Positions 1-64,000 of a stretch of DNA of 64,000 nucleotides are shown piece by piece. Position numbers and translations under genes: made by a program. How positions within the stretch are numbered: position 1 is the stretch's first letter; every line of letters starts with the position of its first letter. The notes under the pieces are model-generated. The model was given only the letters and a program-made list of their open reading frames with translations. It searched no databases and had not been told where the DNA came from. Origin of the DNA: a virus (taxonomy: Duplodnaviria > Heunggongvirae > Uroviricota > Caudoviricetes); the IMG/VR virus record IMGVR_UViG_2579778606_000002, positions 27,981 through 91,980 of that record. The stretch is one strand, 5' to 3'.

Positions 1-141
1 CAATGCCTGATATTCCTCTACAGGGAATGCTGGGCGTTTAACAAACTGTTTTACTTGCTGAGGCTTGTTGTATGTCTGAACCGGAGCGCATCCTGATAAT
101 GCAAATGCACAAACAATAGTCGCTAATATTGCTTTTTTCAT
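1..141 (-). CDS. Lipoprotein, partial (C-terminus lies beyond window start)
   Basis: Minus-strand ATG at 139-141 with purine-rich RBS; N-terminus MKKAILATIVCAFALSGC = signal peptide plus lipobox; frame stays open to position 1. Confidence 0.4.
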   Translation of the reverse strand, partial: MKKAILATIVCAFALSGCAPVQTYNKPQQVKQFVKRPAFPVEEYQAL

Positions 142-334
142 AACTTTCTCTTTTCTCAAATAAATAACGCAAACCAATAATAACCAGTGTTATCATTAAC
201 TTAGCGCAACTTAACTTTTCTGTTAGATAATACATTGAATAAAGTTAAAGATGAATGCCGTTTAATAATGTTTGGTGTAATAGAAATCACATTCTCAACA
301 TAGTTATTGCTCTTTTTTCATTCGGAGCATGATT

Positions 335-820
335 ATGATCAATAATGAACCTCGCTGGCTTATTGAAGCCCGTAAAAATATTGGAGTCACCGAAATAAAA
401 GGAGCGAAACACAATCCTGAGATCGTCCAGTTCTGGCGGGATATTAAGCGCGGTGGAATTAAAGACGATGAAACGCCGTGGTGCGCAGCATTTGTCGGTG
501 CAATGCTGGAACGTGTAGGCATCCGCTCAACAAGATTTGAGTCGGCAAAATCCTATCTGGATTGGGGCGAGAAATTAGATACACCGGCATACGGATGTAT
601 CGTTGTATTTACTCGCGCAGGCGGTGGGCATGTAGGCTTTGTTGTCGGACGCCGCGCCAATGGCGATCTGCTTGTCTTGGGTGGGAACCAGGGGGATGCT
701 GTTAATATTCGCGCATTCCCAACATCAAGAGTGTCTGGCTATCGCTGGCCTGCTGGCGAACCACGCAATACAGCTCTGTTACCTGTCGGCGACGCAGCAA
801 CCTCAACTAATGAGGCATGA
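335..820 (+). CDS. Putative cell-wall peptidase (CHAP/NlpC-P60-like)
   Basis: ORF track 329..820; GGAG RBS favours ATG at 335; conserved Cys (TPWCAAFV) and His (GGGHVGFV) in CHAP-like spacing. Confidence 0.5.
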   Translation: MINNEPRWLIEARKNIGVTEIKGAKHNPEIVQFWRDIKRGGIKDDETPWCAAFVGAMLERVGIRSTRFESAKSYLDWGEKLDTPAYGCIVVFTRAGGGHVGFVVGRRANGDLLVLGGNQGDAVNIRAFPTSRVSGYRWPAGEPRNTALLPVGDAATSTNEA

Positions 821-843
821 AAAAGCCCCGGCCAGGCCGGGGC
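821..843 (-). terminator. Rho-independent terminator-like GC hairpin (gccccgg..ccggggc) with flanking A/T tract
   Basis: 7-bp GC stem seen directly; A-run on plus side gives U-tract on minus strand, 9 nt downstream of the Rha-fragment stop. Confidence 0.5.
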
Positions 844-851
844 ATCACACT

Positions 852-1064
852 TCAAGTTACGATCCAATCATTACCGACTGCATCCGCCGTCGATAAATCG
901 ACTTCCCGGATCTGGCATCCATTAATACAAAACCATCCGGTAGTAGAGCAATTATCAGGCCAGATCCATATACCAACACTCCATGCTTTACGGCAGCACA
1001 CTTCAGCCTGTCCTTCCCTGATTTTTTTTACCGCCTGCATGATGTCCATCACTCGCCTCCCCAA
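852..1064 (-). pseudogene. C-terminal part of Rha-family paralog in a shifted frame (apparent frameshift)
   Basis: Translation aligns with the C-terminus of the intact paralog 53648..54589 (both end ..DWIV[TS]) but is out of frame with ORF 1049..1756. Confidence 0.35.
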
Positions 1065-1756
1065 CCGATCACCTGGAATTGTCCCATCCTTGGGTGATAC
1101 CAGCGTTTTCCTCGGTGTTCAGCCTCCGACATCATCAGGGTAAAGGCATTCATGAAGGGAGATAAGGCCACAATAGTACGACGCGACAATACCCCCTCTG
1201 GCGTCAAAAACTCATGCGTATCTGTGGGAATCCGGTAAGCGTTGACCAGGTTACGGCATTTGGCTTCAGTCAGGCCACATTTCGCCGCTAACTGGCGATA
1301 GCCAATGTAACCTTCTGGCATGTTGCCCTTCTTGATCTGCTCGACGGTTTCAGCAACCTGGCTAACCTTTGACTCAACAACATGAAGCCGCTTTTGCTGC
1401 TGAACTGCATTTGCAGCCATTGCAGCGATCATCTCTATTTCGGTCAACGGCTGGCGTACTTGTTCTTCCAGTTCGCGCCAGCGGTCCACCAGCCGGGCGG
1501 TGAATTCGGGAGAGAGCTGCGCAACGACGATAATGCTATCGCGCTTGCCTTGCTCGCCTTCGAAGACGTAAGCCTCAACACTACGTCGTAGTCCTAAGTT
1601 ATTGATTTTTTCGAAAACCTCAATTTGAGGACGAACAATAACGCCACCTTTGTCTAATGTCTCAATAGTGCGTTTCACATTGTCATGACGTTTTCCCACC
1701 AGCTCCGCGATCTCAATGCTGGTCATTGATGGCTTTTCGAGAATGCAGATATCCAT
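1049..1756 (-). CDS. Rha-family phage regulatory protein (antirepressor-like), truncated relative to paralog
   Basis: N-terminus MTSIEIAELVGKRHDNVKRTIE and block FEGEQGKRDSIIVVAQLSPEFTARLVDRWRELE typical of Phage_pRha; paralog at 53648..54589. Confidence 0.65.
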   Translation of the reverse strand: MDICILEKPSMTSIEIAELVGKRHDNVKRTIETLDKGGVIVRPQIEVFEKINNLGLRRSVEAYVFEGEQGKRDSIIVVAQLSPEFTARLVDRWRELEEQVRQPLTEIEMIAAMAANAVQQQKRLHVVESKVSQVAETVEQIKKGNMPEGYIGYRQLAAKCGLTEAKCRNLVNAYRIPTDTHEFLTPEGVLSRRTIVALSPFMNAFTLMMSEAEHRGKRWYHPRMGQFQVIGWGGE

Positions 1757-1980
1757 CAGTGAGACTCCGCAATGCCGGGATTGGTAATATTGCGATACCA
1801 GGGATTGGTGTTTGGTTGTGGGGAAGTAGAGAAACGACCAGTGAGAACGCCATACTGATCAGGGATCAGAGAACGGGCTTCTTTTTCAGTTGCGGCAATT
1901 GCGAAGTGATCGCAGTGTTTTTGCAGGGAGTGAAAACGCCAGATGAATTCTGGACGTGAGCAAGGATTGGCATTAACCAT
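1756..1980 (-). CDS. icd: Icd-like small protein (host cell division inhibitor-like) preceding Rha gene
   Basis: 74-aa ORF, stop/start overlap with downstream Rha gene; motif EFIWRF..EKEARS shared with paralog 54589..54804; arrangement as P1 immI. Confidence 0.45.
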   Translation of the reverse strand: MVNANPCSRPEFIWRFHSLQKHCDHFAIAATEKEARSLIPDQYGVLTGRFSTSPQPNTNPWYRNITNPGIAESH

Positions 1981-2014
1981 AGTTACGGCCTCACTAACAG
2001 GTTTAACAACCTGC

Positions 2015-2200
2015 TACCCGCTGCTAAACAGGTGGCAGGACGTGACGGGGTTAGCAGACTGGCGTTAGTGAAACCAGCAGGCCGAAGCCTCCCCATCACG
2101 CCCCACCATAATTTGGGCGTAACGCGGTTTTACGGACACAAAAATACCGCAATATCGGATATCTGCGGTTGTCCGCACTAACATTCAGGCTGCTAAACCC
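2015..2200 (-). ncRNA. Candidate c4-like antisense RNA / translational control region of icd-rha copy 1
   Basis: Direct boxes CTGCTAAAC near 2021 and 2190 with inverted copy GTTAGCAG near 2050, about 45 nt upstream of icd start; analogy to P1 c4. Confidence 0.25.
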
Positions 2201-2308
2201 GGTCGCAGAATTTGCTACGACGGCATGAATATAAGCCTGAACATTAGAAAGATCAACAGAATTTTTATCAGATGCTGTTTTTTAGTGACGATATAAATCA
2301 TACATTCT

Positions 2309-2340
2309 TGATTAGAAACATCAATTTAATTTTCTAACAT
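2309..2340. promoter_or_regulatory. 32-bp operator-like palindrome (TGATTAGAAA..TTTCTAACAT)
   Basis: Member of a recurring inverted-repeat family seen at about six loci; lies upstream of icd-rha copy 1. Confidence 0.5.
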
Positions 2341-2396
2341 ACATTTTCGAGCGATGAAATTCCCGCCGCACGGTTATTGTACAGTCAATCGCAACA

Positions 2397-3359
2397 TCAT
2401 CCCCGAAAGCCCTCCGGAATTGACCAGTCTTCCCGGTCAAATTCAGACCGATAGCCACGCTGTTTCATCAGGTCAAAGGCTTCACCAATGGTTGCACACC
2501 CCTGGGAGCCAGAATAATCCATTGAGAAATCCAGGGCACTGGATTGTTTAGGCTTATTCACTGCTGTAGCGGCACTACGTATCCATGCAAATTTTTTTGC
2601 CAGCTTTTCAGCGGTACGATACAGAGCCTGCCGTTTTGCGTGCCCCTCATCTGAACGACGCTTTGCAGCTCTCGCTTTTGCCGCCGCCAGGCAGTGGTTG
2701 GTATGTTCTTCCCTGATTACTGGTTTTTTATCCAGACCCCCATTATCCGCTTGAGAACTATCTGCTGGTGAAGCCTTTGGCTGAACCGCGCATGATCTTT
2801 CTCTTCTTTTGGCTATAGAGTGACTCTTATTTTCTATTGGCTGTTCATTTTGAACATGGGGGGACTTGTTCAATTTGAACAGGGGGTTCCCAGTTTCAAA
2901 AAAATAACGAACCTTTGAAATCAACTGCTTAACCAGTTTTGTGGCGTTGGCAAATTTGATGCCCTGCTTACTCCCTATCTCCATTGCTACATGAATGAAG
3001 TGGAGAAATTGTGTTGTAAACCGGTACACGTTACACACCTGAGCATTGTTATTCGCTACCTGATGCTGCTTAACAAGCATTCCGCACTTCGTCGCTTCGG
3101 CAAATGCCCGGCGCACAGTAGAAATACTGCGTCCTGTAATCTCGGACATATCCGCATATGAGCGACGGATCATGTATTCATCGGTAGCTCCTGCCAGGTT
3201 GGCGAACTCGGCAATAATGGCGCTATGTGAAGGGGAAAGAAAACCGCTATGACGAGCAAAAAAACTCAACTGATGACCTTTGATTTTTTTGTGGTATTCA
3301 GTGTTGTTTTTATACTCAGAAGTGTTGAAAGTAACTGAAACTGAATTTAAAATACTCAC
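2397..3359 (-). CDS. Hypothetical protein with predicted HTH (ITGRSISTVRRAFAEATKCGML); possible replication or regulatory protein
   Basis: 320-aa ORF (GTG start in track) flanked by operator-like palindromes; no confident family assignment. Confidence 0.5.
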   Translation of the reverse strand: MSILNSVSVTFNTSEYKNNTEYHKKIKGHQLSFFARHSGFLSPSHSAIIAEFANLAGATDEYMIRRSYADMSEITGRSISTVRRAFAEATKCGMLVKQHQVANNNAQVCNVYRFTTQFLHFIHVAMEIGSKQGIKFANATKLVKQLISKVRYFFETGNPLFKLNKSPHVQNEQPIENKSHSIAKRRERSCAVQPKASPADSSQADNGGLDKKPVIREEHTNHCLAAAKARAAKRRSDEGHAKRQALYRTAEKLAKKFAWIRSAATAVNKPKQSSALDFSMDYSGSQGCATIGEAFDLMKQRGYRSEFDREDWSIPEGFRG

Positions 3360-3420
3360 CAGATAGTTCCGTGAAAAATCTATCTACCGTATAAATCTAT
3401 GCCAGTGGATTTATACACCC

Positions 3421-3453
3421 AAAAGCCGCTACTCAGCGGCTTTTGCTTTTTTT
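3421..3453. terminator. Bidirectional rho-independent terminator (aaaa-GCCGCT..AGCGGC-ttttgcttttttt)
   Basis: Stem 3424-3441 with A-tract upstream and long T-tract downstream, seen directly. Confidence 0.6.
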
Positions 3454-3530
3454 GGCAGTCGCTACCGGAGCAGTGACCGCGATCCTACTCGATCACGTGC
3501 CGTCGGATCAACAGTGTATAAAAACACACT

Positions 3531-3562
3531 GTGTTAGAAAATTAAGCTAGCTTTTAGCTCAC
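3531..3562. promoter_or_regulatory. Operator-like half-site GTGTTAGAAAA plus degenerate second arm
   Basis: Same half-site as the 32-bp palindromes; overlaps 3' end of 3559..4557 and lies upstream of 2397..3359. Confidence 0.35.
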
Positions 3563-4557
3563 ATCCTCTTAGACACAAAGATCAGCGGAGTCACCGTCTT
3601 GTTCTCTTTCACCGGTATTTCTTGTTGTTTATTGGCTGATATTGGCAGACCATAAGTGGCATTAGCCCCCAGGGATTCAAGCATCGCTGCGACAATGCGT
3701 GCATCATCCTCTGACTGCATACGGCAGAGCGCCCGGCGCTGTTCTGCGCTGATAAAAACAGGCATTTCCTGGATAGCATCACGCAAAATACGGCGGCATT
3801 TCTTCGCGTTCTCCCCCTGGCTTTCCATCATCGCGGCCTGGTCGCGTAGTTTGTCGCGAAGCTGCATATTTTCCACTTCAAGATGTATCAGTTCCGACTC
3901 CAGAACTTCACGTTGTGCTGATTCGAATATGGCTTGCTGACTCTTCATTGCTGAAAAGTGGTGAACCAGATCCGTAGCAGCATTATCGGTAAAACCTTGT
4001 TCGATAAGTGCCGCATGAATCGCCGCGTCGCGTTCTTCTGCTGATTCAAGCATCAGGCTTTTCTTGTCGAGGCTGATATAGTTAGGCACAGTTACGTAAT
4101 CAAAACCGTGAAAAGACTTTACCAGGGATACAGAGTAATCTGGACCAGATGTAGCCCATGACCAACCACCTGCGCCAGAATTAATCATACCCTGAACAAT
4201 ACGTCCGGTGTCCGTATCCAGTATTTCCTGTGTATGGGTAACAATGCCGTTGTCGTCAATTGAAATGTCGATAGTCCTGTTTGACGGCACGTTCTCCAAT
4301 ACAACAGGCTTCCCATCTACCATCACAACAGAGACTTCCGGCAAGTCCAGGCTTTTCGTTTTGTTATAGTGCATCGCCCGGCGACCATGACCGTAATAAC
4401 CATACATCTCACCCAGTGCGATACGCTCTTTTGTTTCTGGCGAGTTGAATGTGTCTCGTACCGACTGGATAACGTAATTGCGATTGTTCTGAGGTGTGTG
4501 TTTGCGGATTTTCTCTACCAGGGAGAAGCGATCCGTAACGGTATTCAGTGATTGCAT
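3559..4557 (-). CDS. Putative head processing/scaffold protein (position of P1 pro)
   Basis: 332-aa ORF directly downstream of portal-like gene; coiled-coil-rich C-terminal half; function by position only. Confidence 0.3.
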   Translation of the reverse strand: MQSLNTVTDRFSLVEKIRKHTPQNNRNYVIQSVRDTFNSPETKERIALGEMYGYYGHGRRAMHYNKTKSLDLPEVSVVMVDGKPVVLENVPSNRTIDISIDDNGIVTHTQEILDTDTGRIVQGMINSGAGGWSWATSGPDYSVSLVKSFHGFDYVTVPNYISLDKKSLMLESAEERDAAIHAALIEQGFTDNAATDLVHHFSAMKSQQAIFESAQREVLESELIHLEVENMQLRDKLRDQAAMMESQGENAKKCRRILRDAIQEMPVFISAEQRRALCRMQSEDDARIVAAMLESLGANATYGLPISANKQQEIPVKENKTVTPLIFVSKRM

Positions 4558-4570
4558 TATTTCCCTCCGG

Positions 4571-6256
4571 TTAATTATTGCTCATCACAAATTTTGCAAA
4601 GTTGATTAATTGTTCTTGCGTCCAGTTTTCCGGATCGTCACCGGACGACAACGGCGCGGATTCGTACATACCATGCTCGTTGTTTTGCTCTGATTCATTC
4701 GCTTTAAACTCTTTGATCATTACGTTGAGAGTGTCATCGTCGATACAAAGCTGTTCGGTGAACAGATAACGCATAAACGCGTCGCTACCCGCCAGTTTCG
4801 GGTTGTTCTGGATCTGGTCCATTATTTGCGAGATGACAGCTACGAAGTTGGCGCGCGCATCCAGCTCTCGGTTTTCCTCTTCCTGGATAGCTGTGTTCAT
4901 TGAGTTGAATTGCACGTCATAAGGACGGTTTTTTTCGGTGTAAACCTTCCCGTATTTATAAGCGAGGTGAATGTCATGAAGCCGATAAATAGTCCGCTGG
5001 GCGGCCTGTCTGATCCAGTTCGCGCGTAAGGCGGCCTGGATAGCTGTTTGCTGCCAACCGCCTTCTCCAAGTCCACCACTCATCTGATCAGCCCAGCCAA
5101 GCATTGTTGCGTCAATACCGAGGCTTGCCGCGAGCTGTCGGAGATGAAACATAACGTCTTCGATACCACTGATATCTGCGGGTATAGATTGCGTATCAAT
5201 GGTGATCCCGTTCTTCCCATCCCCCATGACGGGTATCAGATGGTTAAGTACAGATGGGAGAGCATTAGAATTAATCGACCGTTGCGCTACGAGGTCGCTA
5301 TGACGCTTCAGTGCCTGGCTGACCCCGCGCGTATAATTCGCCGCATTTACCGGATCTATCGTGTTCGTTGTGAGTGCAATCAGGCGATCAATTTTTGCAG
5401 CGTTGTTTCGCGTTGCTTTCAGCGCAGCAAGCGCGGCACATAAATTCAGGTAGGGTTCATAACTGTATTCAAGAAATGACGTACCGTAGTTCTGCGTCTC
5501 CATTAACGGCTTGTCCTGCTGTTCACTAAGCAAGGAATAGCCTTTAGTGCCGTAAGTTACTGGCATTACATTATGCTGAGGCGTCCAGTACGGGTTTTTC
5601 ATGGAAACCAGATTCCATGGTTCGGTTATAACTCTGCGCAAAGTATGCGTATCCAGAATGTAATCACCGCTGAATCCGACAAGTTGGCTACCGCGATAAA
5701 ACTCCTGAACGAAATGAGGGAGCGTGTAATAGCTCGACTCAATTCCAGTTATCCCCTTCCCTTGCTCTGCATATGGACGGATATACGACACACCGAAAAT
5801 AGCCATGATCATGGCCCACGATGGCAGGCCATCATTAATCATTGAGCTTAAATCAGCGGTCAATTCCTCACATCGACTTACAGCCTCCTTATCTGCCCCA
5901 TTTTTCGGAGCGAGAATAAATGCGAGGCCTGTTTTTTTTGATGGAGCCAGAGAATGCGCAATGTGAATGTTTAATGCTGTGGAGACAGTCGGACTTTTCG
6001 CCATCGTCTCCAGTATGTTGTATTTTTGCAGGCGGTCGCCGGGCAGTTCTGCCGAAATTGATACTGTATCTGCCGCGCTTGTCATGCCATCGCTATTGCC
6101 ACCCAGGATACCCGGACGTAAAGCAGACAGACCAGAACGCGCAACGACACTATGACCGCTTGTAAAAACGACCGGATCAGCAGGCGTGACATCGCCACTG
6201 TTGAAGGCTTTCTTCAATGCCGACAGAAAGCCTTTGTTTTTGTCTTTCGTTGCCAT
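4571..6256 (-). CDS. Putative portal protein (position of P1 prt)
   Basis: 561-aa ORF of portal-typical size upstream of head-processing candidate; no motif-level confirmation possible. Confidence 0.35.
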   Translation of the reverse strand: MATKDKNKGFLSALKKAFNSGDVTPADPVVFTSGHSVVARSGLSALRPGILGGNSDGMTSAADTVSISAELPGDRLQKYNILETMAKSPTVSTALNIHIAHSLAPSKKTGLAFILAPKNGADKEAVSRCEELTADLSSMINDGLPSWAMIMAIFGVSYIRPYAEQGKGITGIESSYYTLPHFVQEFYRGSQLVGFSGDYILDTHTLRRVITEPWNLVSMKNPYWTPQHNVMPVTYGTKGYSLLSEQQDKPLMETQNYGTSFLEYSYEPYLNLCAALAALKATRNNAAKIDRLIALTTNTIDPVNAANYTRGVSQALKRHSDLVAQRSINSNALPSVLNHLIPVMGDGKNGITIDTQSIPADISGIEDVMFHLRQLAASLGIDATMLGWADQMSGGLGEGGWQQTAIQAALRANWIRQAAQRTIYRLHDIHLAYKYGKVYTEKNRPYDVQFNSMNTAIQEEENRELDARANFVAVISQIMDQIQNNPKLAGSDAFMRYLFTEQLCIDDDTLNVMIKEFKANESEQNNEHGMYESAPLSSGDDPENWTQEQLINFAKFVMSNN

Positions 6257-6439
6257 GAGTCACCGCGAAATGTTTTCAGTTTGCGGCAGCATAGTCAGTA
6301 TGTGATTTTTGATGATGGATCTTTTCAACTAGAAATATTGGCTGGCCCCTCTCGTAACAAAGTGAAGAATAAAACTTGAATATGCACATTGTGCGTATTA
6401 AGATTAAAAAAGTTGACCACTTTGCTGCGGAGAAATTCC

Positions 6440-6742
6440 ATGAAAAGCTCTTTAATTAACTCCAAATTACACCAACTTGCTATCAAAAATCGAGTTCCTG
6501 CATGGTCGGTTTACATGCATATCAGCCACGCATGTCTGAGCAATGAAAACATTTACAATCTGCAAATTCTAAGCCGGGAAGGCAGGACTTTGTTTAGCGT
6601 TGCAGAGGATTCCTATAAGGCCTGGGATATGCTGGATGACGCGTTAAGCCAATACGCGCAAACAGAAGAATGCCAAAAAGAATGGGCCAGGTACTGTGAT
6701 GAAGGGATGCCATGCTGCGGTCTGTTCGGCGCAGCTCTGTGA
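6440..6742 (+). CDS. Hypothetical 100-aa protein, candidate toxin partner of downstream HTH protein
   Basis: ATG at 6440 with GGAG RBS; opposite strand to flanking operons; no recognisable family. Confidence 0.45.
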   Translation: MKSSLINSKLHQLAIKNRVPAWSVYMHISHACLSNENIYNLQILSREGRTLFSVAEDSYKAWDMLDDALSQYAQTEECQKEWARYCDEGMPCCGLFGAAL

Positions 6743-6754
6743 ATCGATTCAACG

Positions 6755-7018
6755 ATGATATACTTCGTTGCGAATCACAGCATTGGCAAAGGGCATATTG
6801 TGAAACAACTCCCACCAAACACCCCGGAAACCATAATTGAAATCCGCCAGCGAATGGGGCTAACGCAAACGGAGTTAGCCCACAAAATGGGGTATCAACT
6901 CCGGGCTTGGCAATTCAAAGAAGATAGAAATAAACCGAGACGCCTTATGGCTGGTGAATTTGAGTACCTGTTATTGCTTGCTGGAGAGCATCCTGAATTT
7001 ATTCTTACACCACGCTAA
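6755..7018 (+). CDS. XRE/COG2944-like HTH DNA-binding protein (HigA/MqsA-type antitoxin-like)
   Basis: Motif ETIIEIRQRMGLTQTELAHKMGYQLRAWQ..KP matches short HTH antitoxins/regulators; 12 nt after upstream ORF. Confidence 0.55.
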   Translation: MIYFVANHSIGKGHIVKQLPPNTPETIIEIRQRMGLTQTELAHKMGYQLRAWQFKEDRNKPRRLMAGEFEYLLLLAGEHPEFILTPR

Positions 7019-7039
7019 AAAAACCCGCCTGACGGCGGG
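7016..7039 (-). terminator. Rho-independent terminator (CCCGCC-tgac-GGCGGG with A7 on plus = U7 on minus)
   Basis: Hairpin and homopolymer tract seen directly between the convergent genes ending at 7018 (+) and 7053 (-). Confidence 0.6.
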
Positions 7040-7052
7040 ATTATCAATCATA

Positions 7053-7346
7053 TCAATTCACATCAATGTCTTGATATGATTCGCCAGTATCGTCTTCGTC
7101 GTCAGGATCTCCTTCCACCTCTGGCCACTCAACCTCCCAGCCAACAGTTTCCAGGCTCCGCAGAACAAACACCCCATCGGCATGAATGGTATTCACGATC
7201 CCCATTGCGGAATTTGTGTTGATAAAGCGTAAATCTTGCGCAATATTTTCTTCCGAAATATCGCCTTCAAATATACGCAATGTGCCGTCATCAGAGCATT
7301 CAACAATCCCTCTAATCCCAGCGGGACTCACAATGCTATACTTCAT
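7053..7346 (-). CDS. Small acidic hypothetical protein (C-terminal DPDDEDDTGESYQDIDVN)
   Basis: 97-aa ORF overlapping the end of the 1013-aa gene; last gene before terminator. Confidence 0.5.
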   Translation of the reverse strand: MKYSIVSPAGIRGIVECSDDGTLRIFEGDISEENIAQDLRFINTNSAMGIVNTIHADGVFVLRSLETVGWEVEWPEVEGDPDDEDDTGESYQDIDVN

Positions 7347-10300
7347 TTTGCAACTCCTTCATACATCCCAAGAAAAATTCCAGCACGCCGTCATTGTTTA
7401 ATACAGAGTTAGTCGCCTGCTCAGGATCGGCATACATCTGCAAGGCCATAGAAAAAATCTCAGTCGCCCTGCAATTGCTTAATGCAGGTGGCTTTGATAT
7501 AAATCTGCCGCTGACAGAACTTACCGTATTTTCCATATAAATTTTAGACATATATCCATGACTTAGGTCGGTTCGCACCAAATACTCAGCACTGCCACGG
7601 CTACCAATATTATGATAAAAAACTTTACCGTTAGTTTTTGATTTAATGAAGGCTTTGGCCCTCTCCAATAGATGGGGATTTGAATGTTCTATATGGTGAC
7701 CTATTTCATGCCATAATACACGCTCGTGATCACTATTAGCATCAATTGTTATATTCCCATTTCGACTTGCAAAAGCACGAACATTGTTCTTGTGGTTAAT
7801 ATTTTTTAATGTAGATAAAGTCCCTCCTGAAATAATATAGGCTTTTTCAATTGTCTCGCGAATACTGTATGCTTTACGGGAGAAAGTTTCATTATCGTGA
7901 CCACTTAACTGCTCTGCTTCATCAGAAATAGCAATCCCACGACTCCATTCCTTAGACTGGTCATGTGACACATTTGACGATTCAAGAATCATGTCAAATG
8001 CGGCTCTGACTTTTTTATGTACTACATTTTCAAGCGCATTAGGATAGGCTTTTTGTCCACGTGTTAATGAAGCTATTTCATATAATTCTGCTTGCAAGTC
8101 TTCCGGTATGTCCAGATTAAAAACAAGCATTTTTTTCAGTTCATATCCAATCCCATGATCATTCTGGTGCAAAACCTCAGCAAGGTAGTCAGTGAGTTTT
8201 TCCTTATTTGACCTAACTTTATTGATTTGTTCTATAGTAAAGTCAACGCGCTCCTTGATTCCGTAATATGAGGAATGCTCTGCTAATTCCACTATCTCCT
8301 TAAGCCTGACAAGTGTCTCAATATACGCATCAGCGATCTCCTCTGCCGTTAGTTCGGAGCTAACTCCGACGCTGGCTGTTATTTCCCTACCAGCCGCCAT
8401 AATATCGTTGATATTATGCAAGCTCTTTTTGAATAACTTCAAAGTATTTTGGATTATGCGCACCATCTCTTCTGCGCTTCCAGCTTTATTCATTTCCTTT
8501 CTAAATCTTAAAGCTGTTTTCTCTGCAATAGACGCTGGAGATTTTAAATAGTTACCTAACCAAACAAGACAACCATTGCGCAATTCATCAATGCTAAAGT
8601 CATCAGGAATATGTTTTGCTGCATTATGTAAAACACGTATAAATTGTTCAGCGGGCACGCCTTCTTCTGACATATTGCAAAACGTTTCAATGTCACAATC
8701 AATATTTCTTTCATCTGCGAGTGAAGGAGCTTCATCTCCTTTTTCAATCGCGTCACGCAGTGCGTTAGCATAAAAATTGCTGCGTTGATAAGACAATAAC
8801 ATCGTTGTTAACACAGCGTTGCTGTATCCATAACGTTTAGCCCACGCCTTAATCTCATTAACGGTGACATTGCGAATATAAAAACCAAGTTCCAAAAATA
8901 CATTGCGCTTTATTTTTTTTGCGGACTCCTTAATTTTTTCTGACGCCTTCACGATTCGGATCAAGTCCTCCACGCTGGTCGCATCAGCAATTAGCTTTGA
9001 AATGTATGGTTCGACATCTCCCGAAACCGATTCGAACATGGCGAAATTAAGCCCTTTACCTTCGCCATACTCAGCCTCAATTTCATCAGAAACGGCAGAT
9101 AAAATGCTACGCAGATCGACATCTCCGCCGCCGAACATATCGCCTAACGCTTGTTGCTGGTGAATAAGTTCATCGTTAATTTTTTGCGCCAGTTTCTTGA
9201 AAGCTGCCCCCATTCGCTTAGCGCTTCGGTTGTTGGCAACAATAAACAGAGCAAGCGCTTCTGCTTCCGGAGTGCTATCTCCAAACAATCCACGCTGTGC
9301 GATCACCTCTTCTACTGCCTGACCGTTATCTTTTGCTTCACGAACAAGGTTAATTGCTTCCTGTAGCGCGGCAATAGCCTGTTTATCCAGACCATTCAAT
9401 TGCTCTATACCGTCTACCAGTCCGGTTACCGTGTCATGGTGAACATCACCTGAAAGCGACTGCATTTGCGCAAAATCGCTGGCTGCCGTATTTAATGCGG
9501 TAAGGATGTTACGCATTTCCGGATCTGGCTCTTCCGCCACCAACCGAACAAGCCTTTCATCCTTGTACGCTTTGGCAAAAATTGCATTCTGGATGCGGTC
9601 GATAAGTTGTTTCGTTGGACGCCCATCGGCTGTAAGCAAACCTGCCGTCGCCGTATCACCTATTTCGCGCAAAAACGCACGAATAAACGCATCATTGGAC
9701 CGCGCCAGTAGATTCCCATCATCTGAAGGATTAAATAGCGCCATGACGCTCTCAGTGAGAAATTGCGCATCCGCATACGCTTTTTCACTTGCAGCCATCT
9801 CTTGCAGATCGCTGATGTTTGAATCGCGGGCGAACTGCGCACGATCAACATCAGTGAGTCTTTCGCGCACCAATACGGGCATAGACATTTGTGAAATGTC
9901 GTCAGGATTCAGACCAAACTCTTTTGCATGATCGATCAGGTACTGGCGATATTCATCCGCCTGCCCTTGCTCATAGGCACGCCAGATACCCATGCTCCTT
10001 CCGTTGCCGGATTCAACAACGTTGTCCGGACCAACTATCGGCGCTCCGTGGCTGCTCATGCCGGAATCCGTTAATTGTGCCGGGCGTAAATTGGAGGCAA
10101 TACGGTTAACCTGGAGTTTGCTGGATAGCCGTGTACGGTCACGTGGCTGGAGTTCTTCCGGGAAGGCCGGATTAATCGTACCGTCAAGGTTGTTCGAAAT
10201 GATCAGACTGCTGGCATCAACGACCTTAAAAGCCGTCTTTACCTCTGCCCCTTTACTGGTGACTACGTAACTACTGCGCCCCTGGCGTGTTTCTCGCCTC

Positions 10301-10377
10301 TCTAATGAAGAAACCAGCGCAATAACACTGTTAATGTCTGCTGCTTCGGATAGCGCGGAAGTAACTGACTTGTTCAA
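7336..10377 (-). CDS. Large multidomain protein with C-terminal zincin-like HEIGH motif (position of P1 ddrB)
   Basis: 1013-aa ORF; WHEIGHHIEH near C-terminus; last large gene of the lydA-lydB-hdf-darA-ddrA-like block. Confidence 0.55.
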   Translation of the reverse strand: MNKSVTSALSEAADINSVIALVSSLERRETRQGRSSYVVTSKGAEVKTAFKVVDASSLIISNNLDGTINPAFPEELQPRDRTRLSSKLQVNRIASNLRPAQLTDSGMSSHGAPIVGPDNVVESGNGRSMGIWRAYEQGQADEYRQYLIDHAKEFGLNPDDISQMSMPVLVRERLTDVDRAQFARDSNISDLQEMAASEKAYADAQFLTESVMALFNPSDDGNLLARSNDAFIRAFLREIGDTATAGLLTADGRPTKQLIDRIQNAIFAKAYKDERLVRLVAEEPDPEMRNILTALNTAASDFAQMQSLSGDVHHDTVTGLVDGIEQLNGLDKQAIAALQEAINLVREAKDNGQAVEEVIAQRGLFGDSTPEAEALALFIVANNRSAKRMGAAFKKLAQKINDELIHQQQALGDMFGGGDVDLRSILSAVSDEIEAEYGEGKGLNFAMFESVSGDVEPYISKLIADATSVEDLIRIVKASEKIKESAKKIKRNVFLELGFYIRNVTVNEIKAWAKRYGYSNAVLTTMLLSYQRSNFYANALRDAIEKGDEAPSLADERNIDCDIETFCNMSEEGVPAEQFIRVLHNAAKHIPDDFSIDELRNGCLVWLGNYLKSPASIAEKTALRFRKEMNKAGSAEEMVRIIQNTLKLFKKSLHNINDIMAAGREITASVGVSSELTAEEIADAYIETLVRLKEIVELAEHSSYYGIKERVDFTIEQINKVRSNKEKLTDYLAEVLHQNDHGIGYELKKMLVFNLDIPEDLQAELYEIASLTRGQKAYPNALENVVHKKVRAAFDMILESSNVSHDQSKEWSRGIAISDEAEQLSGHDNETFSRKAYSIRETIEKAYIISGGTLSTLKNINHKNNVRAFASRNGNITIDANSDHERVLWHEIGHHIEHSNPHLLERAKAFIKSKTNGKVFYHNIGSRGSAEYLVRTDLSHGYMSKIYMENTVSSVSGRFISKPPALSNCRATEIFSMALQMYADPEQATNSVLNNDGVLEFFLGCMKELQNEV

Positions 10378-10470
10378 AATACACTCCCCTTACATAGAAA
10401 GCAGGAAGTGTAAAAAGTGTGTGATTTATGGACTTACAGGAAAGTGAAAGGGGCATTTCAGCCCCTTTGA

Positions 10471-10839
10471 TTACCCTGCATAACCGTTGGCTTTCACCCA
10501 GCTTATGGTCTGCTCTTTAGCCTGTTCCAACGTAAGGAACTCGCCTACATAGTTTGAGATCCCACGTAGCGCATCAATAAATTCCATTTGCGTGGACTTT
10601 GTGAATGCACCTCCAAGGAAGTCTGTCACTATCTTAGGAATGTCACCTGCAACAGTATCTGGCTGCGCCTGCGGATCCGATACTGATTGGGCCGCAGCCC
10701 CAAGCCCCAGTTTAAGCATCACATCAACAATCTGCTTACCAATTGAGACGCGTTGCAATACTGGCGCGGTTTTCTGCGCCTGCATTAAATCTGATAGCTC
10801 TTTACCCAATTTCAGACGGTCTAAAACAGAGATAGTCAT
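10471..10839 (-). CDS. Hypothetical protein (position of P1 ddrA)
   Basis: 122-aa ORF between the 641-aa and 1013-aa genes. Confidence 0.45.
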   Translation of the reverse strand: MTISVLDRLKLGKELSDLMQAQKTAPVLQRVSIGKQIVDVMLKLGLGAAAQSVSDPQAQPDTVAGDIPKIVTDFLGGAFTKSTQMEFIDALRGISNYVGEFLTLEQAKEQTISWVKANGYAG

Positions 10840-12764
10840 TAAGCACCTCCCTGCTGAATTTCAGCCAGAATGTTGATCAGGTAGTCAACTGCTGCGCCAA
10901 CCGTTGCTTCGTTCTCGTCATATCGACCAGCACTGATAAGAGCGTTTGCAGCTTCCTGCACATGATCAAGTTCAGCACTTATGACCGTCAGATCGCGGGA
11001 TGTGAACTGCTCCGGAACGGATTTCAGGTACTCAAGCGCTTTATCTGCTTCCTGGTCAGCTTCGCTTGCTGATTCACCCGCTTCTTCTGGCTCCGGCTCC
11101 TGTTCTGGTGCTGGTGCAGGTTGCGATTCTGGCTCAACTACAGGATCTGTTTTTACTTCGCTTGAATGATTTTGAAGGGCGTTATACACGTCCATAATGA
11201 AAAGGTTCTCCCCATCACCAAGTGGATATGCCACGTTCGGGAACGCTTTGCGGAAAAGAATTTTAACTTGCGCCTTGAATGTTTTCAGGTCACTTCCAAA
11301 CAGATCTACATAGCCATCAATATGTTTTACCATGCTGGACGCAACCAGCTCGTTCGCCATCCCTCTCAGTTCATCGTCATCAGGCAGATAGCGTAATTCG
11401 TACTGACTGACTTCTTCGTCTGTCAGTTTGCGGTCATACGTAATGATTCCGTGACGAGCATATTCGTAATACGGATCAGCCTGATCAGGACGGTCAAGTA
11501 CAGCTTTATTTCCTTCAGGAACCGCACCAACACCCGCCGGGCGAGATTGTAGCGCATAGCGATATTTACCAACCTCCAGGGGATCAGGATGTGATGCTGG
11601 TTGTGGCTCCTGTTCAGGCTGCGGCTGATCAGTTGGCTCAGGCTGGCCCGGCAACACATCCACTTTGTATTGATCAGCATTATGTTCACGATAGGCTTTA
11701 AGTAATTTGGTTGCAGCGTCCGCTGAACTCCCACCTTTAACAGCACTGACATCAATACTGAAATTGCCTTCTGGTGCCTCAATCGTGACAAAGCTATCAC
11801 TGCCTGACGTGACATACTTAACTACAGCACCATTATCCAGCGTTGTTTGGCCTTCTGTAGCAAGATTATGTTTTATGTGTCGCAGTTGATCATTGAAGGC
11901 ACGCTCTTTAGTTCCTTGGCTCTTAGCTGACAATAAATTATCGCGCTTAGCCTGCAATTCCGCGTTAAGGGCTTTTTGTGCGTCTAATTTATTCTGCATA
12001 TCATTGAGTGTTGAGCGTTTCTCTGCCAGCCCCCGCTGTGCGTCTTCAACCTGCTCAATCAGCACAGAACGTTCTTCTGCCAGCTTGTCGGCTTCATTGA
12101 GATACCCCTCAATATCAGCCTTCATTTTGTCCTGGCGCTCCTTTGCTTTTTTGAATTTTGCACTGTTACGCTCAATGAGGTTAGAAAGCGCCTGACACAC
12201 CTGGCTCAGAGATACATCACGCCCACCGATTGGCGCAACAACATGCGTAACGTTTCTTTTGTTAAGAAGAAACTGAAACGCAACCAGCTCGTCATCCCCT
12301 TTAATTCTTGTGCCGTCTGCGGTTGGAGAATGGAAAATTATGCTTGTCGTTTGTCCATCGGTTAGAGGTATTTGTGCTGTTACAACAGGGATATTAGCAA
12401 CCCGGCGCACGCGCCCAATGATTGCCCCACCGATACTATTACGTCCGTCTTCATATTCACCTGCCTCATCCGTACCCGCAGCAATGTCAGTGCCATTCAG
12501 GCCGCGATTAAGCGCCCGGACAAATGCTCGCATTGTTTGCGCTAACCGCAATTTTGTTGTGGTTAAAGCTTCGAACATTGCCTCATTGGTAGTTACCAAA
12601 ATTTCGTTGCCCATATAGGCCAGCTCGATATCTTCCAGCGTCGCAGGCTCGATAAGTAAATCATCCTCGGTGATATCTTCCGCCACCCAACGATTAGGCG
12701 TATATCCAGTGAGCGTATCTGCAAAAGTGGACTGGATATTTATTCGAATAGGTTTCTTTATCAT
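10839..12764 (-). CDS. Putative virion internal/anti-restriction protein (DarA-like by size and position)
   Basis: 641-aa ORF with central coiled coil and Pro/Glu-rich acidic segments; assignment positional. Confidence 0.35.
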   Translation of the reverse strand: MIKKPIRINIQSTFADTLTGYTPNRWVAEDITEDDLLIEPATLEDIELAYMGNEILVTTNEAMFEALTTTKLRLAQTMRAFVRALNRGLNGTDIAAGTDEAGEYEDGRNSIGGAIIGRVRRVANIPVVTAQIPLTDGQTTSIIFHSPTADGTRIKGDDELVAFQFLLNKRNVTHVVAPIGGRDVSLSQVCQALSNLIERNSAKFKKAKERQDKMKADIEGYLNEADKLAEERSVLIEQVEDAQRGLAEKRSTLNDMQNKLDAQKALNAELQAKRDNLLSAKSQGTKERAFNDQLRHIKHNLATEGQTTLDNGAVVKYVTSGSDSFVTIEAPEGNFSIDVSAVKGGSSADAATKLLKAYREHNADQYKVDVLPGQPEPTDQPQPEQEPQPASHPDPLEVGKYRYALQSRPAGVGAVPEGNKAVLDRPDQADPYYEYARHGIITYDRKLTDEEVSQYELRYLPDDDELRGMANELVASSMVKHIDGYVDLFGSDLKTFKAQVKILFRKAFPNVAYPLGDGENLFIMDVYNALQNHSSEVKTDPVVEPESQPAPAPEQEPEPEEAGESASEADQEADKALEYLKSVPEQFTSRDLTVISAELDHVQEAANALISAGRYDENEATVGAAVDYLINILAEIQQGGA

Positions 12765-13402
12765 GCATCTTCCTCCAGGCGCGCTATTTCTTCTTTCAAT
12801 ACGCGAGTTTTCGCCAGTTCCTGCGCCATCTCGGTTCTAATGATTTCAGTTTCTCTTGTTGCGCGGTCTGAATTACCTTGCACCTGATTTAATTTTTCTT
12901 TGGCCCTTTCAATATCCTCGCTGATCGCATCGCGAGATTCCTTTGCCTCTGCTAGTTTCTGCGCATTGGACTTAACGCCTTTTATTTTCTTATTCCCATC
13001 ATCAATATCTTTCGCCGCACGAGCTAACTTACGCGCCAATGATTTCTGAAATGATGATGCGCCTTTATTAAATAAAGCAGCCAGTGATTGCCCTAAAGCC
13101 ATCAGCGTTTTAACTGGCTTGAAAGGAACAATTTTTCCGTTCAGTTTTACACCAGAAATATCACCAGTATCATTAACCTGAACGTCCATCGTCTGCTCAT
13201 CGATTCCGATAAGGGTAAACGTGCGCGTCATGATCCCGTCTTTCTTCCTGCCATTACTGGCGGGGATCACCCTCGCTATCTTGTAGCCTCCTTTACCGAT
13301 TTCTTTGACGAGTTTTGCCAGCCCCTTTTCGTTTAACTCATCATAATTAAGAAGAACATAATTAGATTTATTTGACATTCCAGTCTCCTTCACACTTTTC
13401 AA
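12761..13402 (-). CDS. Hypothetical coiled-coil protein (Hdf-like position)
   Basis: 213-aa ORF overlapping the next gene by 4 nt; C-terminal coiled coil. Confidence 0.4.
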   Translation of the reverse strand: MKSVKETGMSNKSNYVLLNYDELNEKGLAKLVKEIGKGGYKIARVIPASNGRKKDGIMTRTFTLIGIDEQTMDVQVNDTGDISGVKLNGKIVPFKPVKTLMALGQSLAALFNKGASSFQKSLARKLARAAKDIDDGNKKIKGVKSNAQKLAEAKESRDAISEDIERAKEKLNQVQGNSDRATRETEIIRTEMAQELAKTRVLKEEIARLEEDA

Positions 13403-13814
13403 TCATAAACTGACGTTCTATGCAGTCATTGATAGGGAAAATGCGATAAAGCGGATTCAGGCGGCAATTACCGTTAGTCAATGTGACCTTTAGATCCCAC
13501 TTCGCTGGCTCAAGATATTTCGTGTCGATGAGCAAATATTCTTCTCTCTCACCGCGTTTTGATGCGTCAACTGGTCTTGTTTTCCCCGAAATAACCACAG
13601 ATGGATTTTTCAAGTCCTGCAACCAATATTCGATTTGTGCATTGCTTACCCAGCTTCGCTTAACGCGAAGCGACACGGGAAACGCTATAGCAGACTCTTT
13701 CACTACAGCTTCGCCAATGCTCAAAATATCAACACTCTTGCGACGAAATAAGAAACGGTCAATAACGGCAACAAATGCCATGATAAAAATGAAATAATTT
13801 CCAAAGTCACCCAT
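13368..13814 (-). CDS. Putative lysis regulator (LydB-like position) with N-terminal hydrophobic segment
   Basis: 148-aa ORF immediately after the holin-like gene; N-terminal FIFIMAFVAVI helix. Confidence 0.35.
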   Translation of the reverse strand: MGDFGNYFIFIMAFVAVIDRFLFRRKSVDILSIGEAVVKESAIAFPVSLRVKRSWVSNAQIEYWLQDLKNPSVVISGKTRPVDASKRGEREEYLLIDTKYLEPAKWDLKVTLTNGNCRLNPLYRIFPINDCIERQFMIEKCEGDWNVK

Positions 13815-14140
13815 TACTTCTCTCCACCTTTTCCCCCACTCGCTATTACGCTTAAGAGATTCAAGACGTTACTAGCTCTGGACTTCAAGCCCTGTAAAAT
13901 TTCACTTCCGTTGTTACTGGCAATCAGAACAACGCAGTAAATGATGCCTTCCGGCCATTCATAGCTATCAGCCACCCAAAACCCCGCAAGCCCGGCAGTT
14001 ACTGCAGTAAACAATTCACTCGCGAGGTTGAGCAGTGACGCAGAAATGCGCCCGTCTCTAACTCCGAGAAGGAATACGCCGGTTCCACTCAGCAGGGATG
14101 TTATGACTGCTACAGCCAGATTTTCATAATCTGCAAACAT
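13814..14140 (-). CDS. Putative holin (LydA-like), multi-pass membrane protein
   Basis: 108-aa ORF with hydrophobic helices (LAVAVITSLLSGTGVFLLGV; AVTAGLAGFWVA; IIYCVVLIA) and charged C-terminus. Confidence 0.45.
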   Translation of the reverse strand: MFADYENLAVAVITSLLSGTGVFLLGVRDGRISASLLNLASELFTAVTAGLAGFWVADSYEWPEGIIYCVVLIASNNGSEILQGLKSRASNVLNLLSVIASGGKGGEK

Positions 14141-14222
14141 ACCCCTCCAGAAATGACGTTTAACGCGGCTTCAACTTATCCAGTTTGTTATTTCCCGACT
14201 AAATGCCATTCACACAAAATGG

Positions 14223-14441
14223 ATGCATATGATGGCCCGGTGGTCCGTAAACCTCGTCACTCAGAGCGTGGAGGATGCCAAATTCGCGTATCAACAAAAT
14301 GGTCCAAACACGGCTTTAAAGAGAAATACGCTTGAATGCGCAAGATGTGAGCTGATTCTTGAGGACAAAATGATGACATGTGAGTCTTCACAAGCGTCAT
14401 TCAGTGAATATAATGCCCCCCTCTCAGATACCACTAACTGA
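14223..14441 (+). CDS. Small hypothetical protein with CxxC motif
   Basis: 72-aa plus-strand ORF between lysis and tail-fibre genes, followed by its own terminator; weak RBS. Confidence 0.3.
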   Translation: MHMMARWSVNLVTQSVEDAKFAYQQNGPNTALKRNTLECARCELILEDKMMTCESSQASFSEYNAPLSDTTN

Positions 14442-14454
14442 GTGTTCATTTTGC

Positions 14455-14485
14455 CCGCCGTCATTGACTGGACGGCGGCTTTTTT
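14455..14485 (+). terminator. Rho-independent terminator (8-bp GC stem plus T6)
   Basis: CCGCCGTC..GACGGCGG followed by TTTTTT, 14 nt after stop at 14441. Confidence 0.6.
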
Positions 14486-14536
14486 GTACCAAAGGATTGT
14501 ATTACTAAAAAAGGTCACAAAAGCACTCACTAATAA

Positions 14537-14557
14537 AGCCCTCAACAAAAGAGGGCT
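14537..14557 (-). terminator. Terminator-like hairpin downstream of tail fibre assembly gene
   Basis: AGCCCTC-aacaaaa-GAGGGCT with U-rich minus-strand tail; convergent with the plus terminator. Confidence 0.35.
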
Positions 14558-14600
14558 TGAAATATCAAAAAAGCAGTGCTGATTGGATTGTTATGATTGT

Positions 14601-15023
14601 TTATACAGGCATCTCAGGCCATGAGATATCTGCATCAACAGAAGTGTCAACTCTATTAAGAAGAACTCTATACCTCTTTAACTTTGTCAACATTTCTATT
14701 TCCTCATCAGTGGCAATATCCATATCAACAGCATCCTGAAGCGTTGATATTTTTATGCTCACATCATTCATAAGACTACTTTTGGTGTTTTCAGCAATGC
14801 TGACTCTATCCTCTAAGCTCATAGGTTGTGGGTCAGATAACATTGGATAACCATCGCCATTTGCAATTATTATTTTCCCATTGCCATACCCTGATAACAA
14901 TTCATCATATAAGTCATCAGGTATATGTACAGTATCGGACGGCCATGAACCGTTTTTATCGTAATCTTCTTTTAGTCTGTCGTCGTAGAAACCACCAGTC
15001 TCTTTGCTGTAATACTTTGCCAT
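14601..15023 (-). CDS. Tail fibre assembly protein (Tfa/gpU-like chaperone)
   Basis: 140-aa ORF immediately downstream of tail fibre; C-terminal KRYRVLLNRVDTS..DISWPEMP signature. Confidence 0.75.
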   Translation of the reverse strand: MAKYYSKETGGFYDDRLKEDYDKNGSWPSDTVHIPDDLYDELLSGYGNGKIIIANGDGYPMLSDPQPMSLEDRVSIAENTKSSLMNDVSIKISTLQDAVDMDIATDEEIEMLTKLKRYRVLLNRVDTSVDADISWPEMPV

Positions 15024-15054
15024 TTAAGCACCTTCATTCTAATTAACTATATTT

Positions 15055-18000
15055 TTAATACCCATAAGCAACATACTGTGCATATATTTTATCAGTGGAG
15101 CTACTTTTCACTGTAAAACCAGTGGCTGAGTGGTTGTATGTATAAAGAATTGAATTGACAGCATTCCCGCTGTGAGGCGAAATCACAACTACCGCACACG
15201 CCTCAGGAAAAGCAGTCGGAAATTTAACCACGCTTCCTGGAGTTAAATTTGTTATAAACCCCCACTGCATCATCACCTTAGTTGATGTATCCTTATGCCA
15301 TCCATGAATGTTGGCATATGCTGTGTTTTTAGCCTGATATTTCGTGTTGAAATTACTATAGTTACCAGGGGTAATCTGACCAGCGGCAGATAAATTCCCC
15401 ATAACCCTTACATGACCATCAGCACGTCCTAATTCTACGCGACCATCACCGCCATCTATCTTTAATGGAGTGTAAACGACATCACCATTAACATTTTGCC
15501 CAGTGGTTGATATCTGGAAACTATATCCAGTATTAGTTATTAGGAATCCATAGTTATTATTATAAGTTAGGCGTATAGCATTTTGGCTGCTGGATATAAT
15601 TTCACCGGTAACAGTACCACCTGTTGTTGGTAACGCACCAACATGACTTGCCGTTAATCTGATGTCTGCAGAACCATCAAAAGCCACTCCACTTATTTTT
15701 CTGGCAGTTTTTAACTTTGTCGCTGTAGCTGCATTACCACTTGTATTTTGATTTCCGGCAATATTAACGCCCGGAAGATTGATGTTTGCTGTACCATCAA
15801 ACGAAACCCCGCCGATTGTGCGTGCCGTCTGAAGTTTCGTTGCAGTTGCAGCATTGCCGGTAGTGCTCTGATTACCTGTTTTATTCACGCCCGGCAGGTC
15901 GATATTGGCACTACCATCAAATGACACCCCGCCGATTGTGCGTACTGTTTGCAGTTTTGTTGCAGTTGCAGCATTACCGTTCAAACTACCATTGATGCCG
16001 CCAGTAACATTGAGTCCATTACCGATCGTAACAGCACCATTGGCATTGTTAATGATAAGCGGCCTTAACCTATTATAGGTTCCAAGATTGTCACCCGAGG
16101 CGGTCAACATGAAATATGTGTTTGAACCATCGTTTCGGATAAAGAATCCGTAGTTTCCGTAGGCAATGCGCAGACCATTCACCGATCTTGAAATGATCTC
16201 ACCAGTAGCCGTTAAACCGCCGTTGAGATTTCCTCCGGTTATTGGTAATGCGCCGACATCCGTGGCGGTCGGTTTAATGTGCGAACTGTAAATTACATAT
16301 ACAGTTCCATCTGTCAGACCTGTTGGTTTATTCGCTGTATAAGATGGTGATGTATGAATCGTTACGCTGGCGTTACTGGTATAATCCCACTGAATATTAA
16401 CACGTGTGGTGAAATTACCTATTTCAACATAAACATCATAGGTATCACCGGATGTATTCACCCATGCAAAATTAGTAAATCCAACCGATGTCCGTCGCCA
16501 TAACGCACCAGAAAGACCTTTTGGATTCCCATTTCCCGCACGAAGAACAAGTTCAGATATACCAGCCTGCATAGGGGAGTTAACATTATATCCAGAACCA
16601 CCAATCAGGCTTATGTAAACCACGGAACTGGACTGTGGCATGGTTACAGTTGCCAGCTTGAACCATCCAGTACCACCACTAAAAGACATTGTTGTTGAGT
16701 TGATCGTGCCTATAGACCTTGGAGTTAGCTCAATGTTTTTAGAACCGTCAAACAACACCCCATTTATAGTTCTAGCGGTTTGTAACTTGGTCGCTGTCGC
16801 TGCATTACCGGATGTATTCTGATTACCCGCAACGTTAACACCAGGTAAATTAATATTCGCAGTACCATCAAAGCTAACTCCGCCGATAGTTCTTGCCGTC
16901 TGTAGTTTTGTAGCAGTTGCTGCATTGCCAGTTGTATTCTGATTGCCAGTGGCATTCACACCAGGAATGGAGTCCCTTGATGTATATACCTGCGCCCACG
17001 CTGACCATGCCGCATCAGTGTGATCTCTTCGGGAGCGAATGAAAACCGGCGCATGTGCACCGCTCGTACCACTCCAGCCAATAAGCAACTCGCCCTCACC
17101 AGCAGCACTCGCACCTTTCATGTGCAATACGTTGCCATACGCGGTCGGGTAGCTATTGTTGTACGCCTCATACATCTGCAATCCAGTAGCAGCACCTTGT
17201 GTTGTATCGGTGAGCGCAGTAACACGCCCTCTGGACGTAATTGTTGGTATCGAAATGTTCGCAGAGCCATCAAACTTAACACCGTTGATTGTGCGTGCTG
17301 TTTGCAGTTTTGTTGCAGTTGCAGCATTGCCGGTAGTGCTCTGATTACCTGCTTTATTCACGCCCGGCAGGTCGATATTGGCACTACCATCAAATGACAC
17401 CCCGCCGATTGTGCGTACTGTTTGCAGTTTCGTAGCGGTTGCAGCATTGCCGGTAGTGCTCTGATTACCTGCTTTATTCACGCCCGGCAGGTCGATATTG
17501 GCACTACCATCGAACGACACTCCGCCGATCGTTCGAGCTGTCTTGAGCTTTGTGGCAGTATCTGCGTTTCCCGTCAAATTACCAGTAATACCACCGCCAA
17601 CTTTTACGCCGTTACCGATGGACACCAACCCAGTTCTTAAGTTTATAGAAAATGGTCTTAATGGCCCGATGTCACCATTTTCACCCTCCCCTTCATTTGT
17701 CGGGATAAGATGAAGAGATTCCTCGGATCTCCTGAAGATAAGGCCAAAGTCCTGGTTAAATATTCGAAGCGCATTTATTGTGCCAATTTTTAGCTGCCCC
17801 CCCATTGTGTCGCCAGAACGCTGAACTGCGTTACCAGCTTGAGAAGCAATATCCGTTAAGCCAAGATCTTCCGGAGTCAGAGTAATATCTGCCGACCCAT
17901 CAAATGCCACACCGTTAATCTTTCTGGCTGTTTTTAATTTCGTCGCAGTATCGGCGTTCCCGGTCAGCGTACCAGTGATCCCCGCGCTGAAAGTCTGGCG

Positions 18001-19275
18001 TGCACTCCAGGTATTAGCTGTGCTCAACAGGGGGAGCTTTTCTCCGCTGGTTCCGAGTTCTCTTAAACCAAGGTATTGGATAACAGCCAGCGTGCTTGTT
18101 TTAGCAAGAATATCGCGACCGACTGACGTTAAATCAGTCTGGGCTACAGTGTCTGTTCCGGTAAAGTACGGTAATTTATTTGCCCCCGTCGCCAGGCCAG
18201 CGAGCGCGGTTAAGGTTGCGTCGAGAGGCTGCTTACCTGCCAGGGCATTTGTCATTGTAGTCGCAAAGTTCGGGTCATTGCCCAGCGCCGCAGCAAGCTC
18301 ATTAAGAGTATCAAGAGCTTCTGGTGATGAGCCGACCAATGCAGAAATAGCGGCACGAACATAAGCGGTTGTTGCAATCTGAGTGTTGTTCGTACCTTGT
18401 GACGCCGTAGGAGCTGTTGGAACCCCCGTAAATGCCGGGCTTAATAACGGCGCTTTAAGAGCTAAAGCATCATTAATCGTCTGGCTAAACTGGGGATCAT
18501 TGTTTATTGCATCTGCAATTTTTTTCAGCGTATCCAACGCTGAAGGAGAACCATCAATAAGGGCGGTTATAGCGGCCTGAACAAAGGCAGCGTTTGCGAT
18601 TTGTGTACTGTTTGTACCTTGTTCCGGAGTTGGAGATGTAGGGACACCTATAAATTCCGGGCTATCAACCGGAGCTTTAAGTTTATTTAACGTGCTGATA
18701 GCAAGTGGGGTTGCAGCTTTATATTCTTCGTCACTATCCAAAGCACTGGAGAACTCAACACCTACAGCACGATTAGCGCGATATTTAGTGCTAATCATAT
18801 CTGCGGTGACGGCTTGAGCATTGTCAGGCACGATCACTCGGCATAGCTCAATCTGGTTAGATGCTATGCCCTCATCAACGAGAGCTATAATTCTCGCTGC
18901 GCTAATATCCGATGAACTATCTACCTGGCTGGTTTTCACTCCATGTTCGTAATTAGCTTCAAGAACGATGATTGTCGTTACACCTGCTTCTACAGGAACA
19001 ACAACATCACTGACTTGCTGCACGGATATCTGACATTTACCCACGTCAACTGAAGCCGCCCCTCTTCCCTCTGTTTTCTCGGATGTAATCCGCACAAACA
19101 GGCCATCCCCTGGCACCGGTTCAAACCCACAGTACACACCGGGCAGAACGATATTTTTCATCTTCCTGTTTAGAGCTTCGGTGCTATACAGCTCAAAGTA
19201 TTGCATGTCTGCAATTAGTGGAGCGGAAATGTCCGAAGATAAGGTGACAATGTTCTTTACTTTATCTGCGCACAT
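15055..19275 (-). CDS. Tail fibre protein with tandem fibre repeats
   Basis: 1406-aa ORF; about 10 copies of G-N-(A/Q)-x-T-A-T-K-L-(Q/K)-T-(A/V)-R-T-I-G-G-V-S-F-D-G-S-A-N-I; followed by Tfa. Confidence 0.8.
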   Translation of the reverse strand: MCADKVKNIVTLSSDISAPLIADMQYFELYSTEALNRKMKNIVLPGVYCGFEPVPGDGLFVRITSEKTEGRGAASVDVGKCQISVQQVSDVVVPVEAGVTTIIVLEANYEHGVKTSQVDSSSDISAARIIALVDEGIASNQIELCRVIVPDNAQAVTADMISTKYRANRAVGVEFSSALDSDEEYKAATPLAISTLNKLKAPVDSPEFIGVPTSPTPEQGTNSTQIANAAFVQAAITALIDGSPSALDTLKKIADAINNDPQFSQTINDALALKAPLLSPAFTGVPTAPTASQGTNNTQIATTAYVRAAISALVGSSPEALDTLNELAAALGNDPNFATTMTNALAGKQPLDATLTALAGLATGANKLPYFTGTDTVAQTDLTSVGRDILAKTSTLAVIQYLGLRELGTSGEKLPLLSTANTWSARQTFSAGITGTLTGNADTATKLKTARKINGVAFDGSADITLTPEDLGLTDIASQAGNAVQRSGDTMGGQLKIGTINALRIFNQDFGLIFRRSEESLHLIPTNEGEGENGDIGPLRPFSINLRTGLVSIGNGVKVGGGITGNLTGNADTATKLKTARTIGGVSFDGSANIDLPGVNKAGNQSTTGNAATATKLQTVRTIGGVSFDGSANIDLPGVNKAGNQSTTGNAATATKLQTARTINGVKFDGSANISIPTITSRGRVTALTDTTQGAATGLQMYEAYNNSYPTAYGNVLHMKGASAAGEGELLIGWSGTSGAHAPVFIRSRRDHTDAAWSAWAQVYTSRDSIPGVNATGNQNTTGNAATATKLQTARTIGGVSFDGTANINLPGVNVAGNQNTSGNAATATKLQTARTINGVLFDGSKNIELTPRSIGTINSTTMSFSGGTGWFKLATVTMPQSSSVVYISLIGGSGYNVNSPMQAGISELVLRAGNGNPKGLSGALWRRTSVGFTNFAWVNTSGDTYDVYVEIGNFTTRVNIQWDYTSNASVTIHTSPSYTANKPTGLTDGTVYVIYSSHIKPTATDVGALPITGGNLNGGLTATGEIISRSVNGLRIAYGNYGFFIRNDGSNTYFMLTASGDNLGTYNRLRPLIINNANGAVTIGNGLNVTGGINGSLNGNAATATKLQTVRTIGGVSFDGSANIDLPGVNKTGNQSTTGNAATATKLQTARTIGGVSFDGTANINLPGVNIAGNQNTSGNAATATKLKTARKISGVAFDGSADIRLTASHVGALPTTGGTVTGEIISSSQNAIRLTYNNNYGFLITNTGYSFQISTTGQNVNGDVVYTPLKIDGGDGRVELGRADGHVRVMGNLSAAGQITPGNYSNFNTKYQAKNTAYANIHGWHKDTSTKVMMQWGFITNLTPGSVVKFPTAFPEACAVVVISPHSGNAVNSILYTYNHSATGFTVKSSSTDKIYAQYVAYGY
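15700..18000. repeat. Tandem near-identical DNA repeats (about 110-120 bp units) encoding tail-fibre repeat motifs
   Basis: Blocks such as gcattgccggtagtgctctgattacctg..ggcaggtcgatattggcactaccatcaaatgacac recur several times. Confidence 0.65.
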
Positions 19276-19277
19276 AA

Positions 19278-19724
19278 TTATCCCTCGACCTGTTCAATGG
19301 TCATGAGCAAGCTGTATCGCTTACCTTTGAATAAGGTGTCCTGTTGAGTACAAACAACCCCAAAAGCCTGATCCTCTGCATCTACGAGAACCAGCGTATT
19401 GAAATCGTAAGGTGTATCGTCCGGCATCGTTTCTTGTGGAAAAGCGGCATTAATCGTAATGACACCATCGAGGCTGGAAAGAATGAGATTGGATTCAGCA
19501 AAATGCTGTGCATCACTTAACTTGAAGTCGAGCGGAATATCAGAAATAGTCCAGCCACCAGCACTATTTACAGTCACAAGATCGGACTTGCACCAATAAG
19601 CCTTTGTCATAACAAAACGCTCACCTCTGCCGATTGCAGACTCTGCACGGCGAGAGTAGTAGTAAGAAAGGAGTTGCGCCTTGTAAATACTGGAATCGCT
19701 TTGGGATTTTAAAGTTTCAGCCAT
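19278..19724 (-). CDS. Hypothetical tail/baseplate-associated protein
   Basis: 148-aa ORF between baseplate genes and tail fibre. Confidence 0.4.
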   Translation of the reverse strand: MAETLKSQSDSSIYKAQLLSYYYSRRAESAIGRGERFVMTKAYWCKSDLVTVNSAGGWTISDIPLDFKLSDAQHFAESNLILSSLDGVITINAAFPQETMPDDTPYDFNTLVLVDAEDQAFGVVCTQQDTLFKGKRYSLLMTIEQVEG

Positions 19725-19840
19725 ACGAACATAGCCCCTTTAACAAGCAATAAATCGAAGGGCAGTATGTTCAGTTTGTGATTTCCAGTGGTCTTTTGTT
19801 TTGAGAAATGGCCCCACCTAGGTTGGCGGGGCCTGGTTTG

Positions 19841-20683
19841 CTAAGGTGCAAAATTATAATCCAGCGCCCAGGCGTCGAGCGGGAGTTCATCGAGATGAAG
19901 CACTCTTTCCCTCGTTCGGTCTGGCCTTCCTGCGAACTGGATGCCGCCTATTTGAATGATCGTATCGCTAATAGATAGCTCATCGACCATCTCTTGCGTC
20001 GTGTACACCCCCTCAATAAAGGACACTTCCGCAGATAAGCAATTCAGGATCTCCGCCATTTCCGGCAATGTTGCGCTTAACTGGAAAGAAACACCATCAA
20101 ACACGATATGCAATGGCAATAGCGGCGCTATAACCGTATCAAAATCAGCAAGTAGCTTCTGTACAGCAACGTCTCGGTCACCGCTATCATAAGCTCGATA
20201 CAGCTTATTTTGGTTGACGACAACCAGCCCTCTGGATGTCAGGAAAAACTCACCATATTGTGCCTGAGCGGTCGGTATTTCATTTGCGGTCGCGAAGAAT
20301 GAACCATAGGGATGTTTTTCTGTATCGACAGGCGCATACAAAGGTTCCCATGAGACGGGGATTGTGCCAAATTCACGCCAGAACGTTTGCTCTATCGGCC
20401 TTACTGTTCCTTTGAAGTGCACCTCATCCAGTCGTTGAGCTAATAGCATTGGCCTGCGTGTTTTGTCCGTTTCTGTGATAACAAAGAAACGACCATATTC
20501 AGCAATGCGAGTGTCCATATCCTCCCTTGCCATTGTGAAAAACGATTTACGGTTGCTTATTCGCGTGAGAATAGGTTCAACCGATTCATTCCACACGTCC
20601 TGAATCGTATCAACAAAGGCGGCCCACAATTTAGAATCCTGTTTAAATTGCGTCAGACGCTCTTTTAGCCAGTTATTCTGCAT
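19841..20683 (-). CDS. Putative baseplate/tail protein (gpI-like position)
   Basis: 280-aa ORF downstream of baseplate J-like gene. Confidence 0.35.
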   Translation of the reverse strand: MQNNWLKERLTQFKQDSKLWAAFVDTIQDVWNESVEPILTRISNRKSFFTMAREDMDTRIAEYGRFFVITETDKTRRPMLLAQRLDEVHFKGTVRPIEQTFWREFGTIPVSWEPLYAPVDTEKHPYGSFFATANEIPTAQAQYGEFFLTSRGLVVVNQNKLYRAYDSGDRDVAVQKLLADFDTVIAPLLPLHIVFDGVSFQLSATLPEMAEILNCLSAEVSFIEGVYTTQEMVDELSISDTIIQIGGIQFAGRPDRTRERVLHLDELPLDAWALDYNFAP

Positions 20684-20692
20684 TGTGACCTC

Positions 20693-22123
20693 TTACGGAT
20701 AGGTTATGCTGAACGTTGATGATTCCACGTCCAGATAAACAAAATCATTAAAGTACACAGCTTCTTTCATGTTCTGCGTAGCCACGTCATAAGACAGGAA
20801 CATATCCAGCGATTCGATTACTCGCCAGATATCTTTTACTTTGACCTGTGCATAACATTGCTGTGAATCGTCATCACTCTGCAATAGCTGGCTAAATGAC
20901 ATGGAGTCTTTACCGAAGTTCTCCTCCAGTGCCGCTTTAATTGCAGTTAGCGCGTCATCCACCAGCACACTCTTTTTTACGATACCGGTAAATTTGATGT
21001 TGAACGGCTGTTCATTGGTGGCGACGTATTCGAACTTCTTATTCAGCTCATTAGGGATACTCTCAAGGGCTGATAATATCTCTGTTTTCAGAGCTTCCTG
21101 TGTTACGCCGGGCTTGTGCCCACAAAAGAAAATTTTGTTGATATTACGCACATCAAAGCCCGTGATTTTCTCCTGTAGCGCCTCCCCCCACACGTTAAGC
21201 CATGACGTGCCACTGACCACGTTCTGAATGAACTGGCGGTAATCACCGCCCCAAACAACCTGCTCATCGTAGGCCACATAATACTGCGCCCTGTTTCGGG
21301 TTTCCTCGGTAGTTTCCATGCCACCACCGCCAGAAATGATCGAATCGGTTTTTACTTCCAGTGATTCGACATACCCGGAGATGTTCCCTGCTGGTTCAAG
21401 TTTCTGGCCTTCAGCCAGCGTGTAATCACCGAGGCTTGCCATAATATCAATGCGTACCTGACTCCCTGCCGCTGGCATCATCCCCATTGATCCATCACCG
21501 AAGCGCACGCCGATCTGTTCTGTCGGCTTATAAACCAACACATAATGTTTACTGTTATCCCTGGACATGCGGAACAGGGGGTTATGTGTCCATTTTTCCT
21601 CGACACCATTAGTTATCACGACAACTTCCAGGCTGGCGACTTCTGCTGTTAACTCACGGGAAAGTAACAGCGTCAAGAATGGTGTTTCTTGCACCACGTC
21701 GAACGTTACGCTGACTGCTTCATGCTGTTTTACTTCTATGCCGGGTACTGTTTCACCAGCAGGGATAACAACACTACTGCTGGTTGCAATTGGTGTCTGG
21801 TCACTTGTCAGTAATTCAGCCCCTCCGGGTAGCGTAATATCCCTGTCGGTTTTGTTGGTGATGGAAACAGTGCCGTATGACGCATCGACCAAACGACCGA
21901 CATAGCCACGGTCTTCCGCTGCCGCGAGAATACTTGCTCTACGCGTCGCGGTGGAAATGAATCCTTCTGTAAGTGCACGGCTTGCAAATGTACGCGCAAT
22001 ATAAACAATCTGCGCGCCCAAAACGGACTGCATTTGAATAAACTGGCTGTTTACAAATCGCGCCCACCAGGGGTTTTCGTTCAGCTTGGCATTAAACTTG
22101 TCCAGTAATTCGGTAATACTCAC
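20693..22123 (-). CDS. Putative baseplate wedge protein (gpJ-like)
   Basis: 476-aa ORF following gp25-like gene, 4-nt overlap; order W-J-I-fibre typical of myovirus baseplates. Confidence 0.4.
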   Translation of the reverse strand: MSITELLDKFNAKLNENPWWARFVNSQFIQMQSVLGAQIVYIARTFASRALTEGFISTATRRASILAAAEDRGYVGRLVDASYGTVSITNKTDRDITLPGGAELLTSDQTPIATSSSVVIPAGETVPGIEVKQHEAVSVTFDVVQETPFLTLLLSRELTAEVASLEVVVITNGVEEKWTHNPLFRMSRDNSKHYVLVYKPTEQIGVRFGDGSMGMMPAAGSQVRIDIMASLGDYTLAEGQKLEPAGNISGYVESLEVKTDSIISGGGGMETTEETRNRAQYYVAYDEQVVWGGDYRQFIQNVVSGTSWLNVWGEALQEKITGFDVRNINKIFFCGHKPGVTQEALKTEILSALESIPNELNKKFEYVATNEQPFNIKFTGIVKKSVLVDDALTAIKAALEENFGKDSMSFSQLLQSDDDSQQCYAQVKVKDIWRVIESLDMFLSYDVATQNMKEAVYFNDFVYLDVESSTFSITYP

Positions 22124-22494
22124 GCTGTATCTCCGCTATCTTTCTGCATAACAACATTCACGGTGCCTCCTTTTGCCTGGAAGCTAATTAGTAACTGGTC
22201 TTCAGAGACAGTCGCGCAGCGGATCGCCTGGAGTCCAAGCCCTGGTAAGTCCTGCTGTAGCTTCGTCATCATTCGCGCTTCAATCGCCACTTCAACAATG
22301 TGTGACGTATCAGAACCGAAGGGTTCGTGTTTGAACTCCTCCATCGGATTCCCCCATGACGGCAATCCGTAAACGCTGCCATTTGGTGTCCGTAGCCATT
22401 CATCGAGTCGGGCTATCCAGGCGTTTGTGTCGCCTTCAGCGATCACCACCCCGCTCTCGTTTGTCTGAAGGCGGGCATCAATCTCATAAAGCAT
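22120..22494 (-). CDS. Putative baseplate protein (GPW/gp25-like)
   Basis: 124-aa ORF directly after tape-measure gene; weak GPW-like motif GSVYGLPSWGNPM. Confidence 0.35.
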   Translation of the reverse strand: MLYEIDARLQTNESGVVIAEGDTNAWIARLDEWLRTPNGSVYGLPSWGNPMEEFKHEPFGSDTSHIVEVAIEARMMTKLQQDLPGLGLQAIRCATVSEDQLLISFQAKGGTVNVVMQKDSGDTA

Positions 22495-22499
22495 CAGTC

Positions 22500-25400
22500 T
22501 TAATCCTCCAGTAATTTGTCAAGAGATGGGTCATTGATAGTCGTGCTGGCACGCTGACGAGGTTGTGGTTGTGATGTGTTCACAACTTTGTCCTGATCGC
22601 CTTTGCGGTTGTCTTTGCTTACGCCAAGAATCTCTTTGAGAACGGAATAAACGTTCTCCAGTGCTTTCAACATAGCCGGATCGTTATTTGCGGTATCTGT
22701 TGTTAGCATCTGCCTTATTCCGCTTCGTGCGAGGTCCGTGACGGTTGGTAGCTGAGGAGGCATTGCAAGGAACGGTTCTTTAGCAGCCACGCCCGAAGCA
22801 AACAGGCTTTGATTGATTGCGCCAGTCGTGTCCCTGATCGTATCCGCCGTTTTCTGTATGCCACCATTCAGCCAACCGCCAACACTCCTTGTTAACGGAC
22901 TAATAGCGCGAGCAACATCGGTATTCTGTCCAGAGGACTGCAATACAAAGTCATTTAACATTCCGGTGCTATCAATACCGCCCACAAGTCGCGAGAGGTT
23001 ATCTCCAACGGCGGGGAGGACGGCGGAGCCTACCTGGTTAAGCCCTGACACAGTTGAATCAAATAGCGAGCCAAAGAAGCCCCTGTCCTCACCTTCAACC
23101 ACCTTGTAGCCGTTGTCGTAAATCTGCACACCCGCCGGTGTCGATGTGGCACGCTTCTCGCTGATGGTTGCCGGACTCTCCGGAAGCAGGTCAATGGTTT
23201 CTGTATCGCGGTTAACGTTGCGCTTTTGCTGTATAGCCGTAGTGATATCGGCGATCGGTTCCGCCTTCTGGAAACTAAAGTTTTTGCCCGTTGCTCTGGA
23301 TATTTTTTCAACAAGAAACTTATCCAATTGCTTGGCTTTTGCTGCTAACGAGGACATCTCTTCCGGAGAACTGGCAGGGCCGAGATTTAGCCCCATATTG
23401 GGATCTCCCCCAACTATCCCGGCGATGACGCCCCCAACACCGTCTGCACTCATTAACCGCTCCGTCAATCCGGCTGCGGCGGAAGAATTGCCACTAGCTT
23501 TCGCGTGGCTGATCGCTTGGGCATTTTCCTGTTGAGCTGCCTTCGGTTTTTTAGCTGCCTGTGCGTGTTGAACCACGTCAGTAGGGCTAGGCATTACAGC
23601 CTGGGCTACGCTTGACGCAGGAATAGCAGAAGATGAGCCGTTGGCGTATTTGACTTTGCTACCGACACTATATTGGGAGTTGCGAGCGATTAGAGGACCG
23701 CCCTTTTCCTTCTGGATTTTATTAATGTGTTCCAGCGTTTCATTATTGAATTGCCCTTCCCAACGCCCAGTTTTAGCGTTGAATGAACCAAGAGCTGTTT
23801 TGATGAAATTGTTGTTAACCGCCGGGTTACCCCCCTCCTTCGTCGCAATAGCGCGAACAAGGTGCGTCATAACTTCAGGGTTGCTAACGTCTATTTTATC
23901 GTTGGGGGATACCCCTAGATATTTGCTGACGTTTTCAATGTACTGATTGGTGTTGTTCTCTGTTGGTGGTGCCCATTTTGAAATGATGCTGGATACTGTT
24001 TGCAGCTTCTGATACCCAGCGGCAGCACTTGTACCGTTGTAATAACTCGATACCTGGTTTGCCAATGCCCGAATCCCTTCTTCGGGCGTATTAAACCGCG
24101 CAAAACGCTGTTCGCCTTTCGCGTTCGGCGCTTCCAGTACCGCCCCCTCCTGATTTGCAAAAACCAGGTTCCCCAGGTTGTTATTCCGGTAATTCCTGTT
24201 CTTGGCGTTGCTTCCGCCTATATTCAGATCAGTCGTTATTGTATTTTTTTCAGGCGCTTTAAATTCGTCTGGCGATTTGTAGCCGTGTTCACCCACGCCA
24301 TCCTCACCTCTGCGCCCGCCCTGTAGCTGTCGGGCCAGATCATTAATTGCGGCTACCGTTTGCTTGGTGCCATCTTCAACGGCTTTCTTAACCTGCGCAG
24401 TGCCTTCGCTGCTTGATGAGAACGATTCTTTTAGGCTGCTGAATGCGTTCTTCGACGCGTCGATAGAACTATTTATGCCGCGAGCAATATTGCTGGTATC
24501 AAGACTCTGAAGTTTTTGTCCGACACCTTCAAAGCCTAGCGCGGACATCCCCTCGCCAATGAGGTTAGCCGCTCCCGTCACCAGACCGCCCATATCCAGG
24601 ACGTTAGCAGCGGCATAGGCGCTCTTTTGCTGTGTTGTAACGTCCTGCCCTTCCTTCAGGTTATAAGTCGCCCTCTGCGCTTCTGTGTCGCTGTAGCCGT
24701 CTACGGCATCATAACCAACCATAGCCACCTGGCCGATGACTGGAATCGCCCTGAATCCGGCCCTTGCGGCAACACCTCCGGCAGCTTTGAGAGCCACTTT
24801 TCCAGCTTCTTTTTTCGCGATGTTTTCACCAGTGACAACGGCAACCTTACCCGCCTCTTTCCTGGTAAGGCTTTCCCCTGCGGAAGTTGCCGCTTTACCA
24901 GCGTCTTTCCCTGCCGCTCCACCAGCCGCCGTTTTGGCTACACTTTCTTCAGTGACCTTACCTGCTCTGGTTTTAACTGAAGATTTATCACCCGATGATT
25001 TTGGTGAGGTACTACCCTCGTTCCCACCAGCATTTTTTGTCCGATTTTTTTCCTCGCCCGCACTGTTGTTTTTGCCTGGCTGATTTTTTTTCCCCTCTTT
25101 GCCTTCCTGACTCCTGCCCGTCTCAGTAGGTTTGCTGGTGTTTTTTCCCTTCTTGCCCTTGTTTTCTTTACTGTCTCCAGTGCGGCCCGTGTTGCCACCA
25201 CGTGCACTGCTACGACCGCGTGTAGGGGATATTTTGGTACGTAATCTGCCACCGCCGAGGAGGTCGCTCAGTTTTAGCCCACTCTCCTGCGACTTTCGTA
25301 GTTTCCGGATCTCTTCGGATACAGTTTCCAGCTCATCAATTATCTGGCTGTCGTTGCGTTGAAGAACTTTCGTTTGTTCTTCGATCGCACGTACAGATTT

Positions 25401-26363
25401 TTCTTTAACGGCTTCAGTAAATGCCTTTGCTGAACCGGGCGCGTTATCTGGAGTCTTCCTTTCATTGTCAGGTGCCGGGTAAGTAATGGCGGGGGCTTTC
25501 GCGACCACCGGTGCGCCAGCCGCCTTGTCGTTGCCATTATCTATCCATTCTTTCAATGATTTAGCCTTGCCTGTAATCTCGCGGCTGATATCAAATACGC
25601 CCCGTGCTGCCATCCATAGTGGACCACCAGCCCCTACCCCGGCAACATCGGTTACAGCTCCATCGTCGGCTTTCCCTGAACCATCAACCCCCATAATGGA
25701 ACCGAGTTTTCGCAGGAACCCAACCTGTAGTTTTGCCTGTGCGCGTAGCTCATTCTGGCGTGCGAGATCCTCGTTTTTTTTCTGAGAGGCAAATCGTCCG
25801 TTGCTATCCCGTAACGGTGCACCAGCGATGCTCTGGTTTTCTCTAACTGGTTGTTCTTGCCTTGCAGGCTGAATGTCAGGAGTGAGCGATTGAATGCGCT
25901 CAGGTGATGACTTCGTGGCTTTGCCTTCAGCCATCGGTGCTGTTTTTGATTCCGAATGAGCGGTGCGGTGATCTGCTGCTGCTTTTTGCGGATTATCTAT
26001 CTCGCTAGTGTTGTTTATACGTAATCTCTGTTTCTTGGTAGGCAGCCGGTCTTTATACGGCCCCTGAATGAAACTGTTGCGTTGCGCCCCTGCTTTCTCT
26101 GTTCGGGACAGGCGACGACTTACGCGTCCTTGTGGTGCGTCGCTGGTTTCAGGATTGCGTCCGTAAGACTCAAGTGCTTTTATTATTTCTGAAAGCGCAG
26201 CTAGCTCTTTCGCGTTTGCCGTTTGTATTGCGTCGATTATCGCTATTCGGTCTTTTTTATCGTTCAAAATAACCTCACTTACATCGGCGGTGATCACCCT
26301 GTTTTTTTGGCGTGGGCTTTGTATTTCTCTTCCAGTGCTTTTTCCATATGGAGTGCCCGCCAC
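22500..26363 (-). CDS. Tape-measure / injection protein (P1 Sit-like) with embedded globular domain
   Basis: 1287-aa ORF; Lys/Gly/Ala-rich repeats (KEAGKVA..) and coiled coils; upstream of baseplate genes. Confidence 0.55.
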   Translation of the reverse strand: MAGTPYGKSTGREIQSPRQKNRVITADVSEVILNDKKDRIAIIDAIQTANAKELAALSEIIKALESYGRNPETSDAPQGRVSRRLSRTEKAGAQRNSFIQGPYKDRLPTKKQRLRINNTSEIDNPQKAAADHRTAHSESKTAPMAEGKATKSSPERIQSLTPDIQPARQEQPVRENQSIAGAPLRDSNGRFASQKKNEDLARQNELRAQAKLQVGFLRKLGSIMGVDGSGKADDGAVTDVAGVGAGGPLWMAARGVFDISREITGKAKSLKEWIDNGNDKAAGAPVVAKAPAITYPAPDNERKTPDNAPGSAKAFTEAVKEKSVRAIEEQTKVLQRNDSQIIDELETVSEEIRKLRKSQESGLKLSDLLGGGRLRTKISPTRGRSSARGGNTGRTGDSKENKGKKGKNTSKPTETGRSQEGKEGKKNQPGKNNSAGEEKNRTKNAGGNEGSTSPKSSGDKSSVKTRAGKVTEESVAKTAAGGAAGKDAGKAATSAGESLTRKEAGKVAVVTGENIAKKEAGKVALKAAGGVAARAGFRAIPVIGQVAMVGYDAVDGYSDTEAQRATYNLKEGQDVTTQQKSAYAAANVLDMGGLVTGAANLIGEGMSALGFEGVGQKLQSLDTSNIARGINSSIDASKNAFSSLKESFSSSSEGTAQVKKAVEDGTKQTVAAINDLARQLQGGRRGEDGVGEHGYKSPDEFKAPEKNTITTDLNIGGSNAKNRNYRNNNLGNLVFANQEGAVLEAPNAKGEQRFARFNTPEEGIRALANQVSSYYNGTSAAAGYQKLQTVSSIISKWAPPTENNTNQYIENVSKYLGVSPNDKIDVSNPEVMTHLVRAIATKEGGNPAVNNNFIKTALGSFNAKTGRWEGQFNNETLEHINKIQKEKGGPLIARNSQYSVGSKVKYANGSSSAIPASSVAQAVMPSPTDVVQHAQAAKKPKAAQQENAQAISHAKASGNSSAAAGLTERLMSADGVGGVIAGIVGGDPNMGLNLGPASSPEEMSSLAAKAKQLDKFLVEKISRATGKNFSFQKAEPIADITTAIQQKRNVNRDTETIDLLPESPATISEKRATSTPAGVQIYDNGYKVVEGEDRGFFGSLFDSTVSGLNQVGSAVLPAVGDNLSRLVGGIDSTGMLNDFVLQSSGQNTDVARAISPLTRSVGGWLNGGIQKTADTIRDTTGAINQSLFASGVAAKEPFLAMPPQLPTVTDLARSGIRQMLTTDTANNDPAMLKALENVYSVLKEILGVSKDNRKGDQDKVVNTSQPQPRQRASTTINDPSLDKLLED

Positions 26364-26414
26364 TGCGGTAATTGTTCAACGTCACTAACTGGCTGGTAGC
26401 CGTATAACGTCAGG

Positions 26415-27365
26415 TTATTGATAATGGTTAGCCATCCATTCAGATCTAATTGATGGGATAAACTCTCTATTGAGAAATGGGGCGTACAGCGTGGTAGTCA
26501 CGTCTGCACCCTCCTTAGCGTTTTTGCAGCGTTGTGGCGGTAGGATCAGGCGGCTTGTGCCTCGTTCAATAGCCATTTTTAAGCCGTGGCGAAGGTCTTT
26601 CTGCATGAGCTGAATGCGAGCTACCAGAGGGGTAAACTCGGTTTCCAGTGCCATGTTTTCAATGATATCGAATCGTCTGTTTGCAGCTTGTGTGAAGTCT
26701 TCTGGATCGTCGTTCAGAGATGTACACAAGGCCAACTCAGCTATGCGGAGACGAGCAACCTCAGCACTGTACTCTGGAGTTTTCATATCAGGCAAAGTGG
26801 CGCGCATACGTTCAAGCAATTCAGCGCCTTTCCCTGTTAGCGGTTTAAGCGTCCACTCGGTTGGTACTCCGTTTATAGGGACCATAGTTTTAACAAACGG
26901 CGGGACAGTCAGGATTTCTACCGTTTCGGCAAGGTCTGAAAGGTTAATATCTGCGTGATGAACGTTTCCACAGTGACCACACTCATATGAGTAAGTCATG
27001 ACGGCATCAGGCCTGGAATTAACAAAGATCCACCAAAGCGCGGTTCTGCGATCCTGAACTGTCCAGTTTGAGCTGTCGCTAATTTCGCCATCTTGCATAG
27101 CGTTGAGGTATTCTGTTGTGGTTGCCTCGTCTTCTGCCGGATTGATGTCTGAATATTTCAGGGCATCTTTCACAGTAGGTGCATGAAACTGAATTTCTAT
27201 TTCAGGCTGTGAAGGCAATGGGAATTTGGGAATGTTCAAGGATTCCTCCAGAAAAGTCGGTACTCGTTTGGCTGGAGGATAGGGAGTGTGTGATTTTGAC
27301 TTTAACCTATTTATCCACAGGGTAGATCCAATAAATAGATCCCAAAGAGAACCAGTAAGATCCAA
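26415..27365 (-). CDS. Hypothetical protein, first gene of tail operon (CxxC-containing)
   Basis: 316-aa ORF (TTG start in track, true start uncertain) divergent from repA; contains YECGHCGNVHH. Confidence 0.45.
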   Translation of the reverse strand: MDLTGSLWDLFIGSTLWINRLKSKSHTPYPPAKRVPTFLEESLNIPKFPLPSQPEIEIQFHAPTVKDALKYSDINPAEDEATTTEYLNAMQDGEISDSSNWTVQDRRTALWWIFVNSRPDAVMTYSYECGHCGNVHHADINLSDLAETVEILTVPPFVKTMVPINGVPTEWTLKPLTGKGAELLERMRATLPDMKTPEYSAEVARLRIAELALCTSLNDDPEDFTQAANRRFDIIENMALETEFTPLVARIQLMQKDLRHGLKMAIERGTSRLILPPQRCKNAKEGADVTTTLYAPFLNREFIPSIRSEWMANHYQ

Positions 27366-27416
27366 AGAAGATCCCGGATCGCTGCGAGCCGCGCCATCAC
27401 TGGCCTAAATGGCGAT

Positions 27417-27524
27417 CAACATTGACTATGTGCGATTTAATGTTGACTATGTGCGATTTAATATTGACTGTACGCGATTTAATGTTGACTATATGCGATA
27501 TAAACATTGACTGTATGCGATAAT
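27417..27524. repeat. Origin iterons: five direct 21-bp repeats (consensus TGTTGACTATGTGCGATTTAA)
   Basis: Five contiguous direct repeats seen immediately upstream of repA, like P1 oriR/incC. Confidence 0.8.
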
Positions 27525-27544
27525 TCTCTCAGCCGTCAGACGGC

Positions 27545-27553
27545 TGTGGATAA
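27545..27553. promoter_or_regulatory. DnaA box (TGTGGATAA = reverse complement of TTATCCACA)
   Basis: Perfect 9-mer next to the iteron array and an adjacent hairpin cagccgtc-aga-cggctg. Confidence 0.5.
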
Positions 27554-27601
27554 GTATCTTTCATTTGGCTATAAAGCCCCGTCAATCAAGGAAATAACAG
27601 G

Positions 27602-28486
27602 ATGGTAGATGACAAAAAAGGCTTTCTGAATGTTGAGGAAATATCAGGGAATACCGGAGAAATCCACAGCTTAAAGCCTAACAATAATAGTACTATTCAG
27701 CCGATAGCTTTGTTGCGGCTTGGGGTGTTTGTTCCCACATTGAAATCTACCAGTGTTGCTTTACGTCGCAAGAACGCCGGTTTAACTAACTCCACTGATG
27801 CGACAGAAGAGCTGTCCAGCCTGAAGATTGTAGAGCAGGAAGGGTATCAGGGTATTGAGATTCATGGTCCACGCCTGGATATGGATACTGATTTTAAGGT
27901 GTGGATAGGCATTACATCTGCATTGTTTGACTATAAACCAGATAATGATGGTGTGATCACCCTGACATTCTCTGAATTTGTGGATCGTTGCGGTTATCCA
28001 AGGAAGCGGCTGTCCAAGGCTTTTCGCAAGAGCATTGGCGACTCTCTAACGCGTATTCAGCAGACGTTGCTGAAGTTCAACTTGCCCACCAGCAAAGAAC
28101 ATGTTCGTTATATCCAGATGAATTTATTGGCATTTAGTGAACTTGATACTGAAAATGACATTATAAGAATCCAACCGCAGAAGCAGTTGTCTGAGTTGTA
28201 CTACGTTGACTATAAGCGAATATTGAAGCTCAAAATGCTCGATAAACTTGGCAGGAAAGAGACAGCCAAGGTGCTTTATACGTTTTTCGAAGCGTTACCT
28301 TCAAACCCTGCGCCAGTGAGTATTGAGCGCCTTCGTGCCAGATTGAACCTCAAGTCCTCGGTTAGCGTTCAGAACAGTGTGATTCGTAAAGCCATGAAAG
28401 ACTTAGAAGCTGTTGAATATCTTAAATTTTCAGAGATAAAGAATGGTCGGAAAATAGGTTTCCAGATCCATAAACGAAATCCATAA
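27602..28486 (+). CDS. repA: Plasmid replication initiator RepA (P1 RepA-like)
   Basis: 294-aa ORF with AAGGA RBS; segments QPIALLRLGVFVP and FFEALPSNPAPVSIERLRARL recall P1 RepA; iterons on both sides. Confidence 0.8.
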   Translation: MVDDKKGFLNVEEISGNTGEIHSLKPNNNSTIQPIALLRLGVFVPTLKSTSVALRRKNAGLTNSTDATEELSSLKIVEQEGYQGIEIHGPRLDMDTDFKVWIGITSALFDYKPDNDGVITLTFSEFVDRCGYPRKRLSKAFRKSIGDSLTRIQQTLLKFNLPTSKEHVRYIQMNLLAFSELDTENDIIRIQPQKQLSELYYVDYKRILKLKMLDKLGRKETAKVLYTFFEALPSNPAPVSIERLRARLNLKSSVSVQNSVIRKAMKDLEAVEYLKFSEIKNGRKIGFQIHKRNP

Positions 28487-28715
28487 CGTTGACTGTGTGC
28501 GATTCTAAGCGTTGACTATACGCGACAAACATTGGCGCAGGCGGATTTAGTTATTAGCTTTTTCACATGATCAATGGATAAACCAGCTATTTTATTGAGT
28601 ATTTGTCGCTTATAGTCAATCTTTTCTCATTTCTTGTCGCGTGTAGTCAATGTTTTGTGATCGGGATCGAGTACAGTCAACATTAGTTGTAGGCCATTTC
28701 GCCTATAGTCAACAT
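28487..28715. repeat. Downstream iteron array (incA-like copy-control repeats, both orientations)
   Basis: Two direct copies (CGTTGACTGTGTGCGAT, GTTGACTATACGCGA) then four or more inverted copies (..TATAGTCAAT). Confidence 0.7.
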
Positions 28716-29008
28716 TTCTCCATCAGCAGTCTTAAGGGCAATTCTTACATCATTAGTTAGTTGGTTGGATCTTTAACGGCTAACATTATTTGTAATTTAT
28801 TGATTAATAAGGAATGTGTAAAAATCAACCTCAGATGGCATCGTATGCTATAGCTATTTTTATAGCACTACTGTTGAATGTTTTATGGTTGTAACGCGTT
28901 GATTTTGTTGTGATGTGTAAAAAATGCCATCATTGACGTAAACAGCAGGTGTAGATATTGCCCTCAAGTTTGCCCCTTCCCCACCTTCTCGCACTTTAAT
29001 ACTACATT

Positions 29009-29746
29009 TCAAAACTTGATCACGTTGCTGGCGGCGCTTTTAAGTGCGCTTGTTGCTAAACCAGCAGCTCCATTGACTAATGCGGACAGGCCTGAACCAG
29101 CAGATGTGTATCGCTGGAACGTGATCGGATAGGACAAGAATTCGGACACCTGATCACGTGAGCGGCTGATCTCTCCTATCTGAGTCGGAAATACACGCAT
29201 TTCCTCTTCCAGCTCTTTCCCGCCTTCCTGTGTAACGCGGTATAGCCTGATATTCATGAGATAATCTGGCGGCAGGTTTAGCGTACCATCGCTATTGGTT
29301 ACACGGGCGCGGCGCTCCTTGAACCAATTCATTATTTTGCCGTCTTCTGTGTCTCTGACCGTCATTGTTACCGGTCCGGCGGTTACGTGCGTTGGCTTAT
29401 TGAACTCGACGCTACCAATGATTTTGCTTTCTGTTTCAATATTCCCGCTACTGTAAGTTATGTCCTTAACGAACATATCAAAGCCGCTTAATCCGTCTAC
29501 GTCTACCGTCCACTGCCAGCCCTGGGCATAGCGGATACGCATAGCCGTAGCAACTACGTTCTTTCCGTAAGCGATGTCATTGCCGTAGCTCCCACTAACG
29601 CCACTGCCAGACACCGCTCTATCCAGAATGTCGCTGATAAGGTTGCTGGTGAACGATTTCGCGCTAAACGATACCGCACTGGATAGCGTTTGCGTTGCAG
29701 CACTAAAAATACTCACGTAGCCCTCCGTGTTAAAAAATGGTGGCAC
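29009..29746 (-). CDS. Hypothetical structural protein
   Basis: 245-aa ORF at end of sheath/tube operon, overlapping upstream gene. Confidence 0.4.
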   Translation of the reverse strand: MPPFFNTEGYVSIFSAATQTLSSAVSFSAKSFTSNLISDILDRAVSGSGVSGSYGNDIAYGKNVVATAMRIRYAQGWQWTVDVDGLSGFDMFVKDITYSSGNIETESKIIGSVEFNKPTHVTAGPVTMTVRDTEDGKIMNWFKERRARVTNSDGTLNLPPDYLMNIRLYRVTQEGGKELEEEMRVFPTQIGEISRSRDQVSEFLSYPITFQRYTSAGSGLSALVNGAAGLATSALKSAASNVIKF

Positions 29747-30281
29747 CAGGGATAATGGCCCGGTTGGCTGCCATTTTTTCTTCTATCTCCTGAACACGCG
29801 CGTAGAGCGTCGCCTCATCAGGAAGATCGGAGTAATCAAACTTGCCATCAATTGACGCCCTTCGCTGGCGGGCAACGTTGCGGACATTGATTAGTGCTTC
29901 AAGATATTCCTCAAGCATTCCGATAATCGCAGGTGGAACTTGCCACTCATCCAGGTTGCGATCGCGGAGATTTACAAGGTATTGCATCTTGAAAGGCCAG
30001 CGTTCAGAACCGGTAAGCTCAAGTTCGACAAAACCGGCAATCTCGTCGGCGTAAACCAGAAGTCCGTTGTGGTCAGTGACGTGGACCAGAGACAGATAAT
30101 CATCCGGAACAGGGATCGCCGTACCGTCTGCTTTCTCCAGCTTTAATGCCTTCACTACTCCCGCTCTGTCCTGGTAAGTAGTCAATGCTTTGATCAGGAA
30201 TGCTTTCAGTGTCTCCTCTTCCCGTACAAGAAGAGGATTGAATCGCGCTTTAACGCTTTCTAATAGTTCAGAAGGTGTCAT
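29730..30281 (-). CDS. Hypothetical structural protein
   Basis: 183-aa ORF in tail gene block. Confidence 0.4.
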   Translation of the reverse strand: MTPSELLESVKARFNPLLVREEETLKAFLIKALTTYQDRAGVVKALKLEKADGTAIPVPDDYLSLVHVTDHNGLLVYADEIAGFVELELTGSERWPFKMQYLVNLRDRNLDEWQVPPAIIGMLEEYLEALINVRNVARQRRASIDGKFDYSDLPDEATLYARVQEIEEKMAANRAIIPGATIF

Positions 30282-30332
30282 AGATGCTCCGGACGGAGGG
30301 GGATAACCCCGCTCTTTTGAGCGGGATCGGTA

Positions 30333-30824
30333 TTACTCAACCCAGTTGTACACAATACGCAGGGTCGGTCTGACAACCGCCGTTACATCTTCTGATGAGA
30401 AATCAACGGCATCGGAATACACTTTGCAGTGTGAGTAAGTACGTGACAGACCTTTGCTGTCACCGCTGTTAGATTCAGCGGCAGCCTGGAAAGAGATATC
30501 CAGATATTTCTTCTGATAAACCATCTCTTTGACGGCAGCGAGTACAACACCTTCAATCGTCTCCGCACAGGTAACCTGAAATTCACCTGAGTTACGCAGC
30601 GGACCGTGTTGGTTGAACTTCATACCGCCTGGTGCGTAATCTTCTACGTCTTCACGCGTCATTTCCGGTAACTGCGCAGTGCGGATCAGCACTGACAGAT
30701 TTTCGTATCCCTTAATGGTCATCCAGTATTCAGTGCCAATTAATTTTTCGCCTGCTGCCAAGTTCTTGTTGAATCTGGCTTTCAGGAAGGCGAGATCGGC
30801 TTTTGTGTTTGAAAAACCGGCCAT
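30333..30824 (-). CDS. Putative tail tube protein
   Basis: 163-aa ORF downstream of sheath gene, tube-typical size; positional inference. Confidence 0.35.
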   Translation of the reverse strand: MAGFSNTKADLAFLKARFNKNLAAGEKLIGTEYWMTIKGYENLSVLIRTAQLPEMTREDVEDYAPGGMKFNQHGPLRNSGEFQVTCAETIEGVVLAAVKEMVYQKKYLDISFQAAAESNSGDSKGLSRTYSHCKVYSDAVDFSSEDVTAVVRPTLRIVYNWVE

Positions 30825-30832
30825 AATTACTC

Positions 30833-31450
30833 CTAAACAAAAACAGATGAGATATTGCTGCGGTTAATAGATGTGTTGCCACTGCATTGCAGAGTGACCG
30901 TGTTGTGGGTGAAATAGCCTTCCGATGTGCGCGGGGCGTCAAGCTGATAGCTGACGCTTTTGATCACAACGTTCGTTAACATCACGTTCCTGCCGATATT
31001 TATCGTTACGGCCTCCGGGACTCGACCAAAAGGCGTAATGTCGTTTAGTTCTGGCGATGCCATTTTCAGCAACGTCGTGATGGCGTCATTCACCTCAATT
31101 TTTGCGCTGGATGTAGCTAAAAAATCCAGGACAAGGGTAAATTCCGGCGGTTGTTGCCCTTCCCACACGAGGGTGGAGTTGAACCGGCTTTTACTCGTGT
31201 ACCCTGATAATGTCTGCACGATGCCTGCAAGAGATGATGCAGCCTCGCTAATAGCGCCTAACATGCTGCCCATCGCTTTATCTTCAAATGGCGACTGCCA
31301 CAGAGACGATAGTTCGGCAGAGGAACCTTCGCCGATATATCCGACTACCATATCCTCACTTGACTTGATGTAGGCTTTCATTAGCGGGCTTATGCCGTCT
31401 GCCATGATCGCGCCGCAAATCACTGCTATTTCTCCCAAACAGGCCACCAT
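30833..31450 (-). CDS. Hypothetical structural protein
   Basis: 205-aa ORF in tail gene block. Confidence 0.4.
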   Translation of the reverse strand: MVACLGEIAVICGAIMADGISPLMKAYIKSSEDMVVGYIGEGSSAELSSLWQSPFEDKAMGSMLGAISEAASSLAGIVQTLSGYTSKSRFNSTLVWEGQQPPEFTLVLDFLATSSAKIEVNDAITTLLKMASPELNDITPFGRVPEAVTINIGRNVMLTNVVIKSVSYQLDAPRTSEGYFTHNTVTLQCSGNTSINRSNISSVFV

Positions 31451-31468
31451 TACAGGTGGCTTACATCA

Positions 31469-32215
31469 TTACAGACCGCGTTTTTTGCGAATGCGGATAG
31501 ACTTACGGCGGCGAGTGTTAGCTATCGACGTATGTGCCTTACGGCGAGCTTTTTTCAGCGCCTGCTTTTGTAAGGACGTCATGCGACGCGGGCGCGGGCG
31601 TTTGCGGATGATAGTAACCTTGCCATCACGAACGACTTTTTTGCTGACAGCTTCGAGCATTGCTGCATTGCCACCAGCAACGGTGTAAATCGCAATGGCT
31701 TCTTCCATCATTTCACTATCGCTTTCTGACAGTGCGTCAAATACGCGTTCTGCTGCCGCGTCATCTTCGTCATCGATCATCTCGGTGACGTCGTCCTGAT
31801 CAGCGCCCAGGGCCACAGCCGCGTTAGCCAACGCCGCGAGTGCGTCGTTATATGCGTCAACCTGTTCGTCGGTCAGTTCCGTGTCTTCGTCAATGTCGGC
31901 CAGGCCAGCCATTGTGATTGCCAGCGCATCAAATGAATCCGCTTCAGGGTCGCCATCTTCTACCCAGCTCGCCAGCATTGAAGCTGCCAGACTGCGGATG
32001 TCACTTTGTGCACGGGATTCCACCGCTTCCATCATTGCGGCTTCGATATCCGCGCCATCTGTTCCATTCTTGGCACTTTCCAGGATGGCGTTATCGCCAC
32101 TTTCAAAACAACCAGAATCTTTGGCGCTTTCCAGTATGGCTGTATCTGCGTTATCGGCTGTTTTGCCTGCAAATAGCGCGCGCATGAATGGATCAACAAC
32201 AGAATAGTTTTTCAT
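31469..32215 (-). CDS. Highly acidic protein with basic C-terminal tail
   Basis: 248-aa ORF, Asp/Glu/Ala-rich body and RKRPRPRR..RRRKSIRIRKKR C-terminus. Confidence 0.4.
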   Translation of the reverse strand: MKNYSVVDPFMRALFAGKTADNADTAILESAKDSGCFESGDNAILESAKNGTDGADIEAAMMEAVESRAQSDIRSLAASMLASWVEDGDPEADSFDALAITMAGLADIDEDTELTDEQVDAYNDALAALANAAVALGADQDDVTEMIDDEDDAAAERVFDALSESDSEMMEEAIAIYTVAGGNAAMLEAVSKKVVRDGKVTIIRKRPRPRRMTSLQKQALKKARRKAHTSIANTRRRKSIRIRKKRGL

Positions 32216-32258
32216 TAGGAAACCTCATTCATCCCCGCGTTTCAGCGGGGAAGATAAA

Positions 32259-33914
32259 TCAACGCATCAGGATTGGTTTGCCGAGGATTCGACGGGCAGT
32301 GCCTGTTGGGCACACGGACCATTCCACTTCCCACAAGTCGATGTCTTTTTGAGTTACCTTGACCACATAAGGGTCAGAACCTTGAGATTCATCGCGTGGT
32401 GTAACCAGCGCACCAGCCGCATAAAAACGGTCCAGAAGATCTGTCAGTGCGTTAGTCAGACTTTCCTGCGTAACGCCATCAGGTTCATGCTTGATTGCCT
32501 GAGCAACTTCATAGAAATTGCGGGCAATTGCATTCATCAGTGATGAAACGTGCTGGAATCGCAGATAGTTATTTTTGCTGTATGTCGTCAGGGAGTCGTC
32601 GATGTAGACAGAACCATCCGCTGCAACGCTTACAGGGTTAATACGAGCGGTCACATACGCTTCACGATCGATTGTGCCAATTCCGGAGAGTCTGGTGATG
32701 TTCTGGCGATCAATGATTGCCCGAGACAGACCAGCCGGGGCGTAATGCCAGCCGCCTACATCAGACACAAGCGCAACGCCTTTCGCTTTTGCCACGAACG
32801 CATCACAACTGATTCCGTAAACCACATTCATACCGCTGAAAGTGTCACGGCATGAGTACGGGAAGTGATAACGTGCAGCCTGGTGGGATTTGCCGAAACC
32901 ATGTGATTTAGCTTCTGCGATAGCGTTTTCACCAGTCTGAGCACATTTCAGGTCGTAGAACATATCCACGCGAACGTCTTCTGCCAGCGTATTGATTTTT
33001 GCCAGCACGGATGCGTCGTAGCAGCCCAGAGAAAGCAGCGCGGTATAATTAACTTCTGACGCTTCGAGAACCTCTAACGCTTTCAGATAATCATCAGCGT
33101 CAATTGAGGACAGATCGCCATCTGTACCGCCTTCAAACGCTACATCTTCGAAAGTCAGCAAGTGAGCGGAGTCTTCGGCACCATCAGCCAGTACAGCTCC
33201 AAGCCTGGAGGACTGACTTTCTAACAACGCAGGAATCCATGCTGGCTGGCCCATATCGTTCGTTGCATCCGGATCGAAAGAAACCTGGTAGCTTTCCAAA
33301 GTTTCTACAGAACCATCGGTCTGTGTCTCTTTCAGTTCCAGAGTGAACAGGTCATTTTCTTCGTCCTCACGGGTCAGTGATAACGTGCGGTTTGTCGAAG
33401 CATCACCGTCCTTTATGTAGAAAATAGCCAGTTCACTGCCGGAAATTTCAGGTGTTTCGCTTGCAGCGAAAGTTACCGGAGAAGTGGCTCCAGAAACGGC
33501 ACGAACGGTCAGTGTATCGCCGATATTTACCGTTGCTTCGGTCGGAGCAATTTGCAGAGTTTTTGCTGACTTGGTGCTTTTCGACCTGGCCTGAACAGAA
33601 ACGGCAATGCCCGGTACTTTCATGTCTTTTGCGCATACGCGAACCACATAACCGGTGCCGCCTTTTACTGCGCGTTCAACGTGGCGATATGGTTCAAATG
33701 CGGCCCCGGTGCGCGGGTGAAGAGGTGAACCTAACACGCTCTGATAGTTGGCTGCTGTAACCTGCAAAACCTTGCCTGGTGCTCCTCTGCGGGAAATCAC
33801 CAGCCCGGCAAAGACGGAAGCACCGCCAGATGTGTTGGACAGAATAGCATCGGCGTTTACGTCCGCTACCGCAACGCCCGCCGCCTGACCAACAGAAAAA
33901 CCAATTTTATTCAT
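32259..33914 (-). CDS. Tail sheath protein
   Basis: 551-aa ORF; size and C-terminal segments (RFYAAGALVTPRDESQGSDPYVVKV) consistent with contractile sheath proteins. Confidence 0.55.
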   Translation of the reverse strand: MNKIGFSVGQAAGVAVADVNADAILSNTSGGASVFAGLVISRRGAPGKVLQVTAANYQSVLGSPLHPRTGAAFEPYRHVERAVKGGTGYVVRVCAKDMKVPGIAVSVQARSKSTKSAKTLQIAPTEATVNIGDTLTVRAVSGATSPVTFAASETPEISGSELAIFYIKDGDASTNRTLSLTREDEENDLFTLELKETQTDGSVETLESYQVSFDPDATNDMGQPAWIPALLESQSSRLGAVLADGAEDSAHLLTFEDVAFEGGTDGDLSSIDADDYLKALEVLEASEVNYTALLSLGCYDASVLAKINTLAEDVRVDMFYDLKCAQTGENAIAEAKSHGFGKSHQAARYHFPYSCRDTFSGMNVVYGISCDAFVAKAKGVALVSDVGGWHYAPAGLSRAIIDRQNITRLSGIGTIDREAYVTARINPVSVAADGSVYIDDSLTTYSKNNYLRFQHVSSLMNAIARNFYEVAQAIKHEPDGVTQESLTNALTDLLDRFYAAGALVTPRDESQGSDPYVVKVTQKDIDLWEVEWSVCPTGTARRILGKPILMR

Positions 33915-33979
33915 GCTGCTCTTTTCCTCTTTATCGAGCGGATGAGAGAAGTCTCCCCATTAGCATGGGGAGACTTTTA

Positions 33980-34270
33980 TCAGGCTTCGCCGACCGTGAA
34001 TCTGTCACCTACCGTCACTTCTTTGGTTGACGGTTCAACGCTGACGGCGCTTACCTTCTTTGTGGCTTCATTAACCGTTACGGTGCATGTTGCCGTTTTA
34101 TTGCCATCGGTGGTCTTGATAGTGAGCACAGCCTGACCTGCTTTAAGTGCGGTACAGGTTTTGCCATCTACGCTCACAATGTCCGGATGATCTGACTCGA
34201 TAGTGAAAGATTTATCTGTCGCATCGGAAGGTGTAATAGTTACCTGAATATCAGCCATTTTTTCCTCCAT
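33980..34270 (-). CDS. Ig-like (Big_2-like) domain protein
   Basis: 96-aa ORF with alternating beta pattern and Thr/Val-rich strands (TATCTVTVNEATKKVSAVSVEPSTKEVTVGD). Confidence 0.45.
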   Translation of the reverse strand: MEEKMADIQVTITPSDATDKSFTIESDHPDIVSVDGKTCTALKAGQAVLTIKTTDGNKTATCTVTVNEATKKVSAVSVEPSTKEVTVGDRFTVGEA

Positions 34271-34399
34271 ATAGCCCCCTATTCAGGGGCTGGTCTTACT
34301 TCTTTTTGGGTGTTTTTCGTGTCTTTGAAGTGCTTGCGGCGATAGTTTCACCTTCGTTTACTTCAATTGCCGTTGGTGAAACTGACACGTTCGCCACTG

Positions 34400-36097
34400 C
34401 TACTTTTTTTCGTTGATTTGCCCGCTCAACATGTCAATCGCACCTTCTTTCGAACGTGTCAGGCGAAGGCGAGTGAAATAGTTCTCACCGTTGCGCGGAT
34501 GCACATCGTTGATTGCTGTACCCCAAAGAGTGGTGCGGTTTACCAGGGCTGGATTTGTTTCGTGGACATACGGAATAGCAGGCACAGCATCACCAGCGAC
34601 CAGGCCAGCTTTACCAATGCCTTCGCCACGACCATAGAAGTAGATGTCGTCCAGGCCAAAGTCGTAGCCATGTTCCTGGAATTGTTTGCAGATAGGCTTC
34701 GGCACTTCGTAGATACGAATGGAACCAAACAGGGTGCCGATGTATTGAATGTACGGCGACTGTACATAGCCCGGTGCCAACTGGAAGTGCTGCGGCGGTA
34801 AGGAACGCAGGAAGTTAGCAGCATCGCCACCAGCAAAGCCACCACGGATACCGGTAGTCAGGGTGCGGTCAGCCATGTCCTGTGACAGCGCGTTCACTAC
34901 ATGGCGAATTAAACCAACCCACGATTCGTAGTTCTGCGCTTCTGGCAGTGCCACATCAAATTTACGACCGTAAACTGTGTGGAATACCAGAGTGCGCAGG
35001 CGCATCATATCGATTTCGTGGGAAATCCAGTTGCGCATTGCGGAGAATTGCAATGCTGCCAGTTCGAGTCCGTGTTCACGGCTCAGGTCAGATGCTGTCA
35101 TAACCGTATGTTCGGATGCGATCACGTACTGCGACGGGCGCAGGGCGTAATTGCGCATGGACTGGTTAATGACTGGTATCAGGCTCGGATTGCGTTCAAT
35201 GTTGATTTCAACCTGAACAGCGATTTCTGTGCCTTCTGCTGGTGCTTCATTAAAGGTGATATCGATAACGCCGGTATCGTATTTAACTTTTGCTGTAGCA
35301 GAGAAAGAGTTGCCGTTGACGTCTTTGTCGTTGAAATACAGGTTGCCGTCACCATCATCTACTTTGGACGGTTTGCGGTTAATCAGCAGTTTGTTGTAGC
35401 CCTGGCGCAGCGGGCAGGCCTGGCCTTCGAAGTTCTGGATATCAAACTGGAAGGTGGTTTTGCTGCCATCGCCTTTTTCGGTCAGGATGTACAGGCGTTT
35501 CATCTGCGAATACACGCCAGCAGACTGCATGTTCAGTTCATCGCCCTGCTCGAATGTACCGAATTTTGTACCAGCAACGTTGGTCAGCTCGTAAATATTG
35601 GTTTCATCACGATCACAAGGGATAAACGTACATGCGTCGCTGGTGGCTGCGCCGAGAGAAGCAGGCAGGATCAGTGCGGCATATTGTGCAACCTTCATTA
35701 CACCATCGGAGGTGCGCATGTCCTTGGCTACTGATTCAAACATGGCTTTGCCAGCGCCTTCATGCGTCTCTTTAGCGGACTCCATCATCAGGCGCTCAAG
35801 TGCTACATGGGCGTTGGCTAATACATCGCTTGCCGGATAATGCCCATGCTGGCGTTTGTATTCATGAATAGACATGGCCCAGCTACCAATAATCTGGCGA
35901 GCTGCTTCTGGTCCAACGCCTTCAAACATTGGCTCTTTCTGGATAGCTTTTTCCAGGTTAGCCATCATCACTTCGTTGTCGGTAATCATGTTACCGGCAG
36001 CATCAGTGGTTGGATCGACGGTCATAGCCATGACGCTTGCCGCCCGATTCATAATCTCGCGCTCGCGCTTACGAGCTGGCTCAATGTTCTTGTTCAC
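34400..36097 (-). CDS. Putative major capsid protein (position of P1 gene 23)
   Basis: 565-aa ORF (GTG start in track) heading the head/sheath block; assignment positional. Confidence 0.4.
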   Translation of the reverse strand: MNKNIEPARKREREIMNRAASVMAMTVDPTTDAAGNMITDNEVMMANLEKAIQKEPMFEGVGPEAARQIIGSWAMSIHEYKRQHGHYPASDVLANAHVALERLMMESAKETHEGAGKAMFESVAKDMRTSDGVMKVAQYAALILPASLGAATSDACTFIPCDRDETNIYELTNVAGTKFGTFEQGDELNMQSAGVYSQMKRLYILTEKGDGSKTTFQFDIQNFEGQACPLRQGYNKLLINRKPSKVDDGDGNLYFNDKDVNGNSFSATAKVKYDTGVIDITFNEAPAEGTEIAVQVEINIERNPSLIPVINQSMRNYALRPSQYVIASEHTVMTASDLSREHGLELAALQFSAMRNWISHEIDMMRLRTLVFHTVYGRKFDVALPEAQNYESWVGLIRHVVNALSQDMADRTLTTGIRGGFAGGDAANFLRSLPPQHFQLAPGYVQSPYIQYIGTLFGSIRIYEVPKPICKQFQEHGYDFGLDDIYFYGRGEGIGKAGLVAGDAVPAIPYVHETNPALVNRTTLWGTAINDVHPRNGENYFTRLRLTRSKEGAIDMLSGQINEKK

Positions 36098-36176
36098 GGT
36101 TAAACCCTAAATTCGGGCGCGGCGTGAAGATTCTTTTGACGAGGTGACAATACTCACTTTGTTATTTAGTCAATAG

Positions 36177-36255
36177 CATTAGAAAAATAATTTTCGTTAA
36201 CAATCTTGTGTTAGTATGGTCTAATCTTAATTTTCTAACACAAAACATTAGAACA
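36177..36255. promoter_or_regulatory. Cluster of operator-like half-sites and a 34-bp palindrome (GTGTTAGTAT..TTTTCTAACAC)
   Basis: Several TTAGAAAA/TTTTCTAACA motifs in the divergent region between capsid gene and ORF 36257. Confidence 0.45.
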
Positions 36256-36256
36256 A

Positions 36257-36649
36257 ATGGCGTACAAGATCTTCGTTTCATACAAAAATGGTGCTAAAAG
36301 CCATTCTCTGAATACAAGCAGCAGATGCCTTGTAGAAGCTCAACTGTCATCAATCCTTACTGAAAGAGACATTCTTTCCCTGGCTGAACGAATCGTGATT
36401 CTCCATTCAGGAAAGGCTATTCTTAATGTTCCCGCGCTTACCCCGCCTTCTGACGTTTTGGCATCTGTTAAGTGGCCTCAAATTGGCACGCCTGTAAGAG
36501 TGGAAGATCCTGTAACGACCACTCTTTATATGCCGAAGTCAGTAAGGGATTGGCTTGCTGCGGTTGGTAATGGGAAGGTCAGCGCGGGGCTTCGGAAGCT
36601 GGTTGAAATGGCTGATATTCCGGAGCTGAAAAATGCATGGAGACAGTGA
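36257..36649 (+). CDS. Hypothetical protein, possible small regulator
   Basis: 130-aa ORF with ATG directly downstream of operator cluster. Confidence 0.45.
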   Translation: MAYKIFVSYKNGAKSHSLNTSSRCLVEAQLSSILTERDILSLAERIVILHSGKAILNVPALTPPSDVLASVKWPQIGTPVRVEDPVTTTLYMPKSVRDWLAAVGNGKVSAGLRKLVEMADIPELKNAWRQ

Positions 36650-37119
36650 GTAGAGGAAACATGAGTCACGCGAACCCATCGAAAACACAATATCGTTTAA
36701 TGCTGGCTATCGCGTCAGCTATACCAACCAGCCTGAATCCACCCGCTGGCTATCCCGCTATTGTTGATGATTGTTTTCAGTATTACGGTGAAGACATCCT
36801 GAGTCAGTCCAAGGCACTCAAACAGTTATGCAAGGCAGGCATTCTTCACTGCATAGGCGATCCGGATGATTTTGTAGTCATGCTGGCAGATCGTGACTCT
36901 TTTCTGCTGTCCTGGAAAGCCGGGGCGCGCGAAGCGCGTTTGGGTAATGGTATTGGCTACATCGACTATAGCGATTGTCCGCTGGCATTTGCTGGTGGAT
37001 ATATGCATTGGCATGAGCGAAATAGAGGCCGTCAGCGCCAGTATCGCTTGAGTGACTTTAACGTCTGTCACGGTTTCGAAGAAGCTGACAGCCAGGACAT
37101 CTGGCTTCAGGAGCCTTAA
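36637..37119 (+). CDS. Hypothetical protein
   Basis: 160-aa ORF overlapping the previous gene by 13 nt. Confidence 0.4.
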   Translation: METVSRGNMSHANPSKTQYRLMLAIASAIPTSLNPPAGYPAIVDDCFQYYGEDILSQSKALKQLCKAGILHCIGDPDDFVVMLADRDSFLLSWKAGAREARLGNGIGYIDYSDCPLAFAGGYMHWHERNRGRQRQYRLSDFNVCHGFEEADSQDIWLQEP

Positions 37120-37405
37120 CCCCCTTCCCTTCCCAAATCTCCCTATTCCTTTGGTTATTCAGTGCGTTTCGTTGGTTGCATTCATCGATAGTGCTGAATA
37201 ACTGTTCAGTGTATGCCGGATACTTGTTTAACAGCACAGGCGTGTCCTCTGGCACTATGCAAGGGGTATAATCAATCAGATTTCCCTGCGGTTTGCTGGT
37301 GGCTTCTACGGTAATTTGCATTGGCACGCTGATTGATTTCTTTTGCCCGTTCCCGCTGCATCCTGATAACGTCATCAGGCACACGCACATCATTAACCCC
37401 GGCAT
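37058..37405 (-). CDS. o-spanin (Rz1-like outer-membrane lipoprotein)
   Basis: MPGLMMCVCLMTLSGC signal peptide plus lipobox; gene starts inside i-spanin gene in another frame and runs past its stop. Confidence 0.6.
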   Translation of the reverse strand: MPGLMMCVCLMTLSGCSGNGQKKSISVPMQITVEATSKPQGNLIDYTPCIVPEDTPVLLNKYPAYTEQLFSTIDECNQRNALNNQRNREIWEGKGVKAPEARCPGCQLLRNRDRR

Positions 37406-37730
37406 TGCGTAACGCAGTTTCAAGACGATTGATTTCATTCTGGCTTTCCTCCCGTTGTTTGATCAGGCTGGTATTCAGTTCTGCTGTTTTGCGCTGGTAC
37501 TCCTTCTCCAGTGTTTTAATTCTTTCGTTTTCAGCCATCATGGCAGATCGCGATTTTTCACTTAACTGCAATGCGGTAGAAAGCGTGTTGTTCTCTCTTT
37601 CAAGTTGTGATTTTGAGTCTTCCAGGGAACGGATATACCTGATGTGATCGATAACTGCCGCCGTAGTACGGTAAATTCCATAAATGGCTAAAAGCGCAAC
37701 TACTATCAAAATTATCTTTTTCAAAACCAT
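37272..37730 (-). CDS. i-spanin (Rz-like: N-terminal TM plus periplasmic coiled coil)
   Basis: ATG at 37730 with GAAGAGG RBS; MVLKKIILIVVALLAIYGIY TM helix then coiled coil; overlapped by lipoprotein gene. Confidence 0.6.
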   Translation of the reverse strand: MVLKKIILIVVALLAIYGIYRTTAAVIDHIRYIRSLEDSKSQLERENNTLSTALQLSEKSRSAMMAENERIKTLEKEYQRKTAELNTSLIKQREESQNEINRLETALRNAGVNDVRVPDDVIRMQRERAKEINQRANANYRRSHQQTAGKSD

Positions 37731-37800
37731 CCTCTTCAGATTTTTTGTTGGTGTGATATGTGTACCAATTTGCAACCATTTATGGGCTTAAATGGTGTGG

Positions 37801-38595
37801 TTATGGTTCCTTTTTAGTGTTGCTTTGGAGCGCATCGATCACACCTTGTGGCATGATCAAACTGATTGCCGGACTCATTACTTCATCGCCCAGTAGAGAA
37901 CCGGTTAACGTAATAGCTACAGCATTCTCCAGTCCCTGTTTGGCTTTTCCGGTAGAGTCCTTAAATTGCTGTACAAGTGTTGAGAGACTACTGCTCGTGT
38001 TGTTTATTGCATTTATTTGTTCTGTTGCTGCTTCCACAGCGTCTTTTAGTGCTTTGATCTCTTCTTCTGTTAGTGCTGGTTGCTGTGTTGTTCCGGTGGA
38101 ACTTCCGTTGCCTGAAGCCTCCCCGCTTGACGCCTGAACTTTTGCATTTATAGCGGTCATGGCTGAAGTGATTGGCACCAGTTCAAATGCTGCCAACGCG
38201 TCAATAAGCGATTGCGGATGCAGGGTATCTCCCATAACTGTTACGAGAGCAAATTCTGGCGCAGGAGATAACTCATTACCTTTGACGTAACATTCCCAGC
38301 CAATTTTCATCTGAAGTAATTCAGTTGGCGAAGTATACGGAGACAGCGAGTCGGCTAAATTGGTTGCTTCTGCACTGACAGTTTTCAGTTGTTCTGAAAA
38401 GACAGAAAGCTGATTGACCCATGAAACCACCGACGCCGGGTATGCTTTATCCTTCAGGATAAGAGCCTGGATATTCTCTTCCAGAGAACTGGCATTGGAT
38501 GACGCTGTTTTACTTAGCGTGATAGATGCAGGCGTAGTTGTGCCTGATGCATTTAGAATTTTGAATGCATTAACTTCAGCGATTGAATCAAGCAT
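37801..38595 (-). CDS. Hypothetical protein downstream of PAAR-like gene
   Basis: 264-aa ORF, 1-nt overlap with upstream PAAR-like ORF. Confidence 0.4.
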   Translation of the reverse strand: MLDSIAEVNAFKILNASGTTTPASITLSKTASSNASSLEENIQALILKDKAYPASVVSWVNQLSVFSEQLKTVSAEATNLADSLSPYTSPTELLQMKIGWECYVKGNELSPAPEFALVTVMGDTLHPQSLIDALAAFELVPITSAMTAINAKVQASSGEASGNGSSTGTTQQPALTEEEIKALKDAVEAATEQINAINNTSSSLSTLVQQFKDSTGKAKQGLENAVAITLTGSLLGDEVMSPAISLIMPQGVIDALQSNTKKEP

Positions 38596-38879
38596 TATGA
38601 CACCTGAAAAATTGCCTCACCATTGGCGATGACTGAGCCACAAGAAAGGGGATCTCCCACACAAACAACTCCTTTCCCGCCTATTGCAAACCATGAGCGC
38701 GTCGATACGGCTGATCCGGGGTGCGCGCTATTTCCGTCTGTATGGCTGGGGAACGCTCCCCCATCTACAACCACTGGCTTTCCATTTACGGTAAACCAAG
38801 AAACTGTTTCTGCTACAGGTCGCGGAGGGAATCCTCCATGACCAGAACAAACTGTGTCACTGGTCGCTATTGCACTCAT
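38595..38879 (-). CDS. PAAR-like spike-tip protein
   Basis: 94-aa ORF with repeated Gly/Cys motifs (CSGHGG, VNGKPVVVDGG, GKGVVCVGDPLSCG) reminiscent of PAAR repeats. Confidence 0.4.
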   Translation of the reverse strand: MSAIATSDTVCSGHGGFPPRPVAETVSWFTVNGKPVVVDGGAFPSHTDGNSAHPGSAVSTRSWFAIGGKGVVCVGDPLSCGSVIANGEAIFQVS

Positions 38880-38939
38880 CTAACACCTCCTTTTTCTTAA
38901 ATCTTCTCCACTTTGTGATTTTCACTCTTCAGATCTCTT

Positions 38940-39120
38940 ACTTCTCACATTTGTCTCTGATTTGTCTCAAACAGGTGTCGTGGGTACATCATGTATCATC
39001 TAAGTCTCTTTTGTGTCTCTCTTACGTCTCTAGTTTGATGCTTTTTACGCTATCTAACTTCTGGTCTTATTTTGTTTTCTCATATAAAATTCAATTCTTT
39101 CTCAAATGTGTCTCAGAAGT
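38940..39120. repeat. parC-like centromere region with multiple (T)GTCTC iterons
   Basis: Six or more short GTCTC-containing repeats upstream of the ParM-like gene. Confidence 0.4.
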
Positions 39121-39131
39121 GGAGCAATATG

Positions 39132-40088
39132 ATGCGCATTTTTATCGACGATGGTTCTACCAATATCAAAATGCTGTGGGAACAAGACGGGGAAACTCGA
39201 ACCCATATCTGTCCGAACAGTTTTAAACGTGGATGGTCCGCCACATTTGGCGCAGGAAAGCCGTTTAACTACATCATTGATGGCGAAAAATATTCATATG
39301 ACTTGATCTCGCCGGATGTGCTGCCGACGAATAACGTTGAATGGCAATACAGCCCGCTTAATGTGCTTGCTGTTCATCATGCCCTGCTTACAAGTGGCAT
39401 TGAGCCTCAAGAAGTGGAAATAGTTGTCACGTTGCCACTGGCAGAGTTTTATGACGACGACGCACAATACAACATGAAAAATATTGAGCGGAAAAAGGCC
39501 AGCCTGATGCGACCAGTCACCCTTAACAAAGGTCAGGTTTTTACTATCAAAAAAGTGACTGTGCGCCCGGAGTCAATACCCGCAGGGATCGGTCTGTGCG
39601 ACAGCCTTGTGCCAGCGCATTCTGTGCTTATTGTTGATCTTGGTGGGACTACTCTGGATGTGTCGATGGTCGCCGGGCAAATGACCGCCGTTTCTCGCGT
39701 ATTTGGCGATTCTAATCTCGGCGTTTCGCTGGTAACTAAAGAGGTCAGACAGGCACTTGCAAAAGCGAATACCGAAACCTCTAATTATAATGTCGATCAA
39801 TTAATCATTAATCGTGATGATGAGGATTATTTGACCGACAATATTAACGATCCGTCTGCTATTGATGATGTTAAGAAAGCCATTTCGTCAAGCATAGAAC
39901 GACTCCGTACACGCGTACTGGATGTGATCAGTGATTTCAAAGGATACACGCATGTTATGGTCATTGGTGGCGGCGCGCCGCTTGTTGCTGATGCTATCCG
40001 TGAGCAGGTAAACATTCGTGACGATAGGTTTTTCGTTGCTGATGATCCACAACTTGCTCTTGTCTATGGCCTAAAATCTATCGGTTGA
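39132..40088 (+). CDS. parM: Actin-like segregation ATPase ParM/StbA
   Basis: N-terminus MRIFIDDGSTNIK and HVMVIGGGA match plasmid R1 ParM; GGAG RBS. Confidence 0.8.
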   Translation: MRIFIDDGSTNIKMLWEQDGETRTHICPNSFKRGWSATFGAGKPFNYIIDGEKYSYDLISPDVLPTNNVEWQYSPLNVLAVHHALLTSGIEPQEVEIVVTLPLAEFYDDDAQYNMKNIERKKASLMRPVTLNKGQVFTIKKVTVRPESIPAGIGLCDSLVPAHSVLIVDLGGTTLDVSMVAGQMTAVSRVFGDSNLGVSLVTKEVRQALAKANTETSNYNVDQLIINRDDEDYLTDNINDPSAIDDVKKAISSSIERLRTRVLDVISDFKGYTHVMVIGGGAPLVADAIREQVNIRDDRFFVADDPQLALVYGLKSIG

Positions 40089-40098
40089 TGAGGTTGCC

Positions 40099-40464
40099 AT
40101 GTCTCAGGAACGTCGAAAAGTATTGTTTTATCTTCGTCCTGGTCTTAACGCCAGTGAGCAATATGCTGATGCAAAACTTGAGGGCCATCCATTAAGAGAT
40201 CGCAATGATATGGCGCGCACAGCGATGCTTGCAGGTATCGCTCTTGGCGAGGTTGATAGCAGATTACCTCCCATGTTGGCATCGCTTTTATCCGGTGATA
40301 ATAGCCCTGAAGTGATCAGAAAAATGCTGGTTTCATTTCTTGAAATTTCGCCTGAAGTTCGGGAAAACCCTGAAGGAAACCCCTCAGCCTCAGCGGATGT
40401 TAAAAAACCTGGCGTTTCGAAAAGCCGCTCTGCACAGAATTTGGCAAACTCACTCCCTGATTAA
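40099..40464 (+). CDS. ParR-like centromere-binding adaptor
   Basis: 121-aa ORF directly after parM, as in the R1 parMRC cassette. Confidence 0.5.
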   Translation: MSQERRKVLFYLRPGLNASEQYADAKLEGHPLRDRNDMARTAMLAGIALGEVDSRLPPMLASLLSGDNSPEVIRKMLVSFLEISPEVRENPEGNPSASADVKKPGVSKSRSAQNLANSLPD

Positions 40465-40489
40465 CAAATCTACATCTTCAAAGGCTGCA

Positions 40490-40740
40490 ATTTGCAGCCT
40501 TTTTTATACTGTTATGGTTCTAATTTGGTGTTCTTTTAGTACCAAAACGGTGTTGTTATGGTGCTGTTTTGTGTCTGGTTCCACTTTGAGGCTGATTTCG
40601 TGTTAAACAGGATGCAACAGAGGGTAAATTTAGAGTGTTTAGTGTTATACTTTTGCAAAGCATAGTGACTCCACTATAGAGCCAAAACCGCATCAATAAG
40701 GCTTCTGTTTGGAACCAGTTTGATACCAAAATAACACCGA
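40490..40740. repeat. Centromere-like repeat array upstream of parA (GGTGTT / TAGTACCA / TGGTTCC motifs)
   Basis: Short motifs recur here and again downstream of the cassette at 41680-41785. Confidence 0.4.
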
Positions 40741-40749
40741 GGAACGGAT

Positions 40750-41391
40750 ATGATTATATTGGTAGTCAGCCAAAAAGGTGGCTGTGGAAAATCAACCACA
40801 AGCGTAAACATCTGTGCGGAGCTTGCCCGCGAAAATAAGGATGTAGTGTTACTAGATGCAGACAAGCAAGGAACAGCTGCCCGCTGGGCAGCTGACCGTA
40901 ACACGGCAGAGGTTTCTCCTGTAATTCATTGTGTCCAGAAGTTTGGTAATATTCGAGAAACACTTCTCGATCTGGATAAGCGTTATGAATTTGTAGTTGT
41001 TGATACAGCCGGGCGCGATAGCAAAGAGATGCGTACAGGCATAACCGCTGCAGATATTGTGTTAGTCCCATTCAGACCATCTCAACCAGATTTAGACACG
41101 CTGGCACACTTTGTTGAAGTGTTTGAAGAGGCTTTGGACCTGATGCCTAATCCTAGCATTAAGGCGTTCGCAGTCTTAACAATGGCCCCATCCAATCCGG
41201 TTGTGAATGAAACCAATGAGGCCAAAGAGTACCTGGCTGAATATCCGCAACTGAAGTTGCTGAAAACCATCATTCGTGATCGTAAGGTTTACCGCGATTG
41301 CATGGCTGAAGGGAAGGGCGTTGTTGAGATGGACAACGGGAAAGCTAAAGGTGAAATCCAGATGTTGGTTAAGGAGTTATTAAGTGATTAA
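40750..41391 (+). CDS. parA: ParA-family partition ATPase (small type Ib, ParF-like)
   Basis: Deviant Walker A box VVSQKGGCGKST near N-terminus; 213 aa. Confidence 0.8.
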   Translation: MIILVVSQKGGCGKSTTSVNICAELARENKDVVLLDADKQGTAARWAADRNTAEVSPVIHCVQKFGNIRETLLDLDKRYEFVVVDTAGRDSKEMRTGITAADIVLVPFRPSQPDLDTLAHFVEVFEEALDLMPNPSIKAFAVLTMAPSNPVVNETNEAKEYLAEYPQLKLLKTIIRDRKVYRDCMAEGKGVVEMDNGKAKGEIQMLVKELLSD

Positions 41392-41671
41392 GCCTCGTAA
41401 ATCGGTAAAAGCCCCCGAAGTAAAAGACCCCGATCTTGAACGCCGAATTGAGGATTTTGCCAGTAAGGCTGATTTGGTGCCGGGTGAGCAACCAGAAGAC
41501 AACAAAGTGCTCGATAAGGACGCCCCACGTGATTTTAAATCCATTCGTGTTGGCTTCAATGAATACGAGTACCAGGTACTTGATGCGTTAAGCAAAAAGC
41601 ATAATCGCAGCAAATTGAATATGATCCGCCATGCTATCCTCATGCTTGCAGAGTCTGAGGATACAAAATGA
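41384..41671 (+). CDS. Small partition adaptor (ParG-like RHH candidate)
   Basis: 95-aa ORF overlapping parA stop; C-terminal YEYQVLDALSKKHNRSKLNMIRHAILML resembles a ribbon-helix-helix. Confidence 0.45.
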   Translation: MIKPRKSVKAPEVKDPDLERRIEDFASKADLVPGEQPEDNKVLDKDAPRDFKSIRVGFNEYEYQVLDALSKKHNRSKLNMIRHAILMLAESEDTK

Positions 41672-41679
41672 CGCCGGAA

Positions 41680-41785
41680 TAACACCGTTTTGGTTCCATG
41701 TGGTATTTTGAGGCTACTTTGATGCCTTTTTAGTACCAGAATAGTGTTATTAGTGTACCGTAATGGTGTTTGTTTGGTGTTATAA
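41680..41785. repeat. Centromere-like repeats downstream of partition cassette
   Basis: AATAACACCG, TGGTTCC, TAGTACCAGAA and GGTGTT motifs related to the upstream array. Confidence 0.4.
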
Positions 41786-41806
41786 AAGCCCCATGTGGGG
41801 CTTTTC
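41784..41806. terminator. Bidirectional terminator (aaaa-GCCCC-atgt-GGGGC-ttttc)
   Basis: Hairpin between the convergent partition-adaptor and dam-like genes with A-tract and T-tract. Confidence 0.6.
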
Positions 41807-42841
41807 TTAATTAAGCGTGGCTATAATGTCGTTAGCTATCATTCGCGTTGATGCTTTACAGGATACAGAGCGACGGGATGGCATAGGATACACCTTGAAG
41901 CCATTGCCAACGTAAAGTTCGCGAATGTTAGGCGCACCACTGTTTGTTATCACAATTTTCGCTCCGCGTCTGTGGGCATCCACCAGCAGTGACACCAGCC
42001 GTTGTTGATCTTCAAACCTAAAGCTATGCCCTGAGTAATTTGTAAATCCGGTAGTGTCGGGCAATGGTTCATAGGGGGGATCGCAGAAAATCACATCATC
42101 ATTCCCGGCAGCCTCAATTACTCCAGCAAAATCGCCGGACACAAATTCCGAATACTTTGAAATATCGTCAGCCAGGAACGCCTCCATTTCCGCGAGAGGG
42201 AAGTGGGGTGATTTCTGCTTTCCATATCCGACGTTGAACTCTCCTTTACGGTTATAGCGAGTGACGCCATTAAAACAATGACGATTGAGATACAGGAACG
42301 CCGCTGCATGGTGAAGGGAATCATAAGCACCATTGTTGAATGCATTGCGAACATTCAAAAATGCATCAGCAGAGTTGTAATCCTGAAAAAAACGATATGC
42401 CAGTGTGATAAGAGAATGCCCTTCACGCTGCAATGTCTGATAGAAGTTAATCAGGTCATTATTGATATCGTTCAGCAGGTTGCTTTTAAATCCGGCATTA
42501 GTGAAAACAGCGCCACCTCCAACGAAAGGTTCTATCAACCGTTTTCCGTGGGGCAGGTGTTCGAAGATAATGGGCAGTGCAGAAAATTTGCCGCCGACCC
42601 ACTTAAAGACTGGGCGATCAAATTCGTCCTCCGAGCGAATACGTCGCATATGGCTGATAGTGGCTTCCGCCGCAGGACGATGATTGTCGCTATAAGAAAT
42701 AAATTTAGCACCAATATCAGCCACGGATTCCCTCCTTATTTGCTTCAAATACAGCTCTTGCAAAACCGTAAGGTGTCGCGCTACGAAAATTCGCTCTTTC
42801 AGGTCCTGGCGGTGCCTTGTGTATTCGGTTGTCTGGATCAC
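41807..42841 (-). CDS. dam: Dam-like N6-adenine DNA methyltransferase (true start probably internal, near 42649)
   Basis: FKWVGGK and DPPY motifs, alignable to E. coli Dam; track start overlaps upstream ORF. Confidence 0.75.
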   Translation of the reverse strand: MIQTTEYTRHRQDLKERIFVARHLTVLQELYLKQIRRESVADIGAKFISYSDNHRPAAEATISHMRRIRSEDEFDRPVFKWVGGKFSALPIIFEHLPHGKRLIEPFVGGGAVFTNAGFKSNLLNDINNDLINFYQTLQREGHSLITLAYRFFQDYNSADAFLNVRNAFNNGAYDSLHHAAAFLYLNRHCFNGVTRYNRKGEFNVGYGKQKSPHFPLAEMEAFLADDISKYSEFVSGDFAGVIEAAGNDDVIFCDPPYEPLPDTTGFTNYSGHSFRFEDQQRLVSLLVDAHRRGAKIVITNSGAPNIRELYVGNGFKVYPMPSRRSVSCKASTRMIANDIIATLN

Positions 42842-43523
42842 CTAACGACTCGTCGATTCGCGGAGTTGGCATGATGAATCCTTGTCCGCTCCACAGGCAT
42901 GTTTTTTTGGTGTAATTGTCTTCCTTGCAATATGCAGTGAAGTGATAAGGATGGAATATGTGATCAGGTTTACGCCAGAATGTCGATATTTGGCTGACCG
43001 GGTTTTCAATCATGTACGGGCAACCAATCATCTTTGCAATGTCGTAACACTGCCAGACAACCTGCATTGCTTTGAACTGGAAAACCGGATCTTTTTTCGC
43101 TTTATCTGCGAACCAGCGTGCGCCAGATACAGCCAGGTCAGTACACGGAGGGAAACCGGCTAAAAATACAACTCTGTGCAAATTTTTCCGAAGGAAATTG
43201 TAGACCTCATCACTGTCAATAATTGCGCTGATACGTGTGAGTACAGCACCTGACTCCATCAATTGGCTGCCGGACTCCTGGTGTTGCGGATCGACAATGA
43301 CTGCATCAATGCCGTGTTCCAGCCAGGGGGAAACCATATTCCCTGTATAATCACAAAGACTCACCGCCAGCGGTCGGTTATTAATGCTCTGCTTCACCGC
43401 CAATGGCCTCCACCAGCGAGCTAAACATCGCGGATAATTCGCTTGTGAACAGAATGAAGTCAGCATCAAATCGCTGGGCAACATCTTCACGGTCGATGTC
43501 ATCGTTCTGGTCATAGAGATCAT
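42717..43523 (-). CDS. Divergent C5-cytosine methyltransferase-like protein (start uncertain)
   Basis: GFPPC (motif IV-like), MIENPV (ENV motif) and a C-terminal motif-X-like segment; overlaps rdgC and dam ORFs. Confidence 0.45.
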   Translation of the reverse strand: MISMTRTMTSTVKMLPSDLMLTSFCSQANYPRCLARWWRPLAVKQSINNRPLAVSLCDYTGNMVSPWLEHGIDAVIVDPQHQESGSQLMESGAVLTRISAIIDSDEVYNFLRKNLHRVVFLAGFPPCTDLAVSGARWFADKAKKDPVFQFKAMQVVWQCYDIAKMIGCPYMIENPVSQISTFWRKPDHIFHPYHFTAYCKEDNYTKKTCLWSGQGFIMPTPRIDESLGDPDNRIHKAPPGPERANFRSATPYGFARAVFEANKEGIRG

Positions 43524-44286
43524 CGCAAAACGTCAGTGCTTTGATGCTCATGTCATCGTTTAACCTGAAGGTCGCGCGGTCCTGCCAGTTGATTGCAACT
43601 GTTGTTGCAACTTTTCCGGCTTCAATATGAGTCATTATTTCCTCTGACTGTAGGTCTACTTTCTTGCAACGAACTGCGCCGCCGTCATCGAACAGAGATT
43701 TCAATATGGCTTCTTCGCCTGCTTTAAAGCCTTGAGGAAATGTTGACTTGAACCATTCGGTCATAGTCATTTCGAGCGGTTCTATCGGCGTGAATGGAAT
43801 CACTGGCAGGCTGCCAAGTGATTTACGTAAGAGCGCCAGCATTTCTTCTGCTTTTCTGGCGCTGGAAGCTTCTACGAAGACCAGATAGTTGTCGCGATCA
43901 ATAAGGATTCGCGACAATGATTTGCGAGTGAATGCGCGAGGCAACAAAGAGTGGAGAACTTCATCCTTCAGGGTGTTTTTTTCCGACTTCTTCAGCTTAC
44001 GAGATTGCTCATTTTCGAGCTTTTCCACTTTTTTCTGCACTTCCTCCTTAATGACATGAGAGGGCAGGAGCTTAATTTCTCGCTGTTGCTGGAGAAGTAG
44101 AAAACCGTGGTATTCATGGATCAGGTTGTCAGCCAGAACCGGCACCCATCCGACTTTTGCCATTTCTTGTGATGCGCATGGAGTGAATGTGAATTGGCTT
44201 AAGGCATCACTAACGGTGGTTGAGTCCAGTTTTATTTCGCGGGCAAGGCGATAGACGTATATGTTTTTAAAGGCGACTAATCTCAT
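43381..44286 (-). CDS. rdgC: RdgC homolog (recombination-associated protein; P1 hrdC-like)
   Basis: Alignable to E. coli RdgC along its length (LRKSLGSLPV, HIEAGKV, FCDDLYDQNDDIDREDVAQRFDADFIL); ATG at 44286. Confidence 0.8.
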   Translation of the reverse strand: MRLVAFKNIYVYRLAREIKLDSTTVSDALSQFTFTPCASQEMAKVGWVPVLADNLIHEYHGFLLLQQQREIKLLPSHVIKEEVQKKVEKLENEQSRKLKKSEKNTLKDEVLHSLLPRAFTRKSLSRILIDRDNYLVFVEASSARKAEEMLALLRKSLGSLPVIPFTPIEPLEMTMTEWFKSTFPQGFKAGEEAILKSLFDDGGAVRCKKVDLQSEEIMTHIEAGKVATTVAINWQDRATFRLNDDMSIKALTFCDDLYDQNDDIDREDVAQRFDADFILFTSELSAMFSSLVEAIGGEAEH

Positions 44287-44299
44287 TTTTAGCAAAACT

Positions 44300-44331
44300 A
44301 TGTTAGAAAACAAAACTCAATTATCTAACAC
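44300..44331. promoter_or_regulatory. 32-bp operator-like palindrome (ATGTTAGAAAAC..TATCTAACAC)
   Basis: Same inverted-repeat family, about 14 nt upstream of the rdgC start. Confidence 0.5.
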
Positions 44332-44345
44332 AGTTTTGCATTTTG

Positions 44346-45023
44346 CTATCCCTTCACAAAGGAGAAATTGCTCGCTGTTGCTTTTAGCGCGCCACCAGCT
44401 TTCAGGGCTATATCACCATCAGCTGCGACGGTTACATTGCTGCCTTTTACATTAACGTCTCCATCAGAGGATACATTGGTTTTGCTGCTTGATTTGACGT
44501 TAACCTCACCTCCAGCATTAAGCACTATATTCGCCGGGCCGATTATGTAAATCTGGCCGGATTCGTTCATCCCTATCCTTGATCCTGCGGCGGTGTTTGC
44601 TATTTCATAGCCACCGCCAGCCGTTCTTACCTCAAGGATATTGTTTCGGTGAATAACAAAATCTTCAGTCGCCGAAAACTGGGGGCGGGCAGGAGCACCA
44701 TCAACTTCTTCTGGCGACCATCCACTTCCTTGTCCGGAGGCTTCCGGAGGCACATTTGGTACGCCTCCTGGGGCATCCTGCGCCGCGCCAACGATTAAAG
44801 GTCGGCGCGTGTCTATCCTGCCTTTAGCATCCAGATAAGGAAATTCGACCCAGACTAAATCGCCGCTGACTGTAGGTGTAAAGGCGTTACCGATAGGCAT
44901 TTGATACTCTGCCCATGGGAGGTCTTCATCCGGTACACCGTCCCAGTCAGGCAGTATGCGGACCTGCGCTCGCATAAGTCCGGCAGGGTGTTTGGTCCCT
45001 ACGATTTGCGCTCTGCGTTTCAC
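44346..45023 (-). CDS. Putative baseplate central spike (gpV-like)
   Basis: 225-aa ORF; C-terminal beta-helix-like repeats (NIVLNAGGEVNVKSSSKTNVSSDGDVNVKGSNVTVAADGDIALKAGG). Confidence 0.4.
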   Translation of the reverse strand: MKRRAQIVGTKHPAGLMRAQVRILPDWDGVPDEDLPWAEYQMPIGNAFTPTVSGDLVWVEFPYLDAKGRIDTRRPLIVGAAQDAPGGVPNVPPEASGQGSGWSPEEVDGAPARPQFSATEDFVIHRNNILEVRTAGGGYEIANTAAGSRIGMNESGQIYIIGPANIVLNAGGEVNVKSSSKTNVSSDGDVNVKGSNVTVAADGDIALKAGGALKATASNFSFVKG

Positions 45024-46000
45024 TGGTTGGGTACTCCTAATATCATTCGTGTTGTATAGCCGATCCGGTCTTCAAAATGGGCTACGTTTTTCACCAGCAG
45101 CTTACGAGGCAACGATTCGTCCAGCTTATTTTCCTGGTCGTAACGATACACGAGGATCTCAATAACCATTCCCGGCGTGATGTCGGGATTACCCGCGACC
45201 TCAATATCCATTTTGGGTACGAGCGACAATTGCATATTGCGCAGAGTTTCCATATCCGGATCGGATATATAGCATATTGGAAGTGAGCTATCGCCATATT
45301 CGACATAGCCTTCAGTCATTGAATAGCCGGTAAATCGATACTGAGTATTTGCCGTAACGGCATACTCTTGCTGTATAAGCCTCATTTTTGAAATCGTGTA
45401 TTCCGCCCTGGGGTTGTTCCCTTCATAGGTGAATGATGGTTTGGCTTTCATAAGGTCAGCTAATGTATAAAAGTTAAACTGACCACGGCAGGCCCAGCAT
45501 AAAGCGCCTTTGTCGCGGGCCATTTCAGATAGCATTTTGGAGGGTTTTTCCCCGGCGGAAAGATGGTACGTACAGCTTCGTTTCAATGCGCTGGAGGCGA
45601 TTTTCAGTGTACCGGTATACGTCTTGAAAATGGTATCAGGCGTTTTATTTGTATGCAGGTTAGCCCGTATAGCGGGGATCTTAAATATCCGAACGTCTTC
45701 ACTGACTGCAATGACCGTGATGACATCACCAGCCAGCACCGCAGATGTTACGAAAAAAGTTGTTTTAAACGTGCCTGAATTGCCTTGTGGATCTCCCATC
45801 TCTGCAACCAGTGCTGCGCCGTATTTTGTTTTCCAGTCATCAATTATGGTGCCGGTAATGTCGTGAATTTCCAGTTTCAGCAATGGTGCACGCAGGTTTG
45901 CCTTTTCCACATATACGGCAGTGAATATCCACTCCCTGGGTACTTTGTTTCCGTTGATGGTAACGGACTGTAGAAAGTATTGCTGTAGCTCCTGGGACAT
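45020..46000 (-). CDS. Hypothetical baseplate/tail protein
   Basis: 326-aa ORF, 4-nt overlap with the spike gene. Confidence 0.4.
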   Translation of the reverse strand: MSQELQQYFLQSVTINGNKVPREWIFTAVYVEKANLRAPLLKLEIHDITGTIIDDWKTKYGAALVAEMGDPQGNSGTFKTTFFVTSAVLAGDVITVIAVSEDVRIFKIPAIRANLHTNKTPDTIFKTYTGTLKIASSALKRSCTYHLSAGEKPSKMLSEMARDKGALCWACRGQFNFYTLADLMKAKPSFTYEGNNPRAEYTISKMRLIQQEYAVTANTQYRFTGYSMTEGYVEYGDSSLPICYISDPDMETLRNMQLSLVPKMDIEVAGNPDITPGMVIEILVYRYDQENKLDESLPRKLLVKNVAHFEDRIGYTTRMILGVPNQ

Positions 46001-46003
46001 GGC

Positions 46004-46771
46004 TTACCCCATTCTCAGAGAGGTTTCAGTAATAATTCGTTTCGCGTCCAGCTCCCAGGCGGTGATCACGTCTGCTATAACACTAATTGCCGTTTGTGCA
46101 GCATAAATACGCTCTTCCCCAATTGGGGCTGAAACATCAGCAAAACTGATGTCTTTAGCATCCTGAATCGCGCAAATTAGCGGGACGGGTACTCGTACCA
46201 GCGGGGTTGTTGCTTCAAACTGCGTTCCTGCCATCAAGCGAAGACGTGCTCCTAGCGAATTACACATCAGACTCATGGTCGCCTTATCCGTCGCCATTAA
46301 TGTAACGTCATACGTCAGATTTGCCTGGGTGTATTCCAGGGCTACTAAAGGCATACCGCTGCCAGGTTCGCAGAAGTGATCACAGCTTTTGCGGTCTATC
46401 TGCTGGTCATTGTTGATATAGCTGATATCCATTGAGCGCGAGATATTAATCAGAGGGAGTGCATCGCGATTAATGTTCGGATTCTCTGGCTTTCTCCCTT
46501 GCCCGGCATTAGCACGGCGAACCGCTTTAAGGAACTCGACCGCGTTATCAAAACGGGCAACATAAACACGCTCCGCTGGTGGGCGACTCAGGAATGATGC
46601 AAAGCGCCTTTCTTCTTTTGCTGGTTCCACCAGCGTTACGTCAGAAAAAATGTCACTGATTAGCGTAGCAAAAGCGTTATCCACTCTTTCCAGACCAGTT
46701 GTCTGGAATTTTCCAGTACGCGTTGTCTGCCACTCGCCAATGCGGGACAGGAGAGTTTTGTTGGGTGTCAT
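46004..46771 (-). CDS. Hypothetical tail-associated protein
   Basis: 255-aa ORF in the same operon. Confidence 0.4.
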   Translation of the reverse strand: MTPNKTLLSRIGEWQTTRTGKFQTTGLERVDNAFATLISDIFSDVTLVEPAKEERRFASFLSRPPAERVYVARFDNAVEFLKAVRRANAGQGRKPENPNINRDALPLINISRSMDISYINNDQQIDRKSCDHFCEPGSGMPLVALEYTQANLTYDVTLMATDKATMSLMCNSLGARLRLMAGTQFEATTPLVRVPVPLICAIQDAKDISFADVSAPIGEERIYAAQTAISVIADVITAWELDAKRIITETSLRMG

Positions 46772-47571
46772 TCGATCACTCCGTTTTGAGTGGTATCAAA
46801 GTTCCTGGCCGGGATGCAGTAATAAAGGGAGCCGACGTGTTGTGTTCCGTAGCTGAAGATTCGATGCACGTACCACCAGCGGCGGGCGAGGCTATTCGCC
46901 ATTTCTTCGTTCCATTCCAGGATTGAACCAACAGGTACGTTGTTTGCAGCAATACGCAGGATTAGCACTTCATCAGCAAGACCATCCTGTTCTCCATCGG
47001 CATCAATGGCATGAAACGAATCCCTTCCGTCCGGGTTATCCAGGACGTATACGATTTCCGGTTCCAGATAGGTAAGCTCACGCTGGTTGTTGTCCAGTTG
47101 CGTGAAAGACTCTTCACCTGTTTCATCGTTTACGACGCCATAGGTGCCATCAGCCGGGCGGTATAAAAGCGCCTCGAACGCGTCAGGGCTTGATTCAATA
47201 ATGAGCATCCAATCGGCGCGGATCTGGTCGTTGAACGCTTTATGTCCGTTATATCGGGTTTTAAGCTGCTGGTTTGGTTCTCTGTTAGCGAGCGATGCCG
47301 GTAGGGGAGCGATGTCAGGTTCAATCACTTCCGTAACAGAGTCACCAGCATTATCAGGCCAATTATCATGGCTATTAGATTGGGTGGCGGCGTGCTCTTC
47401 CAGAATACTGAATGGCCCTGCACTGACATTCCCATTTTCCGTTGTGCTTCCTTCATTCGCTTCAACCGTCGTTGTCTCTTCTCTCTGCGTGCTGTCATGT
47501 TCTGTTCCCTTTCTCATCAGGCTTGCATCATCAGCAACCCATTCATCAAAACGGCCCATAAGCGTCCTCAA
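46768..47571 (-). CDS. Hypothetical acidic protein
   Basis: 267-aa ORF, acidic N-terminal half. Confidence 0.4.
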   Translation of the reverse strand: MRTLMGRFDEWVADDASLMRKGTEHDSTQREETTTVEANEGSTTENGNVSAGPFSILEEHAATQSNSHDNWPDNAGDSVTEVIEPDIAPLPASLANREPNQQLKTRYNGHKAFNDQIRADWMLIIESSPDAFEALLYRPADGTYGVVNDETGEESFTQLDNNQRELTYLEPEIVYVLDNPDGRDSFHAIDADGEQDGLADEVLILRIAANNVPVGSILEWNEEMANSLARRWWYVHRIFSYGTQHVGSLYYCIPARNFDTTQNGVIE

Positions 47572-47710
47572 AGGTCGATTTATCAGGTATCGAAAGGAAG
47601 ATTTTCGGGAGATTGTGATTTGTTTGCTGACAGGAGATTTATGTAGATTGGGGAGGCGAAAACTATCAGAGGTGCGGTATCATTGCTCGGTTGAAATTTA
47701 AGGAGAGACA

Positions 47711-48250
47711 GTGAGTCAGGAAGTTGAAAAGTGGCGAGCATTTGAACACCCTGATGGTGTTATTCGTGATTTGTCATTTCTTGATGCTCATCAGGCTGTG
47801 TTTGTTCAGCAACAAGAAGGAAAGCAACCGATAGAGTATCGCTTTTGGGTTACGTACTCTTTTCACTGCTTCACAAAAGACTATGCACACCAGACTGAGG
47901 AAGAGAAACTGGCGTTAATGTACCACGCCCCTAAAGAGTCTCGTCCATTTTGTGAGCGTCGCTATAATCTTGCTAAACTTCACTTAAAAGAGGCAATTCT
48001 GTCATTGTCGGAAGGTAAGGTGATCCATGCCGGATACGGAAGCTATGCCGTTATTGAGGTAAATATTGGGGAGGGTAACAAGGAATATTATTTTGTTGCG
48101 TTTAAGGCTTTCAGGGAAAAGAAAAAGTTGCGGTTACACATCACTAGCGCCTACCCGGTATCAGAAAAACCAAATGGCAGGTCAGTGAAGTTTTTCGCAA
48201 TCGCATACAATCTGTTAAGGAACAAACCGCTTCCTAAGCCACCAAAATAA
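47711..48250 (+). CDS. Hypothetical protein; solitary opposite-strand gene (accessory candidate)
   Basis: 179-aa ORF with AAGGAG RBS (GTG start) inside a minus-strand structural block; followed by a GC hairpin. Confidence 0.5.
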   Translation: MSQEVEKWRAFEHPDGVIRDLSFLDAHQAVFVQQQEGKQPIEYRFWVTYSFHCFTKDYAHQTEEEKLALMYHAPKESRPFCERRYNLAKLHLKEAILSLSEGKVIHAGYGSYAVIEVNIGEGNKEYYFVAFKAFREKKKLRLHITSAYPVSEKPNGRSVKFFAIAYNLLRNKPLPKPPK

Positions 48251-48253
48251 CAA

Positions 48254-48273
48254 AGCCCACCTTAAGGTGGGCT
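48254..48273. terminator. Terminator-like hairpin (AGCCCACC-ttaa-GGTGGGCT)
   Basis: Perfect 8-bp stem 4 nt after the stop at 48250; U-rich flank stronger on the minus strand. Confidence 0.45.
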
Positions 48274-48475
48274 TCGCCAGAAATTATTTTCTGGTATTCA
48301 GAACGCCATTACCGGACTTTGCCTTGACCAAGTATCACAACTGGTTTGACCTGTTATGATAGCTGGTTGCGGGATGTCTGAATTTCTTCAGTCTGCTGCA
48401 TCCTCGAAGGTTTGGTTCAACATGTACCATTCCTTCACTGTCATAATAGTGTACTATTCATGTCCTTGCAAACAC

Positions 48476-49681
48476 TTATACATTTTTTACGTTGTTCTTC
48501 ACATACGCCATGAACATCTTTTCGGCTTGTGCTGGTGGTGTTCCTGCCATAACAAGCGCATCAATGAACGCCTGCTTCTTCAGTGCGAACTGATCAGCAA
48601 GGCGTTGCTGAAGTTCCTTGTTTTTCTGCTTCTCCCGTTGCAAAGCAGCTTCTTTTGCCGCTGCCCGTTTTTTCTGTGCGTCGGATAACTTTCTGGCCCT
48701 GGTCAGTTGGTCACGCAGCTTGTCGATCTTACCGTTGTCCTTTGCCAGTTTTGAGCTTAAAGCGGCCTGGCGTTTCTGATAGAGCTTCCATTCACGTTTA
48801 GCTGCCTCAACATTCGTTTTGCTGCTACGGTTTCGATTGAACGCCTTCTCGTCTTCTTTTGTGAAGTGTTTTGTCGAGCGGCGGCGATCGTCACCAAAGG
48901 CAACTTGCGTTGCAGCTTTTTGCAGGGCGCGAGCAATACTCATCTGCCAACTGGCAGACTGTAGTCGTGTCATTGAGTGGATCACATGTTTACAGGCGAC
49001 GCCTTGCAGCTTAGGGTTGCGAACTTTTGGATAGGCGTATTCTTTTGGCGGGGCCAGGGCAAAGTTACCCGCAGTGGCGATGTAGCGATACCAGTATTGA
49101 TGGCGACCGCAGTCACAATCGAAAGACACTCGCCCGGCACACAGTGATTTTGTGACTTTCAGGGCTGATTTATCGTCTTCTGCGATGTCATCGACCATCT
49201 GATCCCATTCTTCAAAACGTACCCGGACAATGTGGTGCTGGTGAACGGATATATCGGACGCTTCCACGCGGATATTAATCACATTGTGACGAAGAGATAC
49301 GGGCGTAGCTCTTTTGATACCAGAACCGTCGTCTACGGCGTTATTTGCTCGCTTAATATCGATAGCCTGGCTGGACGCTACCAGTTGTGCGTATGTAATG
49401 CCACCCGTCTTGCTGTCGTATTTTTCGCGTGCTTTGCTTCGCAGCTTTTCGAAGCCTTTCAGATCGTCACGCGTAAAGAACGTGCCGCCTTTCTTTTTCC
49501 CCAGCTTAAGAATGTCTTCGGCTGATTTATTCCTAAGCCTGCCCGGCGTGAGTGTCCTGTGCGCCTGGCGGCGTTTGCGGTTTTGCTCTTTCCTGATGAG
49601 TTCAAATACGCGTGTGAAATCCTTAGAGGACAGGCCGTCAGTGATATATCGCCCGTCCTGATTTTTCAGGAAGTCAGGCAT
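48476..49681 (-). CDS. Hypothetical protein with CxC...CxH zinc-finger-like motif and long basic coiled-coil tail
   Basis: 401-aa ORF; FDCDCGRH...VACKHVIH; Lys/Arg/Gln-rich coiled coil at C-terminus. Confidence 0.45.
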   Translation of the reverse strand: MPDFLKNQDGRYITDGLSSKDFTRVFELIRKEQNRKRRQAHRTLTPGRLRNKSAEDILKLGKKKGGTFFTRDDLKGFEKLRSKAREKYDSKTGGITYAQLVASSQAIDIKRANNAVDDGSGIKRATPVSLRHNVINIRVEASDISVHQHHIVRVRFEEWDQMVDDIAEDDKSALKVTKSLCAGRVSFDCDCGRHQYWYRYIATAGNFALAPPKEYAYPKVRNPKLQGVACKHVIHSMTRLQSASWQMSIARALQKAATQVAFGDDRRRSTKHFTKEDEKAFNRNRSSKTNVEAAKREWKLYQKRQAALSSKLAKDNGKIDKLRDQLTRARKLSDAQKKRAAAKEAALQREKQKNKELQQRLADQFALKKQAFIDALVMAGTPPAQAEKMFMAYVKNNVKNV

Positions 49682-50003
49682 TTTCTATCTCCGGTGCCGA
49701 GCCAGCGTAATCGCGAATCTTGTTTCTTAGCCATGCTGCGTCAGGAAGAGTTAACGTTGTCCCTACCGGCATTTCTTCCATTTCTGACTCATGGCCCACC
49801 AGCACGCGAAATACCCAGCGCAAATCAGCGTTGCCATAGGCGCGATAGGCCGCCAGGTCTGAGCGATAAACCTCATCAATTTTTATCGTGTACTGGAAAT
49901 TATCGGAGTGGTACTCCGATACCCGCTTGATCATCTCCTGATGGAATAGTGCGCGCAGCACATCGTCTTCAATGCATCGATCGTCGAGCCTGCTGTAACT
50001 CAT
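49674..50003 (-). CDS. Hypothetical protein
   Basis: 109-aa ORF overlapping the downstream gene by 8 nt. Confidence 0.4.
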   Translation of the reverse strand: MSYSRLDDRCIEDDVLRALFHQEMIKRVSEYHSDNFQYTIKIDEVYRSDLAAYRAYGNADLRWVFRVLVGHESEMEEMPVGTTLTLPDAAWLRNKIRDYAGSAPEIENA

Positions 50004-50334
50004 AACAGTTCCTCACAGTCATAACCTGGGGGGAACTGTATGCAGGGTGTGAAATGCGAGAAACAGACAGTCCACCAGTTCAGGGGGATGTGGTTCATAA
50101 ATCCCCTCACTGGTGACAAGTGACTTTCATTAATCTTTATGCGGGGGCCAGCTTCATTGTTTGCTGGCTGTAGATTAAAAATTAAATAGTGTGAATGACA
50201 TGGACGTTATTCTCGAATTGTTAAAGCTAATTGTTCTGTTTATGAACGCCTCGTTGACCACGCAAATACTGGCGTTAGTATTTTTGTTACTCTTCTACCT
50301 GGTATTAAGGGAGTTAACTAAGCTACTGAGTTGA

Positions 50335-50988
50335 TTAAAGTATCACCGTATCTTCATCAATTACTTGCCCGGCCAGCGATTTTGGTTGGGTATTTCCTGC
50401 TTTAGCTTTTTGATCGCTGATAATGGACAGGAACGAGGCCATTATCCCTGCTTTGTTTTCTTTCTCTACCGCTCCTGTCATTTGTTTCAGGTAATCCGCG
50501 CTGGCAACATTGTGGTATACCGTTGCATAGCAGCACAGAATCATCAGGATGTGCTCTGGTCGGATATCTTGCCAGTTAACTCGATAAACCTCTTCACCGT
50601 TGCCGTTGTATTCGGTATCGACGATAGAGTCGGGGATCTCAAATGCCCCTTTGTTCTTGTCAGGCAGGGATAGCAGCCTTTGTAGTTTCAGCTCCCGGTA
50701 TCTCTCCATGCCGACAATGATCGCTGCTCTGCCGTCGGCGTGCCGTGTTTTTAATGTTACCTGGCTGGCACCTGTACCGGCTGAAATGGTTGGCGTGATT
50801 TCGTCAACCAGCACCTTAAATTCACTTTTACGCAGCTCGGCAATTGCTGGTGGAATTTTTCGTTTTTGTTCAATAGCAGATGCAGGGAGCGGCTTTACTT
50901 TGTCAATTACAAGCGCGCCGTCTTTCAGGACTGCCGTAGCCATCAGCGGCTTGTTAGTAGAAAGACTGAATATTGCGATCTTTTGCAT
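50335..50988 (-). CDS. Hypothetical protein
   Basis: 217-aa ORF with GGAG RBS immediately downstream of a strong hairpin. Confidence 0.45.
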   Translation of the reverse strand: MQKIAIFSLSTNKPLMATAVLKDGALVIDKVKPLPASAIEQKRKIPPAIAELRKSEFKVLVDEITPTISAGTGASQVTLKTRHADGRAAIIVGMERYRELKLQRLLSLPDKNKGAFEIPDSIVDTEYNGNGEEVYRVNWQDIRPEHILMILCCYATVYHNVASADYLKQMTGAVEKENKAGIMASFLSIISDQKAKAGNTQPKSLAGQVIDEDTVIL

Positions 50989-51013
50989 GGCTTTTACTCC
51001 ACGATAGCAGGCA

Positions 51014-51039
51014 CAAAAAAAGGCCGCACATGGCGGCCT
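51014..51039 (-). terminator. Rho-independent terminator (A7 + GGCCGC..GCGGCC hairpin on plus = hairpin + U7 on minus)
   Basis: Seen directly; sits between the low-GC plus-strand cargo genes and the RBS of gene 50988. Confidence 0.5.
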
Positions 51040-51253
51040 GCTTTGGCGTTATGACTCCCTACCGCGCATCGGCTGAAAGTTAGTCGTCAAAAGAACCTTC
51101 AACGGGAGCCGTTTGCGCAATGGATTTTGTCCAGATTGTGATTTCCAGAATAGTGTCAACAATTTTTTTGATTTTTTTATTCGCGCTGAATTTGGCCTAA
51201 GTCATTTTGGCGTAGACGTTTGTTTTTGTAACATAAAACTTCAGTTTGTTTAC

Positions 51254-51883
51254 ATGAAGGATGGTTTTGTGAAGTTAAGGGTTTTGGGAGCAGTGCTCGC
51301 GGTTATATTGGGGGGAGTTTCTCTTAATGCTGCCTATGCAGGCGCGTTACCTGCAAAGTATGAGGCTGGGCTGAAGGTGTTACGAAACGCCAAAACAAAC
51401 TATACGCCTGATGAAGTTTCAAACTATTGCCAGAAAGAAAATATCCCACTGAAGCCTGTAGAGCCATTCTTTAAAAGCAACATTGAGTTCTGTGTATTTG
51501 CGTATGCAGCAGATGAAACAGGAAAGGCCATACAAAAGACAGGGTATTCCACCAAAGACACAATGTCAGTGTTAAGTAACGGCGTGTTGCAGTTTGAGCT
51601 TTATCGTCAGCAAGGAATGGGAGATCTATTGCAGCCTTTGTATGTGCTGGCTTGGGTGCCTGAAGGGCAGCAGTTTCTTATCCGGAAAGGGATGCTTCGG
51701 CAAAGTGATGTGGCAGGATTCAATAACATGATGGAACTTGAACGATCCGCGAAGCAAAAACCAGCACCTAAGCAACCTACAGCGGAATGCATTGGTAGTG
51801 AGATCCAAAAGATATTAAGTGAGCAGCCTTACATTGATCGTGGGGTAGCCGAAGTCGCTGCAAAAATGAAATGTACTAATTAA
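51254..51883 (+). CDS. Secreted/periplasmic hypothetical protein (signal peptide)
   Basis: MKDGFVKLRVLGAVLAVILGGVSLNAAYA signal peptide; several Cys; low-GC gene. Confidence 0.5.
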   Translation: MKDGFVKLRVLGAVLAVILGGVSLNAAYAGALPAKYEAGLKVLRNAKTNYTPDEVSNYCQKENIPLKPVEPFFKSNIEFCVFAYAADETGKAIQKTGYSTKDTMSVLSNGVLQFELYRQQGMGDLLQPLYVLAWVPEGQQFLIRKGMLRQSDVAGFNNMMELERSAKQKPAPKQPTAECIGSEIQKILSEQPYIDRGVAEVAAKMKCTN

Positions 51884-51926
51884 AGTCAAATAGAATAACA
51901 AAATGGTAAAGTCTGGAGTTTGTGAA

Positions 51927-52748
51927 ATGTTTTTAAAGAAATGCGGAAACATATTTTGTTCAACAGCGTTTACTGCTGTTATTGCTCTTTCGGTTCCCAG
52001 CATATCTTTTGCTGAAGATTTTAGCAAAATTGACTGTAACGCCACAAAAACAAGGCAGATGTTGATCGATGATTATAACGAACTTTTAAAAGATGAACCG
52101 GAAAAAGTAACAGTAATTGATGCTTACGATCAGATTAATGAAATAAGCGAAAAAAATAAACTCCAATGCCTAGGAACGTATGAGTTCTCTGATGGAAGCA
52201 CGCTTAGAGTTAGGTATAATTTATACCTAAACAGCCTAGGTACACCTATATATAAATTTGTCCCAGTTGAGGATTTAACGCAATATGACGTAAGCGCATC
52301 TATTCATAATGCTCCTGCAACCATTACGAGTGCGCCTGAAAATAATGGAGAAACATACGCCTGTAAGGTCGCTGTAACCTACAATGGAAAACGCTCAAAC
52401 TACATGGGGGATTCTGGTACATGGGACCGTGTGATTACTGATTATGGATCTTACTTCTCATGGGATTTGCCACGCGGAAACAGAGGTAACAGCACTGGGC
52501 AGGATGCTTTTAGTGGTATAGACGTATCAAAGCCTGTATTAGAAAATCAGTTGGTGAGAAAGGAAGTCGAAAAAGATGGTAGTGTGGTTGATGAGTTTAG
52601 GACTGAAGTAAGCTATGGTGAGAGACAATCAGCACATAAGTTTGTATATGCCCGTAGAATAAAACCTACAGGGACGAGAGAATATTATGTCACAGATCTG
52701 ACTGATAAACGGGCATTTATGTTTCTGAATTGTCAGCAAGATTCGTAG
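51927..52748 (+). CDS. Secreted hypothetical protein (signal peptide)
   Basis: MFLKKCGNIFCSTAFTAVIALSVPSISFA signal peptide; AT-rich coding region. Confidence 0.5.
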   Translation: MFLKKCGNIFCSTAFTAVIALSVPSISFAEDFSKIDCNATKTRQMLIDDYNELLKDEPEKVTVIDAYDQINEISEKNKLQCLGTYEFSDGSTLRVRYNLYLNSLGTPIYKFVPVEDLTQYDVSASIHNAPATITSAPENNGETYACKVAVTYNGKRSNYMGDSGTWDRVITDYGSYFSWDLPRGNRGNSTGQDAFSGIDVSKPVLENQLVRKEVEKDGSVVDEFRTEVSYGERQSAHKFVYARRIKPTGTREYYVTDLTDKRAFMFLNCQQDS

Positions 52749-52787
52749 TTGATATAGCAGGCTTAAAGATTAAGCCTGCTATTTGTT

Positions 52788-53144
52788 TTACTCGGTAATT
52801 GTTTTGCAGTTGTTTTTATTTAAGGCCAACCCAAGTTTACTTGAGGCTAACTCATTTTCTGTGTGAGTGCCAGCAAATACAAAGCCTTGTTTTATCTTGT
52901 TTATGGTGAAATATTTGTTGTACATGAAAGCCCAAATAAAAGAGGCGATCCAGGGGCCAATTCCGGCAGTGAGGAATGCCAGTATCAGCATCACCAAGAA
53001 CACCCCAATGAAGGTTATAAAGTCTTTCCTGAACAAAGCAGGAAAAGCACCAAACAAGAATGTAGTCCAAGAAAAACCATAAAAACCGGTTATTGACTCG
53101 CCAGTTTGAGGATTTTCAAGTTTAATTTTAGTAGCCAAAACCAT
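52788..53144 (-). CDS. Small inner-membrane protein (two predicted TM helices)
   Basis: 118-aa ORF with hydrophobic helices FLFGAFPALF / FIGVFLVMLILAFLTAGIGPWIASFIWAF. Confidence 0.45.
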   Translation of the reverse strand: MVLATKIKLENPQTGESITGFYGFSWTTFLFGAFPALFRKDFITFIGVFLVMLILAFLTAGIGPWIASFIWAFMYNKYFTINKIKQGFVFAGTHTENELASSKLGLALNKNNCKTITE

Positions 53145-53269
53145 TCATCCTTTAACATAAAAAACAAATACTTATAAAGCTGTGTGAGTCTGCAATACTA
53201 CTAATTTACACTTTGTAATGCAATGAGTTGATGTATGTCTTGTGACGCTGTTATTCATATCTGTAGGAG

Positions 53270-53608
53270 TTAAGATTTTTCGGTAATGGTGATTTCATCT
53301 CCTAGCCGATAGCGGCGGGGAACGGAACTCTCCATCAGGTCACGAATTGCTCCCGCCTCACGCAGTTCCTCTGTCTCCCAGTATCTGTTTGTCACCAGGT
53401 CAAGGCTGGCAATGACTTTATGCCGGTCATTCGGCATTGCTTCTTTTTCAGCCATTATCATCAGTGAGAACTCTTCATCCAGTAGAATTTGATACCAGAC
53501 TTTTGACAGTTCCAACTCTCTAATGAGGGTGAAGCGCCGCTCAATTGTGGCAGCAGAATAAGTGAAATCTATTTTTTTGGTGGCATACATTTTGCTGTGT
53601 CCGGTCAC
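53270..53608 (-). CDS. Hypothetical cytoplasmic protein downstream of Rha copy 2
   Basis: 112-aa ORF starting right after the post-Rha hairpin; true start possibly at MYATKK. Confidence 0.4.
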   Translation of the reverse strand: MTGHSKMYATKKIDFTYSAATIERRFTLIRELELSKVWYQILLDEEFSLMIMAEKEAMPNDRHKVIASLDLVTNRYWETEELREAGAIRDLMESSVPRRYRLGDEITITEKS

Positions 53609-53620
53609 TTAGTAGTTAAA

Positions 53621-53639
53621 GCCCCGGCATGACCGGGGC
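53621..53639. other. Conserved GC hairpin after Rha gene (GCCCCGG-catga-CCGGGGC)
   Basis: Same stem as hairpin 825-843 after Rha copy 1, but without a clear U-tract here. Confidence 0.4.
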
Positions 53640-53647
53640 AAAAGCTA

Positions 53648-54589
53648 TTAACTAACAATCCAGTCGGTTGCTGCTATATCTTCTGGCTGCAAATCAATCG
53701 CACAGATCTTACCGTCGCGAATGGTGCGCCAGTTTTTCCGTGAGCCTCTTTCGGGCCATACCCAGACACTTTCAGGCCAGGATGCTCGACGGCATACGGT
53801 TGCATACCCTGTTTTAATCTTCTCTCTGGCGGTATGCAACGACAGGTTTGCCTTTGGGCTATCAGGCACAGGGTGGTGAATGGCCTGAAACAGCCCCATC
53901 CTGGGGTGATACCAGCGTTTGTTGCGTGGTTCTGCCTCCGACATCACCTGCTTAAAGGCTTTCCGGAAGGGGGCCAGGGCCACAATTGAGCGTCGCGCAA
54001 GCAAACCGTCGGGAGTCAAAAACTCATGCGTATCAGTGGGTATCCGGTAAGCGTTAACCAGGTTGCGACATTTGGCTTCAGTCAGGCCACATTTCGCCGC
54101 CAGCTGGCGGTAGCCAATGTAGCCTTCCGGAATATTGCCTTTCTTTATTTGCTCGAGTGTTTCAGCGACCATCGATACTTGTGCTGATACCTCGGCTACC
54201 TGGGCATTTACGGCGTTGATCCGGCGTTCATGCTCAAGATGCATTTGCGCCATTTCAGCCAGGATTTCGGCTTTTGATTTTAACTGTACCCGGGCATTCT
54301 CCAGTTCGCGCCAGCGGTCCACCAGCCGGGCGGTGAATTCCGGAGAGAGCTGCGCGACGACAATGATGCTGTCTCGTTTTCCTTGTTCGCCTTCAAATAT
54401 GTAAGCCTTGGAAAATCGACGAGGGCCAACTGATTGTTTATTTTCAATTTCCACAGATTGTGGAAATTGGATCACACTCTTTTTAGCCAGTGTTTCGATA
54501 GTTCTCTTCACACTATCTTGGCGACTTCCTACCAGTTCCGCGATCTCAATGCTGGTCATTGTCGCTTTTTGAGAGATGGACAGATTCAT
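53648..54589 (-). CDS. Rha-family phage regulatory protein (antirepressor-like), intact paralog
   Basis: 313-aa ORF; N-terminal Phage_pRha-type segment nearly identical to copy 1. Confidence 0.7.
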   Translation of the reverse strand: MNLSISQKATMTSIEIAELVGSRQDSVKRTIETLAKKSVIQFPQSVEIENKQSVGPRRFSKAYIFEGEQGKRDSIIVVAQLSPEFTARLVDRWRELENARVQLKSKAEILAEMAQMHLEHERRINAVNAQVAEVSAQVSMVAETLEQIKKGNIPEGYIGYRQLAAKCGLTEAKCRNLVNAYRIPTDTHEFLTPDGLLARRSIVALAPFRKAFKQVMSEAEPRNKRWYHPRMGLFQAIHHPVPDSPKANLSLHTAREKIKTGYATVCRRASWPESVWVWPERGSRKNWRTIRDGKICAIDLQPEDIAATDWIVS

Positions 54590-54804
54590 CAGTGCACCTC
54601 CACGCAGTTCATTGGCAGATTCCAGTAATTGAGGATCTCCATCGCATCAAGAGTGAAGCGTGCGGCAAAAATGCAGGGTTCTTCAGGAAGGTATGAACGA
54701 GCTTCTGCTTCGGTTGCAGCCATGACGCAGATATACAGGTGTTTTTGGCAGGAATAGAAACGCCAGATAAATTCAGAATGAGTTGGGGTAGGGATAGTAG
54801 CCAT
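54589..54804 (-). CDS. icd: Icd-like small protein, copy 2
   Basis: 71-aa ORF with GGAGG RBS; 1-nt stop/start overlap with Rha gene; EFIWRF and EAEARS motifs shared with copy 1. Confidence 0.45.
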   Translation of the reverse strand: MATIPTPTHSEFIWRFYSCQKHLYICVMAATEAEARSYLPEEPCIFAARFTLDAMEILNYWNLPMNCVEVH

Positions 54805-54839
54805 ATTGGCAGCCTCCTTTTGCTAATTTAAGGAGCTAC

Positions 54840-55050
54840 CGCGTGAGGTTCCAATCTCAATGGCGGTAGCACTGACTGGGTTGGAACTACCGGCGCAAAA
54901 GGGAACCGGCCTGCCTTTCGGCAGCCCAGCCAGCACTACCATTGATCTCTGAGCTAAACGCTACGTATGGCTGTGCGATGGCATGACACAAGAAAAGACG
55001 CTTTCGGCGTCTGTGTCGCCTTTTGCATTATCCGGGGTTCCAATCCCGGC
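54840..55050 (-). ncRNA. Candidate c4-like antisense RNA / control region of icd-rha copy 2
   Basis: Direct boxes GGTTCCAATC at 54847 and 55036 with inverted copy GGTTGGAAC at 54879, about 45 nt upstream of icd start. Confidence 0.25.
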
Positions 55051-55117
55051 ACCCGTTTTTCTAAGGTGCCGTAGAAATATACCCCACGATAATGCCAGGG
55101 CGCAACTGTGTGTTTTC

Positions 55118-55285
55118 TTATGCTTTTCTTTTCTTCTTTTGGGCTTGCTTGCAAGCGTAGGCCATTGCTTTAGCTTTCACTTCATCCAGCTTCCCGGTGA
55201 TCACTTCTTTTCCAAGAGTGACAAACCAATCATAGCAACCGCCAGTGATGTTCTGGATTTGAAAGTTGAGGTAGCGAACGGTCAT
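55118..55285 (-). CDS. Small basic hypothetical protein (55 aa), not in ORF track
   Basis: ATG at 55283-55285 preceded by GGGGGTG RBS; encodes MTVRYLNFQIQNITGGCYDWFVTLGKEVITGKLDEVKAKAMAYACKQAQKKKRKA. Confidence 0.35.
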   Translation of the reverse strand: MTVRYLNFQIQNITGGCYDWFVTLGKEVITGKLDEVKAKAMAYACKQAQKKKRKA

Positions 55286-55605
55286 TTTGACACCCCCAGC
55301 GCGAGTAAAGAATGCAGATTATCGCGTGAGTGGCGGACAACGAGTGATGGGAAAAGACAGTAGCTGTTCATAGTGTAGTGACTCCTTGCTTTCGGAGCCG
55401 CCATCGACTGTTCCACGGTCTGGTGGCGGCGCAATAAAGGCTGGAACACCGTGAGTCAACGGGGGCTTTTCAGCCACCTATATTGCACCGCCATTGGTAT
55501 GGCGGCGGCAATCATACGAAAAACCAAACGGTTTGTCTCAAAAAGTTGACCGGTGTACCAATCGGTTGTGAATGTACAACGGTGAATTTCACAATTCAAC
55601 TTAAA

Positions 55606-55637
55606 ATGTTAGAAAACTAATTTATTAATTCAGTCAC
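55606..55637. promoter_or_regulatory. Operator-like half-site ATGTTAGAAAA with degenerate partner
   Basis: Overlaps the ref stop codon; upstream of the small ORF and icd-rha copy 2. Confidence 0.35.
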
Positions 55638-56192
55638 CATCTGATACAACGTCATTTCATCAGCATTGTGCCGCCTGAAATCTGCTTTGCCGCCTATTTT
55701 TCCATCAGCATGAACAGGGACCAACCAGGGGTATTGCTCGCGTATCTCTGCTGGCGCTGCGTGTTGATGGTGCCATTTACACAAAGGGAGAACGTATTTA
55801 TGCGCGTTCTCTGCCGTTCTCCCGAAGATGTGGTGCAGGGATACCACAGGGCTATGCTGTCCGTGCATATGGCAGGCAATGCAGGGGAGAGCACCGATGG
55901 TAGTTTGTATCCGGCGCTCATCTGCTGTGAGTGTTCTGCCTTTCAGGCCGCGTGACGCGCGAGTTTTTTTGACAGGAGCAGAAGCGGCCTTCTCTTTTCT
56001 TCGCTGTTCATATTGCTTCGCTTTTTCAATTTTCTTTTGCCGATATTCAGGCGATGCGGCTTTTTCTCGCGCACGCTGCTGCTGGCGTTGAGCTTGCTGA
56101 AGACGCTTTGCCCTTTGTTCCTCCCGCCATTTCGGATCAGCCAGTTTTTTCAGGGCTTTTTGCGTCTGTTTCTCCCAATAGCTTTGCTTCAT
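55617..56192 (-). CDS. ref: Ref-like recombination-enhancement nuclease (HNH-type core, basic N-terminus)
   Basis: Lys/Arg/Gln-rich N-terminus then LPCIACHMHGQH..HHIFGRTAENAHKYVLPLCKWHH; ATG at 56192 (track start is upstream TTG). Confidence 0.55.
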   Translation of the reverse strand: MKQSYWEKQTQKALKKLADPKWREEQRAKRLQQAQRQQQRAREKAASPEYRQKKIEKAKQYEQRRKEKAASAPVKKTRASRGLKGRTLTADERRIQTTIGALPCIACHMHGQHSPVVSLHHIFGRTAENAHKYVLPLCKWHHQHAAPAEIREQYPWLVPVHADGKIGGKADFRRHNADEMTLYQMVTELIN

Positions 56193-56236
56193 AGAAATAC
56201 CCGGTTTGTCTACATCACCGCTATGGTTGATCAAAT

Positions 56237-56268
56237 GTGTTAGAAAATCAAAATTGATTTTCTAACAC
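56237..56268. promoter_or_regulatory. Near-perfect 32-bp palindrome GTGTTAGAAAATCAA-AA-TTGATTTTCTAACAC (operator candidate)
   Basis: 15-bp arms fully complementary; between divergent ref and the early operon. Confidence 0.6.
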
Positions 56269-56308
56269 AAAATGAAGATACTTTTTTCGGACGCTATATC
56301 AGGAGGTC

Positions 56309-56464
56309 ATGATGCTTGTCGCAATAAGTGCAATCCACCAGCAATCCGGTACAGAAATTGGGTTGCTATATGCCCTGTTTTTCACTGTCCTGGCGTTGTT
56401 TGAGCTGGGTATTGAACTCTTTGCTCTCATTAACTTTTGCGTAACGTTCCTGGGGAAACTTTGA
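56309..56464 (+). CDS. Small hydrophobic membrane peptide (51 aa), not in ORF track
   Basis: AGGAGG RBS then ATG at 56309; MMLVAISAIHQQSGTEIGLLYALFFTVLALFELGIELFALINFCVTFLGKL; stop overlaps next ATG (TGATG). Confidence 0.4.
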   Translation: MMLVAISAIHQQSGTEIGLLYALFFTVLALFELGIELFALINFCVTFLGKL

Positions 56465-57075
56465 TGGCTATACGCATTATGAAAATTTACATCGCGGGTC
56501 CGATGACTGGTTATCCCGACTACAACCGCACAGCGTTTTTTTCGAAAGCAAAAGAGCTGATGGAGGCAGGGCATATTGTTCTGAATCCGGCGCTGTTACC
56601 TGCTGGCCTCTGCCAGAGCGAATACATGGATATTTGCCTTGCTATGGTGCGTTCGGCTAATGCGGTCTATTTGCTCAAGGGGTGGGAGGAATCAGTTGGC
56701 GCTCGTGCAGAGCACGAGCTGGCTCAAAAGCTGGGGCTGAATGTAATTTATGAGTCACCAACCAACATTGAATGCCAGGTTGCTCCGCATATTTACCGGG
56801 AACTGGTCAATGCACTGCGTGATATCGCTGCTGTATATCACGGCACAGAACAGCTTCGTGAGCGTTTAGCCCATACCATTTCCTATTACCTGTCTTTATC
56901 TCATGAGCACAAGCTCCGCCAGAAGGTAATGATCAAATTTATCATGAGGTTATCGAAATCCCTGGCAAACGCCGATCCAAAGAATCCATTACCGAAAGAG
57001 GCAATGAATTACCTGAAGTCCTGCAACGTTGTTTCTGAAGATGGCGTTCTTTTGGTTAGAAGGAGTTCTGCGTGA
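56464..57075 (+). CDS. DUF4406-like (nucleoside 2-deoxyribosyltransferase-like) protein
   Basis: MKIYIAGPMTGYPDYNRTAFF..GHIVLNP motif; track ORF starts at upstream TTG 56437. Confidence 0.6.
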   Translation: MAIRIMKIYIAGPMTGYPDYNRTAFFSKAKELMEAGHIVLNPALLPAGLCQSEYMDICLAMVRSANAVYLLKGWEESVGARAEHELAQKLGLNVIYESPTNIECQVAPHIYRELVNALRDIAAVYHGTEQLRERLAHTISYYLSLSHEHKLRQKVMIKFIMRLSKSLANADPKNPLPKEAMNYLKSCNVVSEDGVLLVRRSSA

Positions 57076-57389
57076 GCTGGCGGGGATGGGGAAGGGCAGA
57101 AATCATGATACTCCGCCAGTGCGCCGGGACTATGACAGTCGAGAGTATTGGGAGGCTGATCGGGCGTACCGGTAGTGCTGTCAGAACCAAAGCGCGGCAA
57201 CTGCGGATCTGCATGATTCTGAAAGGAGACTTTCACCCGTCAGCCAAATACCGGCAGGGCGATATAGAACTGGCACGGCAGCTTCATCGGTGTGGTGTTC
57301 CCCGCCGTGAGATCGCAGAAAAACTCGAAATGCCCCTGGGCATGATTAATCAGTACGTTTATTTCGAAAGGAGAGTGTATGAAGTCTGA
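57072..57389 (+). CDS. Hypothetical small protein (possible HTH)
   Basis: 105-aa ORF, GTG start with AGGAG RBS, GTGA overlap with upstream stop. Confidence 0.45.
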
Positions 57390-57741
57390 AGGTTTAACGC
57401 CCGCACAACTGGCAGAGCGTAACGCTGAATTACTCAGGATTACCCAGGAAAAAGCCTTCCACATACTCGAACGATTAGAGACGCTCTCTACGGAGGAGGA
57501 GATATCCCCGGAGATGCTGGTCGAGTGCAGCCGTGTGATATTGCGTCGCAAGAACGACATCGCGCGGCTGACATCTGGCGCACCATCCGTATCAGCCAGT
57601 CCAACGCTTTATTGCAGCTTCTGTAACAAATCCCAGCACACCGTTAAAAAGTTAATTGCCGGGGACAACGTTTTCATCTGCAACGAGTGCGTGAAAGATT
57701 GCAACAACATTATCCAGGAAGAGCAAAGGGAATCAGCATGA
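57379..57741 (+). CDS. Small protein with C-terminal ClpX-type C4 zinc-finger domain
   Basis: [39 protein letters not shown] is about 70% identical to the E. coli ClpX N-terminal zinc-binding domain. Confidence 0.7.
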
Positions 57742-58385
57742 AATTTTCCAAATTTTCTGAGTTGGTGAATCGTATTTTGTCCAACAACCACAGCCATCGT
57801 CGCGATATGGATGTAACAATCGTTGTTCATTCGCCTGGCAGCATTGGTTCAACACCTTCAGTTGAGGTTCAGTCAATTCACGCTGGTTTTGATTGGGATT
57901 CCGGGAAAGTGCTTATTTTCCCATCACAGCCACTGACCACGCTAACACCAGAACAGATTACTGATATCACTGATAGTGTGCGCAAAGGTCAGTCTTGGCA
58001 CGCATATCAGGAATACAAGAAGCATCAAGAGCAGTTGGAAAAATTGTCGATTGAACTGGATGCCGCAAAACAGCGCATTGCAGAGCTGGAGGGTAATCGC
58101 ACGGCGCTGGCAGTGGAGAATGAGCTGGCTCGTAAGGCAGTTCAGGCATTCTGCGATGTTGTTGGCGACAACACCGAGGTTATCGCTGAGGTGGTTGGGC
58201 GAGATGGCGTTCTGGTTATTTTGGAGGCCATGAAGGCAACAGGAAATATGCCAGCCACCGATGCTTTCCTGGCTGAAGTACGGGCGCAGGGCGTGGAGAT
58301 GTTTGCGGAGTGTGCATACACGCTTGAACATCATGATCACGCAGTAGCCTTCGCCGCTGAGCTTCGCAAAGGAGGCAACCAGTGA
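57737..58385 (+). CDS. Ea22-like family protein (paralog 1)
   Basis: Shares [15 protein letters not shown] and [10 protein letters not shown]-terminal segments with paralogs; ATGA overlap with upstream gene. Confidence 0.55.
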
Positions 58386-58969
58386 GCAAGATTGACTATC
58401 AAGAACTGCGCGAGGCGGCGGAACAGGCAACGCAAGATGAATGGGTAGCATATATTTTGCCGGGTCATAACGGCATTTATCCTGCGCGCACGTCTGAGGG
58501 TAGGCATTGCGGATACTTTATTGACTGGCCTGGCGTCTGTCAGGGGCGGGAGAGCATCAGCATCAGAACCTACGCAGTGAATTGCAATGACGCATGGCTA
58601 AACACCGAAGGTGATGACATCTCCGGCTCATACGTTAAGTACAAAGACCATCAGGAAGTGGTTGCCGCTCTTGAGGCCAAGTGCGCGGCGCTGGCAGTGG
58701 AGAATGCGGCGCTTAAACAGTCGGAGAAGGAATTTAATAACTTCTGTCGTCAGGAGTACTACGGTTGGGAGGACAACTTCACGGAAACCCCAGCTACCGA
58801 CGCTCTCCTGGCTGAAGTACGTGCGCAGGGGGTGGATATGGCTCGTAACGCGATGATTGATTTTGTTGATGGTGAAGTTGGGCCAAACAAGAACGTTCCG
58901 GGGCTGATTAGAGGCGCAGAGATATGCGTAAGTATTGCTGAACAGCTTCGCAAAGGAGGCAGCCAGTGA
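58382..58969 (+). CDS. Ea22-like family protein (paralog 2)
   Basis: N-terminus [14 protein letters not shown] and C-terminus [24 protein letters not shown] shared with paralogs. Confidence 0.55.
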   Translation: MSKIDYQELREAAEQATQDEWVAYILPGHNGIYPARTSEGRHCGYFIDWPGVCQGRESISIRTYAVNCNDAWLNTEGDDISGSYVKYKDHQEVVAALEAKCAALAVENAALKQSEKEFNNFCRQEYYGWEDNFTETPATDALLAEVRAQGVDMARNAMIDFVDGEVGPNKNVPGLIRGAEICVSIAEQLRKGGSQ

Positions 58970-59241
58970 ATATCGACACGACAATAACGATCGATACGCT
59001 CCTAAATACCGGTCTGGCACTTCTCGGTTGGCTTTACATCATGTCCCGTACATGGCGATGGCTGGGTTCCATTTTCCTGAAACAGTGGAAAAAACGGCGC
59101 AAACAGGAACTACGCCAGAAGGCATTAGAAGCGTTCTATGACGCATTTGAGCTTAGCCGCATTGAACCAGGTACAACAGCCAGGATAGCGACAAAAGGCG
59201 ACCTGATGATAGTGATGTTCAGACAGGAGAAAACAAAATGA
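58966..59241 (+). CDS. Small membrane protein
   Basis: 91-aa ORF with one TM helix (LLNTGLALLGWLYIM). Confidence 0.4.
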   Translation: MNIDTTITIDTLLNTGLALLGWLYIMSRTWRWLGSIFLKQWKKRRKQELRQKALEAFYDAFELSRIEPGTTARIATKGDLMIVMFRQEKTK

Positions 59242-59462
59242 CAGAACAGACGATGACAAATCGCGAACTTGTTGATGCCGCGATTGAACTTGCTGGCGAT
59301 TTTTATTCCATGTTGGGTTACGAGCATCGACCTGGTTTTAAGTATTGGGAGTCACCGCATCCGCAAGAACAACAGGTGTTTGAAATGGCCTGCCGTGCTT
59401 TTGAGGTTATTCGCGGTTCTGATGTGATGGAGGCCGTTGCCGACTTGGAGGATGAAGAGTGA
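59238..59462 (+). CDS. Small acidic hypothetical protein
   Basis: 74-aa ORF, overlapping start/stop with neighbours. Confidence 0.4.
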   Translation: MTEQTMTNRELVDAAIELAGDFYSMLGYEHRPGFKYWESPHPQEQQVFEMACRAFEVIRGSDVMEAVADLEDEE

Positions 59463-59770
59463 GCATCATTAAAGAAATGCCGGTAGAACGTGATGAATAT
59501 GGCTGCTGGACACATCCGGAGTATGAAAAGTTTTGCGCAGGTCGTGAATATATATCCACTGAGGAATTTGACGCCTGGATGAAGGAAAATAATCTTCAGT
59601 GGACTATTCGCAGTATGGATGAAGATCATTTTAATCTGGACGCAGATGGTCCCGATATTGCCGCCTGGGAACCAGAGCGACCAGAGGGCGAAGGATGGTT
59701 TGTTGGCTCTATTCATGACACTGAAGATGGCCCGGTTTGTATCTGGCTGCGGGAGAAGGTTGCCGCATGA
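59459..59770 (+). CDS. Hypothetical protein
   Basis: 103-aa ORF in the overlapping early operon. Confidence 0.4.
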
Positions 59771-60453
59771 CCCAGGCGCTGCATGAAGTGAATTTATATA
59801 GCCGTATTGATGGTTCAGGCTACAGAAACATATGGGTTGTTGGTGATCTGCATGGTTGCTACACCAGATTGATGTCTGAACTTCATCGTGTGGACTTTGA
59901 CCCGACACAGGATTTACTGATATCGGTTGGCGACCTTATCGATCGCGGCACCGAAAATGTTGAATGCCTGGAGCTATTGCAGATGCCCTGGTTTCGGTCG
60001 GTTATGGGAAACCACGAGCGATTAATGATCGATGCGTTAAGCCCCGCAGGCAACGTGAATAACTGGCTAATGAATGGCGGCCAATGGTTCTTCATGCTGG
60101 ACGCTGATCGGGAAATATTAGCCAGGGCGCTGGTGGAGCTGGTAAGACGTTTACCCTATATCATTGAGTTGAACACCGGGCATGAAACTATCGTTATAGC
60201 CCATGCCGACTATCCTGATAACGAATACCAGTTTGGTAAACCTGTTAGCGATCTCAATGTTACCTGGCGGCGTGAGCGATTTTATGACGCGGTTGATGGT
60301 GTTGGTGGAATGATCACTGGTGCAGATAGCTTTATTTTCGGGCATACGCCAGTAAACAGCCCGAAATCTTTCTGGAACCAGCACTACATAGACACTGGCG
60401 CGGTTTTTTGCGGAAATCTGACGCTAAAGCAGGTGAAGGGAGGCCAGCCGTAA
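59767..60453 (+). CDS. Ser/Thr protein phosphatase (lambda PPase-like metallophosphoesterase)
   Basis: GDLHG, GDLIDRG and GNHE motifs; alignable to lambda phosphatase along its length; ATG at 59767. Confidence 0.8.
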
Positions 60454-60484
60454 TCCTGAACACATCGTTTATGCACTCAAAACC

Positions 60485-60516
60485 GTGTTAGAATATTGAT
60501 TTTAATTTTCTAACAT
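60485..60516. promoter_or_regulatory. 32-bp operator-like palindrome (GTGTTAGAAT..TTTTCTAACAT)
   Basis: Same inverted-repeat family, about 40 nt upstream of gene 60558. Confidence 0.5.
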
Positions 60517-60557
60517 ATTATTTTACCGCTCGGAACAAAACAGAGTCGGTATACATT

Positions 60558-61553
60558 ATGAGTGCAATAATCACACCTCATTTCGTAAACGGAGCTGGTG
60601 TGGCTGTCTTTCCGGTAGACAAGCCCACCAGCAACTACATTGGCGCAGGTCGCCGTTTCATTATCTCTCCACTTCCGCGCGAACAGGCTGAAAACACGCC
60701 AGATGGCGTAGTGGATCTGAACTATTCGCTGGTTGCCAACCAGTCTCTGAAAGCATTTTTTCAAAGCGAGCGCGTATTTAACGCATTAGGCGGTGAAGAT
60801 TCGCTTGTTCATTGGGTAAGTTCCAATATCCACGATTGCCAGGCGCACGATAAGCGCGATTGCAGCCACCAGCTAACCACTCATTTCTATAACGGCTCTG
60901 CCGTTCGCCTGTGCTGGAAACATGATGCGGAATACATGATGAAGGGGTACGGCAAGCTGGATGACCAGTTATCCCTGAATCGTGCCAACTGGGTTATGAA
61001 CTGGGCTGCGAGCGAGTTAAAACTACCGCCAGAACGCGATCTGAGCATGGTTGAACTCACTTTTTGGGCCATTCGCCGGAATCTGAAAGACGAGCTGCCA
61101 GATGAAGCCGGTCGCATTGCATTTTGTCAGCCAAAACAGGAAATCCCTACCGGCACACTGAAAGAATCGGATATCACCTGGGAGCACAGCACCCGTGAGC
61201 TGGTGGACATAACCGCAGAGCAGATCGTCAACCTGTCTGTAGATGAGGATTCCGGCCTGCTGTATATGCGCCGACCAAAAGCGGTTCTCGGTAAAAGCCC
61301 GGCTTATCTCCGGTTTGTGATTTCTCGTCCGTGCATCGGATGCGGAGGCAAAGTTAATCACCCGTTCATGTACCGCGCCCGCTCGTTAAACGAACACGAT
61401 CGCTGGGCCGTTCCTCTTTGCGATGAATGCGCCAGAAGCGCAGAAAACGATGTCCGGGCATGGGAAAAAGCACATGGCATACGCCTTTACGTAGCCGCCA
61501 ACCAGCTTTTCGACTTCGCCATCGAGCGCGGAGTGATCACGTTCAATAACTGA
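60558..61553 (+). CDS. DUF968-like protein with C-terminal Ref-like Zn/HNH-type motif
   Basis: C-terminus RPCIGCGG..HPFMYRARSLNEHDRWAVPLCDEC parallels the Ref core (PCIxC..VPLC). Confidence 0.5.
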   Translation: MSAIITPHFVNGAGVAVFPVDKPTSNYIGAGRRFIISPLPREQAENTPDGVVDLNYSLVANQSLKAFFQSERVFNALGGEDSLVHWVSSNIHDCQAHDKRDCSHQLTTHFYNGSAVRLCWKHDAEYMMKGYGKLDDQLSLNRANWVMNWAASELKLPPERDLSMVELTFWAIRRNLKDELPDEAGRIAFCQPKQEIPTGTLKESDITWEHSTRELVDITAEQIVNLSVDEDSGLLYMRRPKAVLGKSPAYLRFVISRPCIGCGGKVNHPFMYRARSLNEHDRWAVPLCDECARSAENDVRAWEKAHGIRLYVAANQLFDFAIERGVITFNN

Positions 61554-61569
61554 TGGAGTGGATCAAAAA

Positions 61570-62148
61570 ATGAAAGAACGCGGGATGATTTTTAACGATG
61601 AGATGGTCCGGGCAATTCTTGGCGGGAATAAAACACAGACTCGCAGGATTGTTGAAGAAAAATTCTATGGACGAGCAGTTGCCGCAGAGTTGCTTGCCAA
61701 GCATTGTCCATATGGTCAACCGGGCGATCGTATTTGGGTTCGCGAAACCTACCGGGTACATGGCAAAGCGACGGACGTCGCAACGCTGGTTTATCGCGCA
61801 AGCGTGCGTAACTCCTGGACAGAACAAACGCACCGGGTTCCGGTCGATGTTTGTAATAAACCAGTATCAGAAAAGTGGACGCCATCAATTCACATGCCGC
61901 GCTGGGCATCGCGCATTCTTCTGGAAATTACCGACGTGCGTGTGGAACGGCTGCATGACATGAGCGAGGCAGATGCTAAAGCAGAAGGCGCAACTCCGGC
62001 GACGTACAAGATTACGCCACCTGAAGCTGTTTATCGCGTTGGTTTTGGTGATATCTGGCGCAGTATTTACGGGCAGGATAACTGGCTATCTAACCCGTGG
62101 GTATGGGTAATCGAGTTTAAGCGTATTCAGGGGGCAACCAGTGAGTGA
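61570..62148 (+). CDS. ASCH-domain-like protein
   Basis: MIFNDEMVRAILGGNKTQTRR (GxK..R motif); ATG at 61570 with GGAG RBS (track start is upstream GTG 61558). Confidence 0.5.
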   Translation: MKERGMIFNDEMVRAILGGNKTQTRRIVEEKFYGRAVAAELLAKHCPYGQPGDRIWVRETYRVHGKATDVATLVYRASVRNSWTEQTHRVPVDVCNKPVSEKWTPSIHMPRWASRILLEITDVRVERLHDMSEADAKAEGATPATYKITPPEAVYRVGFGDIWRSIYGQDNWLSNPWVWVIEFKRIQGATSE

Positions 62149-62407
62149 GTCAAAATGCCAAATTAATGGCAACAAGATAGAACCGTGCGCGGCGTTGACG
62201 CAATCCCTGGAACATGACGCTGAATACACGACGCGAAAAGGTCTGCTGAAATACAAAATCTATAACCATGCATTAATTCATTCACAAGACCTGATCATGC
62301 TGCGGTCAGGCGAGTTTTCTAAATCGCCTATTCGAGTTTCATTTTGCCCATTCTGTGGTGAAAGTCTGAAAACGTGGGAAGCGGAGGCAGCCAGTGAGCA
62401 AAATTAA
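62141..62407 (+). CDS. Small Cys-rich (zinc-ribbon-like) protein
   Basis: 88-aa ORF with C..C and CPFC pairs. Confidence 0.4.
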   Translation: MSESKCQINGNKIEPCAALTQSLEHDAEYTTRKGLLKYKIYNHALIHSQDLIMLRSGEFSKSPIRVSFCPFCGESLKTWEAEAASEQN

Positions 62408-63134
62408 CTATCAAGAACTGCGTGAGGCAGCAGAACGTGCAATTCCAGAAATGGAGCTGCTGACGCTTCCATTTGATGCTTGGTTAAGCAAACAGGAGCT
62501 TAAAGACTACGGTGTGGATATTGATGTCATCAACACCTTCAGGCTTCTGGCTGGACCGGAAACCATGCTGGAACTGCTGGATGAAATTAAGCGCCAGGAA
62601 GACACAAATATTGATGCCACGTGCCGAATTTCAGAGCTTGAGACTATTCTAGCGACGCTGGTGGCAGAGAACGCCGGGCTGAGACACGTAATGACCACCT
62701 CCATTGAGCATGAGAATGTGGAGATTGAGCAAACGGCAGGTTGCCCACGTTTTAAGCTGAAAGGCAAAGACAGACTGATTGCAGATCTTAGAAAGCAACG
62801 TGCCGAATGGATACGGAAAGCATTGCGTTACTCTGAAGAACGCGCAGCATTGGCTAAACGAATCGAAGAGATGGAGCAGGCCAACACAAGACAGGACGCC
62901 AATATAAACCACCAGCAGGAGGGCGTGACTCAATCAGTCACCCGATACATATATCACTACAACGCAGTGAATGGTTCTGACTCTATGTCTGGAATTGCGC
63001 GGTTAACTTTCATGATCAAATCACAATCTGACCTTGACGCACTTAAAAGCGCACTTAGCAAGGTTGGTGGTTTCCGTGCAAAAGCAATTACATCTCTTTC
63101 ATATCTTGGGTGTGAGGAAGATAGCAAACGATGA
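62394..63134 (+). CDS. Ea22-like family protein (paralog 3)
   Basis: N-terminus MSKINYQELREAAE shared with paralog 2. Confidence 0.5.
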   Translation: MSKINYQELREAAERAIPEMELLTLPFDAWLSKQELKDYGVDIDVINTFRLLAGPETMLELLDEIKRQEDTNIDATCRISELETILATLVAENAGLRHVMTTSIEHENVEIEQTAGCPRFKLKGKDRLIADLRKQRAEWIRKALRYSEERAALAKRIEEMEQANTRQDANINHQQEGVTQSVTRYIYHYNAVNGSDSMSGIARLTFMIKSQSDLDALKSALSKVGGFRAKAITSLSYLGCEEDSKR

Positions 63135-63664
63135 AAGAAGGATTTAAAGATAATTCAGGTGCAGCGCAAAACACTGGAGAAATCATTGAGGCATTTAATG
63201 GGGAGGAAATGCCCACTTTATTCAGAAAAGAATATCCGCGAAAGAGTAGAGCAATAGAATTGCTGTTTATCATTCTGTTTTTCGTGTTGCTGATACCAAT
63301 AGCCTCAATATTAGTGACTGTTCTAATGGGGAGAGTATTTGAACCGTTAGTTGAACTGTATATCGATATAGTGTGGACCCCATTCAGGAAGCTACACAAT
63401 AAAATTAACCCACATAAGGAAACAGATATGGCAACTTTGACAAAAGAAGATCGTTTTACCAAAAAACAAATCGCCGAGGCAAAAATCCTCGATAACAACG
63501 GAACCTACTTCATCAACGGTTCCATTCTTCCTGTTTATATCAATGAAGATGGAGACACTTACCTTATTGAAGAGTACGAAAAAGGCGAGCCGAGCGAACA
63601 CCTCATTAAAGATTTGTTCGCGGATGGCGTTATTGTTGCTGTTAATCCGATTGGCTACAACTAA
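63131..63664 (+). CDS. Hypothetical protein with internal TM segment (possibly two small genes)
   Basis: 177-aa ORF; hydrophobic stretch LLFIILFFVLLIPIASILVTVLMG; internal Met at MATLTKEDR could start a second gene. Confidence 0.4.
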   Translation: MKEGFKDNSGAAQNTGEIIEAFNGEEMPTLFRKEYPRKSRAIELLFIILFFVLLIPIASILVTVLMGRVFEPLVELYIDIVWTPFRKLHNKINPHKETDMATLTKEDRFTKKQIAEAKILDNNGTYFINGSILPVYINEDGDTYLIEEYEKGEPSEHLIKDLFADGVIVAVNPIGYN

Positions 63665-63674
63665 AGCATAAATT

Positions 63675-64000
63675 ATGACCAGTATTACCAGAGAACAGGC
63701 CAAGAAAATTATTGAAGCTGCCGATGAGGTTATTAGTGCGCTTGCCGGAACTAACGAGGATGTTCACCCTGGTAGCGATAACATGCTACGTCTGTGGGAT
63801 GACCTGAATGACCGTTACGCGCCGCCGGAAGTTGTGCGTGAGCTGGCGCGTATCGTGCTGGCATCGCTGGAAGCGGAGCCTGTAGCGTGGCGATATCGCT
63901 ACGTGAAAAAAGGCGTTACGGACTCTCAGGGGGAGCCGTGGGTTGGTGACTGGAAATATGTACCGACAAAAGAGGATTGCAACGACAGGCCGAGCTATGA
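63675..64000 (+). CDS. Hypothetical protein, partial (runs off window end)
   Basis: ATG at 63675, frame open to position 64000 (MTSITREQAKKIIEAADEV...). Confidence 0.45.
   Translation, partial: MTSITREQAKKIIEAADEVISALAGTNEDVHPGSDNMLRLWDDLNDRYAPPEVVRELARIVLASLEAEPVAWRYRYVKKGVTDSQGEPWVGDWKYVPTKEDCNDRPSY

Follow-up and report, generated by a model that had tools for sequence, protein, structure and literature searches.

The stretch of DNA analysed here (the window, 64,000 nucleotides) belongs to a D6-like P1-family phage-plasmid of Escherichia coli: over positions 700-2450 it is 89% identical at the nucleotide level to phage D6, at least 80% of the same interval is present in 95 E. coli records, of which those listed are without exception plasmids of about 90 kb, and positions 1869-2256 are 90-92% identical to the c4-icd region of P1 and P7. 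Its minus strand carries, between a palindrome at 2312..2337 and a terminator at 825..843, two promoter-like sequences, a leader, a C4 antisense RNA gene and three overlapping genes. The first of these, icd (1756..1980, minus strand), encodes a protein of 74 amino acids that is 61% identical to Icd of P1 (E 8e-27) and matches phrog_1426 (E 7e-39); its dN/dS is 0.045, and its stop codon overlaps the next start in a TGATG at 1756. The second (1049..1756, minus strand; dN/dS 0.23) encodes a full-length Rha/Roi-type regulator of 235 amino acids, named Ant in the D6 annotation, which terminates at a TGA at 1051-1049 and whose N-terminal part matches the entire Phage_pRha profile (Pfam PF09669, positions 1-91 of 91; 36.8 bits against a cut-off of 29.9). 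The third, orf17 (852..1049, minus strand), encodes 65 amino acids, all 65 of which align with phrog_7385 (E 6e-45), and is annotated as a separate coding sequence both in D6, under the name adopted here, and in RefSeq.

Residues 1-232 of the Rha/Roi-type protein are 75% identical, over 233 alignment columns, to the 235-residue Roi of PhiR49_2, and both proteins end in FQVIGW followed by two or three residues. The lambdoid Roi proteins of the Rha family (HK97, HK022 and PhiR49_2, the last being the one compared) have this same length and are colinear with the window protein to the C-terminus; their genetic setting differs, as lambdoid roi lies beside cro in the immunity region with its own terminator, without C4 control and without an orf17 behind it. 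No significant similarity was detected between the window protein and Ant1 of P1 (BLASTP E 0.36). Since a free-standing lambdoid Roi of 235 residues can be aligned with the protein as far as its last residues, the Rha gene is not split and, judged by this alignment, it is complete with its native C-terminus rather than truncated.

This point is relevant because the sequence-only reading of the locus had taken the junction between the second and third genes for a frameshift that splits the Rha gene. The observations behind that proposal are confirmed: the Rha frame does stop at 1049, an open reading frame at 852..1064 lies out of frame with it (70 amino acids from a TTG start, in the −1 frame relative to the Rha gene), and a paralogue at 53648..54589 (minus strand) is a single frame of 313 amino acids. 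The frameshift itself does not stand, given that the upstream gene has the full length of a 235-residue Roi and the downstream gene has its own GGAGG-N6-ATG, the true start of orf17 being likely the ATG at 1049-1047, which gives the 65-residue product. The supposed C-terminal domain continuing out of frame is indeed homologous to residues 249-313 of the paralogue (35% identity, E 4e-15), but as a separate gene and not as a continuation, and among the three options that had been offered (pseudogene, sequencing indel or genuine two-protein arrangement) the evidence favours the last. The ATG of orf17 shares its A with the upstream TGA in a second TGATG, the GGAGG lies 6 nt before the ATG, and this combination of ribosome-binding site and stop/start overlap is invariant in 23 of 23 sequences (the window and 22 relatives, D6 among them); two complete genes meet at this conserved junction.

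An indel of sequencing or assembly that made an artificial frameshift in a truly continuous gene has a probability close to zero, even though an error-prone homopolymer, a run of eight A residues, is located 20 nt into orf17 (1029-1022). The same junction recurs in the independently sequenced D6, in 20 IMG/VR contigs and in about 109 plasmids, and alignment of the two paralogous loci does not resolve into a single indel, as the linker has been replaced by an unalignable one with a net difference of 16 nt and DNA similarity collapses 3′ of it; furthermore, D6 and most relatives have a TGA in the orf17 frame just before the ATG, so that the frames could not be joined by any one insertion or deletion. 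A programmed −1 ribosomal frameshift close to the 3′ end of the Rha gene, producing a fused long form beside the short one in a manner comparable to the two Ant forms of P1, would be in keeping with the −1 frame of orf17, with the fact that this frame is open for 5 codons before the ATG in the window (22 codons in relatives L003-L005) and with the paralogue as an existing fused form. It is nevertheless extremely unlikely, because an X XXY YYZ slippery heptamer is absent, RNA structure at the junction is not significant (z +1.1), and shifted ribosomes would be stopped in D6 and 17 further relatives by an in-frame TGA situated two codons ahead of the ATG. At the same z value, no fold able to enforce translational coupling was seen in the junction RNA.

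Even as a separate gene, orf17 could be a decaying remnant, that is, the 3′ piece of a broken ancestral gene for Rha plus C-domain, now a drifting pseudogene that is still open, and several features of its variation are compatible with that view. Within the D6 clade its dN/dS is 0.66, not significantly below 1, with at least 9 synonymous and 23 non-synonymous events against approximately 6.6 and 25.4 expected under neutrality; variable sites are spread evenly over the three codon positions (11/10/10), at the divergence of this clade an open frame is not in itself significant, and there is no clear sign in these alignments of purifying selection within it. In addition, frameshifted alleles occur in public data (L041, P0003 and P0007), although these may be assembly errors, and the window allele itself carries R19C in a C-R-R motif that is constant elsewhere. 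Against decay, the upstream gene ends exactly where a free-standing Roi ends, the junction described above is invariant in 23 of 23 sequences, the frame is uninterrupted in 20 of 20 close IMG/VR relatives and, with few exceptions, in the roughly 109 plasmids that carry orf17 at 84-98% amino-acid identity, all 10 family-invariant residues are kept, with only 1 of the 23 non-synonymous events falling on them, and in other elements a stand-alone homologue is the one gene under C4 control. The remnant hypothesis is thus improbable, and a drift of orf17 towards loss in the D6 clade is also quite unlikely, if slightly less so. The ribosome-binding site of orf17 is unpaired in the predicted fold.

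Upstream of icd, two sigma-70-like promoters are found on the minus strand: an outer one (TTGATG-16-TATGAT, 2297..2324), the positional analogue of P51a of P1, and an inner one (TTGATC-17-TATATT, 2228..2256), the positional analogue of P51b, in a stretch conserved with P1, P7 and D6. A palindrome, TTAGAAA-N12-TTTCTAA (2312..2337), covers the −35 element of the outer promoter; it occurs twice in the 64 kb, with zero occurrences expected, the second site being at 56240-56265, and its arms are kept in D6 with a different spacer. The P1 annotation has the C1 operator Op51 at the equivalent position, and the palindrome may be regarded as a candidate operator for a D6-type repressor. At the other end of the locus, an intrinsic terminator (825..843, minus strand), with 8 G-C pairs followed by TTTTT, lies 9 nt past the orf17 stop.

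Between the promoters and icd, the C4 antisense RNA gene (2028..2113, minus strand) matches the full Rfam model RF01695 (positions 1-87; 70 bits against a cut-off of 45, E 1.4e-11) and also aligns with the annotated c4 of P1 and P7. It includes a b′ box, CACUAAC (2070-2064), in a hairpin loop and an a′ box, CUGCUAA (2057-2051). The upstream target sites are in the leader (2176..2234, minus strand), identified by a match to c4-a1b1 (RF03163) at 2182-2234 (minus strand; 53.9 bits against a cut-off of 46.7) and by exact complements of the C4 boxes, with a1 (UUAGCAG, 2196-2190) complementing a′ and b1 (GUUAGUG, 2182-2176) complementing b′. The downstream target sites (1989..2027, minus strand) occupy the positions of the a2 and b2 annotated in P1: a2 (UUAGCAG, 2027-2021) is again the complement of a′, and b2 (GUUAGUGA, 1998-1991; core GUUAGUG at 1998-1992) overlaps the icd Shine-Dalgarno sequence GAGG (1992-1989), itself 8 nt before the icd ATG. 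The corresponding offsets are +1 for a2, +30 for b2, and −83 and −69 for the upstream complements.

A c4-like antisense RNA in an icd-Rha immunity-type module had been suspected from short boxes near 2021, 2190 and, inverted, 2050, and this is borne out by both Rfam matches and by the 90-92% identity with P1 and P7. The boxes, CTGCTAAAC at 2021-2029 and 2190-2198 and the inverted copy GTTAGCAG at 2050-2057, correspond to a2, a1 and a′, and their occurrence is more than chance, being situated within or next to two Rfam matches that exceed the gathering score. The suggested overlap of C4 with the icd ribosome-binding region has to be corrected, as the C4 gene lies some 50 nt upstream of that region, on this strand too, and pairing of the RNA with b2 would take place in trans. 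The b boxes form a second set that the earlier reading did not include, the downstream one covering the icd ribosome-binding site. The conservation in relatives on which the significance of the boxes had been made to depend is also found: the a and b boxes of C4 are complemented exactly, both upstream and downstream, in both module copies within the window, P1, P7, D6 and the locus L037. Boxes match on both sides in 28 of the 30 C4 loci examined, which comprise 2 a-types and 5 b-types, and this variation is a three-way covariation. The boxes of the first copy are a hybrid, with a P7-type a and a P1-type b, unlike those of D6, which has a P1-type a box and a b box of its own (CGUAAGU / ACUUACG) and for which an immI specificity different from that of this copy is predicted from these sequences.

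In most respects the locus follows the immI organization of P1 and P7 (c4-icd-ant1/2), with two promoters, a1 and b1, C4, and a2 and b2 at the spacings annotated in P1, b2 located on the icd ribosome-binding site and icd overlapping the next cistron. It differs in that the gene after icd is of Rha/Roi type instead of an Ant1/Ant2-type antirepressor, in the additional third coupled cistron, orf17, no domain of this kind being found in P1 Ant1 when compared, and in the hybrid box specificity; moreover, the C1 operator sequence of P1 is not conserved upstream, where the different palindrome is found, and repL lies upstream rather than downstream. The closest counterpart is orf19-orf18-orf17 of phage D6 (NC_050154), with the same gene order, junctions and product lengths (74, 235 and 65 amino acids), an orf17 protein 91% identical to that of the window and, as in the window, a second, fused copy elsewhere in the genome.

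The fused copy and a set of stand-alone homologues indicate how the orf17 domain is used. In the 313-residue paralogue (53648..54589, minus strand) a Roi-type protein is joined to the C-domain in a single frame, its residues 1-237 being 67% identical to the 235-residue protein of the first copy. The structural model of this paralogue has a mean pLDDT of 60 and was used only for the boundary stretch and for the order of secondary structure; pLDDT falls under 50 for nearly every residue from 221 to 263, and the order of elements in the C-domain is the helix/four-strand/helix of the orf17 model. Two solo homologues (P0005 and P0006), in two plasmid-like contigs, one a Raoultella plasmid and the other a contig of about 90 kb, come directly after c4-a1b1 and C4 as the only C4-controlled gene; b2 covers their ribosome-binding site, and a terminator follows. 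The orf17 product is, then, an autonomous domain that exists in three states, as a fusion, as a coupled downstream cistron and as the sole C4-controlled cistron. A HMMER search with a three-sequence profile returned 7 matches in all among 1.84 billion representatives, which makes the family narrow at the sequence level; no relatives were found in the GTDB species genomes scanned, nor in IMG/VR with the solo-type profile. The 69-residue C1 inactivator Coi of P1 was considered as a relative and rejected (hhalign Prob 0.1%).

The region of the second copy begins with an isrK match (59.4 bits), followed by a translationally coupled small open reading frame and a Rha-type antirepressor-like gene, and it is this arrangement, not that of the first copy, which resembles isrK-orf45-anrP of the Salmonella prophage Gifsy-1. 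In Gifsy-1, a small open reading frame overlapping the antirepressor start couples translation, according to the available part of the published account, in which C4 is not mentioned (PMC4825925); the second copy in the window has a C4 RNA between isrK and the small open reading frame, and its isrK bears the a1/b1 complements.

Regarding its fold, the orf17 domain is probably a minimal, divergent member of the Tad2/DUF2829 group. Tad2 (Thoeris anti-defence 2) acts as a homotetramer sequestering an immune signal such as gcADPR; the SPO1 protein (PDB 8SMF) has an N-terminal helix, antiparallel strands and a short C-terminal helix in the same order as the orf17 model, and Tad2, like the orf17 domain, is found both alone and as the C-terminal domain of longer proteins. 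The two families have in common the motifs G-x(2-4)-V-x-R-x-x-W and S-x-x-D-x-x-x-x-D-W-x-I-V, but the GWNGKG motif of Tad2 is replaced by W-[PS]-x-G-x-W in the orf17 family. Pfam PF11195 is the top or near-top match, full-length and in register, for all five family members tested (best E 6e-5), with 15.6 bits for orf17, 16.5 for P0001, 23.9 for P0005, 14.0 for P0006 and 11.0 for the paralogue C-domain, none of the five reaching the gathering score of 25 bits. Alignment of the orf17 family with 17 Tad2 domains by hhalign gave Prob 71.8% and P 3.5e-5 over 63 columns, and the real score of 28.1 was reached by 0 of 200 column-shuffled controls (maximum 17.6). With an orf17 model built from an alignment of only 6 sequences (pLDDT 70.9), Tad2 chains were 11 of the top 31 Foldseek matches in the PDB, at E 1.1-5.8 and TM 0.38-0.44, below significance, and the best named matches in BFVD were Tad2-like/DUF2829 proteins (E 0.1, probability 0.80-0.96). 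Sequence searches of the PDB with the family profile and with P0005 returned chance matches only and no Tad2, and PADLOC gave no match for orf17, the fused paralogue, P0005 or P0006.

The remote homology raises the question of whether orf17 and the paralogue C-domain are true Tad2-family sponges of a host immune nucleotide signal of the Thoeris, CBASS or Pycsar type, which would be made early, when C4 has not yet accumulated. In the hhalign alignment, 2 of the 4 main ligand contacts of SPO1 Tad2 are kept, W25 as W23 and D79 as D56, both invariant in the orf17 family, and an arms race might account for the hypervariability of codons 29, 34 and 45; the Tad2 family is also known to bind many different signals (bioRxiv 10.1101/2025.08.24.671296). 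The other two contacts, N26 (S, P or G in the orf17 family) and W73 (V, I, Y or F), are however not conserved, orf17 is devoid of the approximately 20-residue β2-β3 insert of Tad2 with helix α2, which forms the V-dimer interface, the fold scores are below significance, and the fusion to a DNA-binding Roi-type protein together with the strict association with C4 switches points to the lysis-lysogeny circuit. A genuine sponge of this type is, on balance, unlikely.

In summary, the locus at 825-2337 (minus strand) is best read as an intact immI-type immunity operon in which the apparent frameshift is a boundary between two genes and orf17 is an autonomous domain, a reading to which we assign a probability of about 80%. 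One or two promoters would drive minus-strand transcription through the leader with the a1/b1 sites and through C4; by analogy with P1, C4 would be cut out of the operon transcript and would then pair through a′ (7 nt) and b′ (7-8 nt) with a2 and b2, and, as b2 covers the icd Shine-Dalgarno sequence, translation of icd would be blocked. Because the same TGATG overlap links icd to the Roi/Rha-type gene and the latter to orf17, presumably coupling their translation, all three products would be made only when C4 is limiting, a phase that may correspond to the period early after infection or to derepression. The orf17 product would be co-produced with the Roi-type protein and serve as a small binding module. 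Its involvement in the lysis-lysogeny switch, whether acting alongside it or upon it, as a partner, oligomerisation module or sensor of the antirepressor, is a serious possibility although somewhat short of even odds, and a role as a nucleotide-signal sponge against host defence early in infection is a more doubtful one.

The module is therefore of a known kind, and its Tad2-like cargo is the only element that is mildly new. A pseudogene or misassembly flag would be wrong for this locus, in which C4 and its target boxes can be annotated with single-base precision; likewise, the small 'hypothetical' gene behind a Roi-type gene can be recognized as the detached C-terminal domain of Rha-type antirepressors, and a domain of the orf17 type can be the sole cargo of a C4 switch. 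D6-like plasmids mix and match C4 specificities, with 2 a-types and at least 5 b-types, and the set of specificities predicts an immunity map among co-resident P1-family plasmids. The orf17 product also offers a cheap and well-defined candidate for testing sponge-like domains in lysis-lysogeny circuits. It is a long shot that the Tad2-like domain is a nucleotide-signal-binding module within the lysis-lysogeny switch, either soaking up or sensing a host immune messenger; if so, it would act under C4 control, whether joined to the antirepressor, coupled to it or replacing it. As a sponge it would sequester a host immune second messenger while the switch operon is expressed, whereas as a sensor it would let the plasmid prophage couple host defence signalling to antirepression and escape.

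The region at 700-2450 is 89% identical at the nucleotide level to Escherichia phage D6, a plasmid prophage of the P1 family, and 99.8% identical to E. coli plasmids of about 90 kb, and at least 80% of it is present in 95 E. coli records. The D6 and RefSeq annotations place the same genes here as are found in the window: a plus-strand gene for a peptidoglycan hydrolase and minus-strand genes for D6 orf17 (a hypothetical protein of 65 aa), orf18 ("anti-repressor Ant / Rha family", 235 aa), orf19 (Icd) and, farther upstream than Icd, RepL. The locus itself is therefore already known; what appears to be new is that orf17 is the detached C-domain of the paralogous antirepressor, and that this domain is probably DUF2829-like and able to be the sole cargo of a C4 RNA. 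The operon is flanked by two promoter-like sites, an outer (2324-2297) and an inner one (2256-2228), and by a strong terminator (843-825). Elsewhere in this phage-plasmid, the sroH small RNA family (RF00372) is strongly matched at 48252-48437 on the minus strand (113 bits, cut-off 80).

The layout of frames given in the sequence-only reading holds, with the Rha-type frame at 1049..1756 (235 aa), a small frame at 852..1064 and a paralogue with one 313-aa frame at 53648..54589, all on the minus strand; its suspicion that a frameshift had split the Rha gene does not. Roi of the lambdoid phage PhiR49_2, whose gene has its own terminator directly after it, is likewise 235 aa long. Its 75% identity to the window protein runs from end to end, up to the final conserved ...FQVIGW, which makes 235 aa the native size of this Rha/Roi-type protein. 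In the paralogue, residues 1-237 match the window protein at 67% identity and residues 249-313 match the small ORF at 35% (E 4e-15); the DNA is conserved as far as the codons for ...MG-FQ and diverges sharply beyond, and the linker is unalignable with a net difference of 16 nt. A lone indel between matching sequences does not account for this. The roi-type gene ends in the codons GGA GGC GAG TGA, which place GGAGG 6 nt before the orf17 ATG, which takes its A from the TGA stop; the icd/roi junction is also TGATG, and the orf17 junction is identical in all 23 sequences compared (the window, D6, one RefSeq plasmid and 20 IMG/VR contigs). A simple sequencing shift, one of the options first raised, and programmed frameshifting are both excluded: in D6 and most relatives the orf17 frame contains a TGA two codons before its ATG. 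The junction RNA is without structure in the predicted fold. The flagged frameshift is thus an ordinary gene junction. On a related contig (L029, 2128-3198), a natural recombinant joins a copy-1-type Roi body (...ALSPFMNAFTLMMSEAEHRGKRWYHPRMG) in frame to the linker and C-domain of the copy-2 type, indicating segment exchange between the paralogous loci at the conserved KRWYHP(R/K)MG stretch.

As a separate gene, orf17 matches the stand-alone phage family phrog_7385 over 65 of 65 positions (E 6e-45), as does the C-terminus of the paralogue. It is intact in 20 of 20 close IMG/VR relatives, and about 109 Escherichia, Salmonella and Shigella plasmids carry it at 84-98% identity; frameshifts occur in one plasmid and two database singletons. 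That plasmid copy (NZ_CP031917.1, 45487-46480) differs from all others by a 2-nt deletion at the end of the roi-type gene and a 1-nt deletion in orf17, and is either truly decayed or a long-read assembly error. An A8 run at 1022-1029 (orf17 codons 8-10), interrupted in the related locus L019 and lying where the database singleton P0007 differs, could be a hotspot for slippage or sequencing error. Codon 19 (993-995), within a C-R-R motif, is Cys (TGC) in the window allele and Arg in 10 of the 11 orf17 alleles found and in all more distant family members.

Within-clade selection is the weak point of orf17 as a gene: dN/dS is 0.66, against 0.23 for the roi-type gene and 0.045 for icd; variable sites split 11/10/10 by codon position; the changes require no fewer than 9 synonymous and 23 non-synonymous events, near the neutral expectation; and codons 29, 34 and 45 each show three or four different residues. 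This pattern fits either relaxed constraint or a mixture of purifying and diversifying selection. Ten residues (I10, G13, C18, R20, W23, W28, P31, D56, D61 and W62) do not vary between orf17, its fused counterpart and two remote stand-alone homologues, which clearly points to long-term constraint on the domain. A drift of orf17 towards loss is considered improbable.

The RNA part of the locus is, as judged from sequence, the P1 C4 system. Rfam places C4 (RF01695) at 2028-2113 (70 bits, cut-off 45) and the a1/b1 leader (RF03163) at 2182-2234 (53.9 bits, cut-off 46.7), both on the minus strand, bearing out the earlier suggestion of a c4-like antisense RNA near icd; contrary to that suggestion, it does not overlap the icd ribosome-binding site, being encoded upstream on the same strand. 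In an alignment with P1, P7 and D6, in which the P1 record annotates c4, a1, b1, a2, b2, P51a/b and Op51, all window elements fall at their P1 positions. Box a' (CUGCUAA, 2057-2051) is complementary to a1 (2196-2190) and a2 (2027-2021), and b' (CACUAAC, 2070-2064) to b1 (2182-2176) and b2 (1998-1992), the latter overlapping the icd Shine-Dalgarno GAGG (icd ATG at 1980). The boxes first noticed from sequence (CTGCTAAAC at 2021-2029 and 2190-2198, with an inverted copy at 2050-2057) are present and correspond to a2, a1 and a'; the b set, which actually lies over the ribosome-binding site, had been overlooked. Every sequence-testable feature of a P1/P7-type immI operon is found except the antirepressor type, since the Roi/Rha-type protein in that place has no significant similarity to P1 Ant1.

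The boxes covary at all three places (C4, upstream and downstream targets), strong comparative evidence for functional antisense pairing, and both targets match exactly in 28 of 30 collected C4 loci. The window combines a P7-type a with a P1-type b, a hybrid shared with the related loci L002, L017, L018 and L029; D6 has a P1-type a and a b box of its own. Two a' types (CUGUCAA, CUGCUAA) and five b' types (CACUAAC, CACAAUC, CGUAAGU, CAUUCGU, CUUGAGU) occur in these 30 loci in seven combinations, so the a and b specificities are combinatorial among D6-like plasmids, which appears to be new. Copy 2 (54859-55069, minus strand) comes with a separate C4 (76.7 bits) whose boxes, a' GUUCCAA and b' CCUUUUGC, are unrelated to those of copy 1. 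Immediately upstream of it, Rfam matches isrK (54991-55069), and this stretch contains exact complements of both boxes, as a1 and b1; isrK thus serves as the a1b1 leader of a second, orthogonal C4 system on the same element. The palindrome TTAGAAA-N12-TTTCTAA, with arms conserved in D6, occurs only twice in the 64 kb: one copy (2312-2337) covers the outer c4 promoter at its -35, and the other (56240-56265) is just upstream of a 205-aa ORF at 55617-56234 on the minus strand. It is a candidate operator of the D6-type repressor.

Beyond the operon anatomy and the box covariation, which are shown, C4 would, by analogy with P1, be processed out of the operon transcript and use b'/b2, with the aid of a'/a2, to block the ribosome-binding site of icd. 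Since the three cistrons overlap stop-to-start, we infer that they are coupled, and that their products (Icd, the Roi-type protein and orf17) would be made jointly, and solely while C4 is in short supply.

Among 1.84 billion representatives, an exhaustive HMMER search returned nothing but the 313-aa fused type and a pair of stand-alone proteins, of 96 aa (P0005, from a Raoultella ornithinolytica plasmid) and 68 aa (P0006). Their contigs (L036 and the 90.5-kb Logan contig L037) are plasmid-like, of roughly 88-110 kb, and in each the gene lies directly behind a c4-a1b1 and C4 pair above the Rfam cut-offs, has the b2 complement in its own ribosome-binding site and is followed at once by a terminator; these units (3752-4291 and 3746-4207, respectively) contain neither icd nor a Rha gene. 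A C4 switch can therefore have this small protein as its only cargo. On this comparison the domain moves on its own, always with C4, and its fused, split and solo states are the kind of domain shuffling that is usual among phage regulators of this class. Because it is fused to the switch protein in the paralogue and is always found within C4 operons, orf17 may, tentatively, be a partner, oligomerisation or sensor module of that protein.

PF11195 (Tad2-like, DUF2829) is the top or near-top Pfam match, over the full length, in all five family members tested, each below the 25-bit cut-off (best P0005, 23.9 bits, E 6e-5). The AlphaFold model of orf17 (pLDDT 70.9) has four strands between an initial helix and a short final one, and the paralogue C-domain has the same order of elements behind a low-confidence stretch. 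Tad2 chains make up 11 of the top 31 Foldseek matches in the PDB, at E 1-6, and in BFVD the highest-ranking matches that have a name are Tad2-like or DUF2829 proteins, with E 0.1 and probabilities reaching 0.96. Against a profile built from SPO1 Tad2 together with 16 of its homologues, as given in the Yirmiya et al. supplement (bioRxiv 10.1101/2023.05.01.538930), the orf17 family aligns end to end over 63 columns in hhalign (Prob 72%, P 3.5e-5), with a score of 28.1 against a maximum of 17.6 among 200 column-shuffled controls. In common with Tad2 are a G-bearing helix at the N-terminus, a strand and loop with V-x-R-x-x-W, and S-x-x-D...D-W-x-I-V at the C-terminus; the roughly 20-residue insert bearing the Tad2 dimer helix is absent, and of the four main ligand contacts W25 and D79 are kept whereas N26 and W73 are lost. 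These likenesses point to a minimal DUF2829-fold domain, with a probability of about 0.75; they stop short of placing it in the functional Tad2 sponge family, and a role of orf17 as an early anti-defence sponge is somewhat less likely than that of a switch module. The Tad2-like cargo is to be taken as a testable lead and not as a result.

Follow-up and report, generated by a model that had tools for sequence, protein, structure and literature searches.

Two partition operons in tandem as a probable segregation module of a D6-like phage-plasmid

Layout of the locus and the actin-type cassette

The window, a 64,000-nt stretch of DNA, comes from a D6-like (P1-related, P1 subgroup g2) phage-plasmid of E. 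coli; D6-like elements are placed in this P1 subgroup (PMC7969092). Its 38.9- to 41.8-kb region contains two whole partition cassettes arranged in tandem on the + strand. Repeat arrays belong to each of them separately. The elements follow each other in the order TCTC iterons, parM, parR, terminator, array, parA, a gene for a 95-aa protein, a second array, and a hairpin. An earlier note on this DNA had described two unlike partition systems adjoining each other on a phage-plasmid, one of the actin type (ParMR) and one consisting of a Walker-type ParA with a small adaptor. Pfam, PDB, and fold matches agree with this description, and the D6-like (P1-g2) identity of the element bears out the type of replicon. 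In the D6 GenBank record, StbA, StbB, and a possible ParA are already annotated. An Rfam scan of the region returned nothing meaningful.

The first cassette begins with a putative parC-like centromere/operator for ParR (38929 to 39116, + strand). It consists of nine 11-bp-phased (G/T)TCTC iterons in three triplets, which start, TCTC variants included, at 38938, 38949, and 38960; 39000, 39011, and 39022; and 39073, 39095, and 39106. The spacing is 11 bp in the first two triplets, and the gaps in the third are 22 and 11 bp. The + strand of positions 38930 to 39128 holds six copies of GTCTC, with 0.10 expected from the window-wide frequency, and the − strand holds none; this is the densest GTCTC cluster of the 64 kb and a unique cluster in the window. 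The autocorrelation of the parC region peaks at lags 11, 22, and 33, and TRF calls a period of 11 at 39004–39031. An iteron region upstream of parM-parR, as had been claimed in the earlier note, is thus well above chance and phased at 11 bp. The last two iterons are kept in D6 and RL465; the iterons upstream of them are lineage-specific. The parC region presumably includes the parMR promoter; a promoter scan found no convincing sigma-70 promoter there.

The parM (stbA) gene (39132 to 40088, + strand) encodes a 318-aa segregation ATPase of the actin-like type, whose Pfam matches to StbA_N (7e-70) and to the ParM C-terminal domain (9e-56) both exceed their cutoffs. An alternative ATG is located at 39129, and a GGAG ribosome-binding site at 39121–39124. 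The protein matches the R1 ParM structures over its full length (E of 1e-111 against PDB chains), belongs to PHROG 691 (“partition protein,” 7e-76), and contains the phosphate- and adenosine-binding motifs DDGSTN, DLGGTTLD, and GGGAP. When compared with D6 and RL465, parM has a dN/dS of 0.015 to 0.020, with synonymous sites near saturation.

Ten nucleotides past the parM stop codon starts parR (stbB; 40099 to 40464, + strand), which encodes a predicted ribbon-helix-helix (RHH) centromere-binding adaptor of ParM, 121 aa in length. This assignment is based on the Pfam Plasmid_stab_B match (3e-14; 53 bits, with a cutoff of 25), similarity of residues 3 to 78 to the pB171 ParR structure 2JD3 (E of 3.9e-7), and membership in PHROG 8671 (8.6e-58). 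ParR is only 62.5% identical to its D6 counterpart at the amino acid level, with changes and a 5-aa indel in the N-terminal DNA-binding part. The parMR operon is closed by an intrinsic terminator at 40480 to 40502 (+ strand) called by the terminator scan, with a 10-pair stem followed by a T-run (−14.5 kcal/mol, z of −4.5). Its hairpin is invariant in all aligned relatives. This terminator, which splits the two operons, was absent from the earlier note.

The Walker-type cassette and its flanking arrays

The second cassette contains parA (40750 to 41391, + strand), whose 213-aa product is a small partition ATPase of type Ib with a deviant Walker A motif and matches CbiA, MipZ, and AAA_31 in Pfam. 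Its KGGCGKS motif occupies residues 9 to 15, and the protein lacks an N-terminal DNA-binding domain. The best solved relative is ParF of TP228 (4dzz and 5u1g; E of 1.5e-18, full length). The top NCBIfam match is ParA_partition (162.8 bits, E of 7e-48), a score under the equivalog cutoff of 180 of this model, and the PHROG is 164 (“ParA-like partition protein”). ParA is 43% identical to the pB171-type ParA and 44.5% identical to the IncI/K (pESBL-type) ParA. Relative to RL465, the dN/dS of parA is 0.024, and synonymous change is saturated.

The gene for the 95-aa protein (41384 to 41671, + strand) starts with a GTG and overlaps the parA stop codon; its product is a predicted ParB/ParG-like centromere-binding protein. 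It has a basic N terminus, MIKPRK, a helix, IExFAxxAD, and a C-terminal RHH domain at residues ~50 to 92. As a single sequence, it had no match in Pfam, NCBIfam, or PDB; a word-indexed homolog search recovered close relatives only, and sequence comparison with ParG and with pB171 ParB detected no similarity. It falls in PHROG 9169 (“unknown function”), a family without a Pfam model. An exhaustive profile search yielded 124 cluster representatives of the family, and among 78 family members, Pfam matches of the RHH clan were found: NikA-like in 25, RHH_1 in 20, and DUF6290 in 13. With nine close sequences as input, AlphaFold gave a low-confidence model (pLDDT of 58); the deeper, 78-sequence alignment resolved the fold, with a pLDDT of 83.8 overall and >88 at residues 50 to 92, which form a strand-helix-helix. 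Almost all top Foldseek matches to this model are RHH proteins (CopA, CopG, Arc, and ParG, 1p94), with target-normalized TM scores of 0.67 to 0.82 and E values that are not significant, since the domain is short. By these models, the 95-aa protein is an RHH protein with a conserved basic N terminus; M-[IV]-K-x-R at the N terminus and IExFAxxAD are kept across the 78 members. Distant members are always encoded directly 3′ of a ~210-aa parA, and the parA-adaptor gene order is kept in every context examined. Relatives of the pair are found next to replication initiators of plasmids, Kacie_13 being one example.

Two arrays flank the parA-adaptor operon. The upstream type Ib array (40509 to 40650, + strand), equivalent in position to pB171 parC1, is composed of direct 11-bp-phased boxes with the consensus TTTTGGTGTTA, which start, according to the register print and matches to a position weight matrix (PWM), at 40512, 40523, 40534, 40545, 40556, 40573, 40595, and 40637; it includes the near-palindromes TAGTACCA and TGGTTCCA. 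Three inverted boxes at 11-bp spacing, TGGAACCA, TGATACCA, and TAACACCG, are located at 40707 to 40739 (− strand), just 5′ of the parA ribosome-binding site. They give − strand PWM matches at 40710 and 40721, coincide with inverted repeats I4, I8, and I18, are nearly invariant among relatives, and probably represent an operator. The downstream array (41676 to 41786, + strand), equivalent in position to pB171 parC2, contains an inverted box at 41680 and direct boxes at 41688, 41698, 41728, 41739, 41761, and 41772, as seen from PWM matches and lag-11 periodicity. Boxes of both flanking arrays follow the pattern TTTTGGTGTTA / TGGTnCCA with an 11-bp period, and lag-11 periodicity is present in both.

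The earlier note had proposed that the ATPase and adaptor genes are bracketed by motif-sharing arrays, and k-mer counts and PWM cross-validation between the arrays sustain this. Across the two intergenic arrays (366 nt in total), GGTGTT is present in six copies (0.28 expected) and TGGTTCC in three (0.06 expected); the two copies of TAGTACCA found in the arrays are the only two in the window. A PWM built from the upstream array alone ranks the downstream array above every other part of the remaining window, with six matches per 130 nt compared to a mean of 0.36, or five compared to 0.10 at a stricter threshold. The box matrix was curated by hand, and TRF makes no call for the type Ib arrays, which are degenerate. 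The possibility of chance repeats is ruled out by the enrichment statistics and the cross-validation between arrays. Repeat annotation and array alignment, one of the checks that had been suggested for this locus, placed the iterons and boxes at the positions given above and above chance expectation.

Boxes of the upstream array are conserved in D6-like lineages, and the spacers vary. In RL465, the upstream array region is unalignable yet box-rich; likewise, the downstream regions of D6 and RL465 are nonhomologous yet contain the same kind of boxes (GGTGCACC, TGGTTCC, and GTGTACCA). In L017, a distant member whose adaptor is 41% identical, 11-bp TTGGTACCG repeats are found both 5′ and 3′ of parA-parB. 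No GTCTC is found in the type Ib arrays, and no type Ib box is found in parC except for one weak match.

The candidate parA promoter region, inferred at 40643 to 40680 (+ strand), contains an extended −10 element, TGtTATACT, at 40643–40651; an alternative candidate, TTGCAA-N16-TATAGA, is located at 40653–40680 (+ strand). Within the region, TGTTATACTTT is invariant in alignment A3, and TGTTATAGT is kept in the otherwise unalignable RL465 intergenic region. A consensus promoter scan called neither candidate and found no credible promoter for either operon.

The cluster ends in a hairpin at 41784 to 41805, AAAAGCCCCATGTGGGGCTTTT, a bidirectional intrinsic terminator with a GC stem flanked by an A-run and a T-run. 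It is located between the 95-aa gene (+ strand) and the convergent dam gene (− strand, ending at 41807). Its folding energy is −14.6 kcal/mol on both strands (z of −3.3 and −4.4), which agrees with the bidirectional terminator expected at this end of the cluster, and it can terminate both the parA-parB operon and dam.

Proposed action and likeness to known partition loci

The locus is very probably the segregation module of the D6-like phage-plasmid, made up of two independent partition operons in tandem, ParMRC and type Ib ParABS. From the features described above, we infer how each cassette would bind DNA and stabilize the replicon. Dimers of the RHH protein ParR would bind the 11-bp-phased TCTC iterons of parC cooperatively to form a partition complex, which probably represses the parMR promoter. 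The same complex would cap actin-like filaments of ATP-bound ParM, whose elongation between paired copies would push these copies apart. In the second cassette, the 95-aa RHH protein would bind TGGTACCA-derived boxes, one helical turn apart, in the two arrays on either side of the operon; together with the inverted boxes by the promoter and ribosome-binding site, the upstream array may double as an autoregulatory operator. The basic N-terminal tail of the adaptor would stimulate the ATPase of nucleoid-bound ParA-ATP dimers, and the resulting ParA gradient (diffusion-ratchet) would space plasmid copies over the nucleoid. The two systems are expected to act independently and redundantly because their centromeres are unrelated, their terminators are separate, and no cross-binding boxes were found.

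The closest parallel in composition is the double par locus of pB171, where par1 is ParM/ParR/parC (type II) and par2 is ParA/ParB with parC1 and parC2 (type Ib); there, too, both system types adjoin each other on one replicon. As a stand-in for this locus, we used pCE10A, whose ParR is identical to PDB 2JD3 at 129 of 130 positions; identity to the window proteins is 42.5% for ParM, 33% for ParR, and 43% for ParA. Both loci encode a small RHH-type ParB after parA and have arrays 5′ and 3′ of parAB. The pB171 operons are divergent from a common central parC1 region, with regulatory cross-talk. In contrast, the window operons are tandem and codirectional with a terminator between them and lack the divergent layout with a shared center. 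This tandem, separately terminated arrangement is where the locus departs from the pB171 kind. Cross-talk of the pB171 style between the two systems was rejected, as they have no boxes in common. No sequence similarity between the window adaptor and pB171 ParB could be detected; the boxes are TGGTACCA-derived with an 11-bp period, as opposed to ATCACA/TTCATA-type hexamers in the pB171-type locus; and the replicon is a phage-plasmid, whereas pB171 is an IncFIB virulence plasmid.

Each cassette also resembles simpler systems. The R1 ParMRC system is matched by ParM (see above), by parR directly 3′ of it, and by an upstream parC of 11-bp-phased direct iterons. R1 parC has 5 + 5 iterons flanking the promoter, whereas the window has about nine (G/T)TCTC iterons in three triplets. 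With ParF-ParG-parH of TP228 and ParA-ParB-parS of IncI pESBL, the second cassette has in common a small deviant-Walker ParA; a small adaptor that binds DNA as a dimer and combines an RHH fold with a flexible N-terminal tail (predicted in the window); and arrays of short boxes, direct and inverted, which in pESBL lie on both sides of the operon. The window adaptor belongs to a sequence family separate from the TP228 and pESBL adaptors (the 124 cluster representatives), and its boxes differ, with a spacing of 11 bp, whereas the CTTGTTAT units of the IncI/K type are 8 bp long and contiguous. For IncI pESBL, experiments have shown that ParA, ParB (100 aa), and the octamer arrays flanking them constitute a type Ib par, and dual arrays also occur in pB171 and pSM19035; arrays on both flanks are described as the normal type Ib layout (PMC7602700). 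The dual-array layout is likewise seen in L004 and L005.

P1, a related phage, also segregates its low-copy plasmid prophage with a partition system, ParA-ParB-parS of type Ia. P1 relies on this one system, with a large HTH ParB and parS, adjoining the replicon. The window differs in that neither of its two systems is of type Ia and that both lie ~10 kb away from the Rep gene (27602–28486). The D6 annotation shows no P1-type par.

The earlier note had called such a pairing unusual, which overstates the case: In a 2026 survey, type II and RHH-type I par systems were found combined in 971 PLSDB plasmids, and more than one par system was present in 19% of par-bearing plasmids (PMC13245405). Double par loci of this composition and two-sided type Ib arrays are already established, and no new principle is added here. 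No D6-like accession was found in those supplement files of that survey that were searched. In the literature searched, no experimental study of partition in D6 was found, and none exists for the window element.

Relatives, recombination, and the role of each cassette

Both cassettes are present in about 111 to 122 D6-like plasmids among the database relatives, which amounts to essentially all Escherichia, Salmonella, and Shigella records with the flanking phage genes. In a Citrobacter relative, this slot, flanked by the PAAR gene and dam, is occupied by a single type Ib cassette that differs from the one in the window. The parA-adaptor block of the window is ~99.5% identical to that of D6, while its flanks are 55 to 80% identical or unalignable and the background is ~80%. 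The recombinant origin that had been suggested for the locus is thus supported by the one-cassette slot in Citrobacter, found in the proposed comparison with single-cassette relatives, and by the ~99.5% parA-parB block in a ~80% background. Conservation of the block for a DNA-level function was rejected in view of the saturated synonymous change in RL465 parA. Other near-identical blocks exist elsewhere in the genome and, together with the RL465 saturation, point to recombination rather than DNA-level constraint.

Redundancy is not the only way to read a double locus. A single cassette could carry out segregation, with the other kept as a partition-incompatibility or exclusion determinant directed at related phage-plasmids, as a back-up for particular hosts or conditions, or as a mere transcriptional regulator. 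In other dual-par plasmids, such as SCP1, R27, and pINV, one system often dominates or matters only in particular conditions (PMC13245405), and the Citrobacter relative gets by with a single type Ib cassette in this slot. The parA-adaptor genes, nearly identical to those of D6 in a ~80% background, would give both lineages the same type Ib specificity. In addition, parA may be damaged in two relatives: In FWSEC0003, the parA-adaptor interval is 4 nt shorter and parA is unannotated, and parA of pMUB-MIN14-1 contains indels; sequencing error is possible in either case. Nevertheless, all four proteins, the two ATPases and the two adaptors, are intact, with strong purifying selection acting on them in diverged lineages (dN/dS of ~0.02 for both ATPase genes), both sets of arrays are maintained among relatives, and nearly all D6-like records retain both cassettes. 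We therefore consider a single working cassette improbable.

A non-partition DNA transaction by the ParA/RHH pair, such as VirC1/VirC2-like accessory DNA processing or positioning or regulation during lytic development, is far less probable still. It could draw on the VirC1 matches of ParA (1.9e-12 in Pfam and 3.5e-14 in NCBIfam), on VirC2 being an RHH protein, and on the “unknown function” label of PHROG 9169. However, partition ATPases score best by a wide margin (ParA_partition and full-length ParF; values above), there are no relaxase or transfer genes nearby, MOB-suite classifies all close relatives as nonmobilizable, relatives of the pair adjoin plasmid replication initiators, and dual arrays around an operon are the hallmark of type Ib. 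The VirC1/VirC2-like role was rejected, since score and genomic context speak against it.

With two independent partition operons as the preferred reading, the locus provides a complete map of D6-like phage-plasmid inheritance that is open to testing. D6-like elements, some of which bear resistance genes, occur commonly in E. coli, Salmonella, and Shigella; the map gives the centromere sequences that would set partition incompatibility between coresident elements. The PHROG 9169 family gains an assigned function, that of a predicted RHH centromere-binding partner of type Ib ParA.

A broader proposal, which we put forward tentatively and regard as rather unlikely, is that the PAAR-dam slot of P1/D6-like phage-plasmids is a hot spot of piecemeal swapping of segregation cassettes, that two mechanisms allow escape from partition incompatibility, and that the 95-aa protein founds an undescribed RHH family. 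Under this proposal, the trans-acting parA-adaptor genes may have moved between diverged lineages without their cis-acting arrays, and ParR and its iterons may diverge quickly. If so, co-infecting relatives with one common partition specificity would still segregate via the other system, and the undescribed family of centromere-binding proteins would read a palindromic TGGTACCA box every helical turn. The replication initiator of the window, moreover, is unrelated to that of D6.

Two partition cassettes between PAAR/upfC and dam

The double cassette lies between two phage genes of the minus strand, PAAR/upfC on the left (38595–38879) and dam on the right (from 41807), with the plasmid replication initiator ~10 kb away. 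Phage D6 (MF356679) matches the region, with coding parts ~84 to 88% identical, and its orf58–61 have the same gene order (StbA, StbB, possible ParA, and a hypothetical protein). The region is also matched by 122 non-mobilizable ~90-kb plasmids of Escherichia, Salmonella, and Shigella, 7 of them full length at 96 to 99.4% identity. These relatives are D6-like phage-plasmids of P1 subgroup g2 (PMC7969092; PMC6799933).

The first cassette is of type II. Its parC region (38929–39116) has nine iterons of the form (G/T)TCTC, all on the same strand and arranged in three triplets; iterons are spaced by 11 bp in triplets 1 and 2 and separated by gaps of 22 and 11 bp in triplet 3. Autocorrelation of the region revealed peaks at lags 11, 22, and 33. 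The GTCTC-iteron region that the earlier note placed before parM-parR is thus confirmed: GTCTC was observed 6 times compared to 0.10 expected, and elsewhere in the 64 kb it never exceeds two copies per 200 nt. The parM gene (39132–40088) matches StbA_N (7e-70), the ParM C-terminal domain (9e-56), and R1 ParM structures (E = 1e-111); parR (40099–40464) matches Plasmid_stab_B (3e-14) and the solved pB171 ParR (E = 3.9e-7). A strong intrinsic terminator 3′ of parR (40480–40502), absent from the earlier note, is invariant among relatives.

Among the proteins of the locus, ParR evolves fastest (62.5% amino acid identity to D6), and a 5–amino acid indel distinguishes the window and D6 proteins in the N-terminal DNA-binding part. 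The upstream iterons (38929–39090) are GTCTC in the window, whereas D6 has (A/C/T)TCTCA; the two have only the promoter-proximal pair in common. This divergence of ParR and iterons could mean that the window and D6 ParMR systems differ in centromere specificity.

The second cassette is of type Ib. The best solved relative of its 213–amino acid ParA (40750–41391), which contains KGGCGKS, is TP228 ParF (E = 1.5e-18, full length); the top NCBIfam match is ParA_partition (7e-48), which at 162.8 bits falls short of the 180-bit equivalog cutoff. The adaptor gene, encoding 95 amino acids (41384–41671, plus strand), overlaps the parA stop codon. The pair is bracketed by an upstream (40509–40650) and a downstream (41676–41786) array, and the motifs previously proposed to be common to both were indeed concentrated there: GGTGTT was observed 6 times (0.28 expected), TGGTTCC 3 times (0.06 expected), and the only two copies of TAGTACCA in the whole window are both in the arrays. 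Array units align to the consensus TTTTGGTGTTA, and both type Ib intergenic regions have an 11-bp periodicity. When the rest of the window was scanned with a box matrix derived solely from upstream-array units, the downstream array ranked first, with 6 hits per 130 nt compared to a mean of 0.36 (at a stricter threshold, 5 hits compared to 0.10). Directly 5′ of the parA ribosome-binding site are three inverted boxes, and one more is located immediately 3′ of the 95–amino acid gene. In a distant family member (adaptor 41% identical), repeats of 11 bp flank parA and the adaptor gene on both sides, which suggests TGGTACC(A/G), with a palindromic core, as the family box. Each of the window sequences TAGTACCA, TGGTTCCA, TGGAACCA, and TGATACCA differs from it by one mismatch, and 6 of the 26 one-mismatch hits in the window fall within the arrays, which total 366 nt (0.15 expected there). 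Domain matches, iterons, and the box matrix therefore bear out the view of two side-by-side partition systems, one actin-type and one ParF-like, each with its own repeats.

One candidate parA promoter contains an extended −10 element, TGtTATACT (40643–40651), which is invariant in relatives; another, TTGCAA-N16-TATAGA (40653–40680), is a candidate by sequence. Located 3′ of the direct array and 5′ of the candidate promoter, GGCTGATTTCGTGTTAAACAGGATGCAA (40586–40625) hardly differs between the D6 and window lineages and has no obvious box composition. The cluster closes, as had been noted, with a bidirectional terminator: a hairpin at 41784–41805, between convergent genes, folds equally well on both strands.

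The 95–amino acid adaptor

As a single sequence, the 95–amino acid protein had no match in Pfam, PDB, or NCBIfam; it belongs to PHROG 9169, labelled “unknown function.” An exhaustive profile search with the protein yielded 124 cluster representatives. A 78-sequence alignment of the family revealed a conserved N-terminal M-[IV]-K-x-R, a helix with IExFAxxAD, and a conserved C terminus, KxIxVPFNEYEYxxL...GRSKLNxIRxAI. Matches to Pfam entries of the ribbon-helix-helix (RHH) clan were found among the 78 members (NikA-like, 25; RHH_1, 20; DUF6290, 13), and the adaptor profile matches CopG and HP0222 weakly. The AlphaFold model based on this alignment had a pLDDT of 83.8, with values of >88 for residues 50 to 92, where an extended segment precedes two helices. 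The Foldseek list for the model was almost entirely RHH (CopA, CopG, Arc, ParG, ORF56, TacA, and AmrZ), with target-normalized TM of 0.67 to 0.82 and rmsd of 1.2 to 2.0 Å over ~42 residues; at this short domain length, the E-values are non-significant. In the distant family members examined, a parA of ~210 codons always precedes the adaptor gene. Together, the family, fold, gene order, and box results provide good evidence that the 95–amino acid protein acts with ParA as its centromere-binding partner and repressor, with the two arrays as its predicted sites. In the part of the gene coding for the N-terminal tail, a 15-bp unit is tandemly duplicated almost perfectly (GTAAAAGACCCCGAA, 1.9 copies, 41405–41433).

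Judging from the protein families, ParM filaments would push ParR-parC complexes apart, while the RHH adaptor, on binding boxes spaced by one helical turn, would activate nucleoid-bound ParA, which would then space plasmid copies over the nucleoid. The adaptor may also repress its own operon via the boxes adjoining the candidate promoter.

Conservation and comparison with known par loci

Both cassettes are present in ~111 to 122 records, in agreement with the 121 Escherichia, Salmonella, and Shigella records that have the neighbouring phage genes. ParM is 93% identical to that of D6, with a pS of 0.73, close to synonymous saturation, and a dN/dS of 0.015; ParA is 93% identical to that of another diverged lineage, RL465 (pS 0.60 and dN/dS 0.024). 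The RL465 adaptor has kept the RHH domain, although overall identity is only 77%. Upstream of the type Ib operon, the window and D6 have homologous arrays, with variable spacers between conserved boxes. The RL465 upstream array is unalignable yet full of GGTG(T/C), GTACC, and GGTGCC boxes. Downstream of the operon, the arrays of the window and D6 lineages are non-homologous, but their boxes are of the same kind. In FWSEC0003 (locus L008, 3152–4069), where parA is unannotated, the parA-adaptor interval is shorter by 4 nt, and in pMUB-MIN14-1 (locus L007, 3371–4274), where both parA and parM are unannotated, by 18 nt; the shortened intervals are either pseudogenes or sequencing errors.

The double par locus of pB171 is present in pCE10A, whose ParR is identical to PDB 2JD3 at 129 of 130 positions. 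In this locus, parMR and parAB are divergent, with hexamer repeats between the operons and downstream, whereas the window has tandem co-directional operons with a terminator between them, hosted by a phage-plasmid. Window ParM, ParR, and ParA are 42.5, 33, and 43% identical to those of pCE10A, and no similarity was found between the adaptors. No boxes common to both window systems were found, nor was a description of this adaptor family and its box in the literature searched. An experimentally shown type Ib par locus of IncI pESBL has octamer arrays on both sides, and its authors list dual arrays also in pB171 and pSM19035 (PMC7602700); an IncK2/Z plasmid with a 44.5%-identical ParA has the same two-sided layout. 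In a 2026 survey, 19% of par-bearing PLSDB plasmids had multiple partition systems (PMC13245405). The composition and bracketed architecture of the window locus are therefore ordinary. What sets the locus apart is its tandem arrangement with an intervening terminator, the lack of common boxes, the adaptor family with its box, and the phage-plasmid replicon. The earlier note had considered double carriage unusual; with RHH type I and type II systems combined in 971 PLSDB accessions (PMC13245405), this claim of rarity does not hold, while the rest of its interpretation is supported.

Mosaicism of the locus

The suggestion of a recombinant origin was strengthened by comparison with D6. Genome-wide, the window and D6 have a median identity of 80.5%, while the block containing parA and the adaptor gene (40700–41650) is >99% identical (parA dS = 0.014; adaptor identical at 93 of 95 positions) and is the longest such block; others are located at 2400–3200, 9050–9300, and 56700–57200. 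These near-identical blocks indicate that diverged lineages of phage-plasmids have recently recombined in patches. In the same comparison, parR reaches 55 to 65% identity, and neither parC nor the downstream array is alignable. The window-like segment of pKFS-D08_2 reaches beyond this block on the left and takes in part of the intergenic region, so the exchanges did not all share the same end-points.

Further support comes from Citrobacter portucalensis (NZ_CP099371; locus L013), a more distant P1/D6-like phage-plasmid with a single, different cassette in the PAAR-dam slot. This cassette (5448–6364, syntenic to window positions 38880–41806) is a type Ib system of the IncI/K kind, with a 208–amino acid ParA and a 97–amino acid partner and without parMR; its ParA shares 78% identity with that of IncK and 44.5% with that of the window. 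The glnS gene (glutaminyl-tRNA synthetase) also differs: it lies between the downstream array and dam in D6 (locus L001, 6843–8504) and most D6-like plasmids, while the window lineage has the bidirectional terminator instead at the 41806/41807 junction.

The 294–amino acid Rep3-family initiator (27602–28486, plus strand; Rep3_C, 7.5e-6) had no BLASTP-detectable similarity to the 251–amino acid initiator encoded by D6 orf42; therefore, the replicon module was exchanged as well. Only two close plasmids (NZ_CP085065 and CP042620) have an initiator >96% identical to it, and ~400 others are at ~77%.

The longest dam ORF in the window (41807–42841, minus strand; 344 amino acids, GTG start) overlaps the upstream methylase-like ORF (42717–43523, minus strand) by 125 nt. 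Since D6 dam encodes only 301 amino acids, the true dam start is probably near 42712.

Follow-up and report, generated by a model that had tools for sequence, protein, structure and literature searches.

The rdgC, X and dam genes of the D6-like phage-plasmid analyzed here are very probably organized as a three-gene unit that lies on the minus strand of the 64,000-nucleotide stretch of viral DNA under study (the window) and is closed by a terminator hairpin, with X and dam being independent but translationally coupled genes. They are separate genes of known kinds and do not constitute a broken or frameshifted fusion. The first-pass annotation of the region had weighed three options: a fusion with a frameshift, a programmed shift and a pair of coupled genes. 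The last is supported, while the first two are argued against by the lack of similarity between X and Dmt, by the AAGGAGG-N6-GTG that dam possesses as its own and by the closed frames found in relatives. The rdgC–X–dam arrangement is already annotated in phage D6; the finding is an ordinary one, and nothing in it is surprising to a specialist.

Boundaries and signals of the rdgC–X–dam genes

The longest possible open reading frames downstream of rdgC occupy positions 42717-43523 (268 aa) and 41807-42841 (344 aa), are located in different frames and share 125 nt, just as the first-pass annotation had reported. This overlap, as well as a 143-nt overlap with rdgC, appears because each frame is read from its first possible start codon. 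The 126 nt of the X frame upstream of GTG 43397 (43398..43523, minus strand) are a spurious 5′ extension and represent the 3′ end of rdgC in another frame: the extension is interrupted by a stop codon in phage D6, in a related locus, L009, the frame opens only one codon ahead of the GTG, and 14 out of 19 substitutions relative to D6 affect third positions of rdgC codons. Likewise, the 117 nt upstream of GTG 42724 (42725..42841, minus strand), which extend the dam frame, are the 3′-terminal part of X in its +1 frame. Protein identity to D6 in this segment is 31% in the Dam frame versus 79% in the X frame, 26 out of 36 substitutions affect third positions of X codons, and the Dam frame is closed by stop codons both in L009 and in a more distant element, L007. 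Since both extensions are stop-interrupted in relatives, the coding overlaps are 8 nt for X and dam and 17 nt for rdgC and X, the same values as in the annotation of phage D6. Thus, X does overlap the end of rdgC, as had been proposed, but by 17 nt rather than through a coding upstream segment, and the 125 nt shared by the longest frames contain just 8 nt of coding overlap.

The first gene of the unit, the hrdC homologue rdgC (43381..44286, minus strand), matches Pfam family PF04381 with an E value of 1e-100, which bears out its earlier identification upstream of the methyltransferase frames, and has the same 906-nt length as orf65 of D6. The preceding gene is homologous to P1 baseplate gene 5, and the likely rdgC start, ATG 44286 (301 aa), is located 59 nt past its stop codon. 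Gene X (42717..43397, minus strand) extends from GTG 43397 to the TGA codon at 42717-42719 and encodes a 226-aa protein. A Shine-Dalgarno sequence, GGAGG (43407..43411, minus strand), is found 9 nt 5′ of this GTG, within the last codons of rdgC, and the GGAGG-N9-GTG layout is also present in L009. The third gene, dam (41807..42724, minus strand), starts from GTG 42724 and encodes a 305-aa protein; it is preceded, at a distance of 6 nt, by AAGGAGG (42731..42737, minus strand), located within the last codons of X. PGAP placed the dam start at the same position in plasmid pEC361_3, which is 99% identical to the window.

The 8-nt overlap (GTGGCTGA) takes in the start codon of dam and the stop codon of X. 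The junction, including the Shine-Dalgarno sequence (AAGGGGG in D6 and AAAGGGG in L009), the start codon and the 8-nt overlap, is kept in D6 and L009, with ATG replacing GTG. In L007, the order of the three genes is retained but the junctions differ: a 150-nt gap comes first and is followed by a 19-nt overlap. In the window, the Shine-Dalgarno sequence and the start codon of each downstream gene are embedded in the final codons of the preceding one, a layout that is usual for termination-reinitiation or for tightly co-ordinated translation, and this geometry suggests that translation of X and dam is coupled.

A hairpin, AAAAGCCCC-ACAU-GGGGCUUUU (41784..41805, minus strand), starts 2 nt past the dam stop codon. 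Its calculated RNA folding energy is −14.6 kcal/mol (z = −5.1), and it is likely an intrinsic terminator that ends the unit; a consensus terminator scan did not list it. A consensus promoter scan retrieved a single coding-strand site, which lies within the baseplate gene upstream (44551-44524), and gave fewer promoter-like sites than shuffled sequence did. When the whole window was searched for signs of C1 control of the kind seen at P1 Pdmt, using the P1 C1-operator consensus and allowing up to three mismatches, no matches were returned.

Family, predicted fold and relatives of the X protein

The upstream frame had been described as C5-methyltransferase-like, with a PC and an ENV motif. The PC motif (FPPCT) and the C5 fold, as predicted, hold up, whereas the second motif reads ENP (IENPV) and not ENV. 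The motifs of X comprise LCDYTG (motif I-like), FPPCT with the putative catalytic Cys85, IENPV with Glu131, YTKKT and RSATPYGFARAV; Cys85 and Glu131 correspond to the Pro-Cys nucleophile of motif IV and to the motif VI glutamate in its ENP variant. Among 38 diverse family members, FPPCT, IENPV and RSATPYGFARAVF are invariant, and so are 66 positions besides the catalytic cysteine and glutamate. Motif I is atypical when compared to FxGxG and reads LFDGSG in the Drexlerviridae relatives; C15, D16 and G19 of X are invariant. A shorter X starting at ATG 43337 (206 aa), as placed by PGAP, was rejected, since it lacks these three residues. In RefSeq plasmids that are 99% identical to the window, X is labelled “hypothetical protein” and is given a start codon that cuts off the N-terminal LCDYTG.

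X matches the phrog_757 profile with an E value of 3e-78 over residues 43-265 of the 268-aa frame, which is the 226-aa protein. There are 7679 homologues, mostly ca. 215-255 aa long among the matches listed and starting just ahead of LCDxTG, and a tblastn search found the family in 1571 phage records. X is a full-length member that ends at the normal C-terminus of the family. The listed members are nearly all stand-alone proteins, and most family members do not adjoin a Dam gene. The AF2 model of X (pLDDT 86.9) has a C5-methyltransferase fold, and its top Foldseek matches are mostly DNMT3A/B, with a probability of 1.00. No Pfam family, PF00145 included, matched X at E ≤ 1, no NCBIfam match was found, and searches of PDB sequences with either the single sequence or the family profile retrieved no methyltransferase, only chance matches to ornithine decarboxylase (E ~0.4). 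About 40-50 residues of X are available for target recognition. Homology and the predicted fold identify X as a minimal C5-cytosine DNA methyltransferase of a small phage Dcm-like family, with a very short putative target-recognition region. This assignment is based on the PHROG profile, the conserved motifs, the predicted fold and one preprint describing a 39%-identical relative.

Strain MG1655 carries a dcm gene of its own. Assays of the Dcm of phage K42 were run in this strain and showed that the enzyme makes 5mC, as seen by LC-MS on msDNA, and triggers retron Ec86 (Eco1); residues C82, E128, K175 and K176 were mutated together, not singly, and 5mC was lost in the catalytic mutant (bioRxiv 10.1101/2023.08.16.553469). 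The CCWGG specificity of K42 Dcm was assumed from that of E. coli Dcm and tested only via mutation of the msDNA site, and a DNMT3-like predicted fold was reported for this protein too (bioRxiv 10.1101/2023.08.16.553469).

The Dcm of phage ExeQuayColi (Warwickvirus; L012:1495-2205, 711 bp) possesses C82, E128, K175 and K176, the same residues that were mutated in K42 Dcm. X is 39% identical to the ExeQuayColi protein and keeps all four residues as C85, E131, K164 and K165. Like the Dcm proteins of the K42/KarlJaspers type (phrog_757), X is encoded by a stand-alone gene of similar size and has a DNMT3-like predicted fold, and the elements FPPCTDLA, PYMIENP, WRKPD, Y.KKTCLW and RS.TP.GFA.AV are common to both. 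By analogy with the experimentally studied relative, X would be expected to produce 5mC. X differs from these proteins in being only 38-39% identical to them, in having LCDYTG instead of LFDGSG as motif I and in being encoded by a temperate phage-plasmid, where its gene is coupled to dam. In addition, a 14-residue segment in the putative recognition region of the studied Drexlerviridae enzymes is missing from X, and the specificity of X may therefore differ from theirs.

One can propose that X, though it has a C5-methyltransferase fold, is not a plain DNA m5C methyltransferase but transfers another group, acts on another substrate or is a non-catalytic partner of Dam. The missing PF00145 match, the atypical motif I, the very small target-recognition region and the fact that specificity within the family is not firmly established all fit such a proposal. 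Yet invariance of the catalytic residues and of 66 further positions in 38 members speaks for a conserved enzymatic activity, a member 39% identical to X raises DNA 5mC in a manner that depends on the catalytic residues, and obligate partnership with Dam is unlikely, given that most family members are encoded away from a Dam gene. We consider this proposal unlikely and the assignment of X as a cytosine methyltransferase preferable.

Exchange of the segment between rdgC and the Dam core

The downstream frame had been called a clear Dam homologue, and profile searches fully agree: the protein matches PF02086 with 182 bits (cut-off 22; E = 2e-53) and TIGR00571 with 231 bits (cut-off 114.85), and carries FKWVGGK, the AdoMet-binding FxWxGGK element, and the catalytic DPPY within FCDPPYEP. 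Its score against the E. coli Dam equivalog NF008152, 220 bits, is under the cut-off of 441, and the protein is therefore a member of the Dam family of D12-class N6-adenine methyltransferases and not an orthologue of E. coli Dam. P1 Dmt is annotated as methylating GATC (P1 record; PMC12707154). The window Dam is 69% identical to residues 471-753 of P1 Dmt, the Dam half, a level of similarity at which N6-adenine methylation of GATC by Dam would be expected.

The parallel with P1 that had been drawn earlier is valid at the level of gene order. P1 carries hrdC followed by dmt, whose 754-aa bifunctional product consists of a PF00145 C5 domain and then a Dam domain, so that in both elements a cytosine-methyltransferase module directly follows the rdgC homologue and precedes a Dam module. 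The linker in front of FKW(V/A)GGK in Dmt is related to the N-terminal tail of the window Dam; more generally, the first ca. 35 residues of Dam share homology with the linker that joins the two domains in fused Dmt proteins. Unlike the single Dmt polypeptide with its canonical PF00145 domain of ca. 460 aa, the window cytosine methyltransferase is a separate 226-aa gene product of another family, without detectable similarity to the P1 domain. When X was compared by BLASTP with P1 Dmt and with the fused proteins encoded at loci L005 and L006, no match rose above noise. An hhalign comparison between the X family and the N-terminal domain of Dmt gave a probability of 0.3%, a weak result, as the alignment included only three similar sequences. 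X is not a piece of a Dmt-type protein, contrary to what the first-pass annotation had considered. Correspondingly, of the 779 positions of the phrog_116 profile, which describes one polypeptide, the Dam frame matches just 504-777, while the window has two frames with stop and start codons of their own.

In phage D6 (MF356679), orf65, orf64 and orf63 encode RdgC, a putative DNA-cytosine methylase and a DNA-adenine methylase in the same order and on the same strand as in the window, and, again as in the window, the unit adjoins P1 gene 5/6-like baseplate and tail genes. The X proteins are 82-84% identical, and nucleotide identity across the region is 75%. Apart from the different dam start codon, D6 is distinguished by a diverged N-terminal tail of Dam and by glnS just beyond dam, a gene that the window element does not have. 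Among matching plasmid records, 89 out of 113 align over at least 80% of the region, and two plasmids from independent assemblies share 99% identity there. An indel at 42700-42850 is therefore not expected.

Other plasmids contain a different gene in the same place. In pB2C_96 (691 aa) and pPSS-10_3 (854 aa), a fused C5-Dam gene fills the interval from rdgC to the terminator that X and dam fill in the window. In these genes, a P1-type PF00145 domain is in frame with Dam, in contrast to the X gene, stop codon and restart of the window. The Dam core of the fused proteins of D6-like plasmids is closely related to the window Dam, and the fused genes of pPSS-10_3 and of an E. marmotae plasmid (L004) have the same first codons as X (MKQSIN...). 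The L004 plasmid harbors a 1.45-kb canonical C5-methyltransferase domain and Dam in this slot, between flanks that are ca. 95-99% identical to the window; its dmt-type fused gene is frameshifted and falls into two overlapping frames. In a BLASTN comparison with L004, the window aligned up to position 42629 and again from position 43380. Since sister plasmids have a canonical C5-Dam fusion in the same slot, the segment in between (42630..43379, minus strand), which includes X from approximately codon 6 to the stop codon together with the dam start region and linker, is a swapped module.

Could the two frames, nevertheless, be the remains of one fused bifunctional Dmt-type gene, disrupted either through a frameshift mutation or through an error in sequencing? 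A fused gene does occupy this slot in P1 and in the sister plasmids, the gene of L004 is indeed split in just this way, and the N-terminus of the window Dam resembles the linker of the fused form. Nevertheless, X has no sequence similarity to the Dmt C5 domain and has the full length of its family, in which nearly all listed members are stand-alone proteins; the two-gene layout, with a Shine-Dalgarno sequence and a start for dam, is preserved in D6 at 75% nucleotide identity as well as in L009; and the many plasmid records that share the region, among them the two nearly identical independent assemblies, argue against an error. We regard a broken fusion as highly improbable. The same very low probability is assigned to a programmed +1 frameshift in which ribosomes at the stop codon of X would read GGC-UGA as GGC-[U]-GAU and so yield some X-Dam fusion mimicking P1 Dmt. 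Shine-Dalgarno-like sites stimulate the +1 shift in prfB. In the window, the dam frame is +1 to that of X, such that the two would be joined if the ribosome skipped one base at the stop codon, and a strong Shine-Dalgarno-like AAGGAGG is located upstream, but it lies 8 nt from the P-site codon versus ca. 3 nt in prfB, there is no slippery codon (GGC to GCU in the window and GAG to AGU in D6 and L009 cannot re-pair), the site sequence differs between the window and D6/L009, the Dam-frame extension is under no constraint and is closed up to the start codon in L009 and in L007 with its different overlap, and ordinary reinitiation fully explains the layout.

With X and dam taken as two coupled genes, the comparison shows the slot that separates rdgC from the catalytic core of Dam to behave as a swappable module. 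In P1 and several D6-like plasmids, it contains a canonical PF00145 C5 domain fused to Dam, and in the lineage of the window and in D6, an unrelated small X with its own stop codon, followed by a new Dam start; Dam retains the former interdomain linker as its N-terminal tail.

Probable DNA modification by the phage-plasmid

Together, X and Dam would provide the phage-plasmid with m5C and m6A marks of its own, and the element probably writes both on its own DNA. By analogy with P1, these marks would serve in protection from restriction and in functions that depend on GATC, e.g., packaging. Retron Ec86 is known to be triggered by a relative of X, and carriage of X could affect host range either way.

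A bolder extension can also be envisaged, in which the slot is a hot-swappable cytosine-modification specificity cassette with defined breakpoints (42629/42630 and 43379/43380), lineages alternate between a canonical C5-Dam fusion and a minimal Dcm-like enzyme, and X and Dam perhaps form a non-covalent bifunctional complex through the linker tail, or X makes a mark, or has a specificity, other than CCWGG 5mC. We consider it a speculative and rather improbable scenario; if such a complex or such a mark were real, it would change which restriction systems and retrons are escaped or triggered.

The practical value of the analysis is mainly in correct annotation: neither of the long overlaps should be described as a frameshift or pseudogene, and X can be named a Dcm-like C5 DNA methyltransferase in place of “hypothetical protein”. 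Comparison with the sister plasmids presents a clean case in which, through replacement of a module, a two-domain fused enzyme gives way to a pair of coupled genes.

Boundaries and junctions of the rdgC, X and dam genes

Three minus-strand genes were delimited as longest ORFs: rdgC (43381-44313; PF04381, E = 1e-100), the gene that follows it, here called X (42717-43523; PHROG family 757 'DNA methyltransferase', E = 3e-78), and dam (41807-42841). The last encodes a Dam homologue, as the first-pass annotation had stated (PF02086, E = 2e-53; TIGR00571, 231 bits with a cut-off of 115; FKWVGGK and DPPY in the translation). Read in this way, rdgC and X share 143 nt, and X and Dam share 125 nt, the latter figure being the one originally reported. 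However, GTG 42724 is the sole candidate start codon out of five in the Dam frame with a ribosome-binding site (AAGGAGG, 6 nt upstream), and in the X frame GTG 43397 is preceded by GGAGG 9 nt upstream. From these starts, the overlaps of X with dam and of rdgC with X, both noticed earlier, do exist but shrink to 8 nt (GTGGCTGA) and 17 nt, respectively.

Four independent lines of sequence comparison concur in indicating that the 125-nt and 143-nt overlaps are artefacts of longest-ORF choice. First, the annotation of Escherichia phage D6 has identical boundaries (orf64, 226 aa, and orf63, 301 aa, with overlaps of 17 and 8 nt), and the PGAP start of Dam in a 99% identical plasmid is the equivalent of GTG 42724. 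Second, the supposed X extension is interrupted by a stop codon in D6; in a relative whose X is 78% identical (L009), the X and Dam frames are both closed by stops, one codon ahead of the GTG and of the ATG, respectively, and in a more distant one (L007) the Dam frame first opens at 'VLSPILKWAGGK'. Third, of the 36 differences from D6 across the 117 nt preceding GTG 42724, 26 fall at codon position 3 of the X frame, and protein identity to D6 is 79% in the X frame versus 31% in the Dam frame; likewise, 14 of the 19 differences across the 126 nt before GTG 43397 are at rdgC-frame position 3. Fourth, X-family proteins have few residues ahead of an invariant LCDxTG motif. In plasmid pEC361_3 (99% identical), PGAP starts X at an internal ATG, yielding a 206-aa 'hypothetical protein' (2518-3138 of its locus, equivalent to 42717-43337 of the window); this start was rejected in favor of GTG 43397 because it loses the family-invariant LCDYTG.

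The X/dam junction has a common design in the window, D6 and L009, with a Shine-Dalgarno sequence within the last X codons and an 8-nt start/stop overlap; the dam start codon is GTG in the window and ATG in the other two. RNA folding predicts a strong hairpin 3' of the dam stop codon (-14.6 kcal/mol, z = -5.1). The best reading is that rdgC, X and dam would form one unit of translationally coupled genes, as one of the earlier proposals had it for X and dam, each of these two having its own Shine-Dalgarno sequence and start; the coupling we infer from junction geometry. Upstream of rdgC, a 59-nt intergenic gap (44287-44345, minus strand), preceded by a homologue of P1 baseplate gene 5, includes the inverted repeat TGTTAGA-N16-TCTAACA; no clear Shine-Dalgarno sequence precedes the rdgC ATG. 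A promoter-like TTTACA-16-TATAGT lies at 44551-44524, within the baseplate gene, and the P1 C1-operator consensus does not occur anywhere in the window.

Identity and family of X

No Pfam or NCBIfam profile matched X, which has 7679 homologues at E < 1e-5. Nearly every listed match is a stand-alone protein some 215-255 aa long, and a methyltransferase-family Pfam domain is absent from all those listed. A tblastn search detects the family in 1571 phage records, with T1-like, rV5-like, Webervirus and Dhillonvirus phages represented. In an alignment of 38 diverse family members, 68 columns are invariant, among them C15/D16/G19 (LCDxTG), DPQH, FPPCT (Cys85), ENPV (Glu131), WR.PD, Y.K.T.LW and RSATP.GF; the ENV motif previously ascribed to X thus reads ENP. 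An AlphaFold2 model computed from this alignment was confident (pLDDT 86.9, pTM 0.86), and its best PDB matches by Foldseek were mostly DNMT3A and DNMT3B (probability 1.00). The model and motifs argue that X is C5-methyltransferase-like, as first proposed.

A protein from a 1053-nt ENA metagenome contig (305 aa) is 99% identical to full-length X and matches the RdgC Pfam family as well, apparently as an rdgC C-terminus fused to X. An indel within the 17-nt overlap of this short contig, or faulty gene calling there, is the likely cause.

Strain MG1655 possesses its own dcm. It was the host in a study of phage K42, a KarlJaspers-type Warwickvirus, whose 711-bp dcm encodes an enzyme that increases 5mC in retron Ec86 msDNA, as measured by LC-MS, and triggers the retron, both effects being lost in a C82A/E128A/K175A/K176A mutant; the CCWGG target was assumed from E. 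coli Dcm and probed only via msDNA site mutation (bioRxiv 10.1101/2023.08.16.553469). The 711-bp homologue of Warwickvirus ExeQuayColi has Cys 82, Glu 128 and Lys-Lys 175/176, exactly matching the mutated positions. Since X aligns with it over the full length (39% identity) and keeps all four residues (C85, E131, K164 and K165), X can be assigned, by sequence, to the retron-triggering Dcm-like family, one member of which has been studied. The Drexlerviridae enzymes differ in having a 14-residue segment in the putative recognition region that X lacks, and X may thus recognize another site.

In the unrelated Dhillonvirus GeorgBuechner, an X-family Dcm-like gene (1474-2184 of its locus) is followed on the same strand, ~1.1 kb downstream, by a Dam-like gene starting at 3280; in ExeQuayColi, no Dam gene was found within 1.5 kb of the Dcm-like gene. 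A small Dcm-like enzyme and a Dam may thus be paired outside phage-plasmids as well.

Split and fused methyltransferases

In P1, hrdC is followed by dmt, in agreement with the first-pass annotation, and Dmt consists of a PF00145 C5 domain and then a PF02086 Dam domain, the same order as X and Dam in the window. Alignment to Dmt held for one half only: the window Dam matches residues 471-753 at 69% identity, whereas X has no BLASTP similarity to the N-terminal half. Profile-profile comparison of the X family with the Dmt N-terminal domain gave a probability of 0.3%, a weak negative because the template alignment is shallow.

Two frameshift explanations had been offered. A programmed +1 shift at GGC-UGA would put X and Dam into one frame, yet we consider it very improbable, as the junction codons are unable to re-pair afterwards, the Shine-Dalgarno spacing is unsuited to prfB-type stimulation, the junction sequence varies between relatives and the Dam frame is closed in them right up to the start codon. 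A decayed fusion has just as slight a chance and is in practice excluded: X is full-length and its family is not that of the Dmt C5 domain, 75%-diverged lineages retain the two-gene layout, and alignments cover at least 80% of the region in 89 of the 113 plasmid records that match it.

The D6-like plasmids pB2C_96 (691 aa) and pPSS-10_3 (854 aa) have PF00145-Dam fusions in the same slot. An E. marmotae plasmid (NZ_CP099353) carries the same kind of fused gene split across two overlapping frames (2960-4021 and 1608-2993 of its locus), which is the type of frameshifted fusion envisaged earlier for the window. No CDS is listed at 1608-4021, and against the intact pPSS-10_3 gene roughly 277 nt are absent or cannot be aligned; the split copy is a true pseudogene or else reflects misassembly. 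The fused genes of pPSS-10_3 and the E. marmotae plasmid share their first codons with X (MKQSIN...).

The BLASTN alignment of the window with the E. marmotae plasmid runs at 95% identity up to 42629 and resumes at 99% from 43380, with unrelated sequence in between. These limits mark out 42630-43379 as a replaced module that comprises X with its stop codon, plus a Shine-Dalgarno sequence and start codon for Dam, both new. In the split Dam, the first ~35 residues (...ISHMRRIRSEDEFDRPVFKW in the window, ...ISYMRTIRTPDEYERPIFKW in D6) are similar to the linker that joins the two domains in the fused forms (...ITYTRKLRTPDEYERPIFKW). This fits conversion of a fused enzyme into two genes by module exchange, a direction that we infer.

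The element and its relatives

Two non-mobilizable plasmids of E. coli (90-94 kb) are 99% identical to the window across this region, 113 plasmid records match in all, and the closest phage, D6 (75% nucleotide identity), has the same gene order; by these matches, the element is a D6-like phage-plasmid. In D6 (2278-3939 of its locus) and pB2C_96, glnS (glutaminyl-tRNA synthetase, orf62) lies between a 95-aa ORF and dam; at this position the window has only ~135 nt of intergenic DNA (41672-41806) with the probable dam terminator hairpin. The spot next to dam is thus a site of cargo gain or loss. An 85-kb Logan contig (SRR15244401; L007) retains the rdgC-X-Dam order (2939-5559 of its locus) with different junctions: a 150-nt gap precedes X, which has 254 aa with an insertion of ~28 residues between the Y.KKTCLW and PD.RIH motifs, and the 270-aa Dam, which lacks the linker tail, overlaps X by 19 nt.

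X and dam are thus two ordinary, already annotated gene kinds with a standard coupled junction, X bearing a hypothetical label and a truncated start in RefSeq. Only two points are of mild interest: the exchange of a module in comparison with the fused P1-type enzymes, and the placement of X in the retron-triggering Dcm-like family.
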